IMG/VR virus record: IMGVR_UViG_3300045596_000094
Location: 1-64,000 of that record
DNA from: a virus
Taxonomy: Duplodnaviria; Caudoviricetes
Strand: one strand, 5' to 3'
Length of the DNA stretch: 64,000 nucleotides
Part shown: positions 1-64,000 of the stretch, in pieces
Layout of the letters: the number at the start of each line of letters is the position of its first letter
How positions within the stretch are numbered: the stretch's first letter is position 1
Translations under genes and position numbers: made by a program
The notes under the pieces: generated by a model
What the model saw: the letters and a program-made list of their open reading frames with translations, nothing else
What the model was told of the DNA's origin: nothing
The model's database searches: none

Positions 1-205
1 AACAAAATCGACTCCCACCAAAAAACGCATAAGGATCGGGCATAACAACTACTTTATCATTACACGAGGGGTGTAGTCCTGTATTAACTAAATTGACACG
101 GTACTCACCGTAACGGTCGTGAAGTAAAATGGTAGTAAGCATACCGTTTTTGATATGGGCAATTTCATTAGAGAGAAAAGTTGTTGTTACGTTAAAATTA
201 GACAT
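1..205 (-). CDS. hypothetical protein, runs off window edge
   Basis: ATG at 205 after TAGGA RBS; frame MSNFNVTTTFLSNEIAHIKNG... open to base 1 (manual translation). Confidence 0.7.
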   Translation of the reverse strand, partial: MSNFNVTTTFLSNEIAHIKNGMLTTILLHDRYGEYRVNLVNTGLHPSCNDKVVVMPDPYAFFGGSRFC

Positions 206-217
206 GGTTGATTCCTA

Positions 218-1210
218 TTACTTGTTAGCTTCCGCATATTCGAAAAGATAATGAACAAATTGTTTCATGAAATCTTGCATTTCCTGATTAGGAATATTAC
301 TGCAATCGAATTCAGGCTGATATTCATAAATGCCCCATTTAGCTGCAGATTTCGAATACCAGATATCTACTGAACCAAAGAACCCTGGGAACTCAGGATC
401 TGTAAGTGCGCTTTCAATCTCTGAAAGTATCGGGCACTGGCCCCTAGTAACCACAGTGCTATAACCAACATAATCGACGGGTAAGTCTTCACGATTATAG
501 ATAATACACCGCCCATCAAATCGATATGCTCGAAATTCCACGACATCATCAAAAGGATTGAATTCCTGCACAAGGTAGGGTTGGGTTAGAATATTTTCAG
601 CAGCTTCATCTGCTCTGAACTCGTCTCCTTGAATATACTGTACCTTTAACTTATTCATGAGTTCTTCGACGTAACCAGTTCGGGAAGATTCGTTTTCAGA
701 TAATTCTGATGTGTATTTGTCTTTCGCTACAGACCAAATTTTATTCAAATTATCAATAGGTATAACGTTTGTGTCAACGATAATTAAACCCAATGATCGC
801 GCACCACCGATGGGTTTAAGGATATATTTACCGTTGTTAGATATTGCTCGTGGGATCCCGCCACCTTCAGATGTAGCATACGTTTTCAATTCATGGTAGT
901 TTGCGTACTTCGGGCCTTCTTTATTAAAGAAATACTGATGTAATTCTAAAGCTTGTATTACCTTATTCCGACGATAAAACACAACAGAATTCATGATTTC
1001 ATTATAATAATGTTTCCCTGTGTTTTGTAAATAAACTTCTACTTCCAGATCGCTGTTTACCTGATAAATAGAATCAATAATCGCACGATACGGTGATCCG
1101 AATTCAAGGCGATATTGCTGATCACCAATTTCGAACGAGGGTGGTAGGGTTTTAAAACCGCCAATACTGTTAGAACCAGTAGAGATTGTGAGATGACGAA
1201 TGTTTGACAT
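218..1210 (-). CDS. ATP-grasp (RimK/LysX-like) ligase
   Basis: Motifs in ATP-grasp order: ILKPIGGARSLG, YLVQEF, EFRAY, GSVDI, IYEYQPEF; start moved to MSNIRH (AAGGA RBS) because the ATG at 1240 lies in the terminator tail. Confidence 0.7.
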   Translation of the reverse strand: MSNIRHLTISTGSNSIGGFKTLPPSFEIGDQQYRLEFGSPYRAIIDSIYQVNSDLEVEVYLQNTGKHYYNEIMNSVVFYRRNKVIQALELHQYFFNKEGPKYANYHELKTYATSEGGGIPRAISNNGKYILKPIGGARSLGLIIVDTNVIPIDNLNKIWSVAKDKYTSELSENESSRTGYVEELMNKLKVQYIQGDEFRADEAAENILTQPYLVQEFNPFDDVVEFRAYRFDGRCIIYNREDLPVDYVGYSTVVTRGQCPILSEIESALTDPEFPGFFGSVDIWYSKSAAKWGIYEYQPEFDCSNIPNQEMQDFMKQFVHYLFEYAEANK

Positions 1211-1248
1211 GTAAAAGTCCTTTGGATAAATAATGGGCATAAATGGAA

Positions 1249-1270
1249 TAGAGTCCCCGAAGAGACTCTA
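1249..1270 (-). terminator. hairpin terminator, UUCG loop, followed by TTTATGC
   Basis: Minus strand TAGAGTCTC-TTCG-GGGACTCTA just after the stop at 1275. Confidence 0.75.
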
Positions 1271-1274
1271 GAGA

Positions 1275-1706
1275 TTAAAATACGTAGTTATCGATTTGCT
1301 CAGTGAGTGCGTCATACTCTTCCAGACCTTTATGAATCTTTGGAGTGTTTGTCATGCGGTGATTCGCTTGCTTCATTTTCTCTAACTCTTCAGCAAGCTG
1401 TCCATCTAATTCCTGAACAGTGAGTGAGCTATGGATGCGCTCTACACGAATGAAGCGCGCTAACTTATCTAATTCGCGCACATTTGCTTCTGTAATGTCC
1501 GCAAGAATAGTTTCAGGTTTGGCTTCGAGTAAGTTAGAGATGTCTTCTCGAATATCTTCGATGTCTTGAATTTTATCCAAGTTTTTACGATACAAGTTGT
1601 AATGTTCGGCACCAATCAGTTTGATCAGCGTTGCTTCCACAGCATTGCGGCGTTTTTGTAAACGTTTCTTTCCAACAACGTTTAACAATTGTTCCTTTAA
1701 CATCAC
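1275..1706 (-). CDS. hypothetical helical protein, possible paralog of 1703..2134
   Basis: 143 aa ORF overlapping upstream stop; shares DI..(I/L)RE....L.E.KPE.I pattern. Confidence 0.7.
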   Translation of the reverse strand: MMLKEQLLNVVGKKRLQKRRNAVEATLIKLIGAEHYNLYRKNLDKIQDIEDIREDISNLLEAKPETILADITEANVRELDKLARFIRVERIHSSLTVQELDGQLAEELEKMKQANHRMTNTPKIHKGLEEYDALTEQIDNYVF

Positions 1707-2134
1707 TTTCTCCAGTTTAGAGTTTTCTGTTCGCTGATGAGGCGTAGGTAATATTCACGTTTCTTCATAATGATAATGGTTGTGTTATTACCAAATGGTT
1801 CATTAAGATCTGTGATAAGATTCTTGACATGCTGTTCGGCTAATTCAAGGCGATCACGTAACATATCATTAACAACATTATCGTCACGTAGACCCATCGC
1901 TGCTTGGATATAAGGTGAGCGTTTAAGTTTGACATTTGTTGATTTTACCAAACGAATATCTTCGGGCTTCTCTTCTAAACGGGCAAACCATTCTCTAAGG
2001 ATATCGATGTCGTACTGTTCGATCATGAACTCAAGACATTTCTGACCGTCTTTGAAAATACATTCGAGTTCCTGATAGGTCTTTGGAATCTGCTTTTCTA
2101 GATTCTTCATACGACTTTCTTGGATCGTAGTCAT
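1703..2134 (-). CDS. hypothetical protein
   Basis: 143 aa ORF, GAGG RBS. Confidence 0.75.
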   Translation of the reverse strand: MTTIQESRMKNLEKQIPKTYQELECIFKDGQKCLEFMIEQYDIDILREWFARLEEKPEDIRLVKSTNVKLKRSPYIQAAMGLRDDNVVNDMLRDRLELAEQHVKNLITDLNEPFGNNTTIIIMKKREYYLRLISEQKTLNWRK

Positions 2135-2201
2135 AAAACTACCTCTGATTAATTTAAAGGAAACCTATACATATACCTAGATTCATAGAAATATTCGAGG
2201 A

Positions 2202-2660
2202 TTAAAGAACAACATCGAATCCAATTGCTAATGTTTGATCGGTAATGACTTTAGGTATATTCCCATTCTTATCAACAGGTTTCTGCACACCTGTTCTTAG
2301 TGATACGGTGCAGTGATTTAGTTTAATAACTTTACGTCCAACACGACCAGTTGTAGGTGTTTCGTAAAGGCTAGCCCCTGTGATAGTTCTACCTATATAT
2401 GCCATTAAATTTGGTTCTGATACAGGATCAGTTACTTTAGGTACCTTCTGTGCATCATCATTACTCCACCGACCCACATCAACCTTTGTTTGACCTACAG
2501 AAGAAAAACATTTAACATTTGTAATGTTTCCGAATACAGAAGCCAGACTTACTTTACGAGATCTAGCAACGCCAGCTAAAGTAACCACCACATCATTTTG
2601 TTTCATTTCAACAAACTGAATAATGCTATCTTTAAATATTTTATTTACATCGTTACTCAT
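2202..2660 (-). CDS. hypothetical protein
   Basis: 152 aa ORF, AGGA RBS. Confidence 0.75.
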   Translation of the reverse strand: MSNDVNKIFKDSIIQFVEMKQNDVVVTLAGVARSRKVSLASVFGNITNVKCFSSVGQTKVDVGRWSNDDAQKVPKVTDPVSEPNLMAYIGRTITGASLYETPTTGRVGRKVIKLNHCTVSLRTGVQKPVDKNGNIPKVITDQTLAIGFDVVL

Positions 2661-2701
2661 GGGTTAGTTTCCTATAATGTTAGTGAATAAAATTTTCACG
2701 G

Positions 2702-4009
2702 CTATGCTGCTTGACTATAGTCTTTGAGCTTTTTGATATTTTGAGTTTTGTCTAGAGATTTCTGGACAGCCTCAATAGTTTCGGCTTTCTTTAAGCGGTG
2801 TAAACCAGCAGCCGGTATTTTACCAAATACTGGGGATTTAATTAATACTTCAGTGCGAGGATCTTCAGCACTCCAACCCAAATATTCAAGAGTTTCTGCA
2901 CCATCCAAATACTCTAATGCAATATGATTATCAATCCGTCCTTCTCGATAGATACTTTCATGAAGTTTCTCTGGAAAGTTTGTTGTTAAAATCACCACAG
3001 CCTTATGTAGTGGCTGAATACCATCAAGACCATTTAGTAATTCAGATAAGCTTCCTCGCTCACCACTATCAACCAAAACAATATCACCATATTCATTTTC
3101 GGTTTCGATTTTTGAAGACACAGTACCACTACTACCCCGACAGAAATTCGAATTAGAATCAATATCTTCAATCAAGAAAATGGTACCGTTATTTTCCAGT
3201 GCAACGTTGCGTAGACGATGAAAATCCTGTTTACAGAGTATGCCGGGTTTAAGAATAACAACATCCATCTGATAAAGCGAGGCAATGTGTCTTACAAGGT
3301 TAGTTTTTCCTGTTCCTGGAGGACCATATAGAAGAATACTTTCCTTAAAAGTAAGTTCATTTTTAAAGTAGAAATCTTCACCTTGTTGAAATTTATCAAA
3401 AACCGTTCTGATTTCGCTATAACTTTCTTTAGAAATCAACTGTCGTTGTGTTGCGAAGAAATCAGGAAGACCGGTCATCGTACCATTATCAAGTACGACC
3501 GGTTTGTAGACTTCAATAGATTTAAAACTTTCTTCAATAAGTGGTTCTAGTAAATGACGATTCCATCTGAACGCTGTAATGGTGAAGGTACCTGTCAATA
3601 AATTTTGTTGACCTCTGGATTCCCGACGCGTCATTGTTAAGAAGAAAATTGAACCGCCGAATCTAAATACCTGTGATCCAGAACCAGTAACCAAAGTCCA
3701 TTGTTTGAGCGCTCTACCATTGAGCCAAAACTCTGAACGGGCAACCTCGAATGTTCTCGATAACCATTCAATTCGATGACTAACTAACCAGTTATTGAAA
3801 TTAGTAAATCCTTCACCAGAGATGTTATCGGCTTCATCGATTGTCATGGTGATGAAAAGAATATTTTTCAAATGCGCATTCAAGAAACCAAATATTTTAG
3901 GCATCCATAAAGCCAAAGGAACGAGTAAGGTCGCAAAGATAAATTGATATTTAGAAATGGTATCACCGTAACCAGAGAGCCAGGTGGAAAGATTGTTTAG
4001 GAAGTCCAT
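2702..4009 (-). CDS. BCS1-like membrane-anchored AAA+ ATPase
   Basis: N-terminal TM helix, BCS1_N-like beta domain, Walker A GPPGTGKT, Walker B IFLIEDID, LSELLNGLDG, TTNFPEKL..SIYREGRID. Confidence 0.85.
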   Translation of the reverse strand: MDFLNNLSTWLSGYGDTISKYQFIFATLLVPLALWMPKIFGFLNAHLKNILFITMTIDEADNISGEGFTNFNNWLVSHRIEWLSRTFEVARSEFWLNGRALKQWTLVTGSGSQVFRFGGSIFFLTMTRRESRGQQNLLTGTFTITAFRWNRHLLEPLIEESFKSIEVYKPVVLDNGTMTGLPDFFATQRQLISKESYSEIRTVFDKFQQGEDFYFKNELTFKESILLYGPPGTGKTNLVRHIASLYQMDVVILKPGILCKQDFHRLRNVALENNGTIFLIEDIDSNSNFCRGSSGTVSSKIETENEYGDIVLVDSGERGSLSELLNGLDGIQPLHKAVVILTTNFPEKLHESIYREGRIDNHIALEYLDGAETLEYLGWSAEDPRTEVLIKSPVFGKIPAAGLHRLKKAETIEAVQKSLDKTQNIKKLKDYSQAA

Positions 4010-4031
4010 AATTACCTCTTAGATATAAGGG

Positions 4032-4087
4032 GAAGAGAAGCCTGAGCCTCTCTTCTATTCAAGATAATAATGTATATTTGAAAATGG
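4032..4087 (-). promoter_or_regulatory. putative early promoter TATACATTATTATCTTGAA with downstream 5'-leader hairpin
   Basis: Copy of a six-fold repeated intergenic motif; hairpin GAAGAGAGGC-TCAG-GCTTCTCTTC lies between motif and RBS. Confidence 0.7.
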
Positions 4088-4088
4088 T

Positions 4089-4583
4089 TTAGATCATTTT
4101 AGAGACGAAGGTAAATTCAACATTAATTGGGACTTCACTCAAAACGTAATCATCCGTAATAAGGTATACTGTAGCGGTTGTTTTATTACGCACCTGAACG
4201 ATCCGTTGAACACATCGAAGAATAGTTACCGGCGTATTATTTCGCACACCGGATAAAGGCCCATGCGTTAAGAAAGTACGTTCCCAATAATCTTCGCATT
4301 CAGTTTCTTGAGATTCGAAAATTGAAACGGGGGTTGCTTCTTCGATCACTCGTTTTTCTAATTGCCCTACAGGATACACTGGCGTAAATTTTTTACCGTC
4401 TGCCACCAAATGGTGCGCAAAATATGTTAGATCCTTATTTTGGCTTTTCTGATAGAATATTGAGGTGGGTTCCACATCTATTTCTTTTGGTAAAGAGGAA
4501 ATAAATTCGGGAGTCAGTGCCATGTCATTCGTTGGTGAGATTACATCTGGTGTGGGTGAGACTGGTGATTTATACGTACGCAT
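4089..4583 (-). CDS. hypothetical protein
   Basis: 164 aa ORF. Confidence 0.7.
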   Translation of the reverse strand: MRTYKSPVSPTPDVISPTNDMALTPEFISSLPKEIDVEPTSIFYQKSQNKDLTYFAHHLVADGKKFTPVYPVGQLEKRVIEEATPVSIFESQETECEDYWERTFLTHGPLSGVRNNTPVTILRCVQRIVQVRNKTTATVYLITDDYVLSEVPINVEFTFVSKMI

Positions 4584-4643
4584 GTTTAAGATTTCTCAGT
4601 TATGTTCATATTACGTTTTATGGTATTAATTTTTAACGGCATA

Positions 4644-4667
4644 GATAGAGTCCCGAAGGACTCTATC
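4644..4667 (-). terminator. hairpin terminator, UUCG loop, followed by TATGC
   Basis: GATAGAGTCC-TTCG-GGACTCTATC. Confidence 0.8.
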
Positions 4668-4671
4668 GGTA

Positions 4672-5586
4672 TTATGAGGTAAGGTTGCTGATATAGCGAT
4701 GGATATAGTTGAGTACTGTATCTTTCGATACATTAGTGATTTTGGCAAGACGATACGGGGTCAGTGGTTTAAGAATCGCAAGCTTTCCAGAGGTTAATAC
4801 CGTGTCTTTATTGGCTACAATATAAAGATCATCCCGCCATTCAATAATGTTGAAGAATACATCACCCATGCTTTCAAGCGGTGGGATATTTAGTCTATGG
4901 CCTCTTGGGGCATCCTTATTGAATAAAAGTTCGTTTCCGGATAATGTTAGTTTTTCATGAGAACCAGATGTCAACGTACATGACAACACACCGTCGGAAA
5001 GTTCTGCGGGTACTCGAGCCTGTACAGTCGGGAATACAAAAACAAGATCCTTTAACAACTCCGCCCTTTCTTTCATTATCTCGGCAACAAAGAATGTAAA
5101 CCTTGTCAATGATTCGGCTACAAGGAGATAGTTCCCCCCATATCGCAGAACCATCGCACGCGACTGTATGTGGTGTCTCGCTATAAAGTCAGTAACTGCT
5201 AAAGGGATGTCAAGGTCTTTTAGGATAGTAGCCGGAAGCTTTCCGCGCACTGAGCCGTCATTATAATTGATAGCTAAATTTTTAAATATACCATCATCTA
5301 ACAACGCATAGCTAAATGCTTTGGGTTCTGCTACGTAGGCTTGAACAGTTCCAGGATCAACACCAATATTTACCTTGAATGAGGCTATCGTTTTCCCATC
5401 GCTATTCATTAGAAAAGCCGCAACAGGAATCCCAACCCGCATAATTGGATTCAATTCCTGCCCGATTATCGCATGAGGTCTAGGGGTTCTTTCAAAGGTA
5501 ACTGGTGTATTGGGGGGTATCGGGATAATTGTGAATTTATTATCATCGACTTGAGAATTCATAATTTTCAAAAAAGATTGTGACAT
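4672..5586 (-). CDS. hypothetical protein
   Basis: Long ORF; likely start MSQSFLK (AGGA RBS) downstream of hairpin 5620-5651. Confidence 0.75.
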   Translation of the reverse strand: MSQSFLKIMNSQVDDNKFTIIPIPPNTPVTFERTPRPHAIIGQELNPIMRVGIPVAAFLMNSDGKTIASFKVNIGVDPGTVQAYVAEPKAFSYALLDDGIFKNLAINYNDGSVRGKLPATILKDLDIPLAVTDFIARHHIQSRAMVLRYGGNYLLVAESLTRFTFFVAEIMKERAELLKDLVFVFPTVQARVPAELSDGVLSCTLTSGSHEKLTLSGNELLFNKDAPRGHRLNIPPLESMGDVFFNIIEWRDDLYIVANKDTVLTSGKLAILKPLTPYRLAKITNVSKDTVLNYIHRYISNLTS

Positions 5587-5619
5587 TGTATTTGTCCTAG
5601 TGCGTAATGAGTTGTGGTT

Positions 5620-5651
5620 TATACGAGAGGGGTCGAAACCCCTCTCGTATA
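5620..5651 (-). other. stable UUCG hairpin (terminator or 5'-leader)
   Basis: TATACGAGAGGGGT-TTCG-ACCCCTCTCGTATA between the nrdB-like gene and the next gene. Confidence 0.6.
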
Positions 5652-5680
5652 TCAATGGGTTTGTAATTGGAAAATTTGGA

Positions 5681-7024
5681 TTAGTCACCAAAGTCTAACC
5701 CACCACTACCTGCAGTGGAGGTAATGGTCACATCGTGATTTGTAGATGTTGCCAATGCCTTAGAATCTAAGTATTCAATGAACCAAGCACCATCTTTAAT
5801 TGGTGAAGCTGGTACTAGGGAAGCAAGTACTTTGGTTAAATAACGATTCTTCAGATAACCCAAAATACTACTGAGTTCTTTATAATCATTTTCATCCACA
5901 GCTAATGTACTGACAAAATCTAACTCGTAGTTAATTAACTGATCGAAAGCTTCATTGATATCACGTACATATTGATCAGTAAGAACCCCTGGGTTTTCGC
6001 TAATCGCTGTACTGATAAAGTTTACACTGAAGTCCAATTGACGATTTAAATCACGTAGAACATATTCCGCATTCTTAGCGAAACCTTCTAAACCCGATTT
6101 CTTTGCCAACTTCACAATTTGAAACCAGTTAGTGATTTGAGATAAGTATTTCACACCACCAAAGAATACAACTAAGTTCTTTAAGAACTCACGTGTGTTG
6201 TCTAATCCTTTTGTTGACATATTCGGATCAAATAAAGGAGAGGTGTATTTGACTAAGAACAAATTACGTGCTTTAAATGTATCCTCATCCACTTTAAGAG
6301 AGGTTTTCAATAAACCACCACCAGGAACAACTTCAGCACCTAAATTAAAGGTCTCTTCCCAATGACGCATGGTGTGATTTAAGCAACATTCTTCAAACGC
6401 TAAACGTAAAACATACTGACGACATTCAGGGTTGGTGATGTGACGATATAAATGCATCAATAAGTCAGTAGGATAGATGTATTTACCATACATGTAGCTG
6501 ACAACAGTACGCATGATGATCTTCTTACTAGAAGTTTCTAAACCTTTATAGATTTTCTCATCATTTAGCCAGTTGATTTCAGTTGGCATCCAGTGTTTGT
6601 CGCATGAGGTCAAATAAGCTGACCAAGCCCAACCATATTTAAAAGGGATCAACTGATTTAAGTCGGTTGAACAGTTCAATAAGAACTTGTCTTTCACTTT
6701 TAAACGACCGCCAGTACCCACAATGTTAGGAACTTCTGCAATAGAGTCCTGAATACGTTTCATTAACGCTTCATTAAGTAAACCTAATCCTGCTGGGTTG
6801 GAAACCTGAGCACTAGCCATGATTGTAAGATCATCAGCTTTAGAAATCTGATCAACTTTATGATCTTTATTGGCTTTACGCTCAGCAATCGCCATTTCTT
6901 GTTCACGGAATTCTTCTTCCGCCGCTGAAGTATCAAGGTTTTTAATTGAATCGGCAGCTTTCTTTACAAGAGCTGGGTTTTCTGCTGAATCTTCTAAATC
7001 GTCCCAAGAAAGAATTGATGACAT
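5681..7024 (-). CDS. nrdB: class Ia ribonucleotide reductase beta-subunit homolog, predicted catalytically inactive
   Basis: LNC.TDLNQLIPFKY.WAW..Y...C..HWMP.E and ITNPECRQY.LR.AFEE match Pseudomonas/Acinetobacter-type NrdB; metal ligands and radical Tyr replaced. Confidence 0.85.
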   Translation of the reverse strand: MSSILSWDDLEDSAENPALVKKAADSIKNLDTSAAEEEFREQEMAIAERKANKDHKVDQISKADDLTIMASAQVSNPAGLGLLNEALMKRIQDSIAEVPNIVGTGGRLKVKDKFLLNCSTDLNQLIPFKYGWAWSAYLTSCDKHWMPTEINWLNDEKIYKGLETSSKKIIMRTVVSYMYGKYIYPTDLLMHLYRHITNPECRQYVLRLAFEECCLNHTMRHWEETFNLGAEVVPGGGLLKTSLKVDEDTFKARNLFLVKYTSPLFDPNMSTKGLDNTREFLKNLVVFFGGVKYLSQITNWFQIVKLAKKSGLEGFAKNAEYVLRDLNRQLDFSVNFISTAISENPGVLTDQYVRDINEAFDQLINYELDFVSTLAVDENDYKELSSILGYLKNRYLTKVLASLVPASPIKDGAWFIEYLDSKALATSTNHDVTITSTAGSGGLDFGD

Positions 7025-7025
7025 G

Positions 7026-7349
7026 TTAAATGTTTCCTGACGTTGTGTTTTCAATGCGAATATTAATGTAGAGATCTGCTAAGATATCTCTATTTCGAAT
7101 TTCATTACGGAGTGCGAATTTACGGAAGCCATATAAAGGAATGATTTTCATTGCCTCACTATAGCCATAACAACGCTCTGCGCCACATGGTTGTTTTCGG
7201 CAATCGCGAAGCCATAGCTTTTCGTAACGATGAATCTTACTGACGTAAAGAAATTCTTGAATGAGTTGATCGTCCGACAGTGAACTTACAGGCGAGAACT
7301 CTTTATTGAGTAAAGGGACAAAATCCCCATATTTAATTTTGACTGACAT
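7026..7349 (-). CDS. hypothetical protein
   Basis: 107 aa ORF tightly packed in operon. Confidence 0.65.
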   Translation of the reverse strand: MSVKIKYGDFVPLLNKEFSPVSSLSDDQLIQEFLYVSKIHRYEKLWLRDCRKQPCGAERCYGYSEAMKIIPLYGFRKFALRNEIRNRDILADLYINIRIENTTSGNI

Positions 7350-7352
7350 TAT

Positions 7353-7706
7353 TTAACCAAAATATTTACGAGCATCAGTTTCGTTATCATAAATACGACA
7401 ACCCCAAATAGCACAATAACCATCATGCCAACTAGCCAATTGTTTTTGATCTGTTGGATGTTTTTCATCCAGATACTGCTGTACTGCTTCTGCATAACTA
7501 AAAGCATCGTAGCTCCCTAGAAAGCGGGCGGTAGCAAAATTACCAGTTGCTTGGTAACCCTCCATCCATAAATCCCATGTTAATGGGTGTCGTTCGTGTG
7601 GGGTAAGGTTTACAGGGAAAACCTCGGGTTTATCTTTGATTCCCGACCATGGATTGTTTAACATTTCAACTAAACGATGAGTTTTAGTTTTGCGGTGATT
7701 TGACAT
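7353..7706 (-). CDS. hypothetical protein
   Basis: Likely start MSNHRK; Trp-rich motifs WMEGY.ATG and WGCRIYDNE.DARK.FG. Confidence 0.7.
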   Translation of the reverse strand: MSNHRKTKTHRLVEMLNNPWSGIKDKPEVFPVNLTPHERHPLTWDLWMEGYQATGNFATARFLGSYDAFSYAEAVQQYLDEKHPTDQKQLASWHDGYCAIWGCRIYDNETDARKYFG

Positions 7707-8067
7707 ACGATTCCCTTTTATATCGTCGAAGTAATACTCTACGTATAACAGTACAGTGGCAATTGTGATCATGTTGTTTTGGATCGAGTTCGTCCATACA
7801 CCAACAACCCAAATATATCGTATCAGTATTGATTGCTGTTTCGTAAATTTGATTTAGATATTCTCTCGCTTTAAAGTCTTCGTTATAAAGTCGTTTAAAG
7901 TCTTGATCAAAATAATCCACAGCGGCATCCACTGTGGCTACTTTTATATCTGCTTTAGATTTATCTAAATGTGAAGCAGGATTACCTAATACCGTCGATC
8001 GATCCACTTTAAAGAGTGGTGCTACTGAAAGCCCACTCCTTTTCAAATGAACAATAATGATATTCAT
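7684..8067 (-). CDS. DUF4326-like protein
   Basis: VDR.T.LGNP ... LGCWC ... CHC.VI motif set. Confidence 0.7.
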   Translation of the reverse strand: MNIIIVHLKRSGLSVAPLFKVDRSTVLGNPASHLDKSKADIKVATVDAAVDYFDQDFKRLYNEDFKAREYLNQIYETAINTDTIYLGCWCMDELDPKQHDHNCHCTVIRRVLLRRYKRESYVKSPQN

Positions 8068-8747
8068 TTTTCTTCAGGGGTTTCCGGAAACCCTTTAATC
8101 ACCGAACGTATATCTTTTGTCAACACACCAAATAGCATTCGCAATGAGTTATAGTACGCATTATGATGTATCTGGGTCTGCATCGCGTGAGCGTATGCTT
8201 CCATGATTGGGGTATATGAATTGAGAACTCTATCGGCGTACACATCTTGTTCTTTGTCTGCCCGCAGTAGTCGGCTACGAAGATCTATATAGTCTTCCAC
8301 CCACGACATATCAATCGCAAGTATATACGTGGGTTTCATTCCCAGTTGCAGGACAGTCACATGCGCGCCTGTTTTACGCAATTTACTTAACAACTTGATA
8401 TTGTCCTCAAAACAAAGGTCAATGCTTTTATAACTTGGGTCAACCAACAACACCACATGTTTTTCGTTGAAATTATGGTGATCGATTACCCAAGTGTTAA
8501 CGGAGGTGATAGTTACATTCTGGTTTGAATTGGAGGTTTCTGTTTTAGGTAACCCATGGAGGCAATCTGTTACAGGATTGAAGAAAGTGAGTTCGGGGGC
8601 GTCTTCATTTGTGTTCTTAGAGAAACAAAGTTTTTCAGCACGTGCTAATTCTTGATTTAGCTCATCATCGGATACCGGTAGAACAGCATAGTTTTGACGA
8701 ATAATGAAATCTACGCGGGCTGGGTTTAGGGTTTTGGTTAATAACAT
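8064..8747 (-). CDS. hypothetical protein
   Basis: 227 aa ORF, AGGA RBS, ATGA overlap with next gene. Confidence 0.75.
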   Translation of the reverse strand: MLLTKTLNPARVDFIIRQNYAVLPVSDDELNQELARAEKLCFSKNTNEDAPELTFFNPVTDCLHGLPKTETSNSNQNVTITSVNTWVIDHHNFNEKHVVLLVDPSYKSIDLCFEDNIKLLSKLRKTGAHVTVLQLGMKPTYILAIDMSWVEDYIDLRSRLLRADKEQDVYADRVLNSYTPIMEAYAHAMQTQIHHNAYYNSLRMLFGVLTKDIRSVIKGFPETPEEK

Positions 8748-8856
8748 TCGTAAGTCCTAGTGAGTAATAAGATGATTTGTAGTTACATAGTTTCTATTAT
8801 GCTGTAAAATAATAATCGATAATATGATTCGTTGTCTTATTACAGAGTAGATTAAA

Positions 8857-10941
8857 ATGGTTGCAATTATAAATCGTGCACTTGGAATATCCGATGTGAA
8901 GGAAGTTGGGGATACCATTGTAATTAGTGGTGCTTCAGGTTCTGCCTTAGCGAGAGATATCAAGAATCTTTGGACAACATCAAAGATTGCAAACAACATG
9001 TTTATTAAGGTTACCTGGTCTCAAGTAATTATCCCTAAGTTCTTTGCCATTGAACTAAAATATATTCTACAAAAACTTTTAGAAGAATATAGCTTACAAA
9101 CCCCGAGACGCCTAATAACTGGAATTCTTCAAGGGTTGGATGAAAATACATGGTTAAGATCTACTATAGATAAACCAGAACCTTGGTTAGATCGAAGTCG
9201 TTTTAGTGAAGTGCGAGTGAAACCCTTACCACACCAAATGGCTTTCTTCGATGTTTATGAAGAACAGAGGGTTCGTTACAACCTAAATGGTTATTTACTG
9301 GCAGCAGCTCCAGGAGCTGGTAAGACTCTGACTTCAATTTACTTAGCCTTGGCGATAAAAGCAACTAAAGTGATTATTGTAAGTCCCAAAGCTGCAATTT
9401 ATGATGTATGGGAAAAGACACTGAATGAATTAATGGTCAAACCGCAAGATCCCTATATCGCAGATCGCGATGGCGCTATTAAACCGAATAAGAAATGGCA
9501 TATCTTCCATTATGAATCTTTAGATAGAGCTGAAGAACTTGCTAAGGTATATGGTGTTCAGGGTGAGAAGGTAATGGTGGTTCTCGATGAATCCCACAAC
9601 ATTAATGATATCAAATCTCTTCGCACACAACGCTTTATAAATGTTGGACGTTATTGTCGTAGTACCGACATTCTTTGGATGTCTGGCACCCCGATTAAAG
9701 CAATGGGTGCTGAAGCGATTCCATTGATTAAATCTATCGACCCGCTATTTTCAGCTGTTGCTGAGGAAGCATTCAGAAAGATCTTTGGTAAAGATGCGAA
9801 GCGTTCATTGGATATTCTTTCACACCGTTTAGGGTTAGTTACGTATAAGGTAGCTAAACAAAACGTCATGGCAGATAAACCGATCGAAACTGCCATACCG
9901 ATTAAAATGCCGAACGGTATGGATTATACCTTAGACTCGCTCGGTAAAAAGATGAAAGCCTTTGTAGATGAGCGGGCACAATACTACATGGATAATCGAG
10001 GAGAGTTCTTAAAAGAATTCTATCGTATTACTGATAGCTATGCAAAAACGCTAAGATCTGATCAAGACAAAGCAGCTTACGATCTCTATTTGAAGAATGT
10101 CACTTATTTATCCAATAAGAAATTTCAATCGGAAGATGTGGAAATTGCGATGGCATGTAACAAATATGAGAAAGAAAAGATTCTTCCTACACTTTCGTCA
10201 ATAGACAAGAAGATCTTCACTAACGTGAAGTCGATTGTTAAATATGTTGATTTAAAGATCCGTGGTGAGGCATTAGGCAATATCTTAACTAAGGAACGCA
10301 TTCAGTGTTTTAAAGACTTAGCCCACGCTGTTGACTTTGAGCAATTGATTAATTCCGTAGAGAAGAAGATGGTGGTGTTCTCGAGTTATGTTGCTGTAGT
10401 GGATGAGACAAGAGATCTTTTAATCAAACAAGGTTTTAGTCCGATTGTGGTTTATGGTGAAACAAACCATGAGCTTCCTCGTATTGTAAAGCGTTTTGGC
10501 GAAGATCCTAAAATCAACCCTCTTATTGCTACGTTCCAATCCCTATCTACAGCTGTACCTCTTACCATGGCAAATGGGGTTACGTTCCTTAATAGCCCAT
10601 GGCGTTCGTATGAGCGCGAACAGGCGATTGCACGTGCTCACCGTATTGGTCAGGATCAACCAGTATTTGTCTACGATGTTCAGCTTGACACGGGAACAGT
10701 GCCAAATATTTCTACTCGTTCAATTGATATTCTTCAATGGTCGAAAGAGCAGGTAGATAAGATTGTAGGTGTTGACGGTTCAGCAAATGTTAGTCTGGAG
10801 TGGAACGGTTTGGATGTTCCTACCGTTGCTGATGTTTCTGATCTAGTGGAAGATGTTGCGTTTGAACCATTCTCAGATATCGGCGATATGTATGCAACTG
10901 GTCGTTTACAGCAGGGCATCACTGTATCGATGGAAAAATAA
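8857..10941 (+). CDS. SNF2-family SF2 helicase
   Basis: Q motif PLPHQ, Walker A APGAGKT, LDESH, SGTP, QAIARAHRIGQ. Confidence 0.9.
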   Translation: MVAIINRALGISDVKEVGDTIVISGASGSALARDIKNLWTTSKIANNMFIKVTWSQVIIPKFFAIELKYILQKLLEEYSLQTPRRLITGILQGLDENTWLRSTIDKPEPWLDRSRFSEVRVKPLPHQMAFFDVYEEQRVRYNLNGYLLAAAPGAGKTLTSIYLALAIKATKVIIVSPKAAIYDVWEKTLNELMVKPQDPYIADRDGAIKPNKKWHIFHYESLDRAEELAKVYGVQGEKVMVVLDESHNINDIKSLRTQRFINVGRYCRSTDILWMSGTPIKAMGAEAIPLIKSIDPLFSAVAEEAFRKIFGKDAKRSLDILSHRLGLVTYKVAKQNVMADKPIETAIPIKMPNGMDYTLDSLGKKMKAFVDERAQYYMDNRGEFLKEFYRITDSYAKTLRSDQDKAAYDLYLKNVTYLSNKKFQSEDVEIAMACNKYEKEKILPTLSSIDKKIFTNVKSIVKYVDLKIRGEALGNILTKERIQCFKDLAHAVDFEQLINSVEKKMVVFSSYVAVVDETRDLLIKQGFSPIVVYGETNHELPRIVKRFGEDPKINPLIATFQSLSTAVPLTMANGVTFLNSPWRSYEREQAIARAHRIGQDQPVFVYDVQLDTGTVPNISTRSIDILQWSKEQVDKIVGVDGSANVSLEWNGLDVPTVADVSDLVEDVAFEPFSDIGDMYATGRLQQGITVSMEK

Positions 10942-10954
10942 AAAGACATAAAGC

Positions 10955-10984
10955 ATAGACTAGAGCCCTAGGGCTCTAGTCTAT
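10955..10984. terminator. bidirectional terminator, perfect 30-bp palindrome
   Basis: ATAGACTAGAGCCCTAGGGCTCTAGTCTAT between convergent genes. Confidence 0.8.
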
Positions 10985-11000
10985 TTGTGTCACAATTATA

Positions 11001-11285
11001 TTACCCTTCATAGGCATCAGTATTAGTGACAATAGCACGCGATAAAGCTTCTTGAATCGTGGTCACTTCCTCGACCTTTACTAGCTCAAACCCGTAATCG
11101 TGTATATGTGAGTATAAATTAAACAGACCACGCATGAAAGCAGTCATATCAAATTCATTATTGTCAACAACCCATGCACGGGTATATCAGTATAGATGTT
11201 TCCCGTACGGTACTATGAACACATACGCAATGACCGTAAACCAGATTATTACGGTTATCATTATAAAGTCTGATGTTAAACGCAT
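11001..11285 (-). pseudogene. 94-codon TM-protein gene with one internal TGA (11187-11189)
   Basis: GAGG RBS; MRLTSDFIMITVIIWFTVIAYVFIVPYGKHLY*YTRAWVVDNNEF...DAYEG* fills the intergenic gap. Confidence 0.6.
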
Positions 11286-11333
11286 AAACACCTCTAAATC
11301 ATCGGATTATCAGTTTTAAATAAAATGAACCCT

Positions 11334-11762
11334 TCATACCGTATCCTTTCTTTCGACAATAAGTTCAATCACCTCATGACCTACACTTGGTTGCAATAAC
11401 TGTTCACGGTCGTCACCCTGACCATTATCGACTAACCCTATTGAAATGGCATCGGCTAAACGGTAATAAAGGTTGACTGCCGACTTCTGCCCAACAGTTT
11501 CTATCGTTAAACTATTAGCCACGACACTATAGTTCGGCTCTTCCGTGGTGGGTTGTTGAAGTGTGAGATTTTCCACCATCACTTGGGCATCTCTGGTCAA
11601 ATACGTCATGGAAAGTTGAATGTTTTCGACACGATCTTCGTTTAGAATGTCTTTATAGCTATCCAGGACAGAACAGGCGACAGCTACCGCTTCTTCGCTA
11701 GTTTTATGTTTGGAATCGGCCATACTGATTACGTCTGTATGGTATTCAATTTCTGCTTTCAT
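11334..11762 (-). CDS. hypothetical protein, paralog family A
   Basis: Aligns with 11800..12228 (LS.TY, LY..LADAI..G). Confidence 0.8.
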   Translation of the reverse strand: MKAEIEYHTDVISMADSKHKTSEEAVAVACSVLDSYKDILNEDRVENIQLSMTYLTRDAQVMVENLTLQQPTTEEPNYSVVANSLTIETVGQKSAVNLYYRLADAISIGLVDNGQGDDREQLLQPSVGHEVIELIVERKDTV

Positions 11763-11799
11763 TTCTTTTCCTTACATCACTATTGGTCTGTTGTGTTGT

Positions 11800-12228
11800 T
11801 TATAACTCTAGAATCACGGTATTTTCACTATCATTTGTATTCGGGGTAATTTCCTGAGTGCGTGGGGTATCTTCTTGATTATCCGAGATACCTACATAGA
11901 TGGCATCAGCTAATTTATTGTACAACTTGTTACCAGCTAACGCATCGCCAGGTTCAGCTACCAGACCATCAGCGATGATGGTGTAATCCACCTTATCATC
12001 TACAGGGCGACAAAGAGCAACGCGTTCTACGGCTACCAATCCTTCTGCATTGGTATAGGTTAATGAAAGTGTAGCATCAGTGGCTTGATCGAATTCAATA
12101 CGCTCCCCTAATTCAGAGATAATATCTTTCATCGCTTCGATAGCATCTTCACGATGCTGATATTTACCCTCCTGATCATGCCCATGGATATCATTAAAGA
12201 ATTTTACATTTACAGTTGTCATTTTCAC
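11800..12228 (-). CDS. hypothetical protein, paralog family A
   Basis: 142 aa tandem paralog. Confidence 0.8.
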   Translation of the reverse strand: MKMTTVNVKFFNDIHGHDQEGKYQHREDAIEAMKDIISELGERIEFDQATDATLSLTYTNAEGLVAVERVALCRPVDDKVDYTIIADGLVAEPGDALAGNKLYNKLADAIYVGISDNQEDTPRTQEITPNTNDSENTVILEL

Positions 12229-12276
12229 ATCCCAGATTTAAATAGAAATTACATTTTCTTTAGTCAGCATTAAAGG

Positions 12277-12480
12277 TTACTTAAGCATTCGGTTAAAATA
12301 ACGACGAATGACGTATTGTCTAACAATACTCCAAATCGTACACGCTATAGTAACAAGAATGGTGGCTGATCCAGGTTTCATGGTGAAGTGTAAAATAGAG
12401 TAGGTAATGATCATACTACCGATCAACCCTACCCCAGTATTTAAACTAATCTCCAACCATGTCATTCGCTTTGATTGCAT
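12277..12480 (-). CDS. small two-TM membrane protein
   Basis: MQSK..T.LE...NT.VG, two hydrophobic helices, SIVR.Y.IRR.FN. Confidence 0.75.
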   Translation of the reverse strand: MQSKRMTWLEISLNTGVGLIGSMIITYSILHFTMKPGSATILVTIACTIWSIVRQYVIRRYFNRMLK

Positions 12481-12781
12481 TGAACTCTTCAGTTAAGTCA
12501 TGAATTACTTGTTCTAAGGTGCGACATTTTTCGTTCACACCTTTCCGTTTACCCTCTTTGATTTCTGCCTTAGAGGGTAGTCTAAATAAAGAGGCATCTG
12601 GCCAGTTTGTCCCTCTAACCATACTGCTTGTTCTGATCTGTTTTCCAGTTTTACCGATGTTGTTTATTTGGTAAAGCCAGCTTTCAGAAACATGTACGGA
12701 TGTTGTTGTGACAAATACACATTTTCTACCTATTAACTTCTTGCGAAGAAATAGGTATAGTTCTGGGTCTAACTCATTCAT
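12446..12781 (-). CDS. hypothetical protein
   Basis: 111 aa ORF, ATGA overlap. Confidence 0.65.
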   Translation of the reverse strand: MNELDPELYLFLRKKLIGRKCVFVTTTSVHVSESWLYQINNIGKTGKQIRTSSMVRGTNWPDASLFRLPSKAEIKEGKRKGVNEKCRTLEQVIHDLTEEFNAIKANDMVGD

Positions 12782-13878
12782 TTAATTACATCTTCAATAA
12801 ATAAAGCGGTTGCAGCCATGCGAGTTATAAGATCTGGTTCAACATTTTCCTCAGGAGTTTCTAACCAGAAAACGGTATGTTCAGGAATACCGTTAGGCAT
12901 ATCGTCTCCGAATACACGGATGTTCACAGGGCCTACTTCGCTATTAATAGGGAGTTTGAAAGTTTCACATGCAGCAGCATAAATCTTTTTGCGCAATTCA
13001 GAAGCTATAATTTCCGGTGTTTCAGATTTATCCTGCTTTCCTTTCAAGTCGGAGAGGAGTCTAGGGTTACTGAAGGTTACAAAGAGATTGCCATCTTCTT
13101 TGAATTTGGCTACGCCAAAGATACTACCGCCAACGGCCATCGGTTCTTCATTGTCATGACTCGCATTAGTGAGTGCTGTCAAGTTATGGGCGAGGTTTTT
13201 TATTTCAGTAATCTTTGGATCCTCGACATTCGCTTCCTGCTCAGCAATTCTAGCTAAAGCTTCTGCTTCTTCCTTTTCAATTGAAGCCACCGCCTTACGA
13301 AAATGTTCTTTAAAATCGTCCGGAATTGGAAATTCGTTCAGATATTCTTCAATGGTCAATTCAGTGACGTCTTCTGGATCAATTCCACGAACCCAGTAGA
13401 TAGGTGCTAAGCGTGCCGATTTACCATCCTCTAGAATATGCGCGCATTCGGCCCAGATTGGTCGATTGCTATTACCCTGCGGTAACCGTGACTCAAGGCT
13501 AACATTTAAACTATTCGGAAAGACATAAAGATTAGAGGTGGTATATTCTTTCTTATCTAAGTCATGAATACCCACATAGTTAACGTTATTGTAACGCAAT
13601 ACTTTCATTTCTGTGCGAGGTTTTAAAAGGAATTCATTCAAAGCAATGAGTGATTCTAAATTTCCATCATTTAAAGGAAGGGTTGACATGATTCCTTCAC
13701 CAATTAAAGAGCGGGCAACTGTGGCATGTGCCTGCAGAGCGTGACTACCATGGAGGTATCCGAAATTGGTACCAGTAGTCAGATGAATGATGCGTGCCAA
13801 TAAAGCATCTTTAATTTCAGGGTTAGTTAAAGCTGTTAAGTATTGAGTCTTAAGGTCATCTAAAAATTGAGTAGACAT
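12778..13878 (-). CDS. hypothetical protein
   Basis: 366 aa ORF, AAGGA RBS. Confidence 0.8.
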   Translation of the reverse strand: MSTQFLDDLKTQYLTALTNPEIKDALLARIIHLTTGTNFGYLHGSHALQAHATVARSLIGEGIMSTLPLNDGNLESLIALNEFLLKPRTEMKVLRYNNVNYVGIHDLDKKEYTTSNLYVFPNSLNVSLESRLPQGNSNRPIWAECAHILEDGKSARLAPIYWVRGIDPEDVTELTIEEYLNEFPIPDDFKEHFRKAVASIEKEEAEALARIAEQEANVEDPKITEIKNLAHNLTALTNASHDNEEPMAVGGSIFGVAKFKEDGNLFVTFSNPRLLSDLKGKQDKSETPEIIASELRKKIYAAACETFKLPINSEVGPVNIRVFGDDMPNGIPEHTVFWLETPEENVEPDLITRMAATALFIEDVIK

Positions 13879-13905
13879 GTGTGTTTCCTTGATTGAGAGA
13901 GTGAA

Positions 13906-14286
13906 TTAATAAAAATCTGCAGGTTTTACGTAAACCTTATCTGGGCAAGGGTCTGCTGAAAACCGAATTCGTCCAGCACGCATTGCATAAGTACATGTTG
14001 GATCTACGTATTCGGGAACCGCCCAATTATAGACTCGTTTAACTTCAATGTAGTCACGGTACTGTGAGGGGTTACGGTTATATTCTTCGGCTGTAATGTA
14101 CGGGTTGAGTATACGTGAGGATGGTGTTTGTTTTCGCGCGTACGGTTGTCCCGGGGAACGAGTTTCCGCTACAACTGCGACTACATCCAAAGCTGTATCC
14201 GCAACAGCCCACCAATCGGTTTTTGCTTCAACTGCGACTGATGACGATAAAGCTAACATTAACAAAGAGGATTTGATAAATTTCAT
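13906..14286 (-). CDS. putative secreted protein
   Basis: Signal peptide MKFIKSSLLMLALSSSVAVEA; first gene after a promoter motif. Confidence 0.75.
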   Translation of the reverse strand: MKFIKSSLLMLALSSSVAVEAKTDWWAVADTALDVVAVVAETRSPGQPYARKQTPSSRILNPYITAEEYNRNPSQYRDYIEVKRVYNWAVPEYVDPTCTYAMRAGRIRFSADPCPDKVYVKPADFY

Positions 14287-14311
14287 ATTGTCTTTCCGAC
14301 GAGATAGTTAA

Positions 14312-14362
14312 AGAGAAGCCGAAGCTTCTCTAGGATTCAGGATAATAATGTATAATCGAAAC
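14312..14362 (-). promoter_or_regulatory. putative early promoter with UUCG leader hairpin
   Basis: TATACATTATTATCCTGAATCC then AGAGAAGC-TTCG-GCTTCTCT; 44 of 45 nt identical to the copy near 26275. Confidence 0.75.
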
Positions 14363-14366
14363 TTTT

Positions 14367-14552
14367 TTATTTACGTTGCCGTTTACGAGCTTGTTTCTGT
14401 AACTTACGTTTGGATTTCGACCCTGGACGTTGTCTACGCAATTCAATGGTATCGGTGAGTTCAAACCCACCTTTACCATTATCTACTGCATAAACGGTTT
14501 CGCCATGTTCACCTCGAAGCGCTGTTACTTTCTTTGGATCACTGATTTGCAT
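14367..14552 (-). CDS. small protein with basic C-terminal tail
   Basis: 61 aa, TAATG coupled; ends KRKLQKQARKRQRK. Confidence 0.7.
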   Translation of the reverse strand: MQISDPKKVTALRGEHGETVYAVDNGKGGFELTDTIELRRQRPGSKSKRKLQKQARKRQRK

Positions 14553-14842
14553 TAGTTCTTTAAGTCCTGTGTAAGTACCGAAATATCATAATAGATTTTA
14601 TCTTCGGTAAAACCGCGTGATAACCATTCGTCTTTTAATGAGTTCATTTCTTTTATAACGAACTCCGGCTTCGATGTTCCGAAAGACTTTTCATACGTTT
14701 CTTTCCCACCATGATCATCAGTGGCGGTGACCAGACAATTATAACTTGCCGTTTTAAATAAAGGGCTGATTACATTATCGACCTTTTCCACTTTCAAGGA
14801 AATAAAAACAATATTACCTTTTAGGTTGCTATCTAAATCCAT
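14552..14842 (-). CDS. hypothetical protein
   Basis: Likely start MDLDSN with GGGGA RBS. Confidence 0.7.
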   Translation of the reverse strand: MDLDSNLKGNIVFISLKVEKVDNVISPLFKTASYNCLVTATDDHGGKETYEKSFGTSKPEFVIKEMNSLKDEWLSRGFTEDKIYYDISVLTQDLKN

Positions 14843-14853
14843 AATTCTTTCCC

Positions 14854-15333
14854 CTATACTGTCGAACGACCCAACACACCAATTAAGATAGGTTGGTATG
14901 AACCTTCCACTGGTAACAATAACCAGTAATAACAAATATCCACTACTTCTGTGGAGTTCAGTAATAGATAATGTACAGTTTTAATACAGCGATCCGCCCA
15001 ACGCGGGTCGTTTGGATTATCGCTAACTGTCATTACTTCAACTGCTTTAGTTGCTGCTTGGAACATCGGATAGTTAAGGATTTCTTCGGCTACGTTCTTA
15101 ACCCCTTTCTTTGGTTTATGGAAAATAGAAGTAGGGATAAAGAACTTATTTGCCGAAACGATATTTTCCTTATCTTTGAAATTAGATGCTAGCTTCATCT
15201 GAACCTGAACGGACTGATAAACCAAAGCTTCGGTCATACTGTCGTCGAGATTGTTGAGGCGTTTCAAAGTTACTGGATCCAGTACTGTGTCTAGCGATAC
15301 AGTATGGACAGAAGACATTAACGTTTGACTCAT
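14854..15333 (-). CDS. hypothetical protein
   Basis: Likely start MSQTLM with AGGA RBS. Confidence 0.65.
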   Translation of the reverse strand: MSQTLMSSVHTVSLDTVLDPVTLKRLNNLDDSMTEALVYQSVQVQMKLASNFKDKENIVSANKFFIPTSIFHKPKKGVKNVAEEILNYPMFQAATKAVEVMTVSDNPNDPRWADRCIKTVHYLLLNSTEVVDICYYWLLLPVEGSYQPILIGVLGRSTV

Positions 15334-15475
15334 CTTTATTTTCCTGGCTATGGTGTCGAAGATATTGATAAAATACGAGAGTATCTTTTTCAAACATCTG
15401 GAGAAGTGTTGCTGTTTCTGCATCGGTTAGCTCCTCTGGAGACTTCGTGAATACAGTTTTCTGTGTTACATTCAT
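15182..15475 (-). CDS. hypothetical protein
   Basis: 97 aa ORF, ATGA-coupled; long 3' overlap with next ORF makes the end uncertain. Confidence 0.45.
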   Translation of the reverse strand: MNVTQKTVFTKSPEELTDAETATLLQMFEKDTLVFYQYLRHHSQENKDESNVNVFCPYCIARHSTGSSNFETPQQSRRQYDRSFGLSVRSGSDEASI

Positions 15476-15702
15476 TTCCGATTTGCCTTACGCGCTTTCT
15501 TTTGTAGAGCGCGTTTACGGTTTTTCACAAGCACAGCTTTCTTTTTGGCTTGTTGGTCTTGATGAAACTGATTCGCCGCTTGTATAAATTGCTCAGCATG
15601 GATGCGTTCAGTACCATCAGCTAAACCATGTTCACCTAAAGCGCGGAGTTCATCGCCGCACTTCAAACGCATTTGTTCAAGGAGAGTGTTGTGATCTTTC
15701 AT
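15472..15702 (-). CDS. small protein with basic C-terminal tail
   Basis: 76 aa, GAGG RBS; ends KRALQKKARKANRK. Confidence 0.75.
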   Translation of the reverse strand: MKDHNTLLEQMRLKCGDELRALGEHGLADGTERIHAEQFIQAANQFHQDQQAKKKAVLVKNRKRALQKKARKANRK

Positions 15703-15729
15703 ATTAGTTCCTCAAAGTGATAGTTAGGA

Positions 15730-15945
15730 TTAATCCCACATATCGGATTCAAATTGTCTATATTCTTTTTCACCCAGATACCAAAGCTGTATCATGACTA
15801 TTATAGCTATAGCTGAAATTAGAAAGAACCACCAACCGATATTTTGATGCGCATAAAAACATCCAATACCGATCAGTGAGCTAAAGAAGAATACTCCTAA
15901 GAATATATAATGACACTTATCCCGCTGTTTTCTATTCAGTTTCAT
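15730..15945 (-). CDS. small two-TM membrane protein
   Basis: Likely start MKLNRK; two hydrophobic segments. Confidence 0.65.
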   Translation of the reverse strand: MKLNRKQRDKCHYIFLGVFFFSSLIGIGCFYAHQNIGWWFFLISAIAIIVMIQLWYLGEKEYRQFESDMWD

Positions 15946-16294
15946 CGGAATGATTCTTCTTAAATTGAGCTGCGAAGTCGTCAATGACTTTACCAATGTA
16001 TGGCGTTGGTGAGAATTCAATTGTCACCTCAGTGGTAACTTGATCGGCAACGACATCCGGTGGTTGGAAACGCATGTCTGTTATCTCACAATCCAGGATG
16101 TCCTTATACATGTCAATATTTACAGGATACCCATTATCACGCATGTTATTAAGTAAGTCACCTACAGTTACAGGTACGATTGGGGTTTTAGGGAGAACCT
16201 GTGTCTGACTCAACCACGTTTCCATCAAATGTTTCAGGGCTCTGAAATTTTCACACGTATCACCTTCAACACATCTTACATTAAAATTTGTCAT
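15932..16294 (-). CDS. hypothetical protein
   Basis: 120 aa ORF, ATGA overlap. Confidence 0.7.
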   Translation of the reverse strand: MTNFNVRCVEGDTCENFRALKHLMETWLSQTQVLPKTPIVPVTVGDLLNNMRDNGYPVNIDMYKDILDCEITDMRFQPPDVVADQVTTEVTIEFSPTPYIGKVIDDFAAQFKKNHSDETE

Positions 16295-16713
16295 TCTTTA
16301 CCCTCTACGATATTAATTAAACCGTAGTTCATTTCATCCTGATCACCGACATTAAGATCGAAAGCAGGCTCTTCAGAACTACCAATGAAATCACCAGAAA
16401 TGTAAAGTTGATTAGCCAGGCGATTAAAGAGACTAATGCCCATCATTGGTTCACGCAACTGCACTTCAGTGCGGGTACCGTAAGTGACATCCGGTTTAGG
16501 GCCAGTTACGTCATTATGGAGAGACATAGTCGTGAGTTTACCAGTACCACTACATGTTACCCAACTCACGTGGGATTGGTGGATATTTTCAGCCAACAGA
16601 TCTTCACGCAAGCGATCGCATATTTCATCCACACGACCTACATCGCTATTATGCAGAATGTAATGAGTTTCTTTTTTCGGCTTTTCATTTGTTTCAAAAG
16701 TATGTTGTTCCAT
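16291..16713 (-). CDS. hypothetical protein, possible distant member of paralog family A
   Basis: LFNRLANQLYI versus LYNKLADAIYV; similar length. Confidence 0.7.
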   Translation of the reverse strand: MEQHTFETNEKPKKETHYILHNSDVGRVDEICDRLREDLLAENIHQSHVSWVTCSGTGKLTTMSLHNDVTGPKPDVTYGTRTEVQLREPMMGISLFNRLANQLYISGDFIGSSEEPAFDLNVGDQDEMNYGLINIVEGKE

Positions 16714-16800
16714 GGGATAATCCTCATTGTTTGGGGTTTCTATAGTTTAGTCTTCTTGTGTAATTAATCACTCGACTAAAATAAAAAGTATAAATAGAAA

Positions 16801-16820
16801 GAGAGTCTCGAAAGACTCTC
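16801..16820 (-). terminator. UUCG hairpin terminator
   Basis: GAGAGTCT-TTCG-AGACTCTC then T-rich tract. Confidence 0.7.
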
Positions 16821-16831
16821 AGTTAATTTAA

Positions 16832-17191
16832 TTATTTAAGTCTGTACGCTACCAGTTCTTCACCAGCGATAGCGATTTTCGATTCGCTGAGTGATGTGGT
16901 CGTAGCAGCGGTAATAGAGCGATAAGCCGTGCTTGCTGTTTCCATATCGCTTTGTAAAACTACAGACAACGCATCACGGCGATCTATTTCATTATCCACA
17001 TTGAGTTCCATGTGATCCACAGTACCGTCATCTAGAATGCGTGTAATGGTTACTGATGCTTTTAATACATCACCCGCATCACACATATCTTTGATAATGG
17101 ACAGTTTACCATTCACATAGTCTTCATCATCTAGAACAATATGTTCAGATAAGCAATCCAATAACTTCATGTCATTAAATTCAGTTGTCAT
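16832..17191 (-). CDS. hypothetical acidic protein
   Basis: Likely start MTTEFN after GGAG/GGA. Confidence 0.7.
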   Translation of the reverse strand: MTTEFNDMKLLDCLSEHIVLDDEDYVNGKLSIIKDMCDAGDVLKASVTITRILDDGTVDHMELNVDNEIDRRDALSVVLQSDMETASTAYRSITAATTTSLSESKIAIAGEELVAYRLK

Positions 17192-17232
17192 TTCTTCCAC
17201 TCCAGTTTTATTGAAACATATATCCGTTCGCC

Positions 17233-17682
17233 TTACCACCAGCTTCTAACTACATAAAGGTCTTTCGCAGCAACGGTACTTTCGTCAGCAGATTGTAAGA
17301 ACTCGACTAACTCATGTACGAGATCTAAGTCACCTTGTTCATTGCGGCGTTTATACGGCTGAGTGTTATCATGGTAAGGCTGTACACGTGCAGTAAATGA
17401 ATCCATACTCATATCAGCAGGAAGCCGATCATCTAAGAAGCAGGCTACATCATTCTGAATCTGTTTCTGAACGTCAATCCATTCACCCACTTTACCGACC
17501 AGCATGTTTGGCTCAAAACGATCCGCCAAATACATCGTGGTCGTTGTACCTCGCATTGAGGTTAAACGAGCTTCAATGACTTCAGCATATTCATCGCTCA
17601 AGATCCAATCTAAATCACCTAAGCATTCTTCATATTTTGGATGATTTTTATTCAAGACATAAATACATGGAGACTGACTCAT
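17233..17682 (-). CDS. hypothetical protein
   Basis: 149 aa ORF, GAGGTG RBS. Confidence 0.75.
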   Translation of the reverse strand: MSQSPCIYVLNKNHPKYEECLGDLDWILSDEYAEVIEARLTSMRGTTTTMYLADRFEPNMLVGKVGEWIDVQKQIQNDVACFLDDRLPADMSMDSFTARVQPYHDNTQPYKRRNEQGDLDLVHELVEFLQSADESTVAAKDLYVVRSWW

Positions 17683-17734
17683 TTTTTCACCTCAGAATAT
17701 AATACCGTTGTTTTCGTTTGTTTCAATCATTTGT

Positions 17735-18031
17735 TTACCAACCCATTACTGTTTGCGTAAATACAACATATACCCATTCGCCTTCCTGCATTTCTGCTTC
17801 ATAAGGACTACCTGAATAGGTGAACCATGTTTTGGTAGGGGGTTTCTCTTTAGAAACCTCATCCAACTTTATGTGAATGGGTTTATCTGTCCAACCCATT
17901 TGCTCGCCGGTAGTGCCGTCTTTGGCATACACACAGCCCCAACACTTTCCGTCTTTTACTAAAGCCCAACCAGAACGTGAGGTATGTAAGTTCACTACTG
18001 GAGAACCTAATGGTTTAATTGTTTCAGACAT
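17735..18031 (-). CDS. Trp-rich hypothetical protein, paralog family B
   Basis: GW...K.GK.WG.VY..DG.....MGW...KEKPPTKTWFTY.G.P......GEWVY shared with 19129..19401. Confidence 0.8.
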   Translation of the reverse strand: MSETIKPLGSPVVNLHTSRSGWALVKDGKCWGCVYAKDGTTGEQMGWTDKPIHIKLDEVSKEKPPTKTWFTYSGSPYEAEMQEGEWVYVVFTQTVMGW

Positions 18032-18656
18032 TTGAACTCGCCTTATTTGCTTTTCTAAAAGTATTCACCACCGACACTAAATGTTTTCGAAATTGTGCTT
18101 TGTTTTGGTCAGTGACTGGTTTGTTAAAACTTCTTACAACAGTTATCCATACCCGGATGACGGTCAATGAATTCATAAGGGCACGCATACCTTCACCATG
18201 TGAACCCCATATTGATTTCCCAGGGTTGATCTGCTCCCAGATAAACGAAATACATTCTTTCGGAGGAGAATTCTCTGGATATTTCTTAGCCCATTTCACT
18301 AAAAAGTCAAAACTCTTCATGCGTTTCTTCTTGCGAATTTCAGCTATCTTCCATTCATCAACTAGATGTAATTGATCAGCCTTAATAAACTCTAATTGAT
18401 TAGCATTAAACCAACTCACATGGTTATCTCGGAATTTCAAACCTAGTGAATGTGGACTACCGCAACCAAACTTAGATAGGTAAGTAGTATCAATTACGGC
18501 TTCTTTCCCTATGAATTCAGTCTTTGCAATATCACACGCATCACAGCGAACTACACGCACATGATCGCCAATCTGGGCATGGTTGCCGTTGTTGAGATAA
18601 CCGTCTTTAAGTGCATCTGCAATTACATCTTTCATTGATTTTTCAATTGACATCAT
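18024..18656 (-). CDS. hypothetical protein
   Basis: 210 aa ORF in operon. Confidence 0.75.
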   Translation of the reverse strand: MMSIEKSMKDVIADALKDGYLNNGNHAQIGDHVRVVRCDACDIAKTEFIGKEAVIDTTYLSKFGCGSPHSLGLKFRDNHVSWFNANQLEFIKADQLHLVDEWKIAEIRKKKRMKSFDFLVKWAKKYPENSPPKECISFIWEQINPGKSIWGSHGEGMRALMNSLTVIRVWITVVRSFNKPVTDQNKAQFRKHLVSVVNTFRKANKASSNV

Positions 18657-19110
18657 TCAGTCCTTCTGGTCGTTTATATCGTAAATCGTACCAGTCATGG
18701 ATACGGTCGTGCGTTTTAAGGTATTCAACAAATTGGTCAGTCGCTCTAATCTTTAGATCGTGAACATTCCAATTCTCATCGAACACAAATGGTTTTTCAC
18801 TCACCAACAAATCATTCCAAAACGGGTCGTCGATGTATTCAATTATACCACGACCATCGGTATAATAGTCGTCAGTAAATTGTCCAATAAATATATTCTT
18901 CCACCACAGTAACCAAACATCGTGAGATATCTTTAAGGACTTAATATCTGACATTAATTTGGGATGAAAAGAATATTCCCCAGCTGACACCCCTATATCT
19001 TCCTCGATAGCCTCGATAAACCGAGAACTATCTGGAAAACCACCCTTAACTTGTGGGTGATCATGAAGAAGTGTTGCTACCGTGTCGATGCGTGTGACAA
19101 ATTTCGACAT
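18643..19110 (-). CDS. hypothetical protein
   Basis: 155 aa ORF. Confidence 0.75.
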   Translation of the reverse strand: MSKFVTRIDTVATLLHDHPQVKGGFPDSSRFIEAIEEDIGVSAGEYSFHPKLMSDIKSLKISHDVWLLWWKNIFIGQFTDDYYTDGRGIIEYIDDPFWNDLLVSEKPFVFDENWNVHDLKIRATDQFVEYLKTHDRIHDWYDLRYKRPEGLNDVN

Positions 19111-19128
19111 GCCTGATCCCCACTACTG

Positions 19129-19401
19129 TTATAGGTTTAAAGTTGTAGTTTTTGTTTGAGTAAAATACACCCACTCGCCTTGATTCAACTTAATAGAGTC
19201 TGGATGTCCGGTGTATGTAAACCATGTTTTGGTAGGGGGTTTCTCTTTACCTTTACTGATGCGGGCATTTTCAAAGCTATCTACCCAACCCATGGTAGCC
19301 ATACTTTTGCCATCCGATGGATAAACCTCACCCCAAAACTTACCTTCTTTCATCATAACCCAACCCTCTAGGCTAGTCTCGATAACATTAGTATTTGACA
19401 T
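19129..19401 (-). CDS. Trp-rich hypothetical protein, paralog family B
   Basis: Paralog of 17735..18031; AAGGA RBS. Confidence 0.8.
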   Translation of the reverse strand: MSNTNVIETSLEGWVMMKEGKFWGEVYPSDGKSMATMGWVDSFENARISKGKEKPPTKTWFTYTGHPDSIKLNQGEWVYFTQTKTTTLNL

Positions 19402-19421
19402 CTTTCATTCCTTCTGCTGGT

Positions 19422-19952
19422 TTAATTAAGTAGTGTTATATTTTGGTCAGATTTTAGATCAGGCTTACGCAATAGAAAACCCATCAGGATGATAGAAGAC
19501 TCAATCAGATAACCTATGATGACCTTGCGTTGCGCTTCATCAAAATCGGTAATAGTACGACTAATGATGAGATAAAGCGGTCGCTCAGTAGGCGGAACCC
19601 CACGAGCAATTGGATTATCCAGTGTTAAGGTTTCCTTTATTTCTACTGCACAATTTAATTTATCCCAATCACTCGAAGCCACCCCTACCAGATCTAAGAT
19701 GTCCTGATGATAAAACTCAAGGCAATGTTCAAGTACAGCTTTGATATTCGGCATAACGGGAATATCAGTATGCCAGCCACCTTTCGGAGCATTAACGATC
19801 AATGTCGTATTGTCTTGCTCAAACCAGGTCTGTACTAATCCAGCCTTTACAACACAGACGTTATCGTATTCTAAGTCACTATGAACTTGTGCTTCTACAG
19901 CTGTAGTGACATGCTCGATTATTTCTTTAACTGAAGTATGAATGTTTTCCAT
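19422..19952 (-). CDS. hypothetical protein
   Basis: 176 aa ORF, GAGG RBS preceded by hairpin 19964-19993. Confidence 0.75.
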   Translation of the reverse strand: MENIHTSVKEIIEHVTTAVEAQVHSDLEYDNVCVVKAGLVQTWFEQDNTTLIVNAPKGGWHTDIPVMPNIKAVLEHCLEFYHQDILDLVGVASSDWDKLNCAVEIKETLTLDNPIARGVPPTERPLYLIISRTITDFDEAQRKVIIGYLIESSIILMGFLLRKPDLKSDQNITLLN

Positions 19953-20136
19953 TATTAAACCTCAGAGTAGATATCCCTAAAGGTATCTACTCTAGTAATA
20001 TTAGTAATTAGATAAGGTGTACACCACCCCACCCATATTCCCTAAGACATAATCCCTTAGGACTATATCTTCAGATTATAACTAAAAGCAATAATAAATT
20101 ACTCATTTTCTAAAATAACAATACCCATACTTTCCT

Positions 20137-20526
20137 CTAACCAATCAAACGATTACCCGCCCAATCATACTGTTTTAAAATTTGACCATGTACACCGTAA
20201 ATGATCAATGTCGTTTTATAAGGGAAAAGAGATAGCCCTACTTGTGATACTACTCCGACAGGGACATAAATGTTACCATGGTCAGTATGTACACTGAATG
20301 CACGTTTACCTACGTGATAGACTTGTACGGAGCTATCCGTACGAAGAATGATTCTTAATGTATCTTTGTAGATTGTTAGTCTTTGAGCGATATATCCAGC
20401 TTCTTCTTCAGAACCTGGTGTATAAGGGGTTTGTCCTCTAACCAATGGGTTGAGTGCCCCAGAAGCTAAAAGGTCAATAGCCGCTTTTGTACGACCCCAG
20501 CGCTTTTCTAAGGATTCAGCCATCAA
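20137..20526 (-). CDS. hypothetical protein
   Basis: 129 aa ORF, AGGAG RBS. Confidence 0.7.
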   Translation of the reverse strand: MMAESLEKRWGRTKAAIDLLASGALNPLVRGQTPYTPGSEEEAGYIAQRLTIYKDTLRIILRTDSSVQVYHVGKRAFSVHTDHGNIYVPVGVVSQVGLSLFPYKTTLIIYGVHGQILKQYDWAGNRLIG

Positions 20527-21197
20527 TCATCTCCTGGTTCAATAAAGCGATATTTCCGTGTGAGCATGTAATTTTCTGGGAGTGTAGCCCAGATATTTAG
20601 CTGGCGGTAACATTCGAAAACAACAACGGTATCAGGTGCGTTCTTATTGGTTCTCAGAAGCTTTGCACCAATCAAACGATTTAGTCGCTGCTCGAGTAAG
20701 ATTTCCGCTTCTGCAACTGATTCCATATAGAGTGCCGCTGCCTCTTTCCATTGTTCATGCGTGAGTTCCTGAGGGCAAAGGTCTCGAGCTAGATCGTCCT
20801 CGTCCAAAGGAAATAAAGCTGGGATAATCCAAAGCGGTTCAACATATGCCTGCAGGTGTTGACTCATTTTAACTTTACTAAGAAACACAGTTACAATATT
20901 TACAGGATGCTCACCAATTAACTTACTAATACCGTTGCTTTGTTTTTCAAATTCTGGGTTAAACTGATCATTCGAGGAGTTAATGATTGCTTTCACATCG
21001 TTATAGATAGCGACCACCGGATTCCAACGAGCAGTGATTAAACTAAATTTCCAGAATATCCAAAGAGCTTTGATATGTGTTTCAAAAGACATCTTTGCTG
21101 CGGGTTTGACCATATATGCGTAGATGATAATTAACCCAGTATGTACTAAGTATAAACCTATAATGGAGAGAAATACATTTAATGCAATAACTAACAT
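20523..21197 (-). CDS. membrane-anchored hypothetical protein
   Basis: N-terminal hydrophobic helix. Confidence 0.75.
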   Translation of the reverse strand: MLVIALNVFLSIIGLYLVHTGLIIIYAYMVKPAAKMSFETHIKALWIFWKFSLITARWNPVVAIYNDVKAIINSSNDQFNPEFEKQSNGISKLIGEHPVNIVTVFLSKVKMSQHLQAYVEPLWIIPALFPLDEDDLARDLCPQELTHEQWKEAAALYMESVAEAEILLEQRLNRLIGAKLLRTNKNAPDTVVVFECYRQLNIWATLPENYMLTRKYRFIEPGDD

Positions 21198-21206
21198 GAG
21201 CTTTCC

Positions 21207-21773
21207 TTAAAGTTTGATATAGTGGTTAACGAAACTAGGTAATCCTTCCCACTTATCAATAATGATCGCAGGGAATACAGATTCATCATAACGCATGTGG
21301 TTATGGAAATCATTTACCAAAGTTTGCTTTTTATCTGGATTAGGTTCTTCAGAATAGAACCACCAGATGATGTCGTGATTATTTGGAGATCTTTGATCGT
21401 ACATGAAACCGAGCTGATCAATAGTTGCTTCGATAACAAATACATTCCGTGTGATATCTCCCAGAAATGTTGTATAGGGCGTCATCACTTTTGGGCTACG
21501 TAACTGTTCTTCCAAACTACCCATCGCGAAGGGTCCTTGGATGGGGTAAACTACGTCTAACATTTCTGGATCATTAGGAAAGTTATTTGTAATCCAAAGA
21601 AGATTGTTTAACTCTTTAGGTAAACGAACAGCAATGTTTCGACGACCAATATTACGACGTAACCGACTATTGAGTTCTAATAACCCCAACATAAAAGGTG
21701 CAGGTTCTGGGGATCGATCCGCTGTATTCTTCTTACGTTTTATTTTAACGGGGAATTTAATACCTTTACTCAT
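21207..21773 (-). CDS. hypothetical protein
   Basis: 188 aa, GGAG RBS, first gene after a promoter motif. Confidence 0.75.
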   Translation of the reverse strand: MSKGIKFPVKIKRKKNTADRSPEPAPFMLGLLELNSRLRRNIGRRNIAVRLPKELNNLLWITNNFPNDPEMLDVVYPIQGPFAMGSLEEQLRSPKVMTPYTTFLGDITRNVFVIEATIDQLGFMYDQRSPNNHDIIWWFYSEEPNPDKKQTLVNDFHNHMRYDESVFPAIIIDKWEGLPSFVNHYIKL

Positions 21774-21787
21774 GAGGTTTCTCCAAA

Positions 21788-21809
21788 GGGTTCAAATTAA
21801 TAGTGTATA
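21788..21809 (-). promoter_or_regulatory. putative early promoter TATACACTATTAATTTGAACCC
   Basis: Copy of the repeated motif immediately downstream of a terminator. Confidence 0.7.
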
Positions 21810-21825
21810 GGCATAAATGTTTGAT

Positions 21826-21853
21826 ATAGAGTAGCCCTTAAGGGCTACTCTAT
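21826..21853 (-). terminator. hairpin terminator, perfect 28-bp palindrome, followed by TTTATGC
   Basis: ATAGAGTAGCCCTTAAGGGCTACTCTAT. Confidence 0.8.
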
Positions 21854-21857
21854 TCAG

Positions 21858-23111
21858 TTAGTCTATTTCCCCAAGTTCAGGGAGAGCATCAATAATCTTA
21901 CGGATAGCTTCAGTTGATTCATCAAGCATATAGATAAAGAACCACTGATCCAAACTACTTGTAGAAAGGCGTTCGTATTCTAGATGCTCATCGAGTAAAC
22001 CTACGGAGGTAATAGGTAGTGGTGATTCTAACTCTGTAGTGATTTGGGAATCTAAAGACACCGCACTCCGACCGAATTTAATGTAAGAACGATGTCCTTT
22101 AAACTCAACCGGTATGCGATACACCAGAGCGTCACCTTCCCCTTCCCACATCGCTGTAGAAAGATCGTGGGACACTATAGCTTTCTTGATTGCTGCACTA
22201 TAAGCAACCTCTGTTTCATTCCGTTTACAACGCACCTTGTCAATATAACATTTCTCTTTATACGAGTATTGAAGATAGAAATGTGCGGTATCAGTTACTG
22301 CAGTAATCGTAAGAAGTTTGTCTAATTGATCTAAAGGAATTAGGCCCGGAAGATATAGTCCAGTCCATGGATTCACTACGATTGATTTCGTAAACTTCGG
22401 GTGGTTAAAAACCAAGAAGTTTGTTTCTATTGGGACTTGTAAGTAATTTGAACTATCTAAACAATCTGCCAAATAATCCAAGAAACTTTTGTGATCCATT
22501 CCATCTGAAATGAGAAACTCAACATTTCGTGTATCTTCCGGATTAAAGGTATAACCATAATGCGTAGGCGACCAATCGAAACCATCAATTGCTAAATGTC
22601 GGGCATCCCCGCCACATAGAGTATTTCCAAACTGAGCATTAGCACCCACTACAGAACTTAGGTGCGATACGATACGTCCTTGAATATGGATACCCTCAGT
22701 GCTATACACAGGGACAATTACGGTATCTTCATTGAGCATAATCGCATTAACCGACAGTGATAATCGGTTAGTGGAAAACTGAAAATCGAAAAGTGGTGAG
22801 CTCATCGTTTCAGACCATTCTAACCATCGGTCTACGGTATGCACCAATCCAGGATTAACCAATACAAATGAACTATATGTGGTGTCCATGACTTCTTTAC
22901 AGTAGTCAATGAGATGCGTTGTAAACATCGAAACAGTACTGTAAATGATAGTGTTGGTGGTATTATCGTTTCTCGCTACTGAACACTGTGTGCTCAAAGC
23001 GGGGTTGATTTTCTCTAACCACTTAATGAATAACTTTAGATCCGATTTAAATTCTACGATCTCTGGAGATTCCTTTGGTTTTCGCTTAGCGAATTGAATA
23101 ACATCAGACAT
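21858..23111 (-). CDS. hypothetical protein
   Basis: 417 aa ORF. Confidence 0.8.
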   Translation of the reverse strand: MSDVIQFAKRKPKESPEIVEFKSDLKLFIKWLEKINPALSTQCSVARNDNTTNTIIYSTVSMFTTHLIDYCKEVMDTTYSSFVLVNPGLVHTVDRWLEWSETMSSPLFDFQFSTNRLSLSVNAIMLNEDTVIVPVYSTEGIHIQGRIVSHLSSVVGANAQFGNTLCGGDARHLAIDGFDWSPTHYGYTFNPEDTRNVEFLISDGMDHKSFLDYLADCLDSSNYLQVPIETNFLVFNHPKFTKSIVVNPWTGLYLPGLIPLDQLDKLLTITAVTDTAHFYLQYSYKEKCYIDKVRCKRNETEVAYSAAIKKAIVSHDLSTAMWEGEGDALVYRIPVEFKGHRSYIKFGRSAVSLDSQITTELESPLPITSVGLLDEHLEYERLSTSSLDQWFFIYMLDESTEAIRKIIDALPELGEID

Positions 23112-23419
23112 TAGTTAGTTCCATTTAAGTTAAAAGCAATTTCATTACCAGTATAGAAGTAATATTTAGGTTTAAAATTAACACTACCGGTGTAACCCAG
23201 TAATTTACGTAACATAGGGTCTTCCCAATCAGGTACGCTATTCGTAATAAAGAACTGAATGGCTTCTTTATCTTAGGTACAGTATTTGAGAAGATCATTT
23301 ACTAGATCTTCTTCGGTATCAAAGCGTTCAACATAGTTAAAAATGTCAAACGGAACATGATGTTTTTCATTAAGTAGATAACTAATGATGTTAAGTTCTT
23401 CAGCAGTATATTGTTTCAT
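23111..23419 (-). pseudogene. 102-codon gene with one internal TAA (23273-23275)
   Basis: AGGA RBS; MKQYTAEELNII...LLKYCT*DKEAIQFF...NGTN*; final stop overlaps next ATG (TAATG). Confidence 0.7.
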
Positions 23420-23448
23420 GGGATGTCCTAAATGGGATATATTTAAAG

Positions 23449-24045
23449 TTAAATTTCATAAACCAATGTTGTCGATATAAGACCTTGGGCCATTGTTAGT
23501 TTATGAAGAAGTGCAGTTGTAGGTTCGGTATCTGAACCTTTAGGTACAGCAATCACTCTGATACATGGATTAAAATCCTTTTTACGAATTACGCTTTTTT
23601 TACCCGTACTCAATTTACTGAGGTCATAACTATTTAATTGAAGCGGTAGGGTTCTTCCAATAATTTCCATCTCTAACTGGGTTTGTTGAAATTCATCCAG
23701 CTCAGATTTAACTGGATTATCTTTAAGTATTGTTTCGAATGACCTATATATTCTACGCATCGAACTCATCAAAGATTTTTGTTTTTCAAACTCATCTGTT
23801 AGAAAAGAAAACCCAGGTGCGAGTTCTATCTGTAGAGCTAACTGATAAAGCTTTTGGGTGTCGATAAATCCAAAAAGAATATGTCGATGAAGATAACTCG
23901 TATAGACTTTATGTTTCATTTGTTTACCAACCATACTGCCGGCTAAAGATAAAGAAAGACCAGCAATAATTTGCTGGCGGTCTTCTTCGCGAATCGTTAA
24001 ATCATAAATCAAAAGGAATCTCCTTATCAGATTCTTGAGTTTCAA
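23449..24045 (-). CDS. hypothetical protein
   Basis: 198 aa ORF. Confidence 0.65.
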   Translation of the reverse strand: MKLKNLIRRFLLIYDLTIREEDRQQIIAGLSLSLAGSMVGKQMKHKVYTSYLHRHILFGFIDTQKLYQLALQIELAPGFSFLTDEFEKQKSLMSSMRRIYRSFETILKDNPVKSELDEFQQTQLEMEIIGRTLPLQLNSYDLSKLSTGKKSVIRKKDFNPCIRVIAVPKGSDTEPTTALLHKLTMAQGLISTTLVYEI

Positions 24046-26242
24046 AAGTGAATGGTACTATCGTGAAGTTTTGAGCAATTTTATCAAGGTAGTTACGAAT
24101 ACCATAACTTGCACTTAACATTCCTGCAAAAACATTCTCATACGTTACCTCTTTGGTTACCTTTTCTTCTAACCTCGAATTGAAGCGGAGCTCTGTTATC
24201 CATTCGAAAAAAGAGTGTTTATGGTGAGGTAATAAAGATCTTCCAACTATTGGAGGTAAATATGGATGCATGGTAAGCTGTCTACCGTAACGAAATGTAT
24301 GGTTAGTTGCTAGCTCACGGTGTTTCATTATGGTAACTTCGAGCTTATCTTTCTCGGTAAGGAACATATCAGACATGTTAGTCACTTTGGAGGTATCCCA
24401 CTCAGTCAAATCTTGATGAAAGCTGCGGTGGGCGTGATACTGTCGCTCAAAATCAAGAGGTTGCCCTAGCCATCCGGGGAGATAATCTCGTATAGATTCG
24501 CCGGATGTAGAAGGTTTCCAATGACTTTCAGTCACCCTTCTAGCCTCCATCTCCTCAAACTGCTTAGCTATGGCGTCAGGGTCCAGAGGGTCATCTAACG
24601 CCTGCCAGCGGATATTTGAGGATACCTCATACCCGCGTAGCTTACAGTATGCCTCAATATAGTTATCCTCAGTAACGTGGATCGTCGGATGCGCGACACT
24701 GTAGGCTAAACGGGATTCGGATAGCGAAGGGGACAGCATTTTCGTTTTGATCGATATTAAACTATCCGGATCAGAACAATCAAAAAGAGCCATATACAAC
24801 TTACATTCTTCTTCAGCGGTAATGGTTCTATTTCTATAACCTTTTACCTGACTAATGCGATATCTATTACCGTCAATGGTAAAATCGCGTTGACCGTAAA
24901 GATCATGAAAAGGGGTGCTTTCGCTTTCCTTCGTCATTTCTAAGGTTAAACCGTATTGATCCACCTCGGTGTCTATGTGAAAGAATATAGAAGACCCTTC
25001 GACACATTTATTTACATAGCTATCCCCACCACAACAGTGATTCATGGACTGACCTTCTAAAACTTGTCTTAAGCTGTTCCCAATATGTTCCCACGTGGAT
25101 GGCAGTTTTGAGAAACTCTTATCTAGTTTAGGGAATGGTTTAGGGTTATGGCTATTGAGGAGAAGATCCGCTTTAACCTTGCCAAAGGTATTGATGTGTT
25201 TGGAATAAAAGTCTTTAGGATGAGTCTCTAGTTTTAATCCTTGCACCTCACTATAACAACCCACAGATTCAACCAATTCATGATGATTTAATCGCAACCT
25301 ACCGCCACCGAAACGTTTGTCCTCTGGCGTGTAAAACGTATATGAATTAAACCACTGAGTGTATTTGGACAACCAAATAACCATGCCGATCTGATTAAGA
25401 ACTGTGCGGTTAAACCCAGCGTTTCCACCAACATAACCTTCCTGAAGACCACGCCATTCATAAAAATTAGACACCATGTTTTTACGCTTTATCAGTTTAA
25501 TCAACTGCCTTAAAAACATTTTCGGATACGTTTTTTCTTTTAGACTAGAGAAGTTATATTTGTCACGCATCAAGCCCGAATTGCCGATGAAGAAATTTTT
25601 TACATCCAACGTCGCTTCCAATTCGAACAGATCGTCTTTAGCATTAAATATGTTGGCAAGATATCGGTAATCCCACAACTCTTCAAAACATCCGATATCT
25701 CCTGAATCACGTATATATGCGATGACTTCCTTAAATAGTTTCTTAATCGTTAAACCCATTGCCATGATGTTGGTATTCAGATTTTGATTCAGTTTCCAAT
25801 ATTTGATATCAAGGGGTTTCCCTCTATGTGTCATGAAGGCATCCAGCACTCTAAAAGATTGCAGATCTTCAACAAATAGTTGACCACTGTTTCCACTACG
25901 CAGTAGCTGTCTCAGTTGCGGAAGAAACTGCGGGTATTCTTCATGGACAGTAATGGTTGCTGCTGCAGCACAACATTGATAGTCATCACCCAAAATCTCA
26001 TACGCCTTCTTTTCCATTTCCCAATCTATGGTTTCATCCATTGATGCTCTAGATATAACGCTGGCTAACTTGTACGGGATATCTCTTTTCTTGCTAGTGA
26101 TTGTGGCTAGATCTACACGCTTATTCATTTGACTGGCAGAAAGAACAAGACCCATCGCTTCGGGTTTGTTATATTTCAATCTGCTGATTAGATATTCTAT
26201 TTCGAACTTATGTCTTTCAAAAAGCAACTGTAAAGGAGTCAT
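24002..26242 (-). CDS. PcfJ-like domain protein carrying one DUF285/PARCEL-type repeat
   Basis: EGQSMNHCCGG.SY...C..G.S.FF...TLE...SQVKGYRN (PcfJ-like); FHQDLTEWDTSKVTNMSDMF. Confidence 0.7.
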   Translation of the reverse strand: MTPLQLLFERHKFEIEYLISRLKYNKPEAMGLVLSASQMNKRVDLATITSKKRDIPYKLASVISRASMDETIDWEMEKKAYEILGDDYQCCAAAATITVHEEYPQFLPQLRQLLRSGNSGQLFVEDLQSFRVLDAFMTHRGKPLDIKYWKLNQNLNTNIMAMGLTIKKLFKEVIAYIRDSGDIGCFEELWDYRYLANIFNAKDDLFELEATLDVKNFFIGNSGLMRDKYNFSSLKEKTYPKMFLRQLIKLIKRKNMVSNFYEWRGLQEGYVGGNAGFNRTVLNQIGMVIWLSKYTQWFNSYTFYTPEDKRFGGGRLRLNHHELVESVGCYSEVQGLKLETHPKDFYSKHINTFGKVKADLLLNSHNPKPFPKLDKSFSKLPSTWEHIGNSLRQVLEGQSMNHCCGGDSYVNKCVEGSSIFFHIDTEVDQYGLTLEMTKESESTPFHDLYGQRDFTIDGNRYRISQVKGYRNRTITAEEECKLYMALFDCSDPDSLISIKTKMLSPSLSESRLAYSVAHPTIHVTEDNYIEAYCKLRGYEVSSNIRWQALDDPLDPDAIAKQFEEMEARRVTESHWKPSTSGESIRDYLPGWLGQPLDFERQYHAHRSFHQDLTEWDTSKVTNMSDMFLTEKDKLEVTIMKHRELATNHTFRYGRQLTMHPYLPPIVGRSLLPHHKHSFFEWITELRFNSRLEEKVTKEVTYENVFAGMLSASYGIRNYLDKIAQNFTIVPFTFETQESDKEIPFDL

Positions 26243-26274
26243 TGTTAATCTCTAGATAGGCGGTATAAGTTAAA

Positions 26275-26328
26275 AGAGAAGCCGAAGCTTCTCTAGGATT
26301 CAAGATAATAATGTATATTTAAAAATGG
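26275..26328 (-). promoter_or_regulatory. putative early promoter with UUCG leader hairpin
   Basis: TATACATTATTATCTTGAATCC then AGAGAAGC-TTCG-GCTTCTCT. Confidence 0.75.
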
Positions 26329-26329
26329 T

Positions 26330-26932
26330 TTATTTGTTGCCGAGAATCTGTTTAGCCCAAGCTTCCATGCAAGAGGATGTTGCCTTACTTGTTTTCTCGC
26401 TAAACGTGATGGTTGGGCGAGGTTCTCCTTGACCACGGGTAGTTGTTGGTACTCGTTTCAACGGAAACGATTGTTTGTCCTCCTCATTTGCAAAACGAGT
26501 TAATGGTTCACAATACCCACCTTCGAAGAAACAACGGTCGTAAGAATGACATAGTTCTACGTACTGCTCAATCGTTTCATGGTTGTCTTTCGACCAGATA
26601 AGAATACCGGCATGCCCAATACCAATCAATTCGTTATTGTGGAAATGGTATTGAATATCGTGGTCATTCGCATTACCCCATTGCATCACTGCGCCATTAA
26701 AGGTTTTCTCTTGAATGGCTTTTAGCTCACTATCGTTTTCCCAACCGTTACGCGCACTTTGATGTAAATAGTCACCAAGCGTTTCTAAACTCAGTAATAG
26801 TCGACCCTCGTCGTCCTTCTTAATTACGAAAGAGCTCCCCCAGTTATCCAAATAACCACCACCAAATCGTGATAGGTCTGGTAAACCTTCTGAAGAGTTT
26901 TTATCTATACGAATATAACTTACAGCACCCAT
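26330..26932 (-). CDS. hypothetical protein
   Basis: 200 aa ORF, GGAG RBS. Confidence 0.75.
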   Translation of the reverse strand: MGAVSYIRIDKNSSEGLPDLSRFGGGYLDNWGSSFVIKKDDEGRLLLSLETLGDYLHQSARNGWENDSELKAIQEKTFNGAVMQWGNANDHDIQYHFHNNELIGIGHAGILIWSKDNHETIEQYVELCHSYDRCFFEGGYCEPLTRFANEEDKQSFPLKRVPTTTRGQGEPRPTITFSEKTSKATSSCMEAWAKQILGNK

Positions 26933-26933
26933 T

Positions 26934-27515
26934 CTAATCTCCGATATCTATAATCAGATCAAGGTTAATTGTCCCTAATACTCCCTCGATCTCACATTGG
27001 TTGTTTCTACGATCTAACTCCAGAGTATGAAGATCCGTAGCGAAAAACATATATGCCCCATGAGTGGTCGTTGAGACCTTATCTGGTGCACTACCGAATT
27101 CCGATTTAATACCGATATCATGAATCTGCACATTACTTTTAGTAATGAGATACGGATAACGGTCTGTGAGTAAATCTTTCAGATTAACATTCTGTTTGGC
27201 ATTATCAGAAGTTAAAGTTAGTTCTAATTTTGTAGCATACAGTTCCTGATTGTATTCAGGTGGTTTACCATCCATGTAAGTCGAAGGGAAACCGTTCATT
27301 CGATTAAACATTACATTGTTATAATGCTTAACTAACTCACTTGCAGCGTTTAAGGTTAACTCAACATCATGACATTCCAGTAGATGGTTACGAATCGCAG
27401 CACCAGTCAGCTCTTTACCGTAACCATTATGCATAATCTGGTTTTTTACAAATTCCTTTACAATGGTGTTAGCACCATTCCAAAAGTCTTCTTTTGTTTC
27501 GTACTTTATCATCAT
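26934..27515 (-). CDS. hypothetical protein
   Basis: 193 aa ORF. Confidence 0.75.
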   Translation of the reverse strand: MMIKYETKEDFWNGANTIVKEFVKNQIMHNGYGKELTGAAIRNHLLECHDVELTLNAASELVKHYNNVMFNRMNGFPSTYMDGKPPEYNQELYATKLELTLTSDNAKQNVNLKDLLTDRYPYLITKSNVQIHDIGIKSEFGSAPDKVSTTTHGAYMFFATDLHTLELDRRNNQCEIEGVLGTINLDLIIDIGD

Positions 27516-27532
27516 ATCGCACCTGTCGTGTT

Positions 27533-27922
27533 TTATGAACGTTTAAAATCAATTCGGTAAGTGATCTTACCTAGCCTCACAACAGTCGCGCGGCGACCGC
27601 TACCGATGGCTTTTAAGTAGTCCCCATCGGATGAGGTTATGGTATAATCTTGTTGCGTTATGGCATGTGCGGATATACTGTCACGAACAAAAGTTTGGGT
27701 GAAATTGGTTTCCCATCCGCCCACTACACCGTCTATAATTGCGAGATGTTCGCCGTAATTTCTTGTTGGAATTTCGAAAATAACATCAACTATCTTACTA
27801 CCTGATTCGACTTTATCGGACTGTGCGCTCGTGTCTATCTTTGAACTCATTGTACCTAACCAATAAACTAAACCTAGCGTAGCGATAAAAACTAAAATCC
27901 AATAATAGCTTAACTCCAACAT
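27533..27922 (-). CDS. single-TM membrane protein
   Basis: N-terminal TM YYWILVFIATLGLVYWLG; GGAG RBS. Confidence 0.75.
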   Translation of the reverse strand: MLELSYYWILVFIATLGLVYWLGTMSSKIDTSAQSDKVESGSKIVDVIFEIPTRNYGEHLAIIDGVVGGWETNFTQTFVRDSISAHAITQQDYTITSSDGDYLKAIGSGRRATVVRLGKITYRIDFKRS

Positions 27923-27949
27923 CTTTGTCTCCCTATAGGGATGGTCAGC

Positions 27950-28660
27950 TTATTGCTGACACATCCATTCTTTACATGGACTGATCCACATTTTCTTTAT
28001 AGCTAAACCTTGACGTTCCGCAGGGGTCATTTTCAGGTAAGCTTCATGTTCCAGTCGTTTGCGCTCAGTCTCTTCCTCTGCCTTGCGTTTACGTTCAGCT
28101 TCAACCTTCTTCGCTTCCTCCTCTTTACGAATACGTTTTTCCTCAGCTCTTTTAGCTTCAGCAGCTTCCGCTTCTTCCTGAGCCCTAATTTCTTCAGCAG
28201 TTGGTCGAGAATCACGCTCATCCGCATGTGCGGCGGTGGCGGCAACCGCTAAACCAACTAACGCACCGACAGCAGCCGCTGTACCGTCACCAGAAGAACT
28301 AGAACTAGAACTACTGCTACTACGTGATGGACTTGAACTGTAAGACGAAGAACTACTAGAGCTTGATCTAGTAGAAGAGCTACTGCTACGAGTATTACTA
28401 ACGCTGGAACTACTTGAGGGTTTTGGAGAACTCACGTATGTGGAGCTGCTCGTAGGTTTACTTGGCGTATAACTTGGTTTCGAAGTAGACGAGTTATAGC
28501 TAGATGATGCTGACTCATAGCGGGAAGAACGTGTAGACCCACTACTAAACCGATTAGAAGAAGAACTACTGGAGCTACTATAATTAGTGCCAGCCATCAC
28601 GCCAGTTGGCGCGCCAATTGCTAGAATGATCGATAATGTAATCGAGATTAAATGTTTCAT
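27950..28660 (-). CDS. secreted or membrane Ser-rich protein with charged coiled coil
   Basis: Signal peptide, about 100 aa Ser-rich tract, hydrophobic GTAAAVGALVGLAVAATAAHA, E/K/R/A-rich helix. Confidence 0.8.
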   Translation of the reverse strand: MKHLISITLSIILAIGAPTGVMAGTNYSSSSSSSSNRFSSGSTRSSRYESASSSYNSSTSKPSYTPSKPTSSSTYVSSPKPSSSSSVSNTRSSSSSTRSSSSSSSSYSSSPSRSSSSSSSSSSGDGTAAAVGALVGLAVAATAAHADERDSRPTAEEIRAQEEAEAAEAKRAEEKRIRKEEEAKKVEAERKRKAEEETERKRLEHEAYLKMTPAERQGLAIKKMWISPCKEWMCQQ

Positions 28661-29362
28661 TTAGGTCATCCCTTTAACATCAAGATATTTATAAGCATTT
28701 TCAAAATGTCGATTAATCATGTCTTTCTGATAATCACCATTTTGAACGGCTTCCATGGCTTCTTTGTTATCTTCACGAAGATTCTTGAGATTGAACACAC
28801 CACCTGAACTATACTTCCTACGACATTCATCTTCGTCTTCCAGTAAACGATCGAAAATAGCATTGAGTTCAACAAACTTGGAATAAGCTTGATCCCGCCA
28901 TTTGATTTCTTCTTTTGCCAATCGTTTCTTTTCAATTTGCTTATGAACTAAAACAATTGCTCCGAGGATAAGACCACCTGCCAAGACTAAACATAATCCC
29001 CAAATCATAAATGACCAAAAGCGTTTCATAAAGGCTTCATGTGCCAGCCTTTCTTCTTCAGCTTTCTTGGCAGCTATGCGTGCATTCTTTTCCTTCTCTA
29101 ATTGGTTTACTTTATTTTCATAAACCTTATATTCAACTGAAGGTTGTAGACTACCCGCATATTCGATTTTGATTACTTCCAACATATAGCGGTTCGCAAC
29201 AATGGAATCAGGATGGACTTTCAATACTTCCTGCAATTGTGTTTTCGCTTTTGCGTAGTCACCACTATTAATAGTGCTTTCTACATCAGTAACGGATGGA
29301 ACAGCAAGTGCAGCTAAACTGCACAGGCTGAGTATGATAAACAGAGAGAGTTGTTTAATCAT
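28661..29362 (-). CDS. signal peptide, TPR-like domain and TM protein
   Basis: ALA signal cleavage motif; INSGDYAKAKTQLQEVLKVHPDS TPR-like; TM near residues 115-139. Confidence 0.75.
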   Translation of the reverse strand: MIKQLSLFIILSLCSLAALAVPSVTDVESTINSGDYAKAKTQLQEVLKVHPDSIVANRYMLEVIKIEYAGSLQPSVEYKVYENKVNQLEKEKNARIAAKKAEEERLAHEAFMKRFWSFMIWGLCLVLAGGLILGAIVLVHKQIEKKRLAKEEIKWRDQAYSKFVELNAIFDRLLEDEDECRRKYSSGGVFNLKNLREDNKEAMEAVQNGDYQKDMINRHFENAYKYLDVKGMT

Positions 29363-29366
29363 TAAT

Positions 29367-30017
29367 TTATTTCCCTTCTACTTCATTACCTAAGAGTTCG
29401 TCCATAGATAAAACAGCACCCTTCTTCTGATATGCTAAAACATCAGAGTTATCATTTGCTTTACGCTCACGACGACGAGCTTCAGCAACAGCACTATCTG
29501 TTTCAGACTGTTCAATAACATCTGCCAAAGGACCTTTAGAAAGACTTTGATGTACGTCTTCTACTTTGCCATTGGCTTTACCAACCAACTGTTTGCTTGC
29601 TGCTTTACCGAGTTGATTTTTAGCATCGTTAGTGTCCTGTTCTAGACGAGCAATGGAAGTGTCAAGATCTGCTACCTGATTACGAAGATCTAGCTCGTTT
29701 TCGATTAACTGATCTAAAATCGTTTGTTCAGCCATGTATGCGCGATATGCTTTTTGTTTTAGTTCTTCATTTCCTTCTGCAGCATGGTGTTTAACTGCAT
29801 CGGTGAATTTAGAAACATTTTCTTTAGCTATGGTGATTTTAGACTCTAAGAGAATTCCTTGACCAGCCAACTGATTGCGTTGCGAACGAATATCTTCAAT
29901 TTTATTTTTCACTTGATGGATATGTTCGTTACCTGCGTAACGTAGATCTACTGCCTGGTTGCTCTTAACACGGAAGAAGCCAAGGATTGAGAGCAAGAGA
30001 TTTTTTAAGAATGACAT
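29367..30017 (-). CDS. pspA: PspA/IM30 (ESCRT-III superfamily) protein
   Basis: 216 aa; amphipathic N-terminus MSFLKNLL, A.D, and GNEEL...A hairpin turn in register with E. coli PspA; long heptad helices. Confidence 0.75.
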   Translation of the reverse strand: MSFLKNLLLSILGFFRVKSNQAVDLRYAGNEHIHQVKNKIEDIRSQRNQLAGQGILLESKITIAKENVSKFTDAVKHHAAEGNEELKQKAYRAYMAEQTILDQLIENELDLRNQVADLDTSIARLEQDTNDAKNQLGKAASKQLVGKANGKVEDVHQSLSKGPLADVIEQSETDSAVAEARRRERKANDNSDVLAYQKKGAVLSMDELLGNEVEGK

Positions 30018-30029
30018 GTTAAGTTTACC

Positions 30030-30227
30030 TTATTTGGTTTTGTTCGGGGAGGAATCCCAGCTAATGATTTGTTTGGAATCGTGAGCAGCACGCACGCTAA
30101 ACGCGATGTCTGCCTATAATAATTTCGAAGGAACTTCAACAACCTGTTCCTTTATAGTTCCATCAGGTAATGGAATCCGGGCTTTTACCTTAGTGGTAAT
30201 TGTAGGTTCTACTGTTTTATTTGGCAT
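30030..30227 (-). pseudogene. 65-codon gene with one internal TAG (30114-30116)
   Basis: GGAG RBS; MPNKTVEPTITTKVKARIPLPDGTIKEQVVEVPSKLL*ADIAFSVRAAHDSKQIISWDSSPNKTK*; final TAA overlaps the pspA RBS. Confidence 0.55.
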
Positions 30228-30630
30228 GTTTCTCCGAGCCGTTGGCGACTCGCCCCGATTCTAAGATAGGGATACCTGCCTCTGTAGGGATGTACACGAT
30301 TTGCTGAATGTTCTCTTTCTGAACAGCTTCTGCAAATGCACCCATGAACTCCTGAGTGCGGTACTCCGGATATTTTTGGGCAGCTTCACCCATAATCTTA
30401 ATAGCAGCAGCACGTTCGACAGCCGCTTCGCGTTCTGCTTGAGCCTGTGTTACTAAAATTTGACGTTCTTGATTGGCGCGAGCGAGAGAAGCTTTACCTA
30501 CTTGCTGTTGCTGCCAAACCATTAGAAACGGTTTGAGTAAAATAAAGTAAAAGCACATAAGGACAATAGTCAATATAATCCAAACTTTAGCTTTAGATAA
30601 CATCTTCATGAAATCTTCAAAATCGTACAT
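30217..30630 (-). CDS. TM protein with SPFH (stomatin/prohibitin)-type C-terminal coiled coil
   Basis: TM, VWQQ...G.A.LA.A, AQAEREAA..RA.AI..GEA...YP.Y, IVYIPTEAGIPILE. Confidence 0.7.
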   Translation of the reverse strand: MYDFEDFMKMLSKAKVWIILTIVLMCFYFILLKPFLMVWQQQQVGKASLARANQERQILVTQAQAEREAAVERAAAIKIMGEAAQKYPEYRTQEFMGAFAEAVQKENIQQIVYIPTEAGIPILESGRVANGSEKHAK

Positions 30631-30632
30631 AT

Positions 30633-30932
30633 TTACAAACCTCTAAATGTATTTTCGGTGGTGAGAAAGATTAGAACTAGGAAATGATCTGAAAGCTCTA
30701 TGGTTAAAGTTCCAGTGTAGCCATCGCGTACTGCTGCCTTAATGCGTCGTCGTGTAAAGAAACCTACACGACGCCCTTTACTAATCATAATGTAGCTTAA
30801 GATTCGACGATAGCACTTCTTATAACCTGACTTTTCAGTAACGGCATTACCACCATCTATAGTGAGACTACGACTAACCCCACCCTGTCCTTGCGTAAGG
30901 GTTTGACGAATATTGATTTCGGTAGTGATCAT
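30633..30932 (-). CDS. hypothetical basic protein
   Basis: 99 aa ORF. Confidence 0.65.
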   Translation of the reverse strand: MITTEINIRQTLTQGQGGVSRSLTIDGGNAVTEKSGYKKCYRRILSYIMISKGRRVGFFTRRRIKAAVRDGYTGTLTIELSDHFLVLIFLTTENTFRGL

Positions 30933-30944
30933 AAACGCAACCCT

Positions 30945-31547
30945 TTACCACGAGGTTAATCGCTTACGAAGACGACCCAGCCATGTTGATTCTTTCTGTC
31001 TTGTCCGAATGGTCTCTTTCTGATACTCTCGGATTCTAGACGGAATATCAGATTTGCAGATAACTTCAAATATAAATAATCCGATCTTATCTGCTTGATA
31101 AGGGTATTGGAAACCCAGACCTTCATTGAGGCTTTTTGCTAATTCCATTTGAAATTCTGTAATTAACCATCTTGGAACACCTAATGTCGGTTTAAAGATA
31201 GGGTCGAATGCTTCCAGATACGTAAGTAGAAACGCACCAGCAATAGTTCTACCTAGGATATACCTATACTTTTTATGCGATACACCAACACCCGTAAAAG
31301 GACCTTTTTGTTCTTCAACCGCGAACATAATCTTCGAGCCTTCGAACTCATACGGTAGAGGGCAAAGAATAGTCACCATAGAAACTGAGCTAGCCTTTTC
31401 ACGCCACATACTGCCCAGTTTTAAATGAATGGGTTCTTTCAAAATTGGGTCAGTAACATTGAGTACCTTTTCAGATTCTCCTATTTTGAGGTTAATAGAA
31501 ATCGCTTCTTGCAATAGATTGTTTAAATCACGATTATCAACTGACAT
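30945..31547 (-). CDS. hypothetical protein
   Basis: 200 aa ORF, AAGGTG RBS. Confidence 0.75.
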   Translation of the reverse strand: MSVDNRDLNNLLQEAISINLKIGESEKVLNVTDPILKEPIHLKLGSMWREKASSVSMVTILCPLPYEFEGSKIMFAVEEQKGPFTGVGVSHKKYRYILGRTIAGAFLLTYLEAFDPIFKPTLGVPRWLITEFQMELAKSLNEGLGFQYPYQADKIGLFIFEVICKSDIPSRIREYQKETIRTRQKESTWLGRLRKRLTSW

Positions 31548-31596
31548 TGATTCACCTTTTATTTAATTTTATTTCATAGTTAACTAAACGCTATCA

Positions 31597-32469
31597 TTAA
31601 TTACAGAGTCTATCTAAAAGGTTCAATAAACGATAACCAAAGATATATCCAAGGTCATCCATTAGGGCATCAACTGATTCTCTATCTAAAGGTTGGATAC
31701 GGTAATCTTCAGGATATAAGCCAATTTCAACATCTGTCTTAATTTTAGTTAAAACACGATCTAGTTTCAGAGATTCCAAAGATGAACCGATTAAGTGAGG
31801 GGTTCTCCCAACCATGTTAGGTAGGTTATCCACTATACCATCGATAGATCCAAATTGACTGAGAAGATTAGAAGCGGTTTTAGCACCTACACCCTGCACA
31901 CCTTGAACCCCATCAGCTACATCACCGACCAACGCCAAGTAATCTACGACCTGTTCGGGATAGACACCCATTTTACTTTTCACATCCTCACGACCGAATC
32001 GCATTCCAGTGAAAGGGTTCTCAATTACAATCCCTTGATCTACTAACTGGAACATATCCTTATCGCCCGTAGAGACAATAACAAAATATCCTTCTGATGC
32101 TGCCTGTAAAGCAATTGTGCCAATCAGATCATCTCCCTCATAGCCATCACGAACAACCACCTGCATGCCGAGTGCTGAGAAAGCTGCTAGCATGTAAGGT
32201 ATTTGTGCGGTGAGTTCTTCTGGCGGAGGGCTTCGATGTGCTTTATAGCGGCTAGATAATTGATGTCGGAACGTAGGTGTACCTGAGTCAAATACGATAG
32301 CTACTCGGGTTGGTTCGATCTGTTCTAGGACTCTACGAAATGTCGCCATACTGGTTTTTACAGCATTAACAGGAATACCACCAAAGGAGTATTCCAGATC
32401 GCTTCCTCGAAACGTACGATGGAGATAATAAGAACCATCGACTACAAGAAATGGTTGTTTCAAAGACAT
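31597..32469 (-). CDS. 5'-3' exonuclease / flap endonuclease (Pol I N-terminal domain-like)
   Basis: VDGSYY..R, VFD, TFRH, YKA.R, EGDD.IGT, STGDKD..QL, LVGD..D, GVG.KTA (H3TH). Confidence 0.92.
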   Translation of the reverse strand: MSLKQPFLVVDGSYYLHRTFRGSDLEYSFGGIPVNAVKTSMATFRRVLEQIEPTRVAIVFDSGTPTFRHQLSSRYKAHRSPPPEELTAQIPYMLAAFSALGMQVVVRDGYEGDDLIGTIALQAASEGYFVIVSTGDKDMFQLVDQGIVIENPFTGMRFGREDVKSKMGVYPEQVVDYLALVGDVADGVQGVQGVGAKTASNLLSQFGSIDGIVDNLPNMVGRTPHLIGSSLESLKLDRVLTKIKTDVEIGLYPEDYRIQPLDRESVDALMDDLGYIFGYRLLNLLDRLCN

Positions 32470-32556
32470 AATGAATCCTGTTAAAAATATTCTACTATAT
32501 AAATAAAGAAACACTTTATTTAAAACTCAATGATATGAATTGAAATATAAAGAAGC

Positions 32557-33783
32557 GTGACTATTATGGCTGTTTTACTAAAAGAGATTTTTAATGAAGC
32601 GTCCAAACACATTAAGTTCGATCAAAAGCTAGCAAAGAAAATCCACACTTATGTTGCTGGATTAATGAATCGTAATGAAGACCACGTCATGTTCTTCGGT
32701 TCTAACTTAACTGGACTATACCCATTGCGTTTTAAGACTGGGGATCGTAATGAATGGTTTGTGGATATTAAAGACATTGATGGATTCGCAATCAAGAAAC
32801 GAGTACGTGAGGAATCTATTATTGATGAATCTTGGGAACGCGCTACTGACGTCTTCAACTTAGATACCCTATATACGGTTCATCGTTTTTTAAACGCACC
32901 TCTCTCTGAACGTGAGAAACAAAAAGCAATCCACGATACGTTAATGGCGTTGAACATTAAATTAATGGGTTCAATCATGGCGCGTTATTTCCCTTATCCA
33001 TGTGACGAAGCTGTAGCCTTAGAAGTCTATAGTCGTCTCTCTAAGAAATTCCATATCAAGAAATATGGTAATTGGAGAGGGGTGTTAGAGAACCGTGCTG
33101 ATGATATCGTTTCGGTGGGTTCTAAATGGTTACCTGTACTAAAAGACTTCAATGATGATGCTGAACTTGCCCAATGTATTTCAGACATCCAAGGTCGTTT
33201 AAGATCGATGATCAAATATATCTGGGATGTGTTGGAAAAAGTGAAGCTGGATCAAGCTAAATTCAATAGAACCTCTATGTCTATCGATGCTGGCGGAGAG
33301 AAGGTACTCCAAGAACTGAAACGTGATTCAGATAGTTATAAAGACTATGCCCATAAAGTGGTGTTAGATGAACATACCTTTATTAAGCCCGAGTTAGTGA
33401 CGATTATTGATGCTGAAATGAAGACCATGCCAGTTAAACTCATGGTAGATTGTTTAAAGCATATGTGTTTACTGGCAAATAATGATGATAAACTTCTGGA
33501 TCAGTTGTTGGACGATATCATCGAGCATGCAATCAACACTATTCGAGATGATCGCTCTGCAGGGCGTAACATGCATGACTTGTCTTGGATTCTCCGTAAA
33601 GAGAAGCTGTTAATCACAGCACCAAAAACCACATCCGAGTTGGTTTTCTCTATGCGAGACAAGACGGAAGTCATTGTTCGCAAAGCAGCTAAGACTAAAA
33701 ACGCTACAATCATCGCAGCAATTAAAACTGGGATCTGTTTGTACGTGATTGGTCGTACGTTTGCAATGAAACATTACGATTAG
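32557..33783 (+). CDS. conserved phiKZ-like protein, probable virion component
   Basis: N.N.DH..FFG.NL.G...RF...DR..WF motif recalled from phiKZ-related phages; near terminase; TATG at 32534. Confidence 0.6.
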   Translation: MTIMAVLLKEIFNEASKHIKFDQKLAKKIHTYVAGLMNRNEDHVMFFGSNLTGLYPLRFKTGDRNEWFVDIKDIDGFAIKKRVREESIIDESWERATDVFNLDTLYTVHRFLNAPLSEREKQKAIHDTLMALNIKLMGSIMARYFPYPCDEAVALEVYSRLSKKFHIKKYGNWRGVLENRADDIVSVGSKWLPVLKDFNDDAELAQCISDIQGRLRSMIKYIWDVLEKVKLDQAKFNRTSMSIDAGGEKVLQELKRDSDSYKDYAHKVVLDEHTFIKPELVTIIDAEMKTMPVKLMVDCLKHMCLLANNDDKLLDQLLDDIIEHAINTIRDDRSAGRNMHDLSWILRKEKLLITAPKTTSELVFSMRDKTEVIVRKAAKTKNATIIAAIKTGICLYVIGRTFAMKHYD

Positions 33784-33787
33784 ACGG

Positions 33788-33831
33788 CATAAATCCTTTA
33801 CTCCCCGTAAAGGGAGTAAAGGGGGTTTATG
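33788..33831. terminator. bidirectional terminator flanked by CATAAA and TTTATG
   Basis: CCTTTACTCCC-CGTAAA-GGGAGTAAAGG between convergent genes. Confidence 0.8.
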
Positions 33832-34272
33832 TTATCGTACGTGTTCCGATAAATCTAGAACAACTTTATCCCCATTTAGAGGATCATGGACTTTATTGGT
33901 TTTTGCATCAAAGCGTAAACCAATTTTTTCCAGTGTGTCTGGTGTCGCATCCATGAATAAGACAATGTTGTCTTTATCAGCAACCATATACATTCGATAA
34001 AACTCAAATAAGTTTCGATAACTAATACCAACCAACCCTACACCCATACCTGTAGTCGGGGTGGTTAGGATTTGTAAGTCAGCTGGAAGCTGCTCACGAT
34101 ATTCATCGAAATCGTAACTAGGGAAGCTACCAGAAATGGTATTTTCTACTTCTTTAAGTTTAAGGTCCTTTGTCTTTTCGACGTGGCGTCCAAACTCGTC
34201 ACACGTCATGTCAAGTTTGAAATGTCCATAGATGAAATTCATCTGCATACTCCCAGAGATCGGCGTTTTCAC
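33832..34272 (-). CDS. hypothetical protein
   Basis: 146 aa ORF. Confidence 0.7.
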   Translation of the reverse strand: MKTPISGSMQMNFIYGHFKLDMTCDEFGRHVEKTKDLKLKEVENTISGSFPSYDFDEYREQLPADLQILTTPTTGMGVGLVGISYRNLFEFYRMYMVADKDNIVLFMDATPDTLEKIGLRFDAKTNKVHDPLNGDKVVLDLSEHVR

Positions 34273-34660
34273 ATAGGATATCTTTCTCCTCTGTGATCCA
34301 TTCTAATATATTCGCCAGTTCTCTTCGAGTCCTGATCTGATCACTATAACCCTTACGGATACGTTTACCATTATGCAACCCAGTTACATGGTATTCAACC
34401 CATAAAGCCCCTTTACTGGTTCTAATGGAAACCACCCGGGTAGTTCTTTCGTAAAAGTATATCGCAATATTTGTAAACCCTGCTACGCGTTTTCCCATCA
34501 TAGTCCAATTGTCATCTAGAGAAAGTTTATAGTCTTTCCCTTTTGGTTTATGGGAACCATAATGTTCACGAAGTAAAAGATTAAGTTGCTTATACAGCTT
34601 CATCACAGCGTCTGTTTCTGTATGTAAAAGTGTTTCTGGAGATTTAGGTTTAGTAATCAT
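34211..34660 (-). CDS. hypothetical protein
   Basis: 149 aa ORF. Confidence 0.65.
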   Translation of the reverse strand: MITKPKSPETLLHTETDAVMKLYKQLNLLLREHYGSHKPKGKDYKLSLDDNWTMMGKRVAGFTNIAIYFYERTTRVVSIRTSKGALWVEYHVTGLHNGKRIRKGYSDQIRTRRELANILEWITEEKDILCENADLWEYADEFHLWTFQT

Positions 34661-34713
34661 TCTTACATTACCAATAAGTGCTTTCTATATTAATTTAAGA
34701 CATATATTAAAAA

Positions 34714-34744
34714 GTATTGGGACGAGGCGAACCCCATCCCATAC
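34714..34744 (-). terminator. UUCG hairpin terminator with T-tract and TATGT
   Basis: GTATGGGATGGGG-TTCG-CCTCGTCCCAATAC-TTTTT after stop at 34748. Confidence 0.7.
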
Positions 34745-34747
34745 CTT

Positions 34748-35125
34748 TTACGCTTCTGGATCGAAATACCGTTCTAAATGAATACCTGCAATGAAATTCA
34801 AAACAAGTTGAGGATCGATAGACCGCCCTTCAATCAGTTCGGGGTAAGAATTTTCCCAAGTTTCAACTACCTGGTCATTCTTAAAGTGGGTTAACCTCAC
34901 CCTATACAGTAGCTTCACCTTATCTGGAATATAGAAACGTTTGAAACGGACACGATGTGCAATTTCATCTACATGTACTGTATATGTGGTGTCTGGATCA
35001 TTGGTTGCTAGTTTGAGATAAAGACGATTATCCGTTAAGGAAATGTCGACATCCGATCCACCGCGGATCAACCAGAAAAGGCTAGTTCTAAAATGTCTCA
35101 GCTGTTTGGCTAATAACTTATACAT
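34748..35125 (-). CDS. hypothetical protein downstream of terminase
   Basis: 125 aa ORF. Confidence 0.7.
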   Translation of the reverse strand: MYKLLAKQLRHFRTSLFWLIRGGSDVDISLTDNRLYLKLATNDPDTTYTVHVDEIAHRVRFKRFYIPDKVKLLYRVRLTHFKNDQVVETWENSYPELIEGRSIDPQLVLNFIAGIHLERYFDPEA

Positions 35126-35166
35126 AGCGACTTCTCACGGTATCCGTTTGCTACCTACATATTATC

Positions 35167-37377
35167 TTAAATGAAGCTGTAGCGTGCACCTGATGCGGTT
35201 ATAGGTTTATTGTAAGGGGAATCATCACCACCATACTTACGTTCTTGTAATCTAGCATCACGAGCATCACGAGCATTATTAATTAGGCTAGCCACAGTAG
35301 AACTACCAAGCTGTTCAGAATCTAAACGTCTAGAAAGTTGCATGATTAAAACTTCTAATCGTTCGGCATTGATATAGTCGTTCTCTACTTCCAAACGAGA
35401 AAGGTTCTCTTGGATTCTGCGTTGTAGATCGTCTTGTTCGGCGTTCTTAGCAACATCCCACCCAGTAACAACCTTAGTTGCCTTCTCACGCTCAGCAATA
35501 GAGCGAGCTCTACCAGCTGGGTTCATGATACCATAGAAATCAAGATTTCTAGAGTGTAGTAACATCCACACACCCAGCAACCAAGCAATTACCATATCGT
35601 CATGACCTTTAGATGGGTGATCAATACGGTCATTTTTGATGACTAATTGTGAGATCTCAGTACACAGGGCATTATCTTTCAATATGTGCCCCGCCAACTC
35701 TGCTGCTCGGGTGAGGGTCTTATACAGCCCATCACGGGAATGTTTACCAGCACCGCTGGTGCCAAAACCAAAACGATTCTTATAACGATCCACGACGTTA
35801 GGTTGCCAAGTCTGTGGTTCTCGATGAACGAATCTAAAGTCTTCATCAGATAAATGTAAACCGTCGTCAACAATAGTGTTATAGATACGTTTGAACGGGT
35901 TGATATTTAAAGCAACCAGTTTCAACAATAGACCATCGATCAAGGTTACACCCACTGACTTACGTTCAGGAATAGTAATAATGTTTGGATACTGAACCAT
36001 TAGATCTGCAAACCAGTCAATGAAGCGATATACGTTTGTCTCACTAATAGCGACGGTGAAGATCACCTCTAGGGTTTCTGCATCTTGTAACACCATGGTG
36101 ATACTATCCTTACCAACCGCTTCAGACGTATCATTACCTAAGATAAATTTGCCATTAGATAGTCTTTCAGGAATATCTTGTTTATCAACGTACCATTGGA
36201 TGGTATAATAAGCGTCTGTAAGCTCCATGTAATTGGATGTATCCTGCACGCCTGCACGGATAATATCTAATACTTTCTGATCTAGTGGAGAACTTAAAGA
36301 ACCAGTAGTCCAACGATTCATATAGTCACGATCAGCCTCCGCCCCTTTGGAGTTAGAGTCAGCCATTTTCTTATATAACCATTCATCTGTATAGCCCAAT
36401 TGACGATGGGATAAACAGATATAAACCATTGGTTTATCGCCCTTAGAGTTCTTCTGAACAATAAGGTGAGCGTCTGATTCATCTTTAGCATCATAGAGTG
36501 CGCGTTCATCAAATATCATACCCCCAGTAAACATGTCATACATGTATTTACCTTCCAAGGTATCCAACTTACCTGCGGTAGTTGTGAAGATGTTCCCGTA
36601 GAAAGAGTTGTTCTTTCTCGCATTCTCACGAGCGGCATTGGCAGATGATAGGAAAGCTGGGATAGTAACGTGGATGAATTTACAGAATGGACCCTCATCT
36701 ACTTGGTTTGATTCAGATGTTGATCCACGACCTAAGTTAAGTGCTTGGGCTTCTGAGTTCTGAGCCACACCAGTGGCAAATTTATTACCATGGGCTGTAA
36801 TTGAAATACCGTATTGGTTATTCGTATCTATATTCTTCTGATACGGGTTCAGATATAGCGGTAACGCGTCCCTCATGTCTTTCAGACGTTGTACGTTCTT
36901 CGTTCGAAGATCATGGTCTTTTGTAATTAACGAGAAAGTCGCGTTCCTTCCTGCTACCTGAGACACATAGGTGTTGATTCCGTCGGCACCCACCGACTTA
37001 CCTGTTTGTCGTGGTTGAATCAGTGCAGAATCGATATGGTTAAAATAACACCAATAGATACCGATGTTACCTCGGTTTGCTCGTAGTGGGTCAGGGACAT
37101 CAGAACCTGATGAAGGTAGGCGAAATACTTCTCTGAAGAAATACCATGGATTGTATTTACATTCTACAATAATCTTCGCCATGATTTCAGGGCTGAGGTT
37201 TGGATCATAGGGATCTACCCCCTGCAATTCTGGTTGCATTAAAGCCAGATGGAAGAAGTAGTTCTTGATACCAAGTTGACGGAACTTATCAGCTAACGCA
37301 ACAAAAGAGCGGTTTTTCGTTTTTGTGTCTGGAATTGCCCGAGGGTATCGCTTCCAGTCATCGGCGAATAAAATCAT
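35167..37377 (-). CDS. terminase large subunit (phiKZ gp25-like)
   Basis: Walker A QPRQTGKS, Walker B QVDE, FTTTAG, nuclease GNDTSEAVGKD and GHDDMV; N-terminus MILF..DW..YP.A typical of phiKZ-like terminases. Confidence 0.92.
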   Translation of the reverse strand: MILFADDWKRYPRAIPDTKTKNRSFVALADKFRQLGIKNYFFHLALMQPELQGVDPYDPNLSPEIMAKIIVECKYNPWYFFREVFRLPSSGSDVPDPLRANRGNIGIYWCYFNHIDSALIQPRQTGKSVGADGINTYVSQVAGRNATFSLITKDHDLRTKNVQRLKDMRDALPLYLNPYQKNIDTNNQYGISITAHGNKFATGVAQNSEAQALNLGRGSTSESNQVDEGPFCKFIHVTIPAFLSSANAARENARKNNSFYGNIFTTTAGKLDTLEGKYMYDMFTGGMIFDERALYDAKDESDAHLIVQKNSKGDKPMVYICLSHRQLGYTDEWLYKKMADSNSKGAEADRDYMNRWTTGSLSSPLDQKVLDIIRAGVQDTSNYMELTDAYYTIQWYVDKQDIPERLSNGKFILGNDTSEAVGKDSITMVLQDAETLEVIFTVAISETNVYRFIDWFADLMVQYPNIITIPERKSVGVTLIDGLLLKLVALNINPFKRIYNTIVDDGLHLSDEDFRFVHREPQTWQPNVVDRYKNRFGFGTSGAGKHSRDGLYKTLTRAAELAGHILKDNALCTEISQLVIKNDRIDHPSKGHDDMVIAWLLGVWMLLHSRNLDFYGIMNPAGRARSIAEREKATKVVTGWDVAKNAEQDDLQRRIQENLSRLEVENDYINAERLEVLIMQLSRRLDSEQLGSSTVASLINNARDARDARLQERKYGGDDSPYNKPITASGARYSFI

Positions 37378-37441
37378 TTTAATTAATCCTTTTCCAGTGC
37401 AGGTAACCCCGCAAAGACTTCATATTAATTAAGGCGACATA

Positions 37442-37471
37442 AATAGAGAGTCCCCTAGGGGACTCTCTATT
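37442..37471 (-). terminator. terminator, perfect 30-bp palindrome, followed by TATGT
   Basis: AATAGAGAGTCCCCTAGGGGACTCTCTATT. Confidence 0.8.
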
Positions 37472-37474
37472 GAG

Positions 37475-39148
37475 TTATGCCATTGCAGTGATAACCATCG
37501 GAGCCATTGCCAATTGACTATCATCAGAACCTGAACGATAGAACAGCTGAACACGAACTGTACCGCCCTGCGTAACACCCGTATTAACATTACGGATGTC
37601 TTGCAAGATGTTGTTGATTGGTACTTCACGTTGGAAGTTACCCGCAACGATTTTCGCATGAGTAGGTGCTGGTGCATACGGTTCGCTGAACTCGTAGAAT
37701 AACGGATCTAGTTTACGATAAACGTTTGTGATCCAAGATTCAACGTCGGTATAACCGCACGCTAAGTTCAGTTTCATGTTTCCTACGTTCTGCTCATCCG
37801 TAGTATAATACGCGCGAATATTATTACCGTAGATAGCATCGTCATGATACTTAATGGTGTAATACGTTTGCTCAGCAACAGCAGAACCTGGTTTAATCAG
37901 GGTGATGCTGATGTCCTGTACGTGTCGGAAGTAAGCGTAAGCTGCGCCGAGTTTCTGCATGTTGATTGCAACATTTAGATTCTGAGCAGTGCCATACAGA
38001 CTACCATTAAATACAGGTTTACCTGGGGCATATTCCACTAACGTTGTTACATCACGAATGTCTTTACGTTCTAGGTCATATAACCAGAATTTCAAGGTGT
38101 ATTTATTACCACTTGCCCATTCAGGAACAGCAAACAGTTTAACACTATAGAACGTATCCACAGGTGATGTTTTAATCGTGTATTGTTTGGTATAACGACG
38201 ATCTGGTAAATTCGGTGTACCACCAATAACAAGCTCGTTATCAGACAAATGATAGATGAGCGTCACTGGGAACATCTGCCCAATCTGGGAAGCTACGTAA
38301 CTTGACATACCTGCCAAAGTAAACTTTGTTTTGTCTACAGGGTATGTTGCAGTTTTACCATTACTGTACGTTACCTTAGCGGTAAACATTAATGATTGCG
38401 TAATCAAGTTAATTGGGCAATCTACAACGAGCTTATCTGTCTTGGACATGAAGGGTGATAACAATTCAATATCACGGACATATGTTGCCGATTGATCAAT
38501 AGACCGCATGAAGTCGGTGGTTTTAATCACGAACTTATCTACAGACGTTACAGTGCCAGCAGCCGTCTCGGTTACAATCGTACAGATCTCACCATCGGTA
38601 ACGGCTTCAGCGCACCACGCAACTGTAGCTGTCTTCTGAGCGACATTTGTGCCGTTCGGAATGACGATGGCTTCTAGTGGAATACTAGAAGAGATGATCT
38701 GATTCGATTGATTTAAAACCGCAGAGATCGGTGCGCTATTCTTGTAATCTGTTTCCGTACCACGGTAAATCTTGATGTGATGGTTCGCTGAACCATTCCA
38801 GATTACGCGTGAATCGACTGCTAGTTTGTGGGGAACCACAGACATGTCAACATATACACGGAAAGAGTTAGAGTTTGCGCCTGGCCCTGTAACTACCGCA
38901 GTATCGCTTTCATCAATACCGCCGCCAATGGTTGCAAGGTTTACTCGATTGAGCATAGACAACAACGTACCATTAATGTCAACAGACATCACACGATACG
39001 TACCGCTACTCCAATCCAGTACGAAGTCACCAACGTTAGGAACGATGCGACCACTCATTCCTGGACCCTGATAGATTTGCTCCATCAGCCAGAATCGATT
39101 TTGTCGTTCTAAGTTTACCTCAGGAACGACTCTGATACTATCAGCCAT
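37475..39148 (-). CDS. virion structural protein (phiKZ gp26-like)
   Basis: Synteny with terminase and sheath; beta-rich 557 aa. Confidence 0.75.
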   Translation of the reverse strand: MADSIRVVPEVNLERQNRFWLMEQIYQGPGMSGRIVPNVGDFVLDWSSGTYRVMSVDINGTLLSMLNRVNLATIGGGIDESDTAVVTGPGANSNSFRVYVDMSVVPHKLAVDSRVIWNGSANHHIKIYRGTETDYKNSAPISAVLNQSNQIISSSIPLEAIVIPNGTNVAQKTATVAWCAEAVTDGEICTIVTETAAGTVTSVDKFVIKTTDFMRSIDQSATYVRDIELLSPFMSKTDKLVVDCPINLITQSLMFTAKVTYSNGKTATYPVDKTKFTLAGMSSYVASQIGQMFPVTLIYHLSDNELVIGGTPNLPDRRYTKQYTIKTSPVDTFYSVKLFAVPEWASGNKYTLKFWLYDLERKDIRDVTTLVEYAPGKPVFNGSLYGTAQNLNVAINMQKLGAAYAYFRHVQDISITLIKPGSAVAEQTYYTIKYHDDAIYGNNIRAYYTTDEQNVGNMKLNLACGYTDVESWITNVYRKLDPLFYEFSEPYAPAPTHAKIVAGNFQREVPINNILQDIRNVNTGVTQGGTVRVQLFYRSGSDDSQLAMAPMVITAMA

Positions 39149-39163
39149 TTTATTACCTATTAA

Positions 39164-41890
39164 TTACGTCGGTTTAACTTCGATTGAATGGGTAAGATCC
39201 AACACTGAATATAGATGTAAGCGATTGATCTTTTCTAATGCCCAATACTGTTTCTGAGTGACCTGAACAACACGATCTTTAAATGCTAAAGGATAAACCC
39301 CGACATAATCCTGATTATAACCAGCAATACATGGGTCAAAGTCTTTAAACACATCAACCATTTGTTTGGTGAAACTAAAGAATGTTTCTTCAGTATCTAA
39401 TAGGTCAATCATCGCATCTGTAAAATACCCTTTCACCATCATCTCAACATACGCTGCCATAATCGGTGAATGAAGATGCCAGTGCTGACCTTCAATAAAC
39501 TCATTACTCGGTTTAGGTTCAGGGAGTCTGGCAGTTAAGTAATCGGATACATCCTGATCAATCACCATTGATTGTATCTGATAGTCAACTGTCTTCTGAG
39601 CAGTGAATGGTTCTACTAACGCCTGATATTCATCGATAGTGTAAGGCGCACCATCTAGATAATCACCTACCACGTACCCGTCCTCAGCGAACTTCACTTC
39701 ATCCGGTGAATATTTTCGTCCACCGATATTAACGCTAACGTCACGGTCATGAAAAACGTTGAAGACATTGTTCATTGAAACAACACCGTTCTTCACGAAA
39801 CCTGTATCGCGAGGACCGAAAGGTTTCTTCGTTTTCGGGTTAGAATAACCATAATAGCGAATAAGGATGTTTGCTTCTTTATTCTTAGGAATTTGACGGA
39901 GTATAATTACAGCCCCACCAGTAACGTAGCGATAATCTAGGTTTTCCATTAATGGTGAGCCATCGATCCAAACATCCACATGACCAGGAGCAACACCTAT
40001 GTTTCCAATAGACCCCCCATCAACTACCGATAACGGGATTGAAATATATCCTTGTTCATCTGTTGGTTTTACTACCCGTTTAACGATATTAACTTCAGAA
40101 GCAAATCGTGTTAGGGGTACTAATCCTGCCGCATTCAATAAGGTATAGTTCCATTTGATCTGCGGAGCTTTGGTCGCTGTGCCCGGAACATAGGTATAAT
40201 AAATCCCACCCGTTACATCTGCCCAATTATTGGTTGTAGTGGCACCCGCAACATCGGCAACGTAACACCGATGACCAAAGAACCCATAGTAAGGATCACT
40301 TACAGTTTCTTTATCTCGAAATGTTCCGGCATAGTCAGTACCTTCACGTAAAGTACCAAGCATAACCTCTAGATACGCAGCGTTCCCTTGAAGTGCCGTT
40401 GGCACAGAAATGCTGGTGTAAATAGAGTTTGATGTTTCGTAAGAAAGTAGTTGTCCTTTTTTATCGTACCAGAACAATACCCTTGAATTTCGGGTCATAT
40501 CCCCGTTAGGAACAAATTGCTGGTTTGACAAAGAAAATAAAGGATCAATTTTCACTTTCTTTTGATCTGTTACTTTGTAGAAATAACGACCTACCGCTTT
40601 GGTTGCAGCGTTATACCCATAAGCTTCTTCGACCATGGCTTGGGTGATCTTATTGCTGTTGGAAGACATTACCGAGATATATGCCGAATTCTCTAACTCA
40701 GCAGCACGCCATATATCTAATGTCGAATTGACATCAGCCATTGCTGAGATTACACCATCGTAGGGAAGGTGGTATAAATCTTCAATTCGGTTCTTTTGGA
40801 AACCTAAACCATGACGCATTCCGCCATTACGAACGACCACCATTATTTCCAAAGTAGCTACATTACGTAAGAAACCATGCTGTTTAGATAATGCTAGAAC
40901 AACATCTTCACGAACTGACCATGCATTATGAGTTACTTGTCGAACTGTGTTGTTTTTAAAGCGGTCTAACATCACCCCTTTATAACCAGTCGCTGTCTTA
41001 AAGACCAAATAAAAATCCAGATCATCACAGAAATCAATTCTTTCGTAATTACGTGGGGATACCAAAAGATATTTATTGGCTTTAGGATCTTTAATCGATC
41101 TAAATCCGGGTATAGTTGAGATAGGGAAGAACATTCTTTCTCGAAAGGTTTCATCAAATCTGAAAGATAATGTCTTACCTTTATATTCAGGAGAGAATGC
41201 TTTTGGTTCATCGGTATAGAACCCATCAACGTAATAATTACCGAAGCCCGCATCTTTGTATTGATCTGTAATTGCTTTCACAGACGCTTTAAAGGAAACT
41301 AGATCGTTTGCGTTGTTAATCAGTTTGTAAACAGAACGGACAACGTGTATCGGATCTTCTTTTTCACCGCGCCACGATTCAGAATCCTGGATTGCATTGG
41401 TATAGAAACGGATCATCAGCGGACGATGATCTAAACTATACGCAACATCCATGACATCACCGTACACGGATTCACGGGAATCACGACCATAGTCGGTACT
41501 TGTACGTTCAACCGCCAAAATAAAGTTCTGATCAATATTCTCATAAAGGTAACAGAGATTATTGGGAACAATTGCACCATTTTCTAAAACAACATCAATG
41601 GTTGAGTTAGTGAGTTCGGTTAGTTGATCGGCGCGATACCATTTCTTTTTATCCATTTTCAAACGGAAGAAATGTGGGGGGATCTGCCCTAAAGGATAAA
41701 CGTGGAATGTGCGTTTATCTAGAGGATCCTCGTAACCCGGTAAAGGGAAACCTTCCCACATTACGGTTGCTACACCCTTGAACCCCAATTGCGGTGAAAC
41801 TCGTGAAGGGATGATCCGATATTGGCGGTCTTGTAACGGCTCTGCCCAAACGTTGGTGAGGGCATGCTGTCTTAAAATGTTATTTTCCAT
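39164..41890 (-). CDS. virion structural protein (phiKZ gp27-like)
   Basis: Synteny; L..HA..NVW..P.QD.Q N-terminus and W.AA.LE.S.Y motif. Confidence 0.75.
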   Translation of the reverse strand: MENNILRQHALTNVWAEPLQDRQYRIIPSRVSPQLGFKGVATVMWEGFPLPGYEDPLDKRTFHVYPLGQIPPHFFRLKMDKKKWYRADQLTELTNSTIDVVLENGAIVPNNLCYLYENIDQNFILAVERTSTDYGRDSRESVYGDVMDVAYSLDHRPLMIRFYTNAIQDSESWRGEKEDPIHVVRSVYKLINNANDLVSFKASVKAITDQYKDAGFGNYYVDGFYTDEPKAFSPEYKGKTLSFRFDETFRERMFFPISTIPGFRSIKDPKANKYLLVSPRNYERIDFCDDLDFYLVFKTATGYKGVMLDRFKNNTVRQVTHNAWSVREDVVLALSKQHGFLRNVATLEIMVVVRNGGMRHGLGFQKNRIEDLYHLPYDGVISAMADVNSTLDIWRAAELENSAYISVMSSNSNKITQAMVEEAYGYNAATKAVGRYFYKVTDQKKVKIDPLFSLSNQQFVPNGDMTRNSRVLFWYDKKGQLLSYETSNSIYTSISVPTALQGNAAYLEVMLGTLREGTDYAGTFRDKETVSDPYYGFFGHRCYVADVAGATTTNNWADVTGGIYYTYVPGTATKAPQIKWNYTLLNAAGLVPLTRFASEVNIVKRVVKPTDEQGYISIPLSVVDGGSIGNIGVAPGHVDVWIDGSPLMENLDYRYVTGGAVIILRQIPKNKEANILIRYYGYSNPKTKKPFGPRDTGFVKNGVVSMNNVFNVFHDRDVSVNIGGRKYSPDEVKFAEDGYVVGDYLDGAPYTIDEYQALVEPFTAQKTVDYQIQSMVIDQDVSDYLTARLPEPKPSNEFIEGQHWHLHSPIMAAYVEMMVKGYFTDAMIDLLDTEETFFSFTKQMVDVFKDFDPCIAGYNQDYVGVYPLAFKDRVVQVTQKQYWALEKINRLHLYSVLDLTHSIEVKPT

Positions 41891-41907
41891 TACTAAACCC
41901 TCAACAG

Positions 41908-42834
41908 TTATTCTGCTGCTTCGGTTTTCAGCAGATCCGAAGTAATACGAATGAATTCCCGAGCACCAGCGTCGCGTTCTTTCTTGTGTGCAATTTGCCC
42001 AATGCCTGAACGGGTTACCGAACGATCTGTAAGTGCAATATAAAGGAAAGAAACAAAGATCGGTGGATACTCAATTGCAACGGATACCAAGATTTGGTTA
42101 TTAGGACCAAACCATGACCCCGCTAAAGAAGCATAGAAGTACTCTAGGTTTAAACCTGATAAGCGTTCTGTAGCTAAGCTTTCATTAATAACCCGCATGA
42201 ACTCAACTGCATCTGGGATAAACGGTAACGTATCCACTACATCCATAACGTAGCCAGTGCTTGCATTAATAGAACGGGCAATTAATGGAGCTGCGCGTGA
42301 TGGGTCGAACTTTCGCTCTTCACTAAATAGGCAAAGATAGTAATATGCTGAAATCACCTGAAGTTTTAGCTGCTGGGCAGGATCTAACCCATAGCGTCGA
42401 ACAATTGACCCTGTAATCCATGTAGCAAAAATACTAATCTGAATATTTCCTAAACGCTGAATTGCGTTTGGACCTTCCCCTTCCCAAACCGATTGAAGAA
42501 CCGTGAGGATTACATCACGACGATAAAGCGGTGAGTTATTTATCACAGGGATTGCTTGAGCGCGATCCCAACGAGTGGAGGAACGTGCATCCACTACCAT
42601 GAAGGTGTCGTCACCTATGTTAAATTGGATCGGGTGTATAAAAGGCTTAGGGTCGATATACGGACCAGTACCGAGAGCATAAATAAAGAAGTCGTCATGA
42701 ACGTCTTCTTGAATTGCAATCAACTGACTTCCCCGACCTTCTCTTGTATCTTTAACGTGACGTTTAAGGAGTTCGGCTTGATCCCCTTTTACCATACCTG
42801 CATGTATTGTAGTGTCCATTGGATTGACGAACAT
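41908..42834 (-). CDS. phiKZ gp28-like protein
   Basis: Synteny; PF.HP, VD.R, W.G.N......A.EYPP motifs. Confidence 0.7.
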   Translation of the reverse strand: MFVNPMDTTIHAGMVKGDQAELLKRHVKDTREGRGSQLIAIQEDVHDDFFIYALGTGPYIDPKPFIHPIQFNIGDDTFMVVDARSSTRWDRAQAIPVINNSPLYRRDVILTVLQSVWEGEGPNAIQRLGNIQISIFATWITGSIVRRYGLDPAQQLKLQVISAYYYLCLFSEERKFDPSRAAPLIARSINASTGYVMDVVDTLPFIPDAVEFMRVINESLATERLSGLNLEYFYASLAGSWFGPNNQILVSVAIEYPPIFVSFLYIALTDRSVTRSGIGQIAHKKERDAGAREFIRITSDLLKTEAAE

Positions 42835-42895
42835 TGCCAGCTCCTAATAAAAAATTATAGGTTACACCAATAGCCTGAGGCTTACTATTTAATAG

Positions 42896-42900
42896 TATGA
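42896..42900 (+). promoter_or_regulatory. putative late promoter TATG
   Basis: phiKZ late promoters use TATG; RTATGA also precedes the helicase (8823), 32557 gene (32534), fibre gene (49322, 49327) and terminase (minus, 37421-37424); short motif, low specificity. Confidence 0.45.
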
Positions 42901-42971
42901 TGTGTAGTGTATCCATTACATAAAATCTAAGTTAGATATCCATATTAAACGCGCGTTTATAGGAGACTATA

Positions 42972-45299
42972 ATGTCTACAATTTATACCAGCACACCTCG
43001 TGCCATGTTGCTGGGTGTGAAGGACGAATCTATTCGAGAAGTACCGCTCGAAGATATCGTTCTTCCAGCCCACTTACCATGGGTGATGACTTTTGCTGAA
43101 CAAGGTGATGGGTTTCCACACATGCTGATGAGTTCTGGCGCTGTACGTATGTATGGTTCAGATACTTTTGATATTTCTGGGAAGTATGCAACTCACCAAA
43201 CTGCTCTCATCAATGTGTTTATGGCGAATGCCAATCCAATGATGCTTCAGCGAATTATTCCTGAAGGTGCAAAAACCTCTATCCTACGATTATCTGTAGA
43301 AATTATTCCAACAATGATTCCAGATTACGAGCGTAGTGAAACTGATGGTTCAATCGTTTACGAATTCAACGAATATGATGAACGTGTTCCTAAAGTAAAA
43401 GAAATGATCGCAGGGAACCGTGTAGTTTATCACACAACTGTTGCTCCGTGGAAAACTGAAGATCCTGTTAAAACAGCAGCTGCCATCGCAGTGGGTGGTG
43501 GTACGATTGTACGTAATTATCGCAGTGGCGATACCCTCTCTTCTACTGGCGAAAAGCTCGGGGAATTAGAACCTACAATTTCTGCTAAAGTTCCTACTTC
43601 AACGCTTTATCCAGTAATGGATGTGTTGGTCTCTTCTGCAGGTTCTTTCGGTGACCGCAAAGGTATCCGTTTGATGTTACCTACAACTAAAGGTTCAAAT
43701 CCTTTAGACTACAACACCTTCCGTGAAAGTCGCGCTTATTTACCGCGTCTAGGTTTAGTCACTAAAGATCCTAAGGATGGTAACTATGTTAACATCCCTA
43801 CGACAGGTGGCGATACCTTTATTGATGTATCCTTCAAAGAAGGTGTACGTACTGAACGTGCTAAGGTTCCTTTGTACATCGCAGATCGCTTGATCGAAGA
43901 TTATGAAATTGCAACTGAATCACAACCGCATATCCCTGGACCGTACAGTAAAGTTCATGTCTACCATAATGAATTGGCTGAGGCTTTGGGCGTATTGATC
44001 AACGGTACTGACGGTAGTTCTACAGCTATCGCTGGTATTAAAGGTGAATCTGGGTTCAACGATATTGCAGCTGAATGGCAACGTCTCCCAATCAATGATG
44101 CTTCGGCTCAGCGTTTGAACTTCCTTGGTGGTTACGACGAAACTGGTGCGCCTTACTTTGCTTTTGAAACATCTAAGTCTGCTCTTTTTGGCGGTGTTGC
44201 TTTAGGTAATGAAACCTACATCTTCCCTGAAGGTGGTGAAGATGGGTTACCGTTAATGGCAACTGGAGAAATCAACGAATTGGCTAAGTACGAAATGTAC
44301 GACAATGCTGTTCGTAAAGAAGCTGAAAACTTCGGTAATGGTGAAGTTAAATTCCTGAATACTGCGAAATACCCTATTTCCGCACTTTGGGATACTGGCT
44401 TCTCTATGGATACCAAGAAGGCTATGCTTACACCAATCGGTCTTCGTAAAGACTTCGGGGTTGTACTTGCAACGCATTCAGTAGGTGACTTCTTCAATGA
44501 AACCACTGAAACCACCCCAGGCAAATACGTGACTAAGCGCGTTTATCAGTGGGTAGATGATAACGATATCGCTTCTGAAACATCTATCGCAGGTGTCTTG
44601 CGCACACATGCAAGTTTGTATCCTGAGTCTGAAGTTTATGGCACACCAGTTTGTCGTGCGATCATTGTTGGTCAATCTGGACGATTGATTAATAGTAGTT
44701 ATACCCGACGTTTACCTTTAACCATTGAATATGGTAATAAGGTTTCTCGTTTCATGGGTGCTGCTGATGGTTTCTGGAATCCAGCTCGTGCCTACGATCA
44801 GAAAGGTCAGAACATCATTGAGATCATGCGTGATGTCAATTTAACATGGCGTGAAGAGAACGTTGCGAATCAGCAATGGGCTAATGGTTTAGTGTACGCT
44901 GAAGATTACGACATGCGTCGTATGTTCTTCCCGGCTATCCGTACTGTTTACAATAATGAAACATCAGTATTGAACAGTTCTATCACCATGTGGGCAATTA
45001 TCACTATTGAGCGTGAAGCGCACAATAGCTGGCGTGATCTCGTAGGGAATGCGAAATTCAGTCCTGCTAAGTTCTTACAAGAATCTGACCGAATCTTGAC
45101 TGAACGTTTAGCTAAGCGTTTTGACGATCGTTTCATTATTGAAGTAGAAACCTACTATACTGAATCTGATACTGTGCGCGGCTATAGCTGGAGCTGTAAC
45201 ATCCATATCTACGCTCCGAACATGAAGACCGTTGGTCAGTACACGGTTGTTGCGCATCGCATCGAAGATTACCAAGCGGATCTTGCGACAGCGGCTTAA
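42972..45299 (+). CDS. tail sheath protein (phiKZ gp29-like)
   Basis: 775 aa divergent from terminase block; G..D.S, P.HLP, YG.DTFD, (W/Y)DTGF, YPES..YGTP..R, MKTV. Confidence 0.9.
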   Translation: MSTIYTSTPRAMLLGVKDESIREVPLEDIVLPAHLPWVMTFAEQGDGFPHMLMSSGAVRMYGSDTFDISGKYATHQTALINVFMANANPMMLQRIIPEGAKTSILRLSVEIIPTMIPDYERSETDGSIVYEFNEYDERVPKVKEMIAGNRVVYHTTVAPWKTEDPVKTAAAIAVGGGTIVRNYRSGDTLSSTGEKLGELEPTISAKVPTSTLYPVMDVLVSSAGSFGDRKGIRLMLPTTKGSNPLDYNTFRESRAYLPRLGLVTKDPKDGNYVNIPTTGGDTFIDVSFKEGVRTERAKVPLYIADRLIEDYEIATESQPHIPGPYSKVHVYHNELAEALGVLINGTDGSSTAIAGIKGESGFNDIAAEWQRLPINDASAQRLNFLGGYDETGAPYFAFETSKSALFGGVALGNETYIFPEGGEDGLPLMATGEINELAKYEMYDNAVRKEAENFGNGEVKFLNTAKYPISALWDTGFSMDTKKAMLTPIGLRKDFGVVLATHSVGDFFNETTETTPGKYVTKRVYQWVDDNDIASETSIAGVLRTHASLYPESEVYGTPVCRAIIVGQSGRLINSSYTRRLPLTIEYGNKVSRFMGAADGFWNPARAYDQKGQNIIEIMRDVNLTWREENVANQQWANGLVYAEDYDMRRMFFPAIRTVYNNETSVLNSSITMWAIITIEREAHNSWRDLVGNAKFSPAKFLQESDRILTERLAKRFDDRFIIEVETYYTESDTVRGYSWSCNIHIYAPNMKTVGQYTVVAHRIEDYQADLATAA

Positions 45300-45354
45300 T
45301 CAAATATGGGGTAGGGTTTCTACCCCATCTTCTAATTAAATTTGGAGAATAAAA

Positions 45355-46248
45355 ATGGCTGCTCAACGCCGATATGCCGACACCTTGATTGTAGATGATA
45401 AATCTGCACGCGGGTACGGTCGTGGTCGTCAAGCCCCTATGCTCGATTTGAAGTATGGTGGTAATAACGGTCATATGCCAGATTATCCTGGCTACATTTC
45501 AAATACGCCTTACGTACGTCGTAACTTAATCATTCGTTTGATTCAAGCACCACGTGGTTTCGACTATTTGCCTGAACCAGAAAAATGGTACGAAGCACTG
45601 AAAGCGTTAATCGAATTACATCCTCTTTCTGTAACTGGCTTTAATAACCAGTTAGAAGTCACCATGAGCGAAACACCTTTCGGTGGTGCGGGTGAAATGC
45701 AGGAAGCAGTATCTAACGTTACGCGTTCTCGTGTAATGCCAGTATTCAACTACGTTGAGAAATATGGTCGTCCGATCACTACCTTCTTCGAACGTTGGGT
45801 TACTGAATTGATGATGGATCCTAACTCTAAATTCCCTAACGTTGTTACACGTACAAATGCGCGTAACCAAATCGTTGACTTGCTGCCTGACTTTACGTCT
45901 GCAACAATTCTTGCATTTGAACCAGACCCTACATTCACTAAGATTGATAAGGCTTGGTTAGTTGCGGATTTAAAACCGAAGAACTCTCTTGCTCCTGCAG
46001 AAGGTGAGCGTAACATCCATCAAGGTGGTGACATCATTGAGTTCCCAATCGAAATGACTGGTGTTGCTCAAACTGGTGCTGGTGTTAACTTGTTTGCTCA
46101 GAAGATCTTAGAATCAATGGTATTAACTGGTGCGAACCCGTTGAACCGTGAAGCCTTTACTACTGAAATTGACGGTAACATTGTTGACCTTCAATCTGGT
46201 TATAAAGAGCAATTGGATCTTGCTGCTCGCACATCTGTACGCGAATAA
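45355..46248 (+). CDS. tail tube protein (phiKZ gp30-like)
   Basis: Follows sheath; PYVRRN.I...P.GF, KAL.E.H...I/VTG, GGAGE, EKYG.PI, EPDP.....AWL. Confidence 0.88.
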   Translation: MAAQRRYADTLIVDDKSARGYGRGRQAPMLDLKYGGNNGHMPDYPGYISNTPYVRRNLIIRLIQAPRGFDYLPEPEKWYEALKALIELHPLSVTGFNNQLEVTMSETPFGGAGEMQEAVSNVTRSRVMPVFNYVEKYGRPITTFFERWVTELMMDPNSKFPNVVTRTNARNQIVDLLPDFTSATILAFEPDPTFTKIDKAWLVADLKPKNSLAPAEGERNIHQGGDIIEFPIEMTGVAQTGAGVNLFAQKILESMVLTGANPLNREAFTTEIDGNIVDLQSGYKEQLDLAARTSVRE

Positions 46249-46296
46249 GCATAAACCATTCCATACTCCCCGTTATGGGGAGTATGGAACTTATGC
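46249..46296. terminator. bidirectional terminator flanked by GCATAA and TTATGC
   Basis: TTCCATACTCCCC-GTTAT-GGGGAGTATGGAA. Confidence 0.8.
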
Positions 46297-46298
46297 TG

Positions 46299-46646
46299 TC
46301 AAATAAAATCCTGGGTGATCCAATTCAATGAACCCATTTCCGCTGCTGTAAGTTTATAGTCGTCTATTAGGTGAGGTCCAACGATTTCATCTGAGCAGAT
46401 TGTTTTCTCATCGGAAGGACTATAGACTAACTGATACCGTTCAGCCACCTCAAAACCAACGTCATGACCATCCATCCGTTCAATATAGCTTTTTAACAAT
46501 GGATGTTCCACCGTACCGCGGTAAAGTTTCTTTGCAGGTACTAATATTAAAGCTTTATCAGACCACCCTTTTAAACGAACCGCTTTCCCACTTTTCATCT
46601 GAAGATATGCTTCCGGGAAAGAAATTGTTCTAGTTCTCATATCCAT
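46299..46646 (-). CDS. Tad2/DUF2829-like protein
   Basis: SF.EA...MK.GK.V..KGW..K at N-terminus; YKLTAAEMGSLNW aligns with W.PSQ.D.LA.DW. Confidence 0.65.
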   Translation of the reverse strand: MDMRTRTISFPEAYLQMKSGKAVRLKGWSDKALILVPAKKLYRGTVEHPLLKSYIERMDGHDVGFEVAERYQLVYSPSDEKTICSDEIVGPHLIDDYKLTAAEMGSLNWITQDFI

Positions 46647-46707
46647 TACCCCATGAGTTATTCAAATCATACTAGCCGTCAGTAAAAATAAAAAGAATCC
46701 ATAGACT

Positions 46708-46735
46708 TAGACCCCCTACCGAAGTAGAGGGTTTA
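46708..46735 (-). terminator. UUCG hairpin terminator
   Basis: TAAACCCTCTAC-TTCG-GTAGGGGGTCTA, then TATG and a T-rich tract. Confidence 0.7.
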
Positions 46736-46738
46736 GTT

Positions 46739-47173
46739 TTAGATATCAGCAGTATCCATGTATATCAAATGTTCGGATAGATTGTTATACGTGAGTACAT
46801 TACGCAATACGACCATCTTAATTAGATTATCATCGAATTTCTGATAGCCGCGCACCACAAGTTTAGATGCGTAGATTAGATCCAAAGGGTCAGCATTAGG
46901 GTCTTGTTGTTCAGCGAAGAAAGCTAATTTAAAACACTCATGTTCACCAATCAATTCAAAAGGATCGATGGTCTTGTGATTTTTAGCAGCTTCCTGACGG
47001 TGTTCACACCATTGGACTTTACCACCTAACTTGAAGTCTTCAGCCGGATGGATATCGCCATCACAACCGGTAATAAGGGCAATGTACGGAGCATTGATGT
47101 TAATGAGTTCTTTCTGTGAACCGAACACACCATTGGGAACGAGTTGTATTAAACGGCTCAAACTATTCTTCAT
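46739..47173 (-). CDS. hypothetical protein
   Basis: Likely start MKNSLS with GAGG RBS. Confidence 0.7.
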   Translation of the reverse strand: MKNSLSRLIQLVPNGVFGSQKELININAPYIALITGCDGDIHPAEDFKLGGKVQWCEHRQEAAKNHKTIDPFELIGEHECFKLAFFAEQQDPNADPLDLIYASKLVVRGYQKFDDNLIKMVVLRNVLTYNNLSEHLIYMDTADI

Positions 47174-47762
47174 TGTCAAATCCTCGTTTATCAACATAAA
47201 CATTAATCGGAGAGAAATGGTAACGACTCTTCCCCCTTATCCCTTCATGTTTAGGATAACGGGGCTTATCTGTAATCATAACATTCGACAGATCAACCCC
47301 ATTAAACAGTACTGCGCCTTCAGTAGAGAAAGCTTTACCGTGTAATAATTTAACTTTCAGTGTTTTCACAACAGACAGCCTATAGTTCACCTTGTCGAAT
47401 AAATCAAAACGATAATAGTCGAACGGGCTGGTTTCCCGGTCAACCAAACCTTTAACGAACAGTTCAACATGACTTTCATGTTTTATAACAATGAGATCTA
47501 AAGCCTCTTGTATAAAATCGAAATCATCCAAAAGCTCAACTGTTGTAGTGTGTACTGCAGTTTGATTGGTTATGGTTTCCATGAAATTAAAAGGTTCATT
47601 GAATTGGATATCTTCAGTGAAGCTTCTCAAAACAGAAACTAGATTCGCATATATTCGATGGATGTTTATGTTTTCGAAATGAGGGATTCCTTTCAATGTA
47701 AGTATGGTTTGTTTTGCCCCCATTTCAGAAATGATGATGTTCTTTAAGTCATCATTTGTCAA
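47163..47762 (-). CDS. hypothetical protein
   Basis: TTG start with GGAG RBS, TTGA overlap with upstream microprotein. Confidence 0.7.
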   Translation of the reverse strand: MTNDDLKNIIISEMGAKQTILTLKGIPHFENINIHRIYANLVSVLRSFTEDIQFNEPFNFMETITNQTAVHTTTVELLDDFDFIQEALDLIVIKHESHVELFVKGLVDRETSPFDYYRFDLFDKVNYRLSVVKTLKVKLLHGKAFSTEGAVLFNGVDLSNVMITDKPRYPKHEGIRGKSRYHFSPINVYVDKRGFDNEE

Positions 47763-47926
47763 TCTTCATTCTCCCACCAGTTATCGAGTGGCGCAGTTCC
47801 GAAATGTGCGTTGATTGCATCGAAGGAAGCCATCTCCGCTTCCACGCTTGTTGCGGGTTCTTGGTCATCTAAGAATAATGACTCATCATCTTGGTCTTTT
47901 GGGTTTGGATCAAAAGCATTAAACAT
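47759..47926 (-). CDS. 55-aa highly acidic microprotein (absent from ORF track)
   Basis: GGAG RBS; MFNAFDPNPKDQDDESLFLDDQEPATSVEAEMASFDAINAHFGTAPLDNWWENED*; follows a promoter motif. Confidence 0.75.
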   Translation of the reverse strand: MFNAFDPNPKDQDDESLFLDDQEPATSVEAEMASFDAINAHFGTAPLDNWWENED

Positions 47927-47949
47927 AAATAAACTCCAGTTATTAATAG

Positions 47950-47971
47950 GGATTCAAATTAATAGTGTATA
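47950..47971 (-). promoter_or_regulatory. putative early promoter TATACACTATTAATTTGAATCC
   Basis: Copy of the repeated motif. Confidence 0.7.
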
Positions 47972-47990
47972 TCTATAATTAATTATGATA

Positions 47991-48028
47991 GCATAAACCG
48001 AGTGCCCTGAGGCACTCAGTGGTTTATG
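47991..48028 (-). terminator. hairpin terminator flanked by GCATAAA and TTTATG
   Basis: GAGTGCC-CTGA-GGCACTC core (plus-strand reading). Confidence 0.75.
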
Positions 48029-49303
48029 TCAGTCTTCTTGGATCAGGTATTGTGATTTGATAGATAGTAACTGACCTGGTTCATAGGTCACTCTTTCTAT
48101 CGCATCAATATTGTTCACCCATTCTTCACCCGTTGCCAAGCCATTGGTACGATATAGTGGGGAACGATAAAACGTGTCCTTTAAATGTAATCGACGGAGA
48201 GTATGGTAAGTTGCTTTGTGTGTAATCTTCCAGTAAGGGTAGAGAATACCGCTTGCTGTTACGTATGGTAGTGTCACAGGGAGCTCTGATTCAAAAATCC
48301 CTGGTAACTTAGGTTGATCAATACTAATACGCTCATAGAGCAAACGAGGAGCATCCACCACGACAAAGAATGACTGCATCAATAGAAGCATTTCGGTGAT
48401 GACATCATTATCGATGACGTCGGCTAACTTCACACCGCCCCGCATATATTCTCGCTCATCTAAGTCAAGCGATGACAGATCGATCTTAGTACGGCTTTCT
48501 AAAATAATTTGCAGAACATCAAGTAAATGTAGATTGATTCTCACCACGCCACTATCGTTGACTTTTTCCACAATATCGTTAGTAGAATATAATCTTCCGC
48601 AGAACACAAAAAGGATAGTTTTATTCTCAGTGTCTTCATTTAGATTTATATAAAAACCTTCACGATATGTCGCATCAACATTATCAGGAATAGGCGCGAT
48701 CATTTCTTTGAGGATTTTGATCTGTTTAATGTCACCTATGTTTTCGAAACTAATAATTCCAATATGATTATCTTGCTCAATATATAATGAACGACCAGCT
48801 TCCTTAACAATTAATCCTTTTGAGCCGGGGATATTTAAATGCAGTAAACCGTTTACCGTGGTCAGCACACGTTTCTGAATAACGTCAACCTGCGGTATTG
48901 GCTTATAGATGTACGCATCCCGCAGATCTTCTTTTGGATATGTGTTTTCAGAATACGGATTCAGCGGGTGCGCTAATCGAACATTAAAACCAGCCTGGAT
49001 AGCGTCTGAGGCGCGAATACTTTGTTCGATTAGTTTGGGTTTAATTGTGGACCCAAAGATTGTTTTATTTCCAATGGTTGCTAACCATGAAGGGAAGACA
49101 ACATTAGAAATGGGTAATTCTTGTTGTCTTAGTTCAACTAAATTAACCCATACATGTTTTGACAAGGATGGTTCAGAAAGCTCAATGAAACCGTCCTGAT
49201 AATTGTCATAAAGCTCTTGCATTTTGACATTAGTGAGATCAACGGACACATATGGGCTATTCGAACCACGCACTCGCAAAATGGCGCTTTCGTAGCGATA
49301 CAT
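48029..49303 (-). CDS. phiKZ-like virion structural protein
   Basis: Divergent from fibre cluster; L.TVNG.LH and GI.SF..IG motifs; likely start MYRYESA. Confidence 0.6.
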   Translation of the reverse strand: MYRYESAILRVRGSNSPYVSVDLTNVKMQELYDNYQDGFIELSEPSLSKHVWVNLVELRQQELPISNVVFPSWLATIGNKTIFGSTIKPKLIEQSIRASDAIQAGFNVRLAHPLNPYSENTYPKEDLRDAYIYKPIPQVDVIQKRVLTTVNGLLHLNIPGSKGLIVKEAGRSLYIEQDNHIGIISFENIGDIKQIKILKEMIAPIPDNVDATYREGFYINLNEDTENKTILFVFCGRLYSTNDIVEKVNDSGVVRINLHLLDVLQIILESRTKIDLSSLDLDEREYMRGGVKLADVIDNDVITEMLLLMQSFFVVVDAPRLLYERISIDQPKLPGIFESELPVTLPYVTASGILYPYWKITHKATYHTLRRLHLKDTFYRSPLYRTNGLATGEEWVNNIDAIERVTYEPGQLLSIKSQYLIQED

Positions 49304-49370
49304 AGCGAACCCTCTATCTGGTATGATATGAACATCTTTCTTAACATACAATTAGTGGAAGGTATAAGAT

Positions 49371-51113
49371 ATGGCCGTTAGTTATCCATACGACCCATCG
49401 GGGGTTGCTAGTACCAACCTTATCGTCGATGAACTTCATTCGGTTCAACCTCCCTCAGACATTACTCATGCCTCTTTTATCGTCCTCCACGCTGCTCCGT
49501 TTTTCATGGAAGGTGTTGAAGTTTATACAGGTAAGAATAAATCTGGGACACGTTTGATCCCGAACGTCGATTACATTTATACACATAAATTCGTAGCAGG
49601 CACGCAGTACCTTGGTCGCATCATTTACGGTGGGATCATGTTTACAAACCAGAACTATACTGGTAACGTGTATGTCACCTATCAAACCCTAGGTGGTGAT
49701 TTCACCGTAAACGACGTTGCTATTATTGAACGTATTACTAATGAAGTCTATTCGGATGTCCGTTTTGTAACTTGGGATCAAATCCAAGGTGTACCTTCGG
49801 CATTTCCACCAGATGCACATCAGCATACTGTAAATGATATTAAAACATTAGATGACGTACATCTAGCATTAGAAAATATTGCTGCGGCTATTTTAGCCGG
49901 TGGTCAGTCAGGCGGTGGTGATAGTGGTGCATTGGCTTTAATCACTCAGCATTTATCGAATCAATCAACTGCACACACCCCATCTGCCGTGGGTTTAGGT
50001 TTAGTTGCTAACTATAAAGTTGCAACGGAAGCAGAAGCTCTAGCTCTGCGTACCGATCGATATATGACCCCTCAAGTGACCGGCTATCTCATTGCTCGAT
50101 ATATCGCAAACCAGAACATCGGTGATATCCGCGTTAAAGTTCAGGTATTAGAAGAAAGCGTTGACCGTATTAAATTGCAGATCAATGACATCCTACAGTC
50201 GATCAATGATCAGAGTGATAGTTTGGCTGATATGGCTACTTCTATATCTGCGTTCCGACGCGAACTCGATATCATGAATGAAAATATCGGTGATATGCAG
50301 CAACAGGTCATGAATGCAACAGCAACCGCAAATACAGCTATGGCTGTAGCGAATGCTGCTGACGGAAATATGCAAGACATGATTAGTCGTGTCCATGACA
50401 TTCTTTACGTGAACAACTCAATACTTCCAGTTGGTAGTCATTTCCTTACTATTCCAGCGGGTTCTAAACTACAAGTAACTCTAGTAGGTGCTGGTGGTGG
50501 TTCAGGTAAACATCATGTATTGAGTTCTGATGGAATACGTTTTGGCGGTAATTTAATGCCTGGTGAAGAATCTACCTTATTCTTCTTAGGTACTCGTAAA
50601 CTACCGTTAGAACCAACTCCTCTCGCTATTGCCGGTGGTGGTCAGTCTGGTATGAACAACTGGGGTGATGCTGGCGCTGTGGCTGGTGGTGCTGGTGGTA
50701 AAAGTTGGACCTTCCGTGGGAACCGTGTGAAAGTAAGCGAGATTAAAAATATTAATCTCGTGAATGACCTCATTGAATCTGCTGCTGAAAACCATGGCAC
50801 CGCAGGTACCAGTGGTGACAGTGCAAACACTGAAAGAAATGTAGCTGGTGTTGGTGGGTTCTACATTAACGCAACTGGTGATGCGTATCGGCAACTATAT
50901 GGTAAAGGTTGTCCTGGTTCTACCCGAGCTTCATTGGGTGGTTCTGGTGGTAAGTGTGTTTACATTATTGATAATGATGGCACTGAAGATATACGCATCG
51001 GTATTGTTGTTGGTCGCCACGGTACATCTTCGCGCAATGCGTTATCAACGCCGGTTACTTACTTATCAGCAATTGAATCGAATGGTGTAGCCATCGTTCA
51101 ATTAGTCAACTAA
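49371..51113 (+). CDS. baseplate/tail-fibre protein with coiled coil and Gly-rich tip
   Basis: YP.DP.G....NLI..E.H and APFF N-domain (phiKZ gp131-135-like family), W.QI...P..FPP..H.H, coiled coil, GAGGG/GGAGG/GGSGG C-domain. Confidence 0.75.
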   Translation: MAVSYPYDPSGVASTNLIVDELHSVQPPSDITHASFIVLHAAPFFMEGVEVYTGKNKSGTRLIPNVDYIYTHKFVAGTQYLGRIIYGGIMFTNQNYTGNVYVTYQTLGGDFTVNDVAIIERITNEVYSDVRFVTWDQIQGVPSAFPPDAHQHTVNDIKTLDDVHLALENIAAAILAGGQSGGGDSGALALITQHLSNQSTAHTPSAVGLGLVANYKVATEAEALALRTDRYMTPQVTGYLIARYIANQNIGDIRVKVQVLEESVDRIKLQINDILQSINDQSDSLADMATSISAFRRELDIMNENIGDMQQQVMNATATANTAMAVANAADGNMQDMISRVHDILYVNNSILPVGSHFLTIPAGSKLQVTLVGAGGGSGKHHVLSSDGIRFGGNLMPGEESTLFFLGTRKLPLEPTPLAIAGGGQSGMNNWGDAGAVAGGAGGKSWTFRGNRVKVSEIKNINLVNDLIESAAENHGTAGTSGDSANTERNVAGVGGFYINATGDAYRQLYGKGCPGSTRASLGGSGGKCVYIIDNDGTEDIRIGIVVGRHGTSSRNALSTPVTYLSAIESNGVAIVQLVN

Positions 51114-51132
51114 CAATGAAAAGAGGTAGGTT

Positions 51133-53097
51133 ATGAACTTTCGTGAACCTTCAAGACCGTATGACCCTACCGCATCGTCATTGCAGAATTTGGTAATCGC
51201 TGAAAAACGACCATTGGGAACGAATGAATACTATATTTTCGTTCCTTCCCATGGTCCGTATTATTCTGATTCTCTTAAAGTGTATAGTGGTGGTAAACTA
51301 CTAGAAAGAGAAAAGGATTATCGTACGTTAGTGCACCATCCTCGAGCATCTGGAGTGACAGCGAAAGAGGTTAGCGTTTGTGTTCAGATCATTAACACAT
51401 CTTTAACTGAAGTTGACATTACATATCAGGTTGTTGGTGGCGGTTTCCAATGTCTTTTTGAGATTATAAAACTCATCAAGGACAGTTATGGCGATAAGGT
51501 ACTGCGCCCGATTCTCTGGCATGAAATTATTGGTAAGCCTGATAGTTTCAATCCAGCAGCGCATTGGCATGTGGTTTGGGATATTTCAGGTTGGGAGAAG
51601 ATTATTACCCCAATTGACCAGATTCGCCAAGCTATCACATTTAAGAAGCAGCAAGCTTACCGTGATATTTACGACTATTATTACGCCAAACAAATTGCCC
51701 ATCAAAATGATGTGGATTCGCGAATCGCGACACTGTGGCAGAAAGCCGAAGCTGTCTGGTCTAAAATCCGACCGCCTGTTGGTATTGTGACAATTACCAC
51801 TAAACCAAATCTCACATTTCCTGATGGGGACTACGTTGAGATGAAGAACACTCTTCTCTGGGGTGTGAGTGCCGATGGTGATTTAGGTAAAACTTGGAAT
51901 GTGAGTAAAGACTTAGTTTTCCCATATCCCGATAACCTGTTATTGAACGAGAAAGAATATCCTATCCTTCAAGAGAAAGATGAATTCATTTTCTTAGATA
52001 ACGAACACCCTGTAAGTCCAAAGGTTACCCATACCGAGGAATATTGGGAAGAAATTGATGAGTTGTTTGATGCACTCACTGTGAAGATCTGGAAGAAGAC
52101 CACCCAGGGTGGGGAATTCAGAGCTACACTTACAGCGGCGCCTACGACCATCAATGAAAATGAGGTTACCTTATTCACCCTAAATACTGTCGGGTTTGCA
52201 CAGGGTACCCAAGTACCATATCGTTTAACAGGAATTGGTCCTAACAACGTGAATGTACCTCTGGATGGTGTGGTAACAATTAACTCAGTAGGGGTAGGTA
52301 CTCTCGCGGTTAAATTGGTTGCGGGTAGTCCTCGAACTGATACCGATACCATGCGTTGCGATATGTTGGTTGCTGGTGGATTAAACGCTTCGGTCAAGTA
52401 TAATCTATTATCCAACGTAATTCAATCCACAGACACCACATTACATCAGTATGCGAATGGCCCTTTACTCACTTCACCAATTGTGCGTGGTGATTGGTAT
52501 GTCATGAAAATTGTACATCGCGGAATGAATGGTAAAAACTTGAAAATTAATTTCGGTTTGACTGTGAATGATCGTGTTACGATTAATGACGTACTTATAG
52601 CCGGGAATGCCGATTATACATACGCTGTTCCAGCTACTGGTAAATACGTAACGTTGAAATTCTGCGTTACATCTAGAGCGAATATTGTAAGCAATTCAGC
52701 TACGCTGAAACTTACAACGGCTTCAGGGGTGGTGGAATCTTTACCCTATTCCTTAGATATTTTCGAGTTCATCGCTCTGGAAGCCTATAGTCCTGCAACG
52801 GGTGAAGTTCTTCCTTCTATCCATTACCATCAGTCTTTTAGACTTCGTGTAAAGCAGAACTCTAGAGACAATCCGGTAGTTGATTTAAGATTAACTGGCA
52901 ATACCACTACAGGCGTTATTTCCCCTAGTTTTATCCCACCACTTTATTGTGATCGTAACGGTGTTGGTGAGTCTGGGACATACAGTCTGGATGAAATCAG
53001 CGGTACAGCGATGACCGCAGGAAAGCTGACGTTCGTAGCGGTAGAACAACAGCTCAAAAAGATCCAGATTACTTTGGATCTCCCCGTAATAGTCTAG
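51133..53097 (+). CDS. baseplate/tail-fibre paralog with Ig/Calx-beta-like domains
   Basis: Same N-domain (YDPT....NL, FVP..GP, W..I.GKP..F.P..H.H); LTA..T.INE.....FTL.T.....GT.VPY..TG. Confidence 0.7.
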   Translation: MNFREPSRPYDPTASSLQNLVIAEKRPLGTNEYYIFVPSHGPYYSDSLKVYSGGKLLEREKDYRTLVHHPRASGVTAKEVSVCVQIINTSLTEVDITYQVVGGGFQCLFEIIKLIKDSYGDKVLRPILWHEIIGKPDSFNPAAHWHVVWDISGWEKIITPIDQIRQAITFKKQQAYRDIYDYYYAKQIAHQNDVDSRIATLWQKAEAVWSKIRPPVGIVTITTKPNLTFPDGDYVEMKNTLLWGVSADGDLGKTWNVSKDLVFPYPDNLLLNEKEYPILQEKDEFIFLDNEHPVSPKVTHTEEYWEEIDELFDALTVKIWKKTTQGGEFRATLTAAPTTINENEVTLFTLNTVGFAQGTQVPYRLTGIGPNNVNVPLDGVVTINSVGVGTLAVKLVAGSPRTDTDTMRCDMLVAGGLNASVKYNLLSNVIQSTDTTLHQYANGPLLTSPIVRGDWYVMKIVHRGMNGKNLKINFGLTVNDRVTINDVLIAGNADYTYAVPATGKYVTLKFCVTSRANIVSNSATLKLTTASGVVESLPYSLDIFEFIALEAYSPATGEVLPSIHYHQSFRLRVKQNSRDNPVVDLRLTGNTTTGVISPSFIPPLYCDRNGVGESGTYSLDEISGTAMTAGKLTFVAVEQQLKKIQITLDLPVIV

Positions 53098-53109
53098 GAG
53101 TAAAATCAC

Positions 53110-53937
53110 ATGGCTGACTATAGCCTCGATTTGGCTGCAACAAATCCAGCCAACTATATTACCGATACGTATAGACGAGGTACTGGCGCGTGGATATTTG
53201 TTCCTGTGGCTGGTGCTTTCTTTACTCGTGATCTGGTCTTAACAAATACCGTCAATGGTAGACAACTCGAACCTCAAACACAATATCGGGCTTTACATAC
53301 TCAAAAAGAAGCCACTTGGGATTCTGCTAAAGAAGTATGTACTGTGTTAGTGATACTTGATGCTGCCGTCAATGAGGTCGCAGTAACGCGACGGGTAGTG
53401 GGTGGTAAGTTTCAGATTGTCGGCAGTGATGTAGAGAAGATCATCACTGAAGAAGATATTAACAATATCAACTCCTCTACGTGGGGCCAGGTAATCGGGC
53501 AACCTTATCAATTTCCTTTTGATCCGCACAAACACTATACCGAAGATGTCTACGGTTTAGAGCATGTGGTCTATCTATTAGATGAAATTCGTGGATCTAT
53601 CGGCACTGGTGATAAAAATGCTTTTGGTATGGTTTATCAGTTTATCGATAAACAGTTTACTGTGTTAAGTGAAGAAACCGATACTAAACTCAAGCAAATT
53701 GAATCAATCATTGACAATATTGAAGGTAACCGTAAATGGAAACCCGGGGTAATTGTTGCAATGACTAACAACACAAATCCAGCAACCGCGATTGGGTACG
53801 GAACATGGCGTAAACTGACTAACACGCTTCTTTATGGTGTAAACCTCGACAGCGAGTTGGGGCAACGTAAGAAGGTAGGTGAGGGTCCGGATTATCTCAT
53901 GACTGGTGTCTATTACTGGGAACTGGTTAGCGTATAG
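53110..53937 (+). CDS. baseplate/tail-fibre paralog with T4 gp10 C-terminal-like domain
   Basis: Same N-domain; PG.I......NPA..IG.GTW and VYYW C-domain. Confidence 0.7.
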   Translation: MADYSLDLAATNPANYITDTYRRGTGAWIFVPVAGAFFTRDLVLTNTVNGRQLEPQTQYRALHTQKEATWDSAKEVCTVLVILDAAVNEVAVTRRVVGGKFQIVGSDVEKIITEEDINNINSSTWGQVIGQPYQFPFDPHKHYTEDVYGLEHVVYLLDEIRGSIGTGDKNAFGMVYQFIDKQFTVLSEETDTKLKQIESIIDNIEGNRKWKPGVIVAMTNNTNPATAIGYGTWRKLTNTLLYGVNLDSELGQRKKVGEGPDYLMTGVYYWELVSV

Positions 53938-53946
53938 GAATGAGTT

Positions 53947-54810
53947 ATGTTTGACAGTCTTTTAAATCTTTGGAATAAATGGTTTGGTGGATCCACTACA
54001 CCAACACCTTCGGAACCAGAAGTCGTTTCACACGGCAGTCACGTACATCTCAAATATAACCTACAATTAGGTGTAATTGATACCCCAATTCCTGGAGAGA
54101 TTAACGGTGACCAATGGGATAGTTTTAATCCCAACCCATTAGCTTCTTCAGTACAGGCTTTGGTTGCTTCTGATGAATTCAAAGCGAGTGCTGCGCTGGC
54201 TAAGCGCCTAACAAAACAAACGATCATTGCTGCAGTGATCGATGTCGAAGCTGGTTACGTGAATCATCCTAACGATAAAGGTGGTGAAACTAACTTTGGT
54301 ATTACCAAAGCGGTGGCTGCTGAAAATAAAACCATGTTGGTGAAGAAATTCAACTGGGATGGTACGATGAAAGGGTTGTCGTACGATATGGCTTTCGCTT
54401 TATACGAACTACAATACTGGACACCGTTACGTTTAGATGACATCGTGAACATCGAACCTTTATTGGCCGATAAGTTATTTGATATTGGTGTGAACTGCGG
54501 CGTATCTCGTTCAGGACTTTGGTTAAAACAAATTCTGAACGTTTTAAACCGTGAAGGTAAGGACTATGCCGATATCAGCACAACCACAGGGTTTGTTGGT
54601 GATCAGACAGTGCAAACGATCAAATCTTTAGTTCGTGTGCGCGGACATAAGCCCGCAATGAAAGCTTTGTTGACTGCGCTTCTTTGTCGGCAAGGTTATC
54701 ACTACATCGATATCAGTATCAGTCGTCCGGCAAACGAAGCGTTTACTTTTGGTTGGTTGACTAATCGAATGCAACATCATCTAGATCTCTATTCTGAGCT
54801 ATTTGGTTGA
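53947..54810 (+). CDS. glycoside hydrolase family 108 lysozyme (endolysin)
   Basis: EAGYVNHPNDKGGETNFGIT signature; YW, LFD.GVN.G; PG-binding C-terminus ending F.FGW..NR. Confidence 0.92.
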   Translation: MFDSLLNLWNKWFGGSTTPTPSEPEVVSHGSHVHLKYNLQLGVIDTPIPGEINGDQWDSFNPNPLASSVQALVASDEFKASAALAKRLTKQTIIAAVIDVEAGYVNHPNDKGGETNFGITKAVAAENKTMLVKKFNWDGTMKGLSYDMAFALYELQYWTPLRLDDIVNIEPLLADKLFDIGVNCGVSRSGLWLKQILNVLNREGKDYADISTTTGFVGDQTVQTIKSLVRVRGHKPAMKALLTALLCRQGYHYIDISISRPANEAFTFGWLTNRMQHHLDLYSELFG

Positions 54811-54836
54811 TGTTAAATAAAAAAAGCATAAGCTTG

Positions 54837-54874
54837 ATAGAGTAGAGTCCGAAAGGACTCTACTCTATTTATGC
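54837..54874. terminator. bidirectional terminator, TATGC on both sides
   Basis: ATAGAGTAGAGTCC-GAAA-GGACTCTACTCTAT-TTATGC; GCATAA upstream at 54826. Confidence 0.8.
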
Positions 54875-55080
54875 CATTTCGAATGGGCAATCTTGTTGTG
54901 GTGAATTCGTTTAATTAAATAACCAGACCCCATGAGGAATAAACCAAAGAAGACAGTGGCTAAACCAAGTAAGATCAGACCCGCAACAGAACGACTGATG
55001 GTGTAAACAAATATAGTTAAGCATGTCATTCCGATAAAACAGAACTTGTAAAAATTGTGAAGGATTGTTAATAAAAGCAT
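54865..55080 (-). CDS. small two-TM membrane protein
   Basis: 71 aa, two hydrophobic helices, AAGGA RBS. Confidence 0.65.
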   Translation of the reverse strand: MLLLTILHNFYKFCFIGMTCLTIFVYTISRSVAGLILLGLATVFFGLFLMGSGYLIKRIHHNKIAHSKWHK

Positions 55081-55110
55081 GAGGTTGATTCCTTAATGAT
55101 AGACATAGAT

Positions 55111-55136
55111 ATACTGCACTCCGAAGAGCACAGTAT
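55111..55136 (-). terminator. UUCG hairpin terminator followed by TATGT
   Basis: ATACTGTGCTC-TTCG-GAGTGCAGTAT. Confidence 0.7.
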
Positions 55137-55144
55137 TGAAACGA

Positions 55145-55663
55145 TTACGATTCTTTTGAAAAGACTTCAATGATCTTAGGGTGTTTTAAACGTTTAATAT
55201 CCACGGAGCGTAGTTGACGGTTCTTCTTATACGTTCCGTCAAGGATATCCTTCATTCCACGGGTTGTGTGCTCAATACCTCTGACAATAGAACGCCATCG
55301 CATCACCACCAAGGCATTTTGATCTGAATCATTGAGTTTGTCTTCGCCGAGACTTGCGCGAAATTCTTGATGTTTTGATTTATCTGAAAGAAGTTCTTGG
55401 GCTGATTTAAGAAGTAAGATAGTGAGTTTATTGAAGACTGAACTATCTTTTTCATCTAAACGTTGTAAGCGATGAATGATGGCTTCTAATAAAAGTTCAT
55501 TACTGACCCCATTAACATCAGAAGCTAACGTTCCTTGCTGGAAAGGGAGTTCTTCAACATGAATAATCCCTTCTGCATTAGCTCGATATTCAACCACATA
55601 CACACCGTCTTCAAAACACAATTTGTTCCCTAAAGGGTCGGTATAGATATGTTGATTATTCAC
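55145..55663 (-). CDS. Tad1-like protein, diverged, with C-terminal extension
   Basis: FQQG....DVNGVSNE.LL...I.RL....N.L.I..L..A matches recalled Tad1 FQEGP...GVNGV.NEDL...I.RL..F...REN..AI..LE.A. Confidence 0.65.
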   Translation of the reverse strand: MNNQHIYTDPLGNKLCFEDGVYVVEYRANAEGIIHVEELPFQQGTLASDVNGVSNELLLEAIIHRLQRLDEKDSSVFNKLTILLLKSAQELLSDKSKHQEFRASLGEDKLNDSDQNALVVMRWRSIVRGIEHTTRGMKDILDGTYKKNRQLRSVDIKRLKHPKIIEVFSKES

Positions 55664-56000
55664 GAGTTGGTTTCATCCCACGAGTTTCTGCAACCATCTG
55701 TTCGAAAGTTTTGAAATAGGGGATTTCGCTACTATCGTCTAAATCATCATCCAGTTCAGCTGCCAAGGTAGCTTCTGTTTTCTTCTTACGCATTTCTTCG
55801 ATCGCCTGAACCGTGCGGTCTCGATCAAACTGTTTCAAAATAGGGATTAGTCGGTCTATGAGATTAGCCCAAGGATACCCCGAGCACGTTGGGCTGCGGG
55901 TAAGATTAGAGATTCGTCTTAAAACATCCCGCATCTTCTCTTCATTGTTTTCAGCAATGAAGAGATTAGTTTCTTGTTCAAGAACTTGATAAGAATTCAC
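55656..56000 (-). CDS. hypothetical protein
   Basis: 114 aa, GTG start, GGAG RBS. Confidence 0.7.
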   Translation of the reverse strand: MNSYQVLEQETNLFIAENNEEKMRDVLRRISNLTRSPTCSGYPWANLIDRLIPILKQFDRDRTVQAIEEMRKKKTEATLAAELDDDLDDSSEIPYFKTFEQMVAETRGMKPTRE

Positions 56001-57004
56001 TATTTACTCCCGTTAATTTCATTGGTCAAAGTTTTAGAAGTTGTCCCATAACGTACTAATTGGGGTTCAATGGTTTCTTTAATGAACGTACGTAGTAGGG
56101 CTTCGTTTGGATGTGGTGGGGTGATTAAGTAATCCGCTAAATCTTTGTAGGCGTTTGGGTGACTTAGGATACTTAGCAAGATTTCATTTGTAACAGTACC
56201 GAACGCGAGTTTATACGCGTGGATTGCACGATGGTAGACCTGGTAGTCTTCCTCTTCTTGCAAAGAAGGGTTGAGTTTCCAGATGTTTTCCATAATAGCA
56301 CTAATGGTCGGGTTCGCCTTATCTAATAAAGGATTGCTTGATGAAGCAATAGCTTCTGCAATTGAATCACCAGAAACCCAGAAACCTTTTTCATGCATTG
56401 CAAATGCAAATAGAATAGACTTAGATGGGCGGAAGGTTGAACTCACTCGATTAATATTGGCATCGAAGTTTTGTTGCACAAACCAATCTTTTCCAGAGTA
56501 AGCACGTAAGGTCAAAACGCCTTCATTTACTTTCGGAATGATTTCGTTCACACCAGTATAGGTGAAGCTGTAGGATTCATCAAATGGAATCAATGAAAGA
56601 TTACCGATCTCTTTACGGAAGTACGCCGGTGTTGGTTCGTCGTCTAAACGAATAATCTCGATCAATGCAATGGGCGCATGCGTGCCTAGAACGGCTTGGG
56701 TCAACAGAGCCGGAAGGTTTCCTAATGTATCATATTCACGAATTAAATCGGTATTAGGTACATAGATCTCATAATCGATCCATTGAAATTCAGCAGCAAC
56801 GCCATCTGGCGGAGTGATTATCGTTTTAACTTTACGAAGTACCTTACCTTGTTTCAGTAAGGTTTCTAGAAAAACGTCTAAGGTATTTACATAGTCTTCA
56901 GAAATTGAGATTCGTGCTAAGGTGACTTCTTTTAACGGGAGATTACTGTTTTCCAAATTTATTTTGTACGAGTTTTCGTAAGATAACATTTCTATTTTCC
57001 TCAA
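56000..57004 (-). CDS. hypothetical protein
   Basis: 334 aa ORF; start uncertain. Confidence 0.75.
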   Translation of the reverse strand: MRKIEMLSYENSYKINLENSNLPLKEVTLARISISEDYVNTLDVFLETLLKQGKVLRKVKTIITPPDGVAAEFQWIDYEIYVPNTDLIREYDTLGNLPALLTQAVLGTHAPIALIEIIRLDDEPTPAYFRKEIGNLSLIPFDESYSFTYTGVNEIIPKVNEGVLTLRAYSGKDWFVQQNFDANINRVSSTFRPSKSILFAFAMHEKGFWVSGDSIAEAIASSSNPLLDKANPTISAIMENIWKLNPSLQEEEDYQVYHRAIHAYKLAFGTVTNEILLSILSHPNAYKDLADYLITPPHPNEALLRTFIKETIEPQLVRYGTTSKTLTNEINGSK

Positions 57005-57641
57005 ATTTCTTAAAAGACCAACCGTTCATTTTATCACAGGTTCTTGGTCGGTGTCTGAACTCAGTGTTATGCGGATCTAAAGGATCGTATTCGTAGTTAA
57101 TGGTAGCTACATTTTCGATTTCAAATCGCTCATTGTCTAGACCATCATCGTAAGGTAGAACTGGGTAACTATCAATACGGATCATAAAGGCATCAGTACC
57201 GCTATCCATAAAATCCATCGCGATTTCAGCTAAGAGGCGTCTAATCTCCGGCAAGGTGTTACGTTGACGATGTTTATAGGTAAGTTCGTAATGATCCAAT
57301 TCTTCATTACTTAAACCTTCAGATTCCACCCCTCGAGGAAGAGAATATATGGTGATCTTAACATCCCAATAGATTCGCATTAACATGTAAAGATCTATAT
57401 TTGGGCCGACCTTTTCATATGTCTTGGTCAAAAGATTAATTCGGAAATACGCCTTTCCGTAATCATGAACCAAAGCTTCCATAAGTTCACGGGTCTGCCC
57501 TTTATCCATTGATTCTAATCGCCCTAGGGCAACGGCAGTTTCATTTCGTCTATTAAATAAACCTGTGGTTGCTAGGTTGTTTGAGTGGGTTATGGTTTTA
57601 GGGCGATACGCTTTCTTACGATTCTTTGGTTTAAGTGCCAT
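56943..57641 (-). CDS. hypothetical protein
   Basis: 232 aa, AAGGA RBS, basic N-terminus. Confidence 0.75.
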   Translation of the reverse strand: MALKPKNRKKAYRPKTITHSNNLATTGLFNRRNETAVALGRLESMDKGQTRELMEALVHDYGKAYFRINLLTKTYEKVGPNIDLYMLMRIYWDVKITIYSLPRGVESEGLSNEELDHYELTYKHRQRNTLPEIRRLLAEIAMDFMDSGTDAFMIRIDSYPVLPYDDGLDNERFEIENVATINYEYDPLDPHNTEFRHRPRTCDKMNGWSFKKFEENRNVILRKLVQNKFGKQ

Positions 57642-57689
57642 GATAATTCTATTCCTTGATAAGGTGATTTTTACGTTGGGTGCAGCTAA

Positions 57690-58232
57690 TTAAAATATTT
57701 CAAGATAATGATCAAACGTCAATTCAGTGTCTTTATGTTTTTCCAAATATGATTGAATTACATTACTATCATCCACAGAGGGTTCAGCATTAAACATTGT
57801 GAAATGAGCGCCCGCGTCTTCACCTAAAAGGATAACTTGACCATCTTCCTCAACGAAGAACGCACCAAATGAGAACGCATGGATGGTAAGGCCTTTACGT
57901 CGTGGATGCGCGATAGAAGTTTTCATTAACTGAAAAATAATTCCCGTATCTTGAGAAACGTAGGATACGCCACCATGAGAAATACCTGCAGGGATTTGGT
58001 GTTCTAAACAGAAAGTAACCCAAATGTTTAGAATCTCTGCGCGTGCCGCATTGATTTTATCGTGATGTTCTTCGTTGCCAGAAAATGTAAGTTTTGCGAG
58101 TTGGTCCAGCGTATCTTGGAGCTGTCGCATGAATGTTCCGTCAAGAGGAATCGGTTGACATAACGGTGGCAACATCGCTTTAAACTCTGGTGAGCGATGA
58201 ATCATTAATTCTGGACTATCTAAAAAGTTCAT
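57690..58232 (-). CDS. hypothetical protein
   Basis: 180 aa, AAGGA RBS. Confidence 0.75.
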   Translation of the reverse strand: MNFLDSPELMIHRSPEFKAMLPPLCQPIPLDGTFMRQLQDTLDQLAKLTFSGNEEHHDKINAARAEILNIWVTFCLEHQIPAGISHGGVSYVSQDTGIIFQLMKTSIAHPRRKGLTIHAFSFGAFFVEEDGQVILLGEDAGAHFTMFNAEPSVDDSNVIQSYLEKHKDTELTFDHYLEIF

Positions 58233-58276
58233 GGTAATTCCTTGAAGGCGGGTCAGAGAAACTGACCCAGATTTAT

Positions 58277-58759
58277 TTAAATTCTGCGTTTGCTGTTTTC
58301 ACGAGCTTCGGCTGTAATACGTTCTAGAATACGCACATTTGCTTCTTCGATTGCATCAGTAATCTGTTTGAATACAGCAGAGATCCATACCGCGATATTG
58401 CCCTGGATGTATGTTTTCATACCCACTACCATAGAGGTACTGAAATTACTTTTAGATTCTAATCCATCACCTGTGGTTTCCATGTAGATTTTGTAAGAAC
58501 CTTCTTCCAGTTTGATCTCAATACGGAAACAGCTTTCTACCGAATCAGTTCCAATTAAACCTTTAAGTCTTAGCTGATATACCCCCTCGGGTTGATCTGG
58601 AACTCGATCCATTTCTTTAAAGAGGGTATCAGCGAAATCGATTGAGGCTTGTCGTGAATTAGAAAAGCTTTTTAAATCGTAAAATTGGCCATCTTTGGCG
58701 ATCGTGGCAATGCGTCGTTCACCGTACTGGTATCGAATATTTTCTTTTTGGTCTGTCAT
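58277..58759 (-). CDS. hypothetical protein
   Basis: 160 aa, GGAG RBS. Confidence 0.75.
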   Translation of the reverse strand: MTDQKENIRYQYGERRIATIAKDGQFYDLKSFSNSRQASIDFADTLFKEMDRVPDQPEGVYQLRLKGLIGTDSVESCFRIEIKLEEGSYKIYMETTGDGLESKSNFSTSMVVGMKTYIQGNIAVWISAVFKQITDAIEEANVRILERITAEARENSKRRI

Positions 58760-58762
58760 GCT

Positions 58763-59095
58763 TTACTCCGGAACAATGATATCATCGTGGTGGGCATCCA
58801 CTACGATAAAGTTTACAACAGGCTCGTCTTTATTGATTTCAGCTAACTTAGTTGAGCGATTAGAAAGTTGTAATTTAAGATACCCACAATACCCTTCTTC
58901 TGCAAATGAGGCACCAAGACTTAAACCCATATCCCCGAACTTCTTACGAACACTGATGATAACGGTTTTTCCTTTTGGAACCGAAATCTTTTCTTTGATA
59001 TCAATTGTGCCAAATGAGCCCGGCTCAATCTCAACCCGTTTACTTGCTGAGAGTTCGCGTTTTACAGGTAATGGGGTAGGTGGAATAAATGTCAT
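58763..59095 (-). CDS. degenerate trimeric dUTPase-like protein
   Basis: IEPG....I...I.VP.G......R.....GL.......GY.G...L.L.N......I...E.V..F scaffold; catalytic motifs altered. Confidence 0.65.
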   Translation of the reverse strand: MTFIPPTPLPVKRELSASKRVEIEPGSFGTIDIKEKISVPKGKTVIISVRKKFGDMGLSLGASFAEEGYCGYLKLQLSNRSTKLAEINKDEPVVNFIVVDAHHDDIIVPE

Positions 59096-59541
59096 GCGGC
59101 TTCTCCGAACATTTTGGTCATTTGTAAAATCTTACGCCAACGAATGTTGTCTAGAACAGTGGTTGGTTTTGTTTCATAGTTACTGCGGATCGATTTAAAA
59201 TCTACTGTCACCGCTTTTTGAACAACTGTATTGCGCCCAAGTATCTCTACCCAGGTATGGTTTGTTGGTTGTTCGAGACTATCAACAATGAAAGCGCCAC
59301 CAAGCGGTCGCCCTGAGATAGGTACGTTTTTAAACTTCAATGCAGTAGGCATTTTAAAATTGGTCTTACATAAGTCACGCCCATTAATGTATTCTTCGAT
59401 CAACCCATGTAAATCAAAACCGAACAAGTCCACATGCCCTTTAATATCACGTGTTACATCGATATCCCCGCTGATGATAAAGAGGAAGCGGTTACAGAAT
59501 AACGTAACATAAACCGTATCTGTAAGTGATAAGATTCGCAT
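59092..59541 (-). CDS. hypothetical protein
   Basis: 149 aa, TAATG coupled. Confidence 0.7.
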   Translation of the reverse strand: MRILSLTDTVYVTLFCNRFLFIISGDIDVTRDIKGHVDLFGFDLHGLIEEYINGRDLCKTNFKMPTALKFKNVPISGRPLGGAFIVDSLEQPTNHTWVEILGRNTVVQKAVTVDFKSIRSNYETKPTTVLDNIRWRKILQMTKMFGEAA

Positions 59542-59972
59542 TAAAGGGGGAAGCTTAGGGAACTCTGCGTAAAACTGTTCCCAATTTCACGCATGAAATG
59601 GAAACGATTTCTTTTGATCGGATATGACTTAGTCATTGATACTAGATTGATAATATCAATCAAAGGTTGGTGATAACCCTTACCTAGACCTGGCGGATCT
59701 TGTTGGAGAACCGTTTCGTAAAAGTTTTCTGGGAAAGTAAATTCACCATCCACCACTACAGGTGCACAACCCAGTATCCCTTCATCGGAAAGCGTACCTA
59801 CGTTTAAACCAGAAGTAGTCAGGGTGTTGTAAATCGTAGTTGCGGCATTGATCCCACCAATAAAGGTTTGAGTGTCTTTTGGTAGGATTTGTTTATTTGG
59901 ACCAATGGTGCCTGACATGCCGGCTTTGTTGTTTAGGTACGAATGGTATTTCGGAAAGTTAATTAAAGACAT
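59541..59972 (-). CDS. hypothetical protein
   Basis: 143 aa, AGGAG RBS. Confidence 0.7.
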   Translation of the reverse strand: MSLINFPKYHSYLNNKAGMSGTIGPNKQILPKDTQTFIGGINAATTIYNTLTTSGLNVGTLSDEGILGCAPVVVDGEFTFPENFYETVLQQDPPGLGKGYHQPLIDIINLVSMTKSYPIKRNRFHFMREIGNSFTQSSLSFPL

Positions 59973-59987
59973 TGTGATCTCCTAGGA

Positions 59988-60545
59988 TCATTTTACGTTA
60001 AAGTATTTTCGGATAAAATCGTAATGCTCTACCAGTAACCCTGCATTAGATTCTCCGTTTTCGATACGGAGAACATTAGATGTCGGGATTGGGTAGAGGT
60101 CGAAAGAATCATCTAATACGAGATAATCAAAATTGTGTTCGCCGTGGTCTAATAGCCATTGACGAATTTCATGACCCCGCCAGTAGCGAGTGTCTTCTTT
60201 TACCTGAACAGAATTATACCAAACCGAATCGATGTATTCTTTCAAAATCGATTCATGGTTGTCTGGTAATTGAGAGAAAGGTTCTTTTACATGAGAGACT
60301 GTTCGCCAGTCATCATGAATATTCAAACGGATGTTTGTAGCGTAGTAAATACTGTCAGAGAATGCTTCTTTAGACTTATGTAGTTTTCTTCTTGCTGAAG
60401 AAACAACAATTTTAAAGTTACACTCTGTCTGGAGTGACCTGAGCATAAGTACCGCTACGGGATCGTAATTCATATTTAGAATACTGTTCCGTAGCGATGA
60501 AATTACCCCGTCGATATCTAAGAATATAATTCTTTGTTTATCCAT
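59988..60545 (-). CDS. HAD-superfamily phosphatase (HAD_SAK_2-like)
   Basis: IFLDIDGV, IVVSS..R, RG.EI..WL, YLVLDD. Confidence 0.85.
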   Translation of the reverse strand: MDKQRIIFLDIDGVISSLRNSILNMNYDPVAVLMLRSLQTECNFKIVVSSARRKLHKSKEAFSDSIYYATNIRLNIHDDWRTVSHVKEPFSQLPDNHESILKEYIDSVWYNSVQVKEDTRYWRGHEIRQWLLDHGEHNFDYLVLDDSFDLYPIPTSNVLRIENGESNAGLLVEHYDFIRKYFNVK

Positions 60546-60556
60546 AAACTTTACTG

Positions 60557-61078
60557 TCAACACCACCGCGTAATGTTTAAATCATCGATATCGCGGATCA
60601 TTGCACTAAGCCCTGCCAAGAGATCACTTGTCTGGTCATCGACATTAAACTCAACAGTCAGGTTCGATGTGGTCCAGTTATCTCGATTGGAATCCGCTTG
60701 ATTCTCAGGGGTAAACGTAACACCACAAATTTCTTTCAATGTGCTGTTTTCAAACATACTTTTCACTAATGGAAACATATTAGCTGCCGCACCATCAATT
60801 GTGAATTCCCAATTACCTAGAATGTCACCATAAGCAAGATCAGTAATGCGATCCAACAAGTATAATAGTGACATAGGTGGGATGTTTAATAACTTGGAAA
60901 CTTCGATAAGATATAACCACGATTCGCCATTTAAATCGGGCAGTTCCTCTTCTTCAAGTAGTATTTCGATACGCTCGTCCGAAATACCGCAAGCTTTATA
61001 TAAATCGTTATCGTAACCGAAATGCGCAGCTATGCGCTCACGAACAGAAACGGGTAGGTCTGATGATAATTCTAACAT
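60557..61078 (-). CDS. XRE/Cro-type HTH-like protein
   Basis: DLYKACGISDERIEILL.....PDL......LIEVSKLLNIPPMSLL. Confidence 0.5.
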   Translation of the reverse strand: MLELSSDLPVSVRERIAAHFGYDNDLYKACGISDERIEILLEEEELPDLNGESWLYLIEVSKLLNIPPMSLLYLLDRITDLAYGDILGNWEFTIDGAAANMFPLVKSMFENSTLKEICGVTFTPENQADSNRDNWTTSNLTVEFNVDDQTSDLLAGLSAMIRDIDDLNITRWC

Positions 61079-61155
61079 TGGTGTTCTCCATTACGAGGTT
61101 TAGGCGCAACACATTAATGCGCCCTTTTGTTAATTAACTTAGGTATAAAAAGTAC

Positions 61156-61731
61156 TTAGGATTTCAGTTGGATGTCCGATTCTATTATTTCTAGGATATC
61201 TGTAACGGTCATGTCGCCTTTAGCTGCTTTCTCCATGATGCCGGGGTGGCGATCTTCCAAGGATTGAGAAACGCCAACCAAAACCACTTGACCCATTTCC
61301 TGCAATTGATCTGAGTTTGGCTGCTCGATGTATTGTAAAACCCATTTAGCATTAATAGATTCTTCAGAGCCTTCAATAGTAAAATTACCTTGACCGAAGA
61401 TGAACACAAAAGGACTATGCGGAACAGCTAACTGGAACAACGCTAGGGGTTGTTTATTGTCAGCAAACATAACGTCAGCTAATTTCAGTAAGTCGTCATA
61501 CATTCGCTCAGCGGCTTGCTGCATTTCTTCTGTTTGAGAGCCATCGTCCGGAATATCTGTACTTTGAATAAACGAAATAAAACGATAAGTGATTTTACCG
61601 ATTTGATGGACGATTTCTTCAGGGAGTTCAAAGAACTTTTCTGGTAAGTTACCCAACACACTAAGTACGCGTGGTTGAGTCATAAATGAAACTGGCACAA
61701 AGTTGTGTAGTGGATGTAAAGCGTTTGACAT
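61156..61731 (-). CDS. hypothetical protein
   Basis: 191 aa, AAGGA RBS. Confidence 0.75.
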   Translation of the reverse strand: MSNALHPLHNFVPVSFMTQPRVLSVLGNLPEKFFELPEEIVHQIGKITYRFISFIQSTDIPDDGSQTEEMQQAAERMYDDLLKLADVMFADNKQPLALFQLAVPHSPFVFIFGQGNFTIEGSEESINAKWVLQYIEQPNSDQLQEMGQVVLVGVSQSLEDRHPGIMEKAAKGDMTVTDILEIIESDIQLKS

Positions 61732-61776
61732 GAGAGAGTCCTTTTTTGTTTAAGAGATAGTTAAAACCCTACCCCA

Positions 61777-63846
<2,070 letters not shown>

Positions 63847-63853
63847 TTACTGG

Positions 63854-63875
63854 GGATTCAAAAGGATAATGTATA
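63854..63875 (-). promoter_or_regulatory. putative early promoter TATACATTATCCTTTTGAATCC
   Basis: Copy of the repeated motif upstream of ligA. Confidence 0.7.
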
Positions 63876-63891
63876 TTTGAAAAAGGTTTAA

Positions 63892-64000
63892 TTAGTGACA
63901 GTATTGACGCATCAAGGATTTTGCCTCTTGTTCCAACATGAGGTCTTGATCAGTGATATTCACAATTAACGCCAACTTCTGATCTGCAATTTTCAATAAG
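63892..64000 (-). CDS. 3' end of a CDS entering from outside the window
   Basis: Open frame ...LLKIADQKLALIVNITDQDLMLEQEAKSLMRQYCH*. Confidence 0.55.
   Translation of the reverse strand, partial: LLKIADQKLALIVNITDQDLMLEQEAKSLMRQYCH

Follow-up and report, generated by a model that had tools for sequence, protein, structure and literature searches.

A selectively maintained, ligand-less homolog of the ribonucleotide reductase small subunit in a phiKZ-like jumbo phage and its probable engagement of the host enzyme

What use can a phage have for a small subunit of ribonucleotide reductase (RNR) from which the metal site and the radical tyrosines have gone? RNR limits the supply of DNA precursors and is targeted by drugs. 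Few protein regulators of this enzyme are known (Sml1, Spd1 and Dif1 in fungi, with Rnr4 as a helper), and no phage protein is known to regulate its activity. The question is raised by a gene at positions 5681–7024 (minus strand, stop codon included) of the window, the 64,000-nucleotide stretch of the virus record IMGVR_UViG_3300045596_000094 analyzed here. The ORF list, the translation, a PF00268 match and the R2 fold of an AF2 model identified its product as a ligand-less NrdB homolog of 447 amino acids (hereafter referred to as P0001). The reading frame is full length and intact, as had been claimed, and its ATG (7024–7022) lies directly 3′ of the TAA of the upstream gene (7028–7026), the two genes being tightly coupled. 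A Shine-Dalgarno-like AGGA, read from the sequence (7035–7038, minus strand), is located 10 nt 5′ of this ATG. The homologs share this start, all beginning with MS..LLSWDD, and the upstream TTG at 7054 is therefore not the start of P0001.

Both sequence and fold place P0001 among the class I RNR small subunits (ferritin-like R2). The Pfam match to PF00268 had an E-value of 1.1e-23 and, with 84.5 bits, exceeded the cut-off of 33.6, and the best phmmer matches in the PDB were the Chlamydia-type NrdB chains 6y2n, 4d8f and 1syy (E-values of 1e-42 to 1e-39). Foldseek with the AF2 model matched 4m1h, 1syy and 6y2n, with a TM-score of 0.82 to Chlamydia NrdB. The R2 core (residues 107–430; 5735–6706, minus strand), delimited from these structural matches, was modeled with a pLDDT mostly above 85. 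The closest solved structures are of class Ic, with Phe at the “Tyr122” site, and the nearest active sequences, of the Pseudomonas/Moraxellaceae type, carry Tyr at this site. In the phylogenetic tree, P0001 fell inside the bacterial NrdBz-type radiation. The top cellular full-length matches came from Moraxellaceae; these and the GC content of ~40% are the only hints as to the host, and the family to which P0001 belongs branches too deep in the tree for a donor to be named.

The original prediction was that the di-iron ligands and both radical tyrosines had been lost. Alignments obtained with phmmer to PDB chains and with MAFFT, together with 69 active relatives, placed every motif as predicted and did not restore the ligands of P0001. 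The six metal-ligand positions are occupied by K181, E212, L215, K292, L326 and Q329; five of the six ligands are therefore replaced, E212 alone being kept (all coordinates hereafter are on the minus strand). In the first ligand block, FFSTA(D/E)SL is replaced by SYMYGKYI, with K181 (6482–6484) at the position of E. coli D84 and Chlamydia E89. The AFEEAxHTHxY/F block reads AFEECCLNHTM, and its segment at 6368–6391 includes E212 (ligand 2), L215 in place of His118 and M219 in place of the radical Tyr122/Phe127. VKYLSQ in place of xEGIFF provides K292 (6149–6151), which occupies the fourth ligand position (E204 in E. coli). Finally, RDExxH has become RDLNRQ, in which alignments and family conservation identify D325 as the retained equivalent of D237, with L326 replacing E238 and Q329 replacing H241 (D325 to Q329, 6038–6052). 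The segment carrying the Tyr356 of proton-coupled electron transfer (PCET), NFFETRVxEY, corresponds to NHDVTITST, without Tyr. With no metal site, no radical Tyr and no PCET Tyr in its tail, P0001 is predicted, from its sequence, to be unable either to generate a radical or to transfer one.

Are these losses those of a single aberrant gene? About 77 sequences, all metagenomic and all with full-length ORFs, have the same losses (hereafter referred to as the dead family); they form approximately 38 clusters at 50% identity, with scores above 288 bits, and the 55 rows included in the tree constituted one clade with a support of 100. The FFExR..Y element was found in none of the 77 members, versus 69 of 69 active relatives, and 51 of the 77 are devoid of Tyr over their last 35 residues. 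The “Tyr122” position is occupied by M, W, L, I or V, a large subclade carrying Trp. The residues around the former metal site vary widely among the members, and Q329 is kept as Gln in 96% of them. The suggestion that lysines fill the metal site held for the closest clade of seven members (K181 and K292) and failed for the wider family, in which ligand position 1 is variable and position 4 is K, R or N. Values of dN/dS in the dead family ranged from 0.08 (L089 versus L090; dS 1.14, dN 0.092) to 0.22, those for the window gene and its close relatives being 0.13–0.22, and many columns were invariant over a divergence down to 30% identity. A selected pseudoenzyme rather than a decaying gene had been proposed; the intact ORFs, the single clade, the dN/dS values, which give no sign of neutral decay, and the conservation of Q329, D325, W145 and E149 agree with this proposal.

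The elements that remain are those through which a small subunit meets its partners. The core blocks DLNQLIPFKYGWAW, HWMPTE and ITNPECRQY are kept in P0001, as is the GGLDFGD end, all of which the original prediction had recognized. Conserved columns define W145-M-P-T-E149 (6578–6592) as part of the radical-transfer and alpha-docking face; on the basis of the W-x-P-x-E pattern and the E. coli sequence, we take W145 and E149 to be the equivalents of E. coli W48 and E52. W145, E149 and D325 are invariant or nearly so across the dead family. Constraint common to dead and active NrdB proteins is confined to residues 107–149 (including W145 and E149) and 193–217, D325, E343–P345 and G441 and L443 of the tail, and most of the core columns conserved only in active NrdB proteins are relaxed. 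The dead family also has conserved residues of its own: A23, D31, T32, E38, N191, R253, F280, Q329 and F415.

Both termini are conserved in part. Residues 431–447 (5684–5734), with a pLDDT below 50 and a tail motif, form a putative disordered C-terminal tail ending in STAGSGGLDFGD. The G..L.x(W/F) end, scored as G..[LIVM]x1-2[WF], was present in 75 of the 77 dead proteins and in 68 of the 69 active relatives; the tail of P0001 ends in F-G-D, whereas cellular tails end in W-(D). Complex prediction for the P0001 tail (residues 395–447) with an Acinetobacter-like NrdA core (residues 150–891), run without controls, gave a score of 0.01, which does not weigh on binding either way. At the other end, the alignments revealed the motif ILSWDDLED (residues 4–12; 6989–7015), W7 and D8 of which are nearly invariant in the family; motifs of this LSWDD type were found in 54 of the 77 members of the dead family and in 47 of the 69 active NrdBz-type relatives. 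This motif lies in a helical N-terminal extension (residues 1–106; 6707–7024) modeled with low to moderate confidence (pLDDT 42–72), which also contains a motif specific to the dead family, KA..(x)NLDT.EAE.E (A23, D31, T32 and E38). The N-terminal region reaches 250–400 amino acids in the long forms of the family (515–741 amino acids), and Pfam recognized no fusion domain in this expanded region.

The genome containing the window is complete (269 kb, with direct terminal repeats) and phiKZ-like, with chimallin, nvRNAP and PicA homologs; to judge from this gene content, its source is an uncultivated phiKZ-like, nucleus-forming jumbo phage. The absence of nrdA, initially noted for the window, extends to the entire genome, in which we found no NrdA (no PF02867), NrdD, NrdI (no PF07972) or NrdE, and no second NrdB, the gene for P0001 being the only one with PF00268. 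The genome also contains no homolog of phiKZ gp305 or gp306, and orthology with the phiKZ RNR was rejected, gp305 (beta) having no significant similarity to P0001. No nrdA was found within ~10 kb at any of seven dead-family loci, and for L083, L085 and L087 (Logan, ENA and NCBI contigs) its absence applies to this distance. The absence is genome-wide for the two complete genomes, G000, containing the window, and G001, from another degenerate lineage; by contrast, nrdA is adjacent at about 60 of the 80 phage loci that encode an active NrdBz. The phage encodes its own ThyA, and a DHFR gene lies two genes from the homolog in a relative, gene content suggesting that the phage is one that invests in dNTP metabolism. 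The immediate neighbors of the P0001 gene are ORFans, a BCS1-like AAA ATPase and an SNF2 helicase, with no RNR genes among them. In relatives, the dead nrdB stays beside the SNF2 helicase while the other neighbors turn over.

Degeneration of NrdB was not restricted to this clade. The tree requires at least three changes between the active and degenerate states, and other degenerate, tail-bearing NrdB lineages were found in jumbo-phage-like contigs; the branching pattern indicates that they arose separately from the clade of P0001. A complete 322-kb phage (L075/G001) encodes a partly degenerate, tail-bearing NrdB without nrdA, and at a further locus (L095) a degenerate NrdB lies directly upstream of an intact NrdB. 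In IMG/VR searches with the family alignment, all 80 loci retained encoded active NrdB, except for the partly degenerate L075, and the dead family was essentially missing from this database apart from IMGVR_UViG_3300045596_000094. Intact R2c-like EEH[FVI]EEH proteins were present at other phage loci. A tblastn search of cultured phages yielded no match at the level of the dead family, the distant relatives (<28% identity) all being annotated as RNR small subunits; a megablast search of a phage collection with positions 4000–9000 gave no match, and no related phages were found in IMG/VR via the neighboring SNF2 helicase. A literature search retrieved no description of a ligand-less or inhibitory phage NrdB.

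We consider it probable, with moderate confidence, that P0001 is a non-catalytic beta-prime subunit engaging the class Ia RNR of the host. Such a protein would have been derived from a small subunit of the Pseudomonas/Moraxellaceae/Chlamydia (NrdBz) type, and would be retained by a phage without RNR. Its tail would hold it on host NrdA, whether it forms a beta-prime homodimer or pairs with host NrdB as a heterodimer, and host dNTP synthesis would be altered during infection. We propose that P0001 plugs into the host enzyme because the parts that meet partners have been selectively kept: the flexible tail motif, the face comprising W48, E52 and R236-D237, the N-terminal half of the core and the LSWDD peptide, which is common to P0001 and active cellular relatives. 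From this pattern, we infer binding to host NrdA or NrdB as likely; the fit of the tail to the groove of the large subunit would presume an NrdAz-type enzyme in the host. The conservation of W48 and D237 may have structural reasons alone, and the partner of the conserved termini might be another one.

Within this reading, inhibition and stimulation of the host enzyme are both possible, and we hold either only tentatively and to the same extent. A dead R2 protein with an intact tail would, by default, be a dominant-negative competitor. Inhibition would seem to work against a phage that lacks RNR, and a helper, similar to Rnr4, or deregulating role is favored because a 269-kb phage that lacks RNR and has its own ThyA needs the output of the host RNR. 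A broader proposal, for which we see about an even chance, is that jumbo phages have repeatedly converted a captured host-type NrdB into a metal-free, radical-free beta-prime that docks on host class Ia RNR via its tail, and possibly also its N-terminal peptide. A regulator of this kind might work as a dominant-negative throttle, as an iron-free helper with which each host beta2 would yield two half-active beta/beta-prime dimers, or by relieving dATP feedback. If true, phages would encode a naturally occurring protein that regulates RNR, without precedent in the literature searched.

The most serious alternative, which we regard as unlikely though deserving of attention, is that the ferritin-like R2 fold now provides a scaffold for a function unrelated to RNR, such as binding another host or phage protein, or a small molecule in the remodeled core, with the conserved peptides at both ends serving that other partner. 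The relaxation of most of the core conserved in active proteins would fit such a role, as would the residues conserved in the dead family alone, the much enlarged N-terminal region of the long forms, with no known domain, and a neighborhood of ORFans, BCS1-like AAA ATPase and SNF2 helicase genes rather than RNR genes. It accounts less well for a G..L.x(W/F) end persisting in 75 of 77 members down to 30% identity, for the presence of the W48/E52/D237 face among the residues shared with active NrdB, and for the retention of the tail by independent degenerate lineages, one of which adjoins an intact NrdB.

Two further explanations can be given far less weight. It is very improbable that P0001 still generates a radical, by an unknown metal-free or novel chemistry, and works with host NrdA in this way. 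Class Ie R2 proteins do function without metals, with Lys in the former site (PMC11846895), and the large subclade with Trp at the Tyr122 position might be read similarly, but the radical site contains no Tyr (Met in P0001; Met, Trp, Leu, Ile or Val across the family), the His ligands are missing, the Tyr356-type element is found in 0 of 77 members, 51 of which lack Tyr throughout their last 35 residues, NrdI is missing from the genome, and the wide variation around the former site is unlike that of a catalytic center. The idea that P0001 represents the decaying, functionless remains of a captured nrdB, or an annotation artefact, is less credible still: lost catalytic residues and a lost partner gene are early signs of a dying gene, but the intact, full-length ORFs of ~77 sequences, the omega values of 0.08–0.22, the many invariant columns at 30% identity, the confident AF2 core and the place held beside the SNF2 helicase while neighbors change refute neutral decay for practical purposes.

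A large, conserved phage family of dead R2 proteins that keep their tails, as we read it here, would offer a natural means of probing how alpha and beta meet in the Pseudomonas/Acinetobacter/Chlamydia-type enzyme. Such a family would show how nucleus-forming jumbo phages without RNR manage host dNTP synthesis, and would add a clear case of recurrent pseudoenzyme evolution in viruses.

Among known systems, P0001 is a variant of two kinds already described, yeast Rnr4 and the orphan R2 of poxviruses. Its closest relatives are the class Ic NrdB of Chlamydia trachomatis (R2c; 1SYY, 4D8F, 4M1H) and the class Ia NrdB of Pseudomonas/Moraxellaceae, with which it shares DLNQL(V/I)PFKYxWAW, HWMPxE and ITNPECRQY; the N-terminal LSWD and C-terminal GGxLxW motifs are shared with cellular class Ia NrdB. 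These relatives have six ligands, a Tyr356-type residue and an adjacent nrdA, whereas P0001 has one ligand, neither tyrosine and no nrdA. Membership of class Ic was rejected, as the non-Tyr radical site of R2c needs six intact ligands for Mn/Fe, and these have been lost; R2lox was also rejected (E-values of only 0.26–0.47 for 4hr0, 6f6l and other chains, and metal ligands absent). The dead R1 homologs of betaherpesviruses (MCMV M45, HCMV UL45) have lost catalysis and been repurposed for cell-death control. P0001 is likewise a viral RNR-subunit homolog kept for another role after the loss of catalysis, but M45 and UL45 are large-subunit homologs from animal viruses, whereas P0001 is a small-subunit homolog from a phage, with RNR-partner motifs kept. 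R2e, the small subunit of class Ie, keeps both His ligands, whereas P0001 has L215 and Q329 at these positions and M219 for the Tyr; with neither PF07972 nor PF02867 in the genome, class Ie was rejected, as had been argued from the window. R2e proteins also need NrdI and belong to an NrdF/Ib-like clade with NrdE, whereas P0001 lies in a different clade and its genome has neither protein. The likeness lies in the substituted carboxylates, including Lys in the former site (VPK and QSK variants; PMC6176560, PMC11846895); in R2e, three metal-binding glutamates are substituted and the Tyr is converted to a DOPA radical (PMC11846895).

The orphan poxvirus R2 protein (vaccinia F4) binds host R1 through a conserved C-terminal peptide, and the catalytically dead Y300F form, with an intact tail, is dominant negative (PMC2900304). 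F4 and P0001 are both small subunits from viruses that encode no large one, and P0001 has retained an R1-binding type of tail motif. It lacks the catalytic competence of the poxvirus-type proteins, having lost the ligands and both tyrosines: natural F4 is active, and dead F4 was engineered in the laboratory and is detrimental to the virus, whereas the dead state of P0001 is natural and selected in a phage family.

Yeast Rnr4 (Y4; PDB 1JK0, 1SMS) resembles P0001 as an R2 protein that has lost ligands, forms no radical and is selected as a non-catalytic subunit; P0001 combines the R2 fold and lost ligands with purifying selection. The tandem degenerate and intact NrdB genes of L095 resemble the Rnr4/Rnr2 arrangement, in a phage. 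Common descent was rejected, the Rnr4 structure 1jk0_B being a marginal phmmer match (E-value of 0.57): Rnr4 is a eukaryotic R2, whereas P0001 lies within the bacterial NrdBz-type radiation, and their origins are independent. Rnr4 acts by heterodimerizing with the active beta Rnr2, and has lost three ligands while keeping its Tyr. P0001 has lost five of six ligands, this Tyr and the PCET Tyr, and has an additional N-terminal extension with a conserved peptide; since its virus encodes neither an active beta nor an alpha, any partner of P0001 must be that of the host.

The gene for P0001, an NrdB/R2 homolog, is a single intact ORF of 447 codons on the minus strand (window 5681-7024). Its ATG (7024-7022) lies one base past the TAA of the upstream gene, with an AGGA 10 nt upstream; a longer version starting from the TTG at 7054 was rejected because all homologs begin at MS..LLSWDD. 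GC content is about 40% along the whole length of the window. Both sequence and fold put P0001 in the R2 superfamily: it matched PF00268 (RNR small chain) in Pfam (1.1e-23), the nearest solved structures were the Chlamydia-type NrdB chains 6y2n, 4d8f and 1syy (E 1e-42 to 1e-39), and Foldseek ranked Chlamydia NrdB first (TM 0.82 on target) for an AF2 model based on 34 sequences of the family. The R2 core of this model was confident (pLDDT mostly >85, residues 110-430), the N-terminal 106 residues were helical and poorly defined, and the last 16 were disordered. Assignment to R2lox was rejected, the match to that family reaching only E 0.26-0.47.

Three agreeing alignments (residue-by-residue HMMER, MAFFT with 119 database relatives and a curated 13-sequence alignment) placed K181, E212, L215, K292, L326 and Q329 at the six ligand positions of P0001 and Met219 at that of the radical Tyr/Phe. 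The segment NHDVTITST stands where active NrdB proteins have NFFETRVxEY, which bears the Tyr356-type residue. The original prediction, that the metal site and both radical tyrosines had been lost, was thus correct in every residue described, and no realignment restored the ligands. Judged from these residues, P0001 fails the defining catalytic features of classes Ia, Ib, Ic and Id. Class Ie R2e proteins keep both His ligands, need NrdI and sit in another clade. They have substitutions at three metal-binding glutamates and keep the tyrosine, as DOPA (PMC11846895); P0001 has Met219 and no NrdI gene was found in the whole phage genome, so that class Ie, already discounted in the prediction, was rejected here too. 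The proposal that lysines occupy the metal site held for the closest clade, in which K181 and K292 are invariant in seven sequences, but not for the wider family, in which the first ligand position varies and K, R or N stands at the fourth. The only general replacement is Gln at the last His position.

P0001 and its ligand-less relatives (the dead family) were compared column by column with active NrdB proteins (77 dead and 69 active sequences). Constraint common to both sets was found at residues 107-149 (GGR..V.DK.L.N...DLNQL.PFKY.WAW..YL....HWMP.E), at residues 193-217 (YR.ITNPE.RQY.LRQ.FE.....H), and at D325, E343-P345 and G441/L443 of the tail, whereas the interior of the four-helix bundle and the later helices, strongly conserved in active proteins, were mostly free to vary in dead ones. 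We take W145 and E149 to match the W48-x-P-x-E52 pattern of Escherichia coli, and R324-D325 to match R236-D237; W48, E52 and R236-D237 lie on the radical-transfer and alpha-docking face of the E. coli protein. The tail motif G..[LIVM]x1-2[WF] was found in 75/77 dead and 68/69 active sequences, and the Tyr356 element in none of the dead and all 69 of the active ones. An N-terminal [LIVFM]xW[DNGE] peptide (ILSWDD in P0001, within window 6989-7015, minus strand) was found in 54/77 dead and 47/69 active sequences. Active cellular NrdB proteins of the Pseudomonas/Moraxellaceae type have MLSWD(E/D)(F/L) at the start and GGALSW(D) at the end, and thus carry an LSWD peptide at both termini; both are retained in the dead phage family. 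To our knowledge, the N-terminal copy has no described role; it could be a second large-subunit-binding peptide or an autoinhibitory one. In long forms (515-741 aa), the expansion lies between this peptide and the core and contains no recognizable domain, as is typical of a tethered short linear motif.

A word-indexed search recovered six relatives that share 63-71% identity with P0001 and some 45 others that share 29-39%, all without ligands, followed by the cellular NrdB proteins of Moraxellaceae, Pseudomonas-like and other bacteria (identity ≤29%), all with D-E-H-Y-E-E-H. When 1.84 billion representatives were searched with a profile, scores stayed above 288 bits for about 38 clusters (at 50% identity) and then dropped to the level of active NrdB; all of these clusters had lost the ligands and kept the W48 and D237 equivalents. 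The FastTree phylogeny of 121 sequences of the Pseudomonas/Moraxellaceae/Chlamydia type gave the dead family a long stem and united it as a single clade (55 rows, support 100). With FastTree, this placement might owe something to long-branch attraction, but the unity of the clade is also backed, independently of the tree, by residues conserved specifically within it (A23, D31, T32, E38, N191, R253, F280, Q329 and F415). Nei-Gojobori omega was 0.08 for L089 and L090, the pair with the least saturation (dS 1.14, dN 0.092), and 0.13-0.22 for the P0001 gene against its close relatives, for which, as for most pairs, dS was saturated. A divergently transcribed SNF2 helicase gene still adjoins the gene in close relatives, and the immediate neighbours change. 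The dead family is a conserved family and not a product of decay, in agreement with the selected pseudoenzyme originally predicted. All its members come from metagenomes; none was found in a cultured phage in the collection searched.

Among the neighbours, the relative L088 has a longer SNF2 helicase (L088:23-3139, minus strand; 1038 aa versus 694), whose weak match to LAGLIDADG_3 points to an inserted intein or homing endonuclease. Between the helicase and P0001 genes lies a 127-aa DUF4326 protein (window 7684-8067, minus strand; weak DUF488-N3a match), kept in L088-L090 at about 60% identity. Three genes downstream of P0001 is a 435-aa BCS1-like AAA+ ATPase (window 2702-4009, minus strand; PF08740 BCS1_N and PF00004), conserved in L088 (51% identity); BCS1-type ATPases are unusual in phages. 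One dead-family member, of 722 aa, on a 265-kb ENA contig (L083:4519-6129, plus strand), is encoded near a NUDIX gene and some 4 kb away from a GroEL-like phage chaperonin gene (PF00118).

The whole virus record, from IMG/VR, is 269,038 bp long, carries direct terminal repeats and is rated as complete; the window covers its first 64 kb. Tblastn identified homologs of phiKZ chimallin gp054 (E 3e-17), nvRNAP beta gp055, DNA polymerase gp050 and PicA gp069, and the phiKZ homologs form one block (161-179 kb); the phage is therefore phiKZ-like and, on this gene content, probably nucleus-forming. The RNR of phiKZ itself consists of gp305 (beta) and gp306 (alpha), neither of which has a homolog in this genome; P0001 was rejected as an ortholog of gp305, to which it is unrelated at the sequence level. 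The P0001 gene is the only PF00268 gene, and no class III enzyme (PF13597) and no class I or II large subunit (PF02867) were found in the whole genome, extending to 269 kb the prediction that the window lacks nrdA. With no RNR of any class, the phage depends on the host to reduce ribonucleotides, or else on the breakdown of host DNA. It encodes a ThyA-family thymidylate synthase (193958-195160, minus strand; L092:1498-2706, minus strand), the 402 aa of which, against a 266-position profile, include about 135 aa of insertion; the enzyme could be an ordinary thymidylate synthase or one of hydroxymethylase type that makes a modified base. A 110-aa ORF (window 58763-59095, minus strand) matched the C-terminal half only of the dCTP-deaminase/dUTPase-like PF22769 (E 1.5e-6; profile positions 62-145 of 153) and could, like P0001, be a homolog of a nucleotide enzyme that has no catalytic activity. 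At seven dead-family loci, no nrdA was found within about 10 kb. Its absence across a whole genome is established for two complete genomes only, this one and the 322-kb phage described below. By contrast, nrdA adjoins the active gene of the same NrdB type at about 60 of 80 IMG/VR phage loci. In relatives of the phage, DHFR lies two genes from the dead-family homolog.

The tree forced at least three changes to or from the degenerate state. Outside the main dead clade, a complete IMG/VR jumbo phage of 322,570 bp, which lacks nrdA throughout, has a single PF00268 gene (G001 286017-286868, minus strand; L075:9901-11032, plus strand). This gene encodes a partly degenerate NrdB (DERYKEH) with His118 replaced by Arg, Glu204 by Lys, the Tyr356 element lost and the tail GGTLNWE kept; the protein may show the same trajectory at an earlier stage. 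A degenerate "SLWVGVH" group (500-720 aa) occurs in a phage-like locus. On a 250-kb Logan contig (L095:855-3334, plus strand), two NrdB genes stand in tandem: the upstream one encodes a 339-aa protein of a degenerate "DEQAAKH" group, ending in ...EELAW, and the one immediately after it an intact NrdB of 480 aa (DEHYEEH) that is extended at its N terminus. All these other degenerate lineages retain the ...L.W(D/E) end. Many small phage contigs of about 40 kb (among the IMG/VR loci L018-L082) encode NrdA and an R2c-like NrdB with six intact ligands and Val/Ile (EEHVEEH, EEHIEEH), not Phe, at the radical-Tyr position.

Discarded catalysis, retained partner-contact elements, the lack of a phage partner gene and repeated evolution are together best explained if P0001 acts as a subunit without catalysis and engages its predicted partner, the class Ia RNR of the host. 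The effect could go in either of two directions. Inhibition would be the default biochemical expectation, a dead, tail-bearing R2 competing with host beta; assistance would suit a phage whose 269-kb genome includes ThyA but no RNR, and whose relatives have DHFR: its demand would seem to be for more output from host RNR, not for less. No description of a ligand-less or inhibitory phage NrdB was found in the literature searched. In yeast, Rnr4, an R2 deficient in ligands, functions as the partner of an active beta, and the beta-prime/beta tandem of L095 recalls the Rnr4-Rnr2 pair. Orphan poxvirus R2 binds host R1 through its C-terminal peptide, and when such an R2 was engineered to be dead while keeping its tail, it acted as a dominant negative (PMC2900304). 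We propose that P0001, although descended from neither, works like Rnr4 or like the dead poxvirus R2, of which it would be a natural version.

Follow-up and report, generated by a model that had tools for sequence, protein, structure and literature searches.

The conserved unit in this region of the jumbo phage consists of three genes, not six: a PspA-like gene (gene 1) and two genes for envelope proteins (genes 2 and 3). The window, i.e. the 64,000-nt stretch of viral DNA that was analysed, had originally been predicted to carry a six-gene membrane-remodelling cluster, and all of the listed open reading frames were present at their coordinates on the minus strand. Co-occurrence in relatives, the absence of which would have refuted that prediction, was found for the three core genes, whereas the other three do not co-occur. 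The identity of gene 1 as PspA together with the conservation of the trio is regarded as highly probable. The statement as a whole, in which the conserved cassette would supply a partner-anchored, membrane-protecting PspA polymer, is considered somewhat probable, and the mechanism of anchoring and membrane protection taken by itself is put forward tentatively.

Gene 1, a divergent PspA/IM30 protein

PspA and Vipp1 represent the bacterial branch of ESCRT-III, and their targeting to membranes is still debated. Gene 1 (29367..30017, minus strand) encodes a protein of 216 aa, which was characterized by profile comparison, Pfam and Foldseek searches and an AF2 model. The protein alone matched Pfam PF04012 with an E-value of 0.005, residues 30-186 being in register with profile positions 29-185, and with 16.9 bits it fell below the cut-off given by the gathering score of 33.9. 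PF04012 was matched by 15 of 25 members of the gene 1 family (best E-value 9.6e-24) and was by far the most frequent match, other families being matched by at most 4 of the 25. A phmmer search with the single protein against the PDB gave no match; only the family profile found Vipp1/PspA chains, with an E-value of 2e-14 for positions 1-209 against residues 3-212. This alignment was gap-poor and full-length, and the next non-PspA matches were weaker by about nine orders of magnitude.

In the AF2 model (pLDDT 80) the protein is predicted to form the helices a0 (3-22), a1 (25-80), a2/3 (84-161), a4 (163-187) and a short a5 (190-197), i.e. the a1-a2/3 hairpin followed by a4 and a5 of the ESCRT-III fold. 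Ranks 1-13 of the Foldseek search with this model were all occupied by Vipp1/PspA (TM 0.55-0.62). Helix a0 is amphipathic, with a hydrophobic moment of 0.29-0.48 across the family compared to 0.42 for E. coli PspA. The C-terminus carries the conserved motif S-x-D-E-L-L, and in the profile alignment the family motif 'S.DdiL' falls on the 'DDEL' a5 motif of Vipp1. The motifs DLRYAG (after a0), GPLAGAIE and ANDNSDVLAY are specific to the family, and long Ser/His/Asp-rich tails are added in some members.

The profile, Pfam and Foldseek results bear out the PspA/IM30-like identity that had been proposed for this gene, and they show that gene 1 encodes a true, if diverged, member of the PspA/IM30 family, which has the ESCRT-III fold and an N-terminal amphipathic helix that is predicted to bind membranes. 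A mere generic coiled coil with a purely compositional likeness to PspA is extremely unlikely: the weak single-sequence match and brushes with several unrelated coiled-coil families would be expected for such a protein, but not the gap-poor match over the full length, the marked preference of the family for PF04012, and helix boundaries that agree with the PspA/Vipp1 plan. With the PspA/IM30 (Vipp1)/LiaH family the protein shares the collinear full-length profile, the a0-a5 plan, the amphipathic a0 and the 'D-E-L'-type a5 motif, whereas it is set apart by its strong divergence, its score below the gathering threshold and its own motifs. None of the 25 family members matched phrog_1203, the family of the phage T4 e.6-type PspA-like proteins, at E <= 0.01, and matches to phrog_26980 were only weak; the partner genes of the e.6-type proteins also differ from genes 2 and 3.

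Extent, carriers and neighbours of the cassette

Membership of the cassette was based on an all-against-all protein comparison across 11 loci. Just three protein clusters were common to more than 3 of these loci, namely gene 1 (11), gene 2 (10) and gene 3 (9), and contig ends account for the loci short of gene 2 or gene 3. Gene 2 adjoins gene 1 in 10/10 loci and gene 3 comes after gene 2 in 9/9 loci that reach that far, the order being identical wherever a contig is long enough to hold the trio. No regulator gene was found within the conserved unit in the 11 loci. In the window, genes 1 and 2 are separated by a 4-nt gap between stop and start, the ATG of gene 3 immediately follows the stop of gene 2 (TAA-ATG), and in PV081573 stop and start codons overlap; the cassette is predicted to be a translationally coupled three-gene phage unit. 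The gene order is kept even in loci whose gene 1 has only ~21% identity and clears the Pfam threshold by itself. In locus L020, gene 2 was matched with an E-value of 1e-32, and the gene after it encodes a gene 3-like protein that is rich in Ser and has a Cys tail; the same arrangement was found in L013 and L019. The trio is shown to be passed on and exchanged as a single block between unrelated phages that infect Gram-negative bacteria.

One of the carriers is the Acinetobacter phage vB_AbaM_3098, a myovirus of 55.6 kb which is available in culture (PMC12656882). In this phage and in at least 5 further gene contexts the trio occurs without the other genes of the window, and in the carrier phages the cassette is located among small accessory genes. 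Gene 1 was detected in 1 of 50,697 phage records, together with gene 2 on one other IMG/VR contig, and as 37 cluster representatives among 1.8 billion proteins, the family being found only on phage-like contigs. A megablast search of the region against phages gave no match. Gene 2 was matched neither in 185,579 GTDB reference bacterial and archaeal genomes nor in the plasmids of PLSDB, and a bacterial or plasmid origin of this gene was rejected on these grounds.

Outside the conserved core lies a gene for a 137-aa protein (30217..30630, minus strand; phrog_11227, E-value 1.3e-28) with one N-terminal TM helix, as predicted, and a helical tail. Its family is widespread, with a length of ~125 aa, and is labelled 'membrane protease subunit / HflC-like' by some sources; 144 homologues were found, Sphingobacterium chromosomes included. 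No match to Band_7 (PF01145) was obtained for this protein or 17 homologues at E <= 0.1, nor anywhere in the 269-kb phage genome, and since the domain comprises 176 positions and the TM helix precedes it, the protein is too short to accommodate it. The top PDB matches of the family profile were to the prohibitin/stomatin coiled coil following the SPFH domain, with E-values of only 0.08-0.3. Of the SPFH-type tail claimed for this protein only a faint coiled-coil likeness is left, and with no Band_7 signal at all an SPFH identity was rejected. The gene is found near the trio only in the closest relative (L016), two genes away from the PspA-like gene.

Upstream of gene 1 there is a non-coding spacer of 199 nt (30018..30216) without homology to the L016 genes at this place. 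The supposed small interrupted open reading frame turned out to be a TTG-started frame of 45 codons (30005-30142) in this spacer region. Neither as protein nor as DNA does it resemble the two genes that L016 has here, and its interpretation as a decayed gene was therefore dropped. The predicted fold of the spacer has a value of -42.3 kcal/mol, given without shuffle control, and the spacer may carry a promoter or a regulatory RNA structure. On the other side of the trio, a 129-aa protein (27533..27922, minus strand) has an N-terminal TM helix according to hydropathy, in agreement with the single TM segment predicted for it, and no family match in Pfam, PHROG or NCBIfam. Its gene is absent beside the trio in the other loci and shows a weak pairwise match (E-value 0.004) to its positional counterpart in L016. 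The genes for the 137-aa and the 129-aa proteins are lineage-specific neighbours.

The two envelope proteins

Gene 2 (28661..29362, minus strand) encodes a bitopic envelope protein of 233 aa, whose layout was derived from hydropathy, an alignment of 22 homologues and an AF2 model (pLDDT 87). A cleavable-type signal peptide (1-20) is followed by a TPR-like periplasmic domain (~21-90), which is strongly conserved in the alignment, a TM segment (114-139), which in the model is part of one long helix crossing the membrane, and a cytoplasmic three-helix bundle (140-229). The signal peptide, TPR-like domain, coil and TM helix of the original prediction were all recovered. The periplasmic domain matched Pfam TPR_6, TPR_2, TPR_14 and YfiO with E-values of 0.002-0.05, all below the cut-offs, and was aligned by VIA-align with many TPR domains (Z 9-11.6, rmsd ~2 Å, 65-71 residues), values which lie under the caution level for helical repeats. 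Foldseek with the complete model returned nothing at E <= 0.001 and only local TPR rows. For the cytoplasmic domain VIA-align returned generic three-helix bundles, which give no grounds for naming a specific fold such as MIT. Gene 2 is thus shown to encode a single-pass inner-membrane protein with the TPR-like domain in the periplasm and the helical bundle in the cytoplasm.

Gene 3 (27950..28660, minus strand) is shown by hydropathy, an alignment of 9 orthologues and charge counts to encode an exported protein of 236 aa that is rich in Ser/Thr and has a conserved peptide motif as well as a tail with Cys-x4-Cys. It comprises a signal peptide (1-23) and a basic, disordered Ser/Thr-rich region with the motif SRYES...SYNSSTSKPSYTPSKPS, which is conserved among the 9 aligned orthologues. 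These are followed by a weakly hydrophobic Ala/Gly segment (126-146), an acidic flank and a Glu/Lys/Arg-rich helix, and the conserved Cys-x4-Cys tail reads MTP..R..IAIKKMWISPCKEWMCQ. The predicted succession of signal peptide, Ser-rich region, hydrophobic segment and charged coil is therefore present. The Ala/Gly segment is only marginally hydrophobic (Kyte-Doolittle 1.5-2.0), and in 9/9 orthologues the charge is basic before and acidic after it. In the distant homologue from L020 the signal peptide and the Ser-rich region are retained, the tail has the form C-x5-C, and the hydrophobic stretch measures only ~10 residues. Because of the flanking charges and this short stretch, the C-terminal half of the gene 3 protein may be periplasmic, not cytoplasmic.

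Possible roles and relation to known systems

In the proposed mechanism, the gene 2 protein would act as membrane anchor and envelope sensor, the gene 3 protein would be its periplasmic partner and might bind the TPR-like domain as a ligand, and the cytoplasmic part of the gene 2 protein would recruit the PspA-like protein. The latter would polymerise on the inner face of the cytoplasmic membrane, and the polymer would keep the membrane sealed and energised during phage replication. In function, the cassette would be the phage counterpart of PspA-PspBC or of PspA-YdjGH in B. subtilis, assembled with unrelated partners. A three-chain complex prediction with the PspA-like protein, the C-terminal portions of the gene 2 and gene 3 proteins and alignments gave 0.12, 0.37 and 0.00 with a mark of 0.32 and was weighed neither way. 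A further, doubtful proposal is that the trio forms a trans-envelope, ligand-coupled ESCRT-III switch, in which gene 3 would bind the periplasmic TPR-like domain and the single TM helix would signal to the cytoplasmic bundle, which would nucleate or release the PspA-like polymer. The trigger would be an envelope change, caused either by damage from a host abortive-infection effector or by an incoming second phage. If true, phages would own in this switch a sensor-effector system without cellular counterpart that serves membrane repair or exclusion.

From the sequence, membrane maintenance, exclusion, counter-defence and lysis timing cannot be told apart. In superinfection exclusion or envelope remodelling, genes 2 and 3 would alter the periplasm or inner membrane and block the DNA injection of later phages, and the PspA-like protein would only buffer the resulting stress. 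The best-conserved parts of both proteins are periplasmic (the TPR-like domain and the Ser/Thr-rich motif), and the cassette lies among small accessory genes and, like accessory fitness genes, moves from phage to phage; but no similarity to known exclusion proteins was found in Pfam, PHROGs or NCBIfam, the strict linkage to a PspA protein is explained no better than by membrane maintenance, and this role is judged unlikely. Equally unlikely is a counter-defence function, in which the cassette would repair or prevent inner-membrane damage by host abortive-infection effectors, so that the infected cell would survive until the progeny have formed. Leaky membranes are sealed by PspA/Vipp1 proteins, an activity established for the family, the patchy and mobile distribution is typical of anti-defence genes, and a periplasmic sensor-like domain could report envelope damage; this reading is, however, purely inferential, and no defence-related neighbour was conserved in the 11 loci. 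The effectors in view are pore-forming or TM proteins that belong to CBASS, retrons, Thoeris-like and comparable systems.

Control of lysis timing is improbable. The trio would act here as an antiholin-like delay of holin-triggered membrane collapse, the Ala/Gly segment of gene 3 working like a signal-anchor-release (SAR) segment. Host PspA responds to a loss of proton-motive force, which would suit this role, as would the marginal hydrophobicity of the segment and its acidic flank, but the segment is internal and not N-terminal as in known SAR proteins, and no holin, endolysin or spanin was present among the identifiable neighbours of the trio in the loci examined. That a nucleus-forming phage shapes the early EPI vesicle with a self-contained Psp/SPFH system of six genes is very improbable and largely refuted by the lack of co-occurrence: although the terminase marks the window phage as phiKZ-like (40-44% identity to phiKZ-type phages), a gene of an SPFH-annotated family lies 200 nt upstream and SPFH genes are near 36 of 189 huge-phage pspA genes in a published survey, the 55.6-kb phage and other carriers have the trio but not the remaining genes, the 137-aa protein is devoid of Band_7 and the interrupted frame is non-coding. 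The occurrence of the trio in this myovirus and in several unrelated contigs leaves the suggested link to the EPI vesicle and phage nucleus unsupported and argues for a role independent of jumbo-phage or nucleus biology.

The proposed membrane maintenance by an anchored PspA polymer has parallels in cellular systems. In the B. subtilis pspA-ydjGHI operon, pspA is followed by two membrane-protein genes, and YdjG and YdjH interact and anchor PspA at the membrane (PMC8581546). The phage trio resembles it by gene order, with a PspA-like gene followed by two genes for membrane or exported proteins, but has no true SPFH protein, and its partners have signal peptides and periplasmic domains. With E. 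coli PspA-PspB-PspC it shares an effector PspA paired with two inner-membrane partners encoded directly downstream; genes 2 and 3 differ in being much larger and in having cleavable-type signal peptides, and a PspF-type regulator is missing. No neighbour, genes 2 and 3 included, matched the PspB or PspC families in Pfam or NCBIfam, in line with the original proposal of dedicated membrane partners in place of PspB/PspC.

Huge phages were recently reported to encode PspA on large genomes, often beside membrane proteins including SPFH-domain proteins (near 36 of 189), and a role in membrane maintenance during infection was proposed (Yuan & Chen, bioRxiv 10.64898/2026.10.24.761521, preprint October 2026). 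The IMG/VR screen of that survey required PF04012 at E <= 1e-5, which the gene 1 protein of the window fails, and the listed neighbours (Ca-ATPase, SPFH, ABC transporters, CPBP protease, DUF350, TPM) include neither a signal-peptide TPR-TM protein nor a Ser-rich Cys-tailed protein (bioRxiv 10.64898/2026.10.24.761521). In contrast to the huge-phage genes, the trio occurs in a phage of only 55.6 kb as well. The expectation of an undescribed system thus holds in part: phage PspA with SPFH neighbours was already reported, and only the gene 1 subfamily and its two dedicated partners, as a cassette, are new.

Screens with Pfam thresholds miss part of the phage PspA repertoire. In the cassette described here, a PspA-type effector is joined by two dedicated proteins that belong to no known family. 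That the cassette moves between unrelated phages without being broken up argues for a joint action of its three proteins as a single machine. Since the carrier vB_AbaM_3098 is cultured, the module makes the role of phage-encoded PspA in infection, a question left open by the recent huge-phage survey, directly testable.

Gene 1 and its assignment to PspA

The window comprises the first 64 kb of a phage genome of 269,038 bp with direct terminal repeats (IMG/VR), the large terminase of which shows 40-44% identity to phiKZ-type jumbo phage terminases. All ORFs listed in the original prediction are present in the window. Three of them, gene 1 (29367-30017, minus strand, 216 aa), gene 2 (28661-29362, minus strand, 233 aa) and gene 3 (27950-28660, minus strand, 236 aa), are here referred to as the trio and are located within a long minus-strand gene run that begins with a 5'-3' exonuclease gene (31597-32514). 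Only 4 nt separate the stop of gene 1 from the start of gene 2, the ribosome binding site of gene 2, GAAGGGAAA, lies within gene 1, and the TAA of gene 2 is immediately followed by the ATG of gene 3.

The gene 1 protein alone matched the Pfam PspA/IM30 family PF04012 with an E-value of 0.005 and 16.9 bits (cut-off 33.9), with residues 30-186 aligned in exact register to positions 29-185. When 1.84 billion cluster representatives were scanned in full with a profile built from three sequences, a small family of 37 representatives emerged; PF04012 was matched by 15 of the 25 full-length members (best E 9.6e-24) and any other family by at most four. In a search of solved structures, the family profile matched Vipp1/PspA chains from one end to the other (profile positions 1-209, chain residues 3-212; E 2e-14), and eleven of its top thirteen structure-chain matches were Vipp1/PspA/IM30. 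In this alignment, the conserved C-terminal S-x-D-E-L-L falls on the a5 motif DDEL. The AlphaFold2 model (pLDDT 80) comprises a0 (3-22), a1 (25-80), a2/3 (84-161), a4 (163-187) and a short a5; ranks 1-13 of its Foldseek search were all Vipp1/PspA structures, and the amphipathicity of a0 is similar to that of a0 of E. coli PspA. The PspA/IM30-like reading of this gene was thus upheld by the family profile and by Foldseek. Judged from its sequence and predicted fold, gene 1 encodes a PspA with all hallmarks of a membrane-binding ESCRT-III polymer. Due to the PF04012 matches within the family, the end-to-end profile alignment, the fold model with its Foldseek ranking and the amphipathic a0, a generic coiled coil is very unlikely.

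About one third of the gene 1 family (P0004, P0005, P0008, P0012, P0013, P0018, P0020 and P0023 in the 25-sequence alignment A2) carry a C-terminal extension of 30-90 residues, which is rich in Ser, His and Asp and ends in ...SSSS-D. Its composition is reminiscent of the Ser-rich stretch in gene 3.

Predicted architecture of the gene 2 and gene 3 proteins

In the gene 2 model (pLDDT 87), a signal-peptide helix precedes a small domain of helices (about residues 21-90); a single continuous helix (76-173) includes the transmembrane (TM) segment 114-139, and a three-helix bundle lies in the cytoplasm. Conservation among the aligned homologues is highest in the periplasmic domain. This domain was superimposed on many TPR domains with Z-scores of 9-11.6 and an rmsd of about 2 A, below strict thresholds, and weak matches to Pfam TPR/YfiO, likewise below strict thresholds, agree with the superposition. 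The predicted order of signal, TPR-like domain, coil and TM segment for gene 2 was recovered, with TPR evidence that stays below strict thresholds.

Gene 3 encodes a classic signal peptide, followed by about 100 net basic residues with 50-68% Ser/Thr that include the conserved motif SRYES...SYNSSTSKPSYTPSKPS. Its other features are a marginally hydrophobic segment rich in Ala and Gly, with an acidic flank, a helix rich in Glu, Lys and Arg, and a strongly conserved Cys-x4-Cys tail, MTP..R..IAIKKMWISPCKEWMCQ. This matches the signal, Ser-rich, hydrophobic and coil regions that had been read from the sequence. For a stop-transfer helix, the charges flanking the Ala/Gly segment are the reverse of what the positive-inside rule predicts, and the hydrophobic stretch of the gene 3-like protein of the distant locus L020 spans only about 10 residues; gene 3 may thus encode a protein that is periplasmic throughout its mature length, its tail possibly closed by a disulfide. 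One of nine orthologues (L014:5729-6451) ends in ...ISPVKVW without either conserved cysteine, which may represent a natural variant or a truncation by sequencing or assembly.

Conservation of the trio and variability of its neighbours

Among 50,697 phage records searched by tblastn, gene 1 was found in one, vB_AbaM_3098 (PV081573, 55.6 kb), a cultured Acinetobacter phage with the trio at 44159-46174, where gene 1 is followed by gene 2 and gene 3 homologues with overlapping stops and starts. The same gene order is present in IMGVR_UViG_3300008122_000001 (184 kb) and in contigs from Logan/ENA that range from 3 to 249 kb. When every ORF of 11 loci was compared all-against-all, only three clusters were common to more than three loci, namely gene 1 (11), gene 2 (10) and gene 3 (9), the absent cases being contig ends. 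Even far-removed members, with a PspA that clears Pfam by itself, keep the arrangement: in L020, PspA is followed by a gene 2 homologue (E 1e-32) and a protein with signal peptide, Ser-rich region and C-x5-C tail, and L013 and L019 show this pattern as well. The conserved unit is the trio, a tight, translationally coupled block in which a PspA-type protein is strictly linked to two others, one bitopic and the other exported. Its flanking genes vary from lineage to lineage, and the cassette therefore moves as a unit. Of the co-directional six-gene cluster originally proposed (27533-30630), these three genes co-occur in relatives, and none of the remaining items forms a cluster common to more than three of the 11 loci. 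No gene 2 relatives were found in 185,579 bacterial and archaeal species (one genome each) or among 72,556 plasmids. A GroES/Cpn10 co-chaperonin gene (PF00166) lies directly 3' of the trio in one phage lineage (L003:8065-8346, L005:2777-3046, L006:2661-2930), and in L020, the most distant of the PspA trios examined, a PP-loop ATPase gene (PF01171, TilS-like; L020:356-967) immediately precedes the trio.

Upstream, beyond a non-coding spacer of 199 nt (30018-30216), lies a gene for a 137-aa TM protein (30217-30630, minus strand), which had been credited with an SPFH-type tail. It contains no Band_7 (SPFH) domain, and it resembles the coiled coil that follows this domain in prohibitin and stomatin only at a non-significant level, so that this assignment was abandoned. 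Its family, with members of about 125 aa (phrog_11227; 144 matches including Sphingobacterium chromosomes), is large and widespread and occurs in phage-like contigs as well as in genomes of Sphingobacterium and Neisseriaceae. The annotation of some members as 'membrane protease subunit/HflC' looks like an over-extension, because family members lack the SPFH domain. Only in the close relative L016 is this gene near the trio, at a distance of two genes from the PspA-like gene. The spacer has a stable predicted fold (-42.3 kcal/mol, a raw value without shuffled-sequence baseline) and may carry the trio's own promoter or a regulatory RNA. The supposed small interrupted ORF proved to be a TTG-started frame inside this spacer, showing no relation to the pair of small genes (of 111 and 86 aa) that L016 has at this position.

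Downstream, 27 nt after gene 3, a 129-aa TM protein (27533-27922, minus strand) belongs to no family; L016 has at best a weak counterpart of it by position. In a 193-aa protein at 26934-27515, residues 1-67 match phrog_4452 ('anti-restriction nuclease', E 7e-4), and L016 has a shorter counterpart. A 746-aa protein (24002-26242) had no PHROG match at E <= 1e-5; the L016 gene in its position encodes 868 aa with a faint DUF285 signal.

Novelty and putative function of the trio

Phage-encoded PspA as such is already known. According to a preprint on huge phages (189 pspA genes in 184 huge phages; 667 IMG/VR genomes), pspA neighbours include SPFH proteins, Ca-ATPases, ABC transporters, DUF350 and TPM proteins, and membrane maintenance is the proposed role (Yuan & Chen, bioRxiv 10.64898/2026.10.24.761521, 24 Oct 2026). 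Gene 1 fails the Pfam threshold given there, and gene 2 and gene 3 had no significant match in Pfam, PHROG or NCBIfam. None of the 25 aligned gene 1 family members matches the PHROG of T4 e.6-type PspA-like proteins (phrog_1203) at E <= 0.01. Hence the expectation of an undescribed system has to be narrowed: phage PspA with SPFH neighbours is published in that preprint, and the divergent PspA subfamily with its two dedicated partner families appears undescribed.

By analogy with bacterial systems, the trio would most plausibly form an anchored or regulated PspA polymer that protects the inner membrane. The cytoplasmic bundle of gene 2 would anchor or regulate the PspA-like protein, gene 3 would work with the TPR-like domain of gene 2 in the periplasm, and the polymer would shield the inner membrane and the membrane potential during infection. 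In E. coli, PspB and PspC are two membrane partners encoded directly after pspA. [quoted passage not shown] Superinfection exclusion, counter-defence and lysis timing are rival roles for the same three genes. A myovirus of 55.6 kb also carries the trio, which recurs in several unrelated contexts; a function tied to jumbo-phage or nucleus biology is therefore unlikely, and the suggested shaping of the early lipid (EPI) vesicle of nucleus-forming phages was not retained. Since one carrier phage of the putative membrane-protecting trio has been cultured (PMC12656882), the trio is experimentally tractable.
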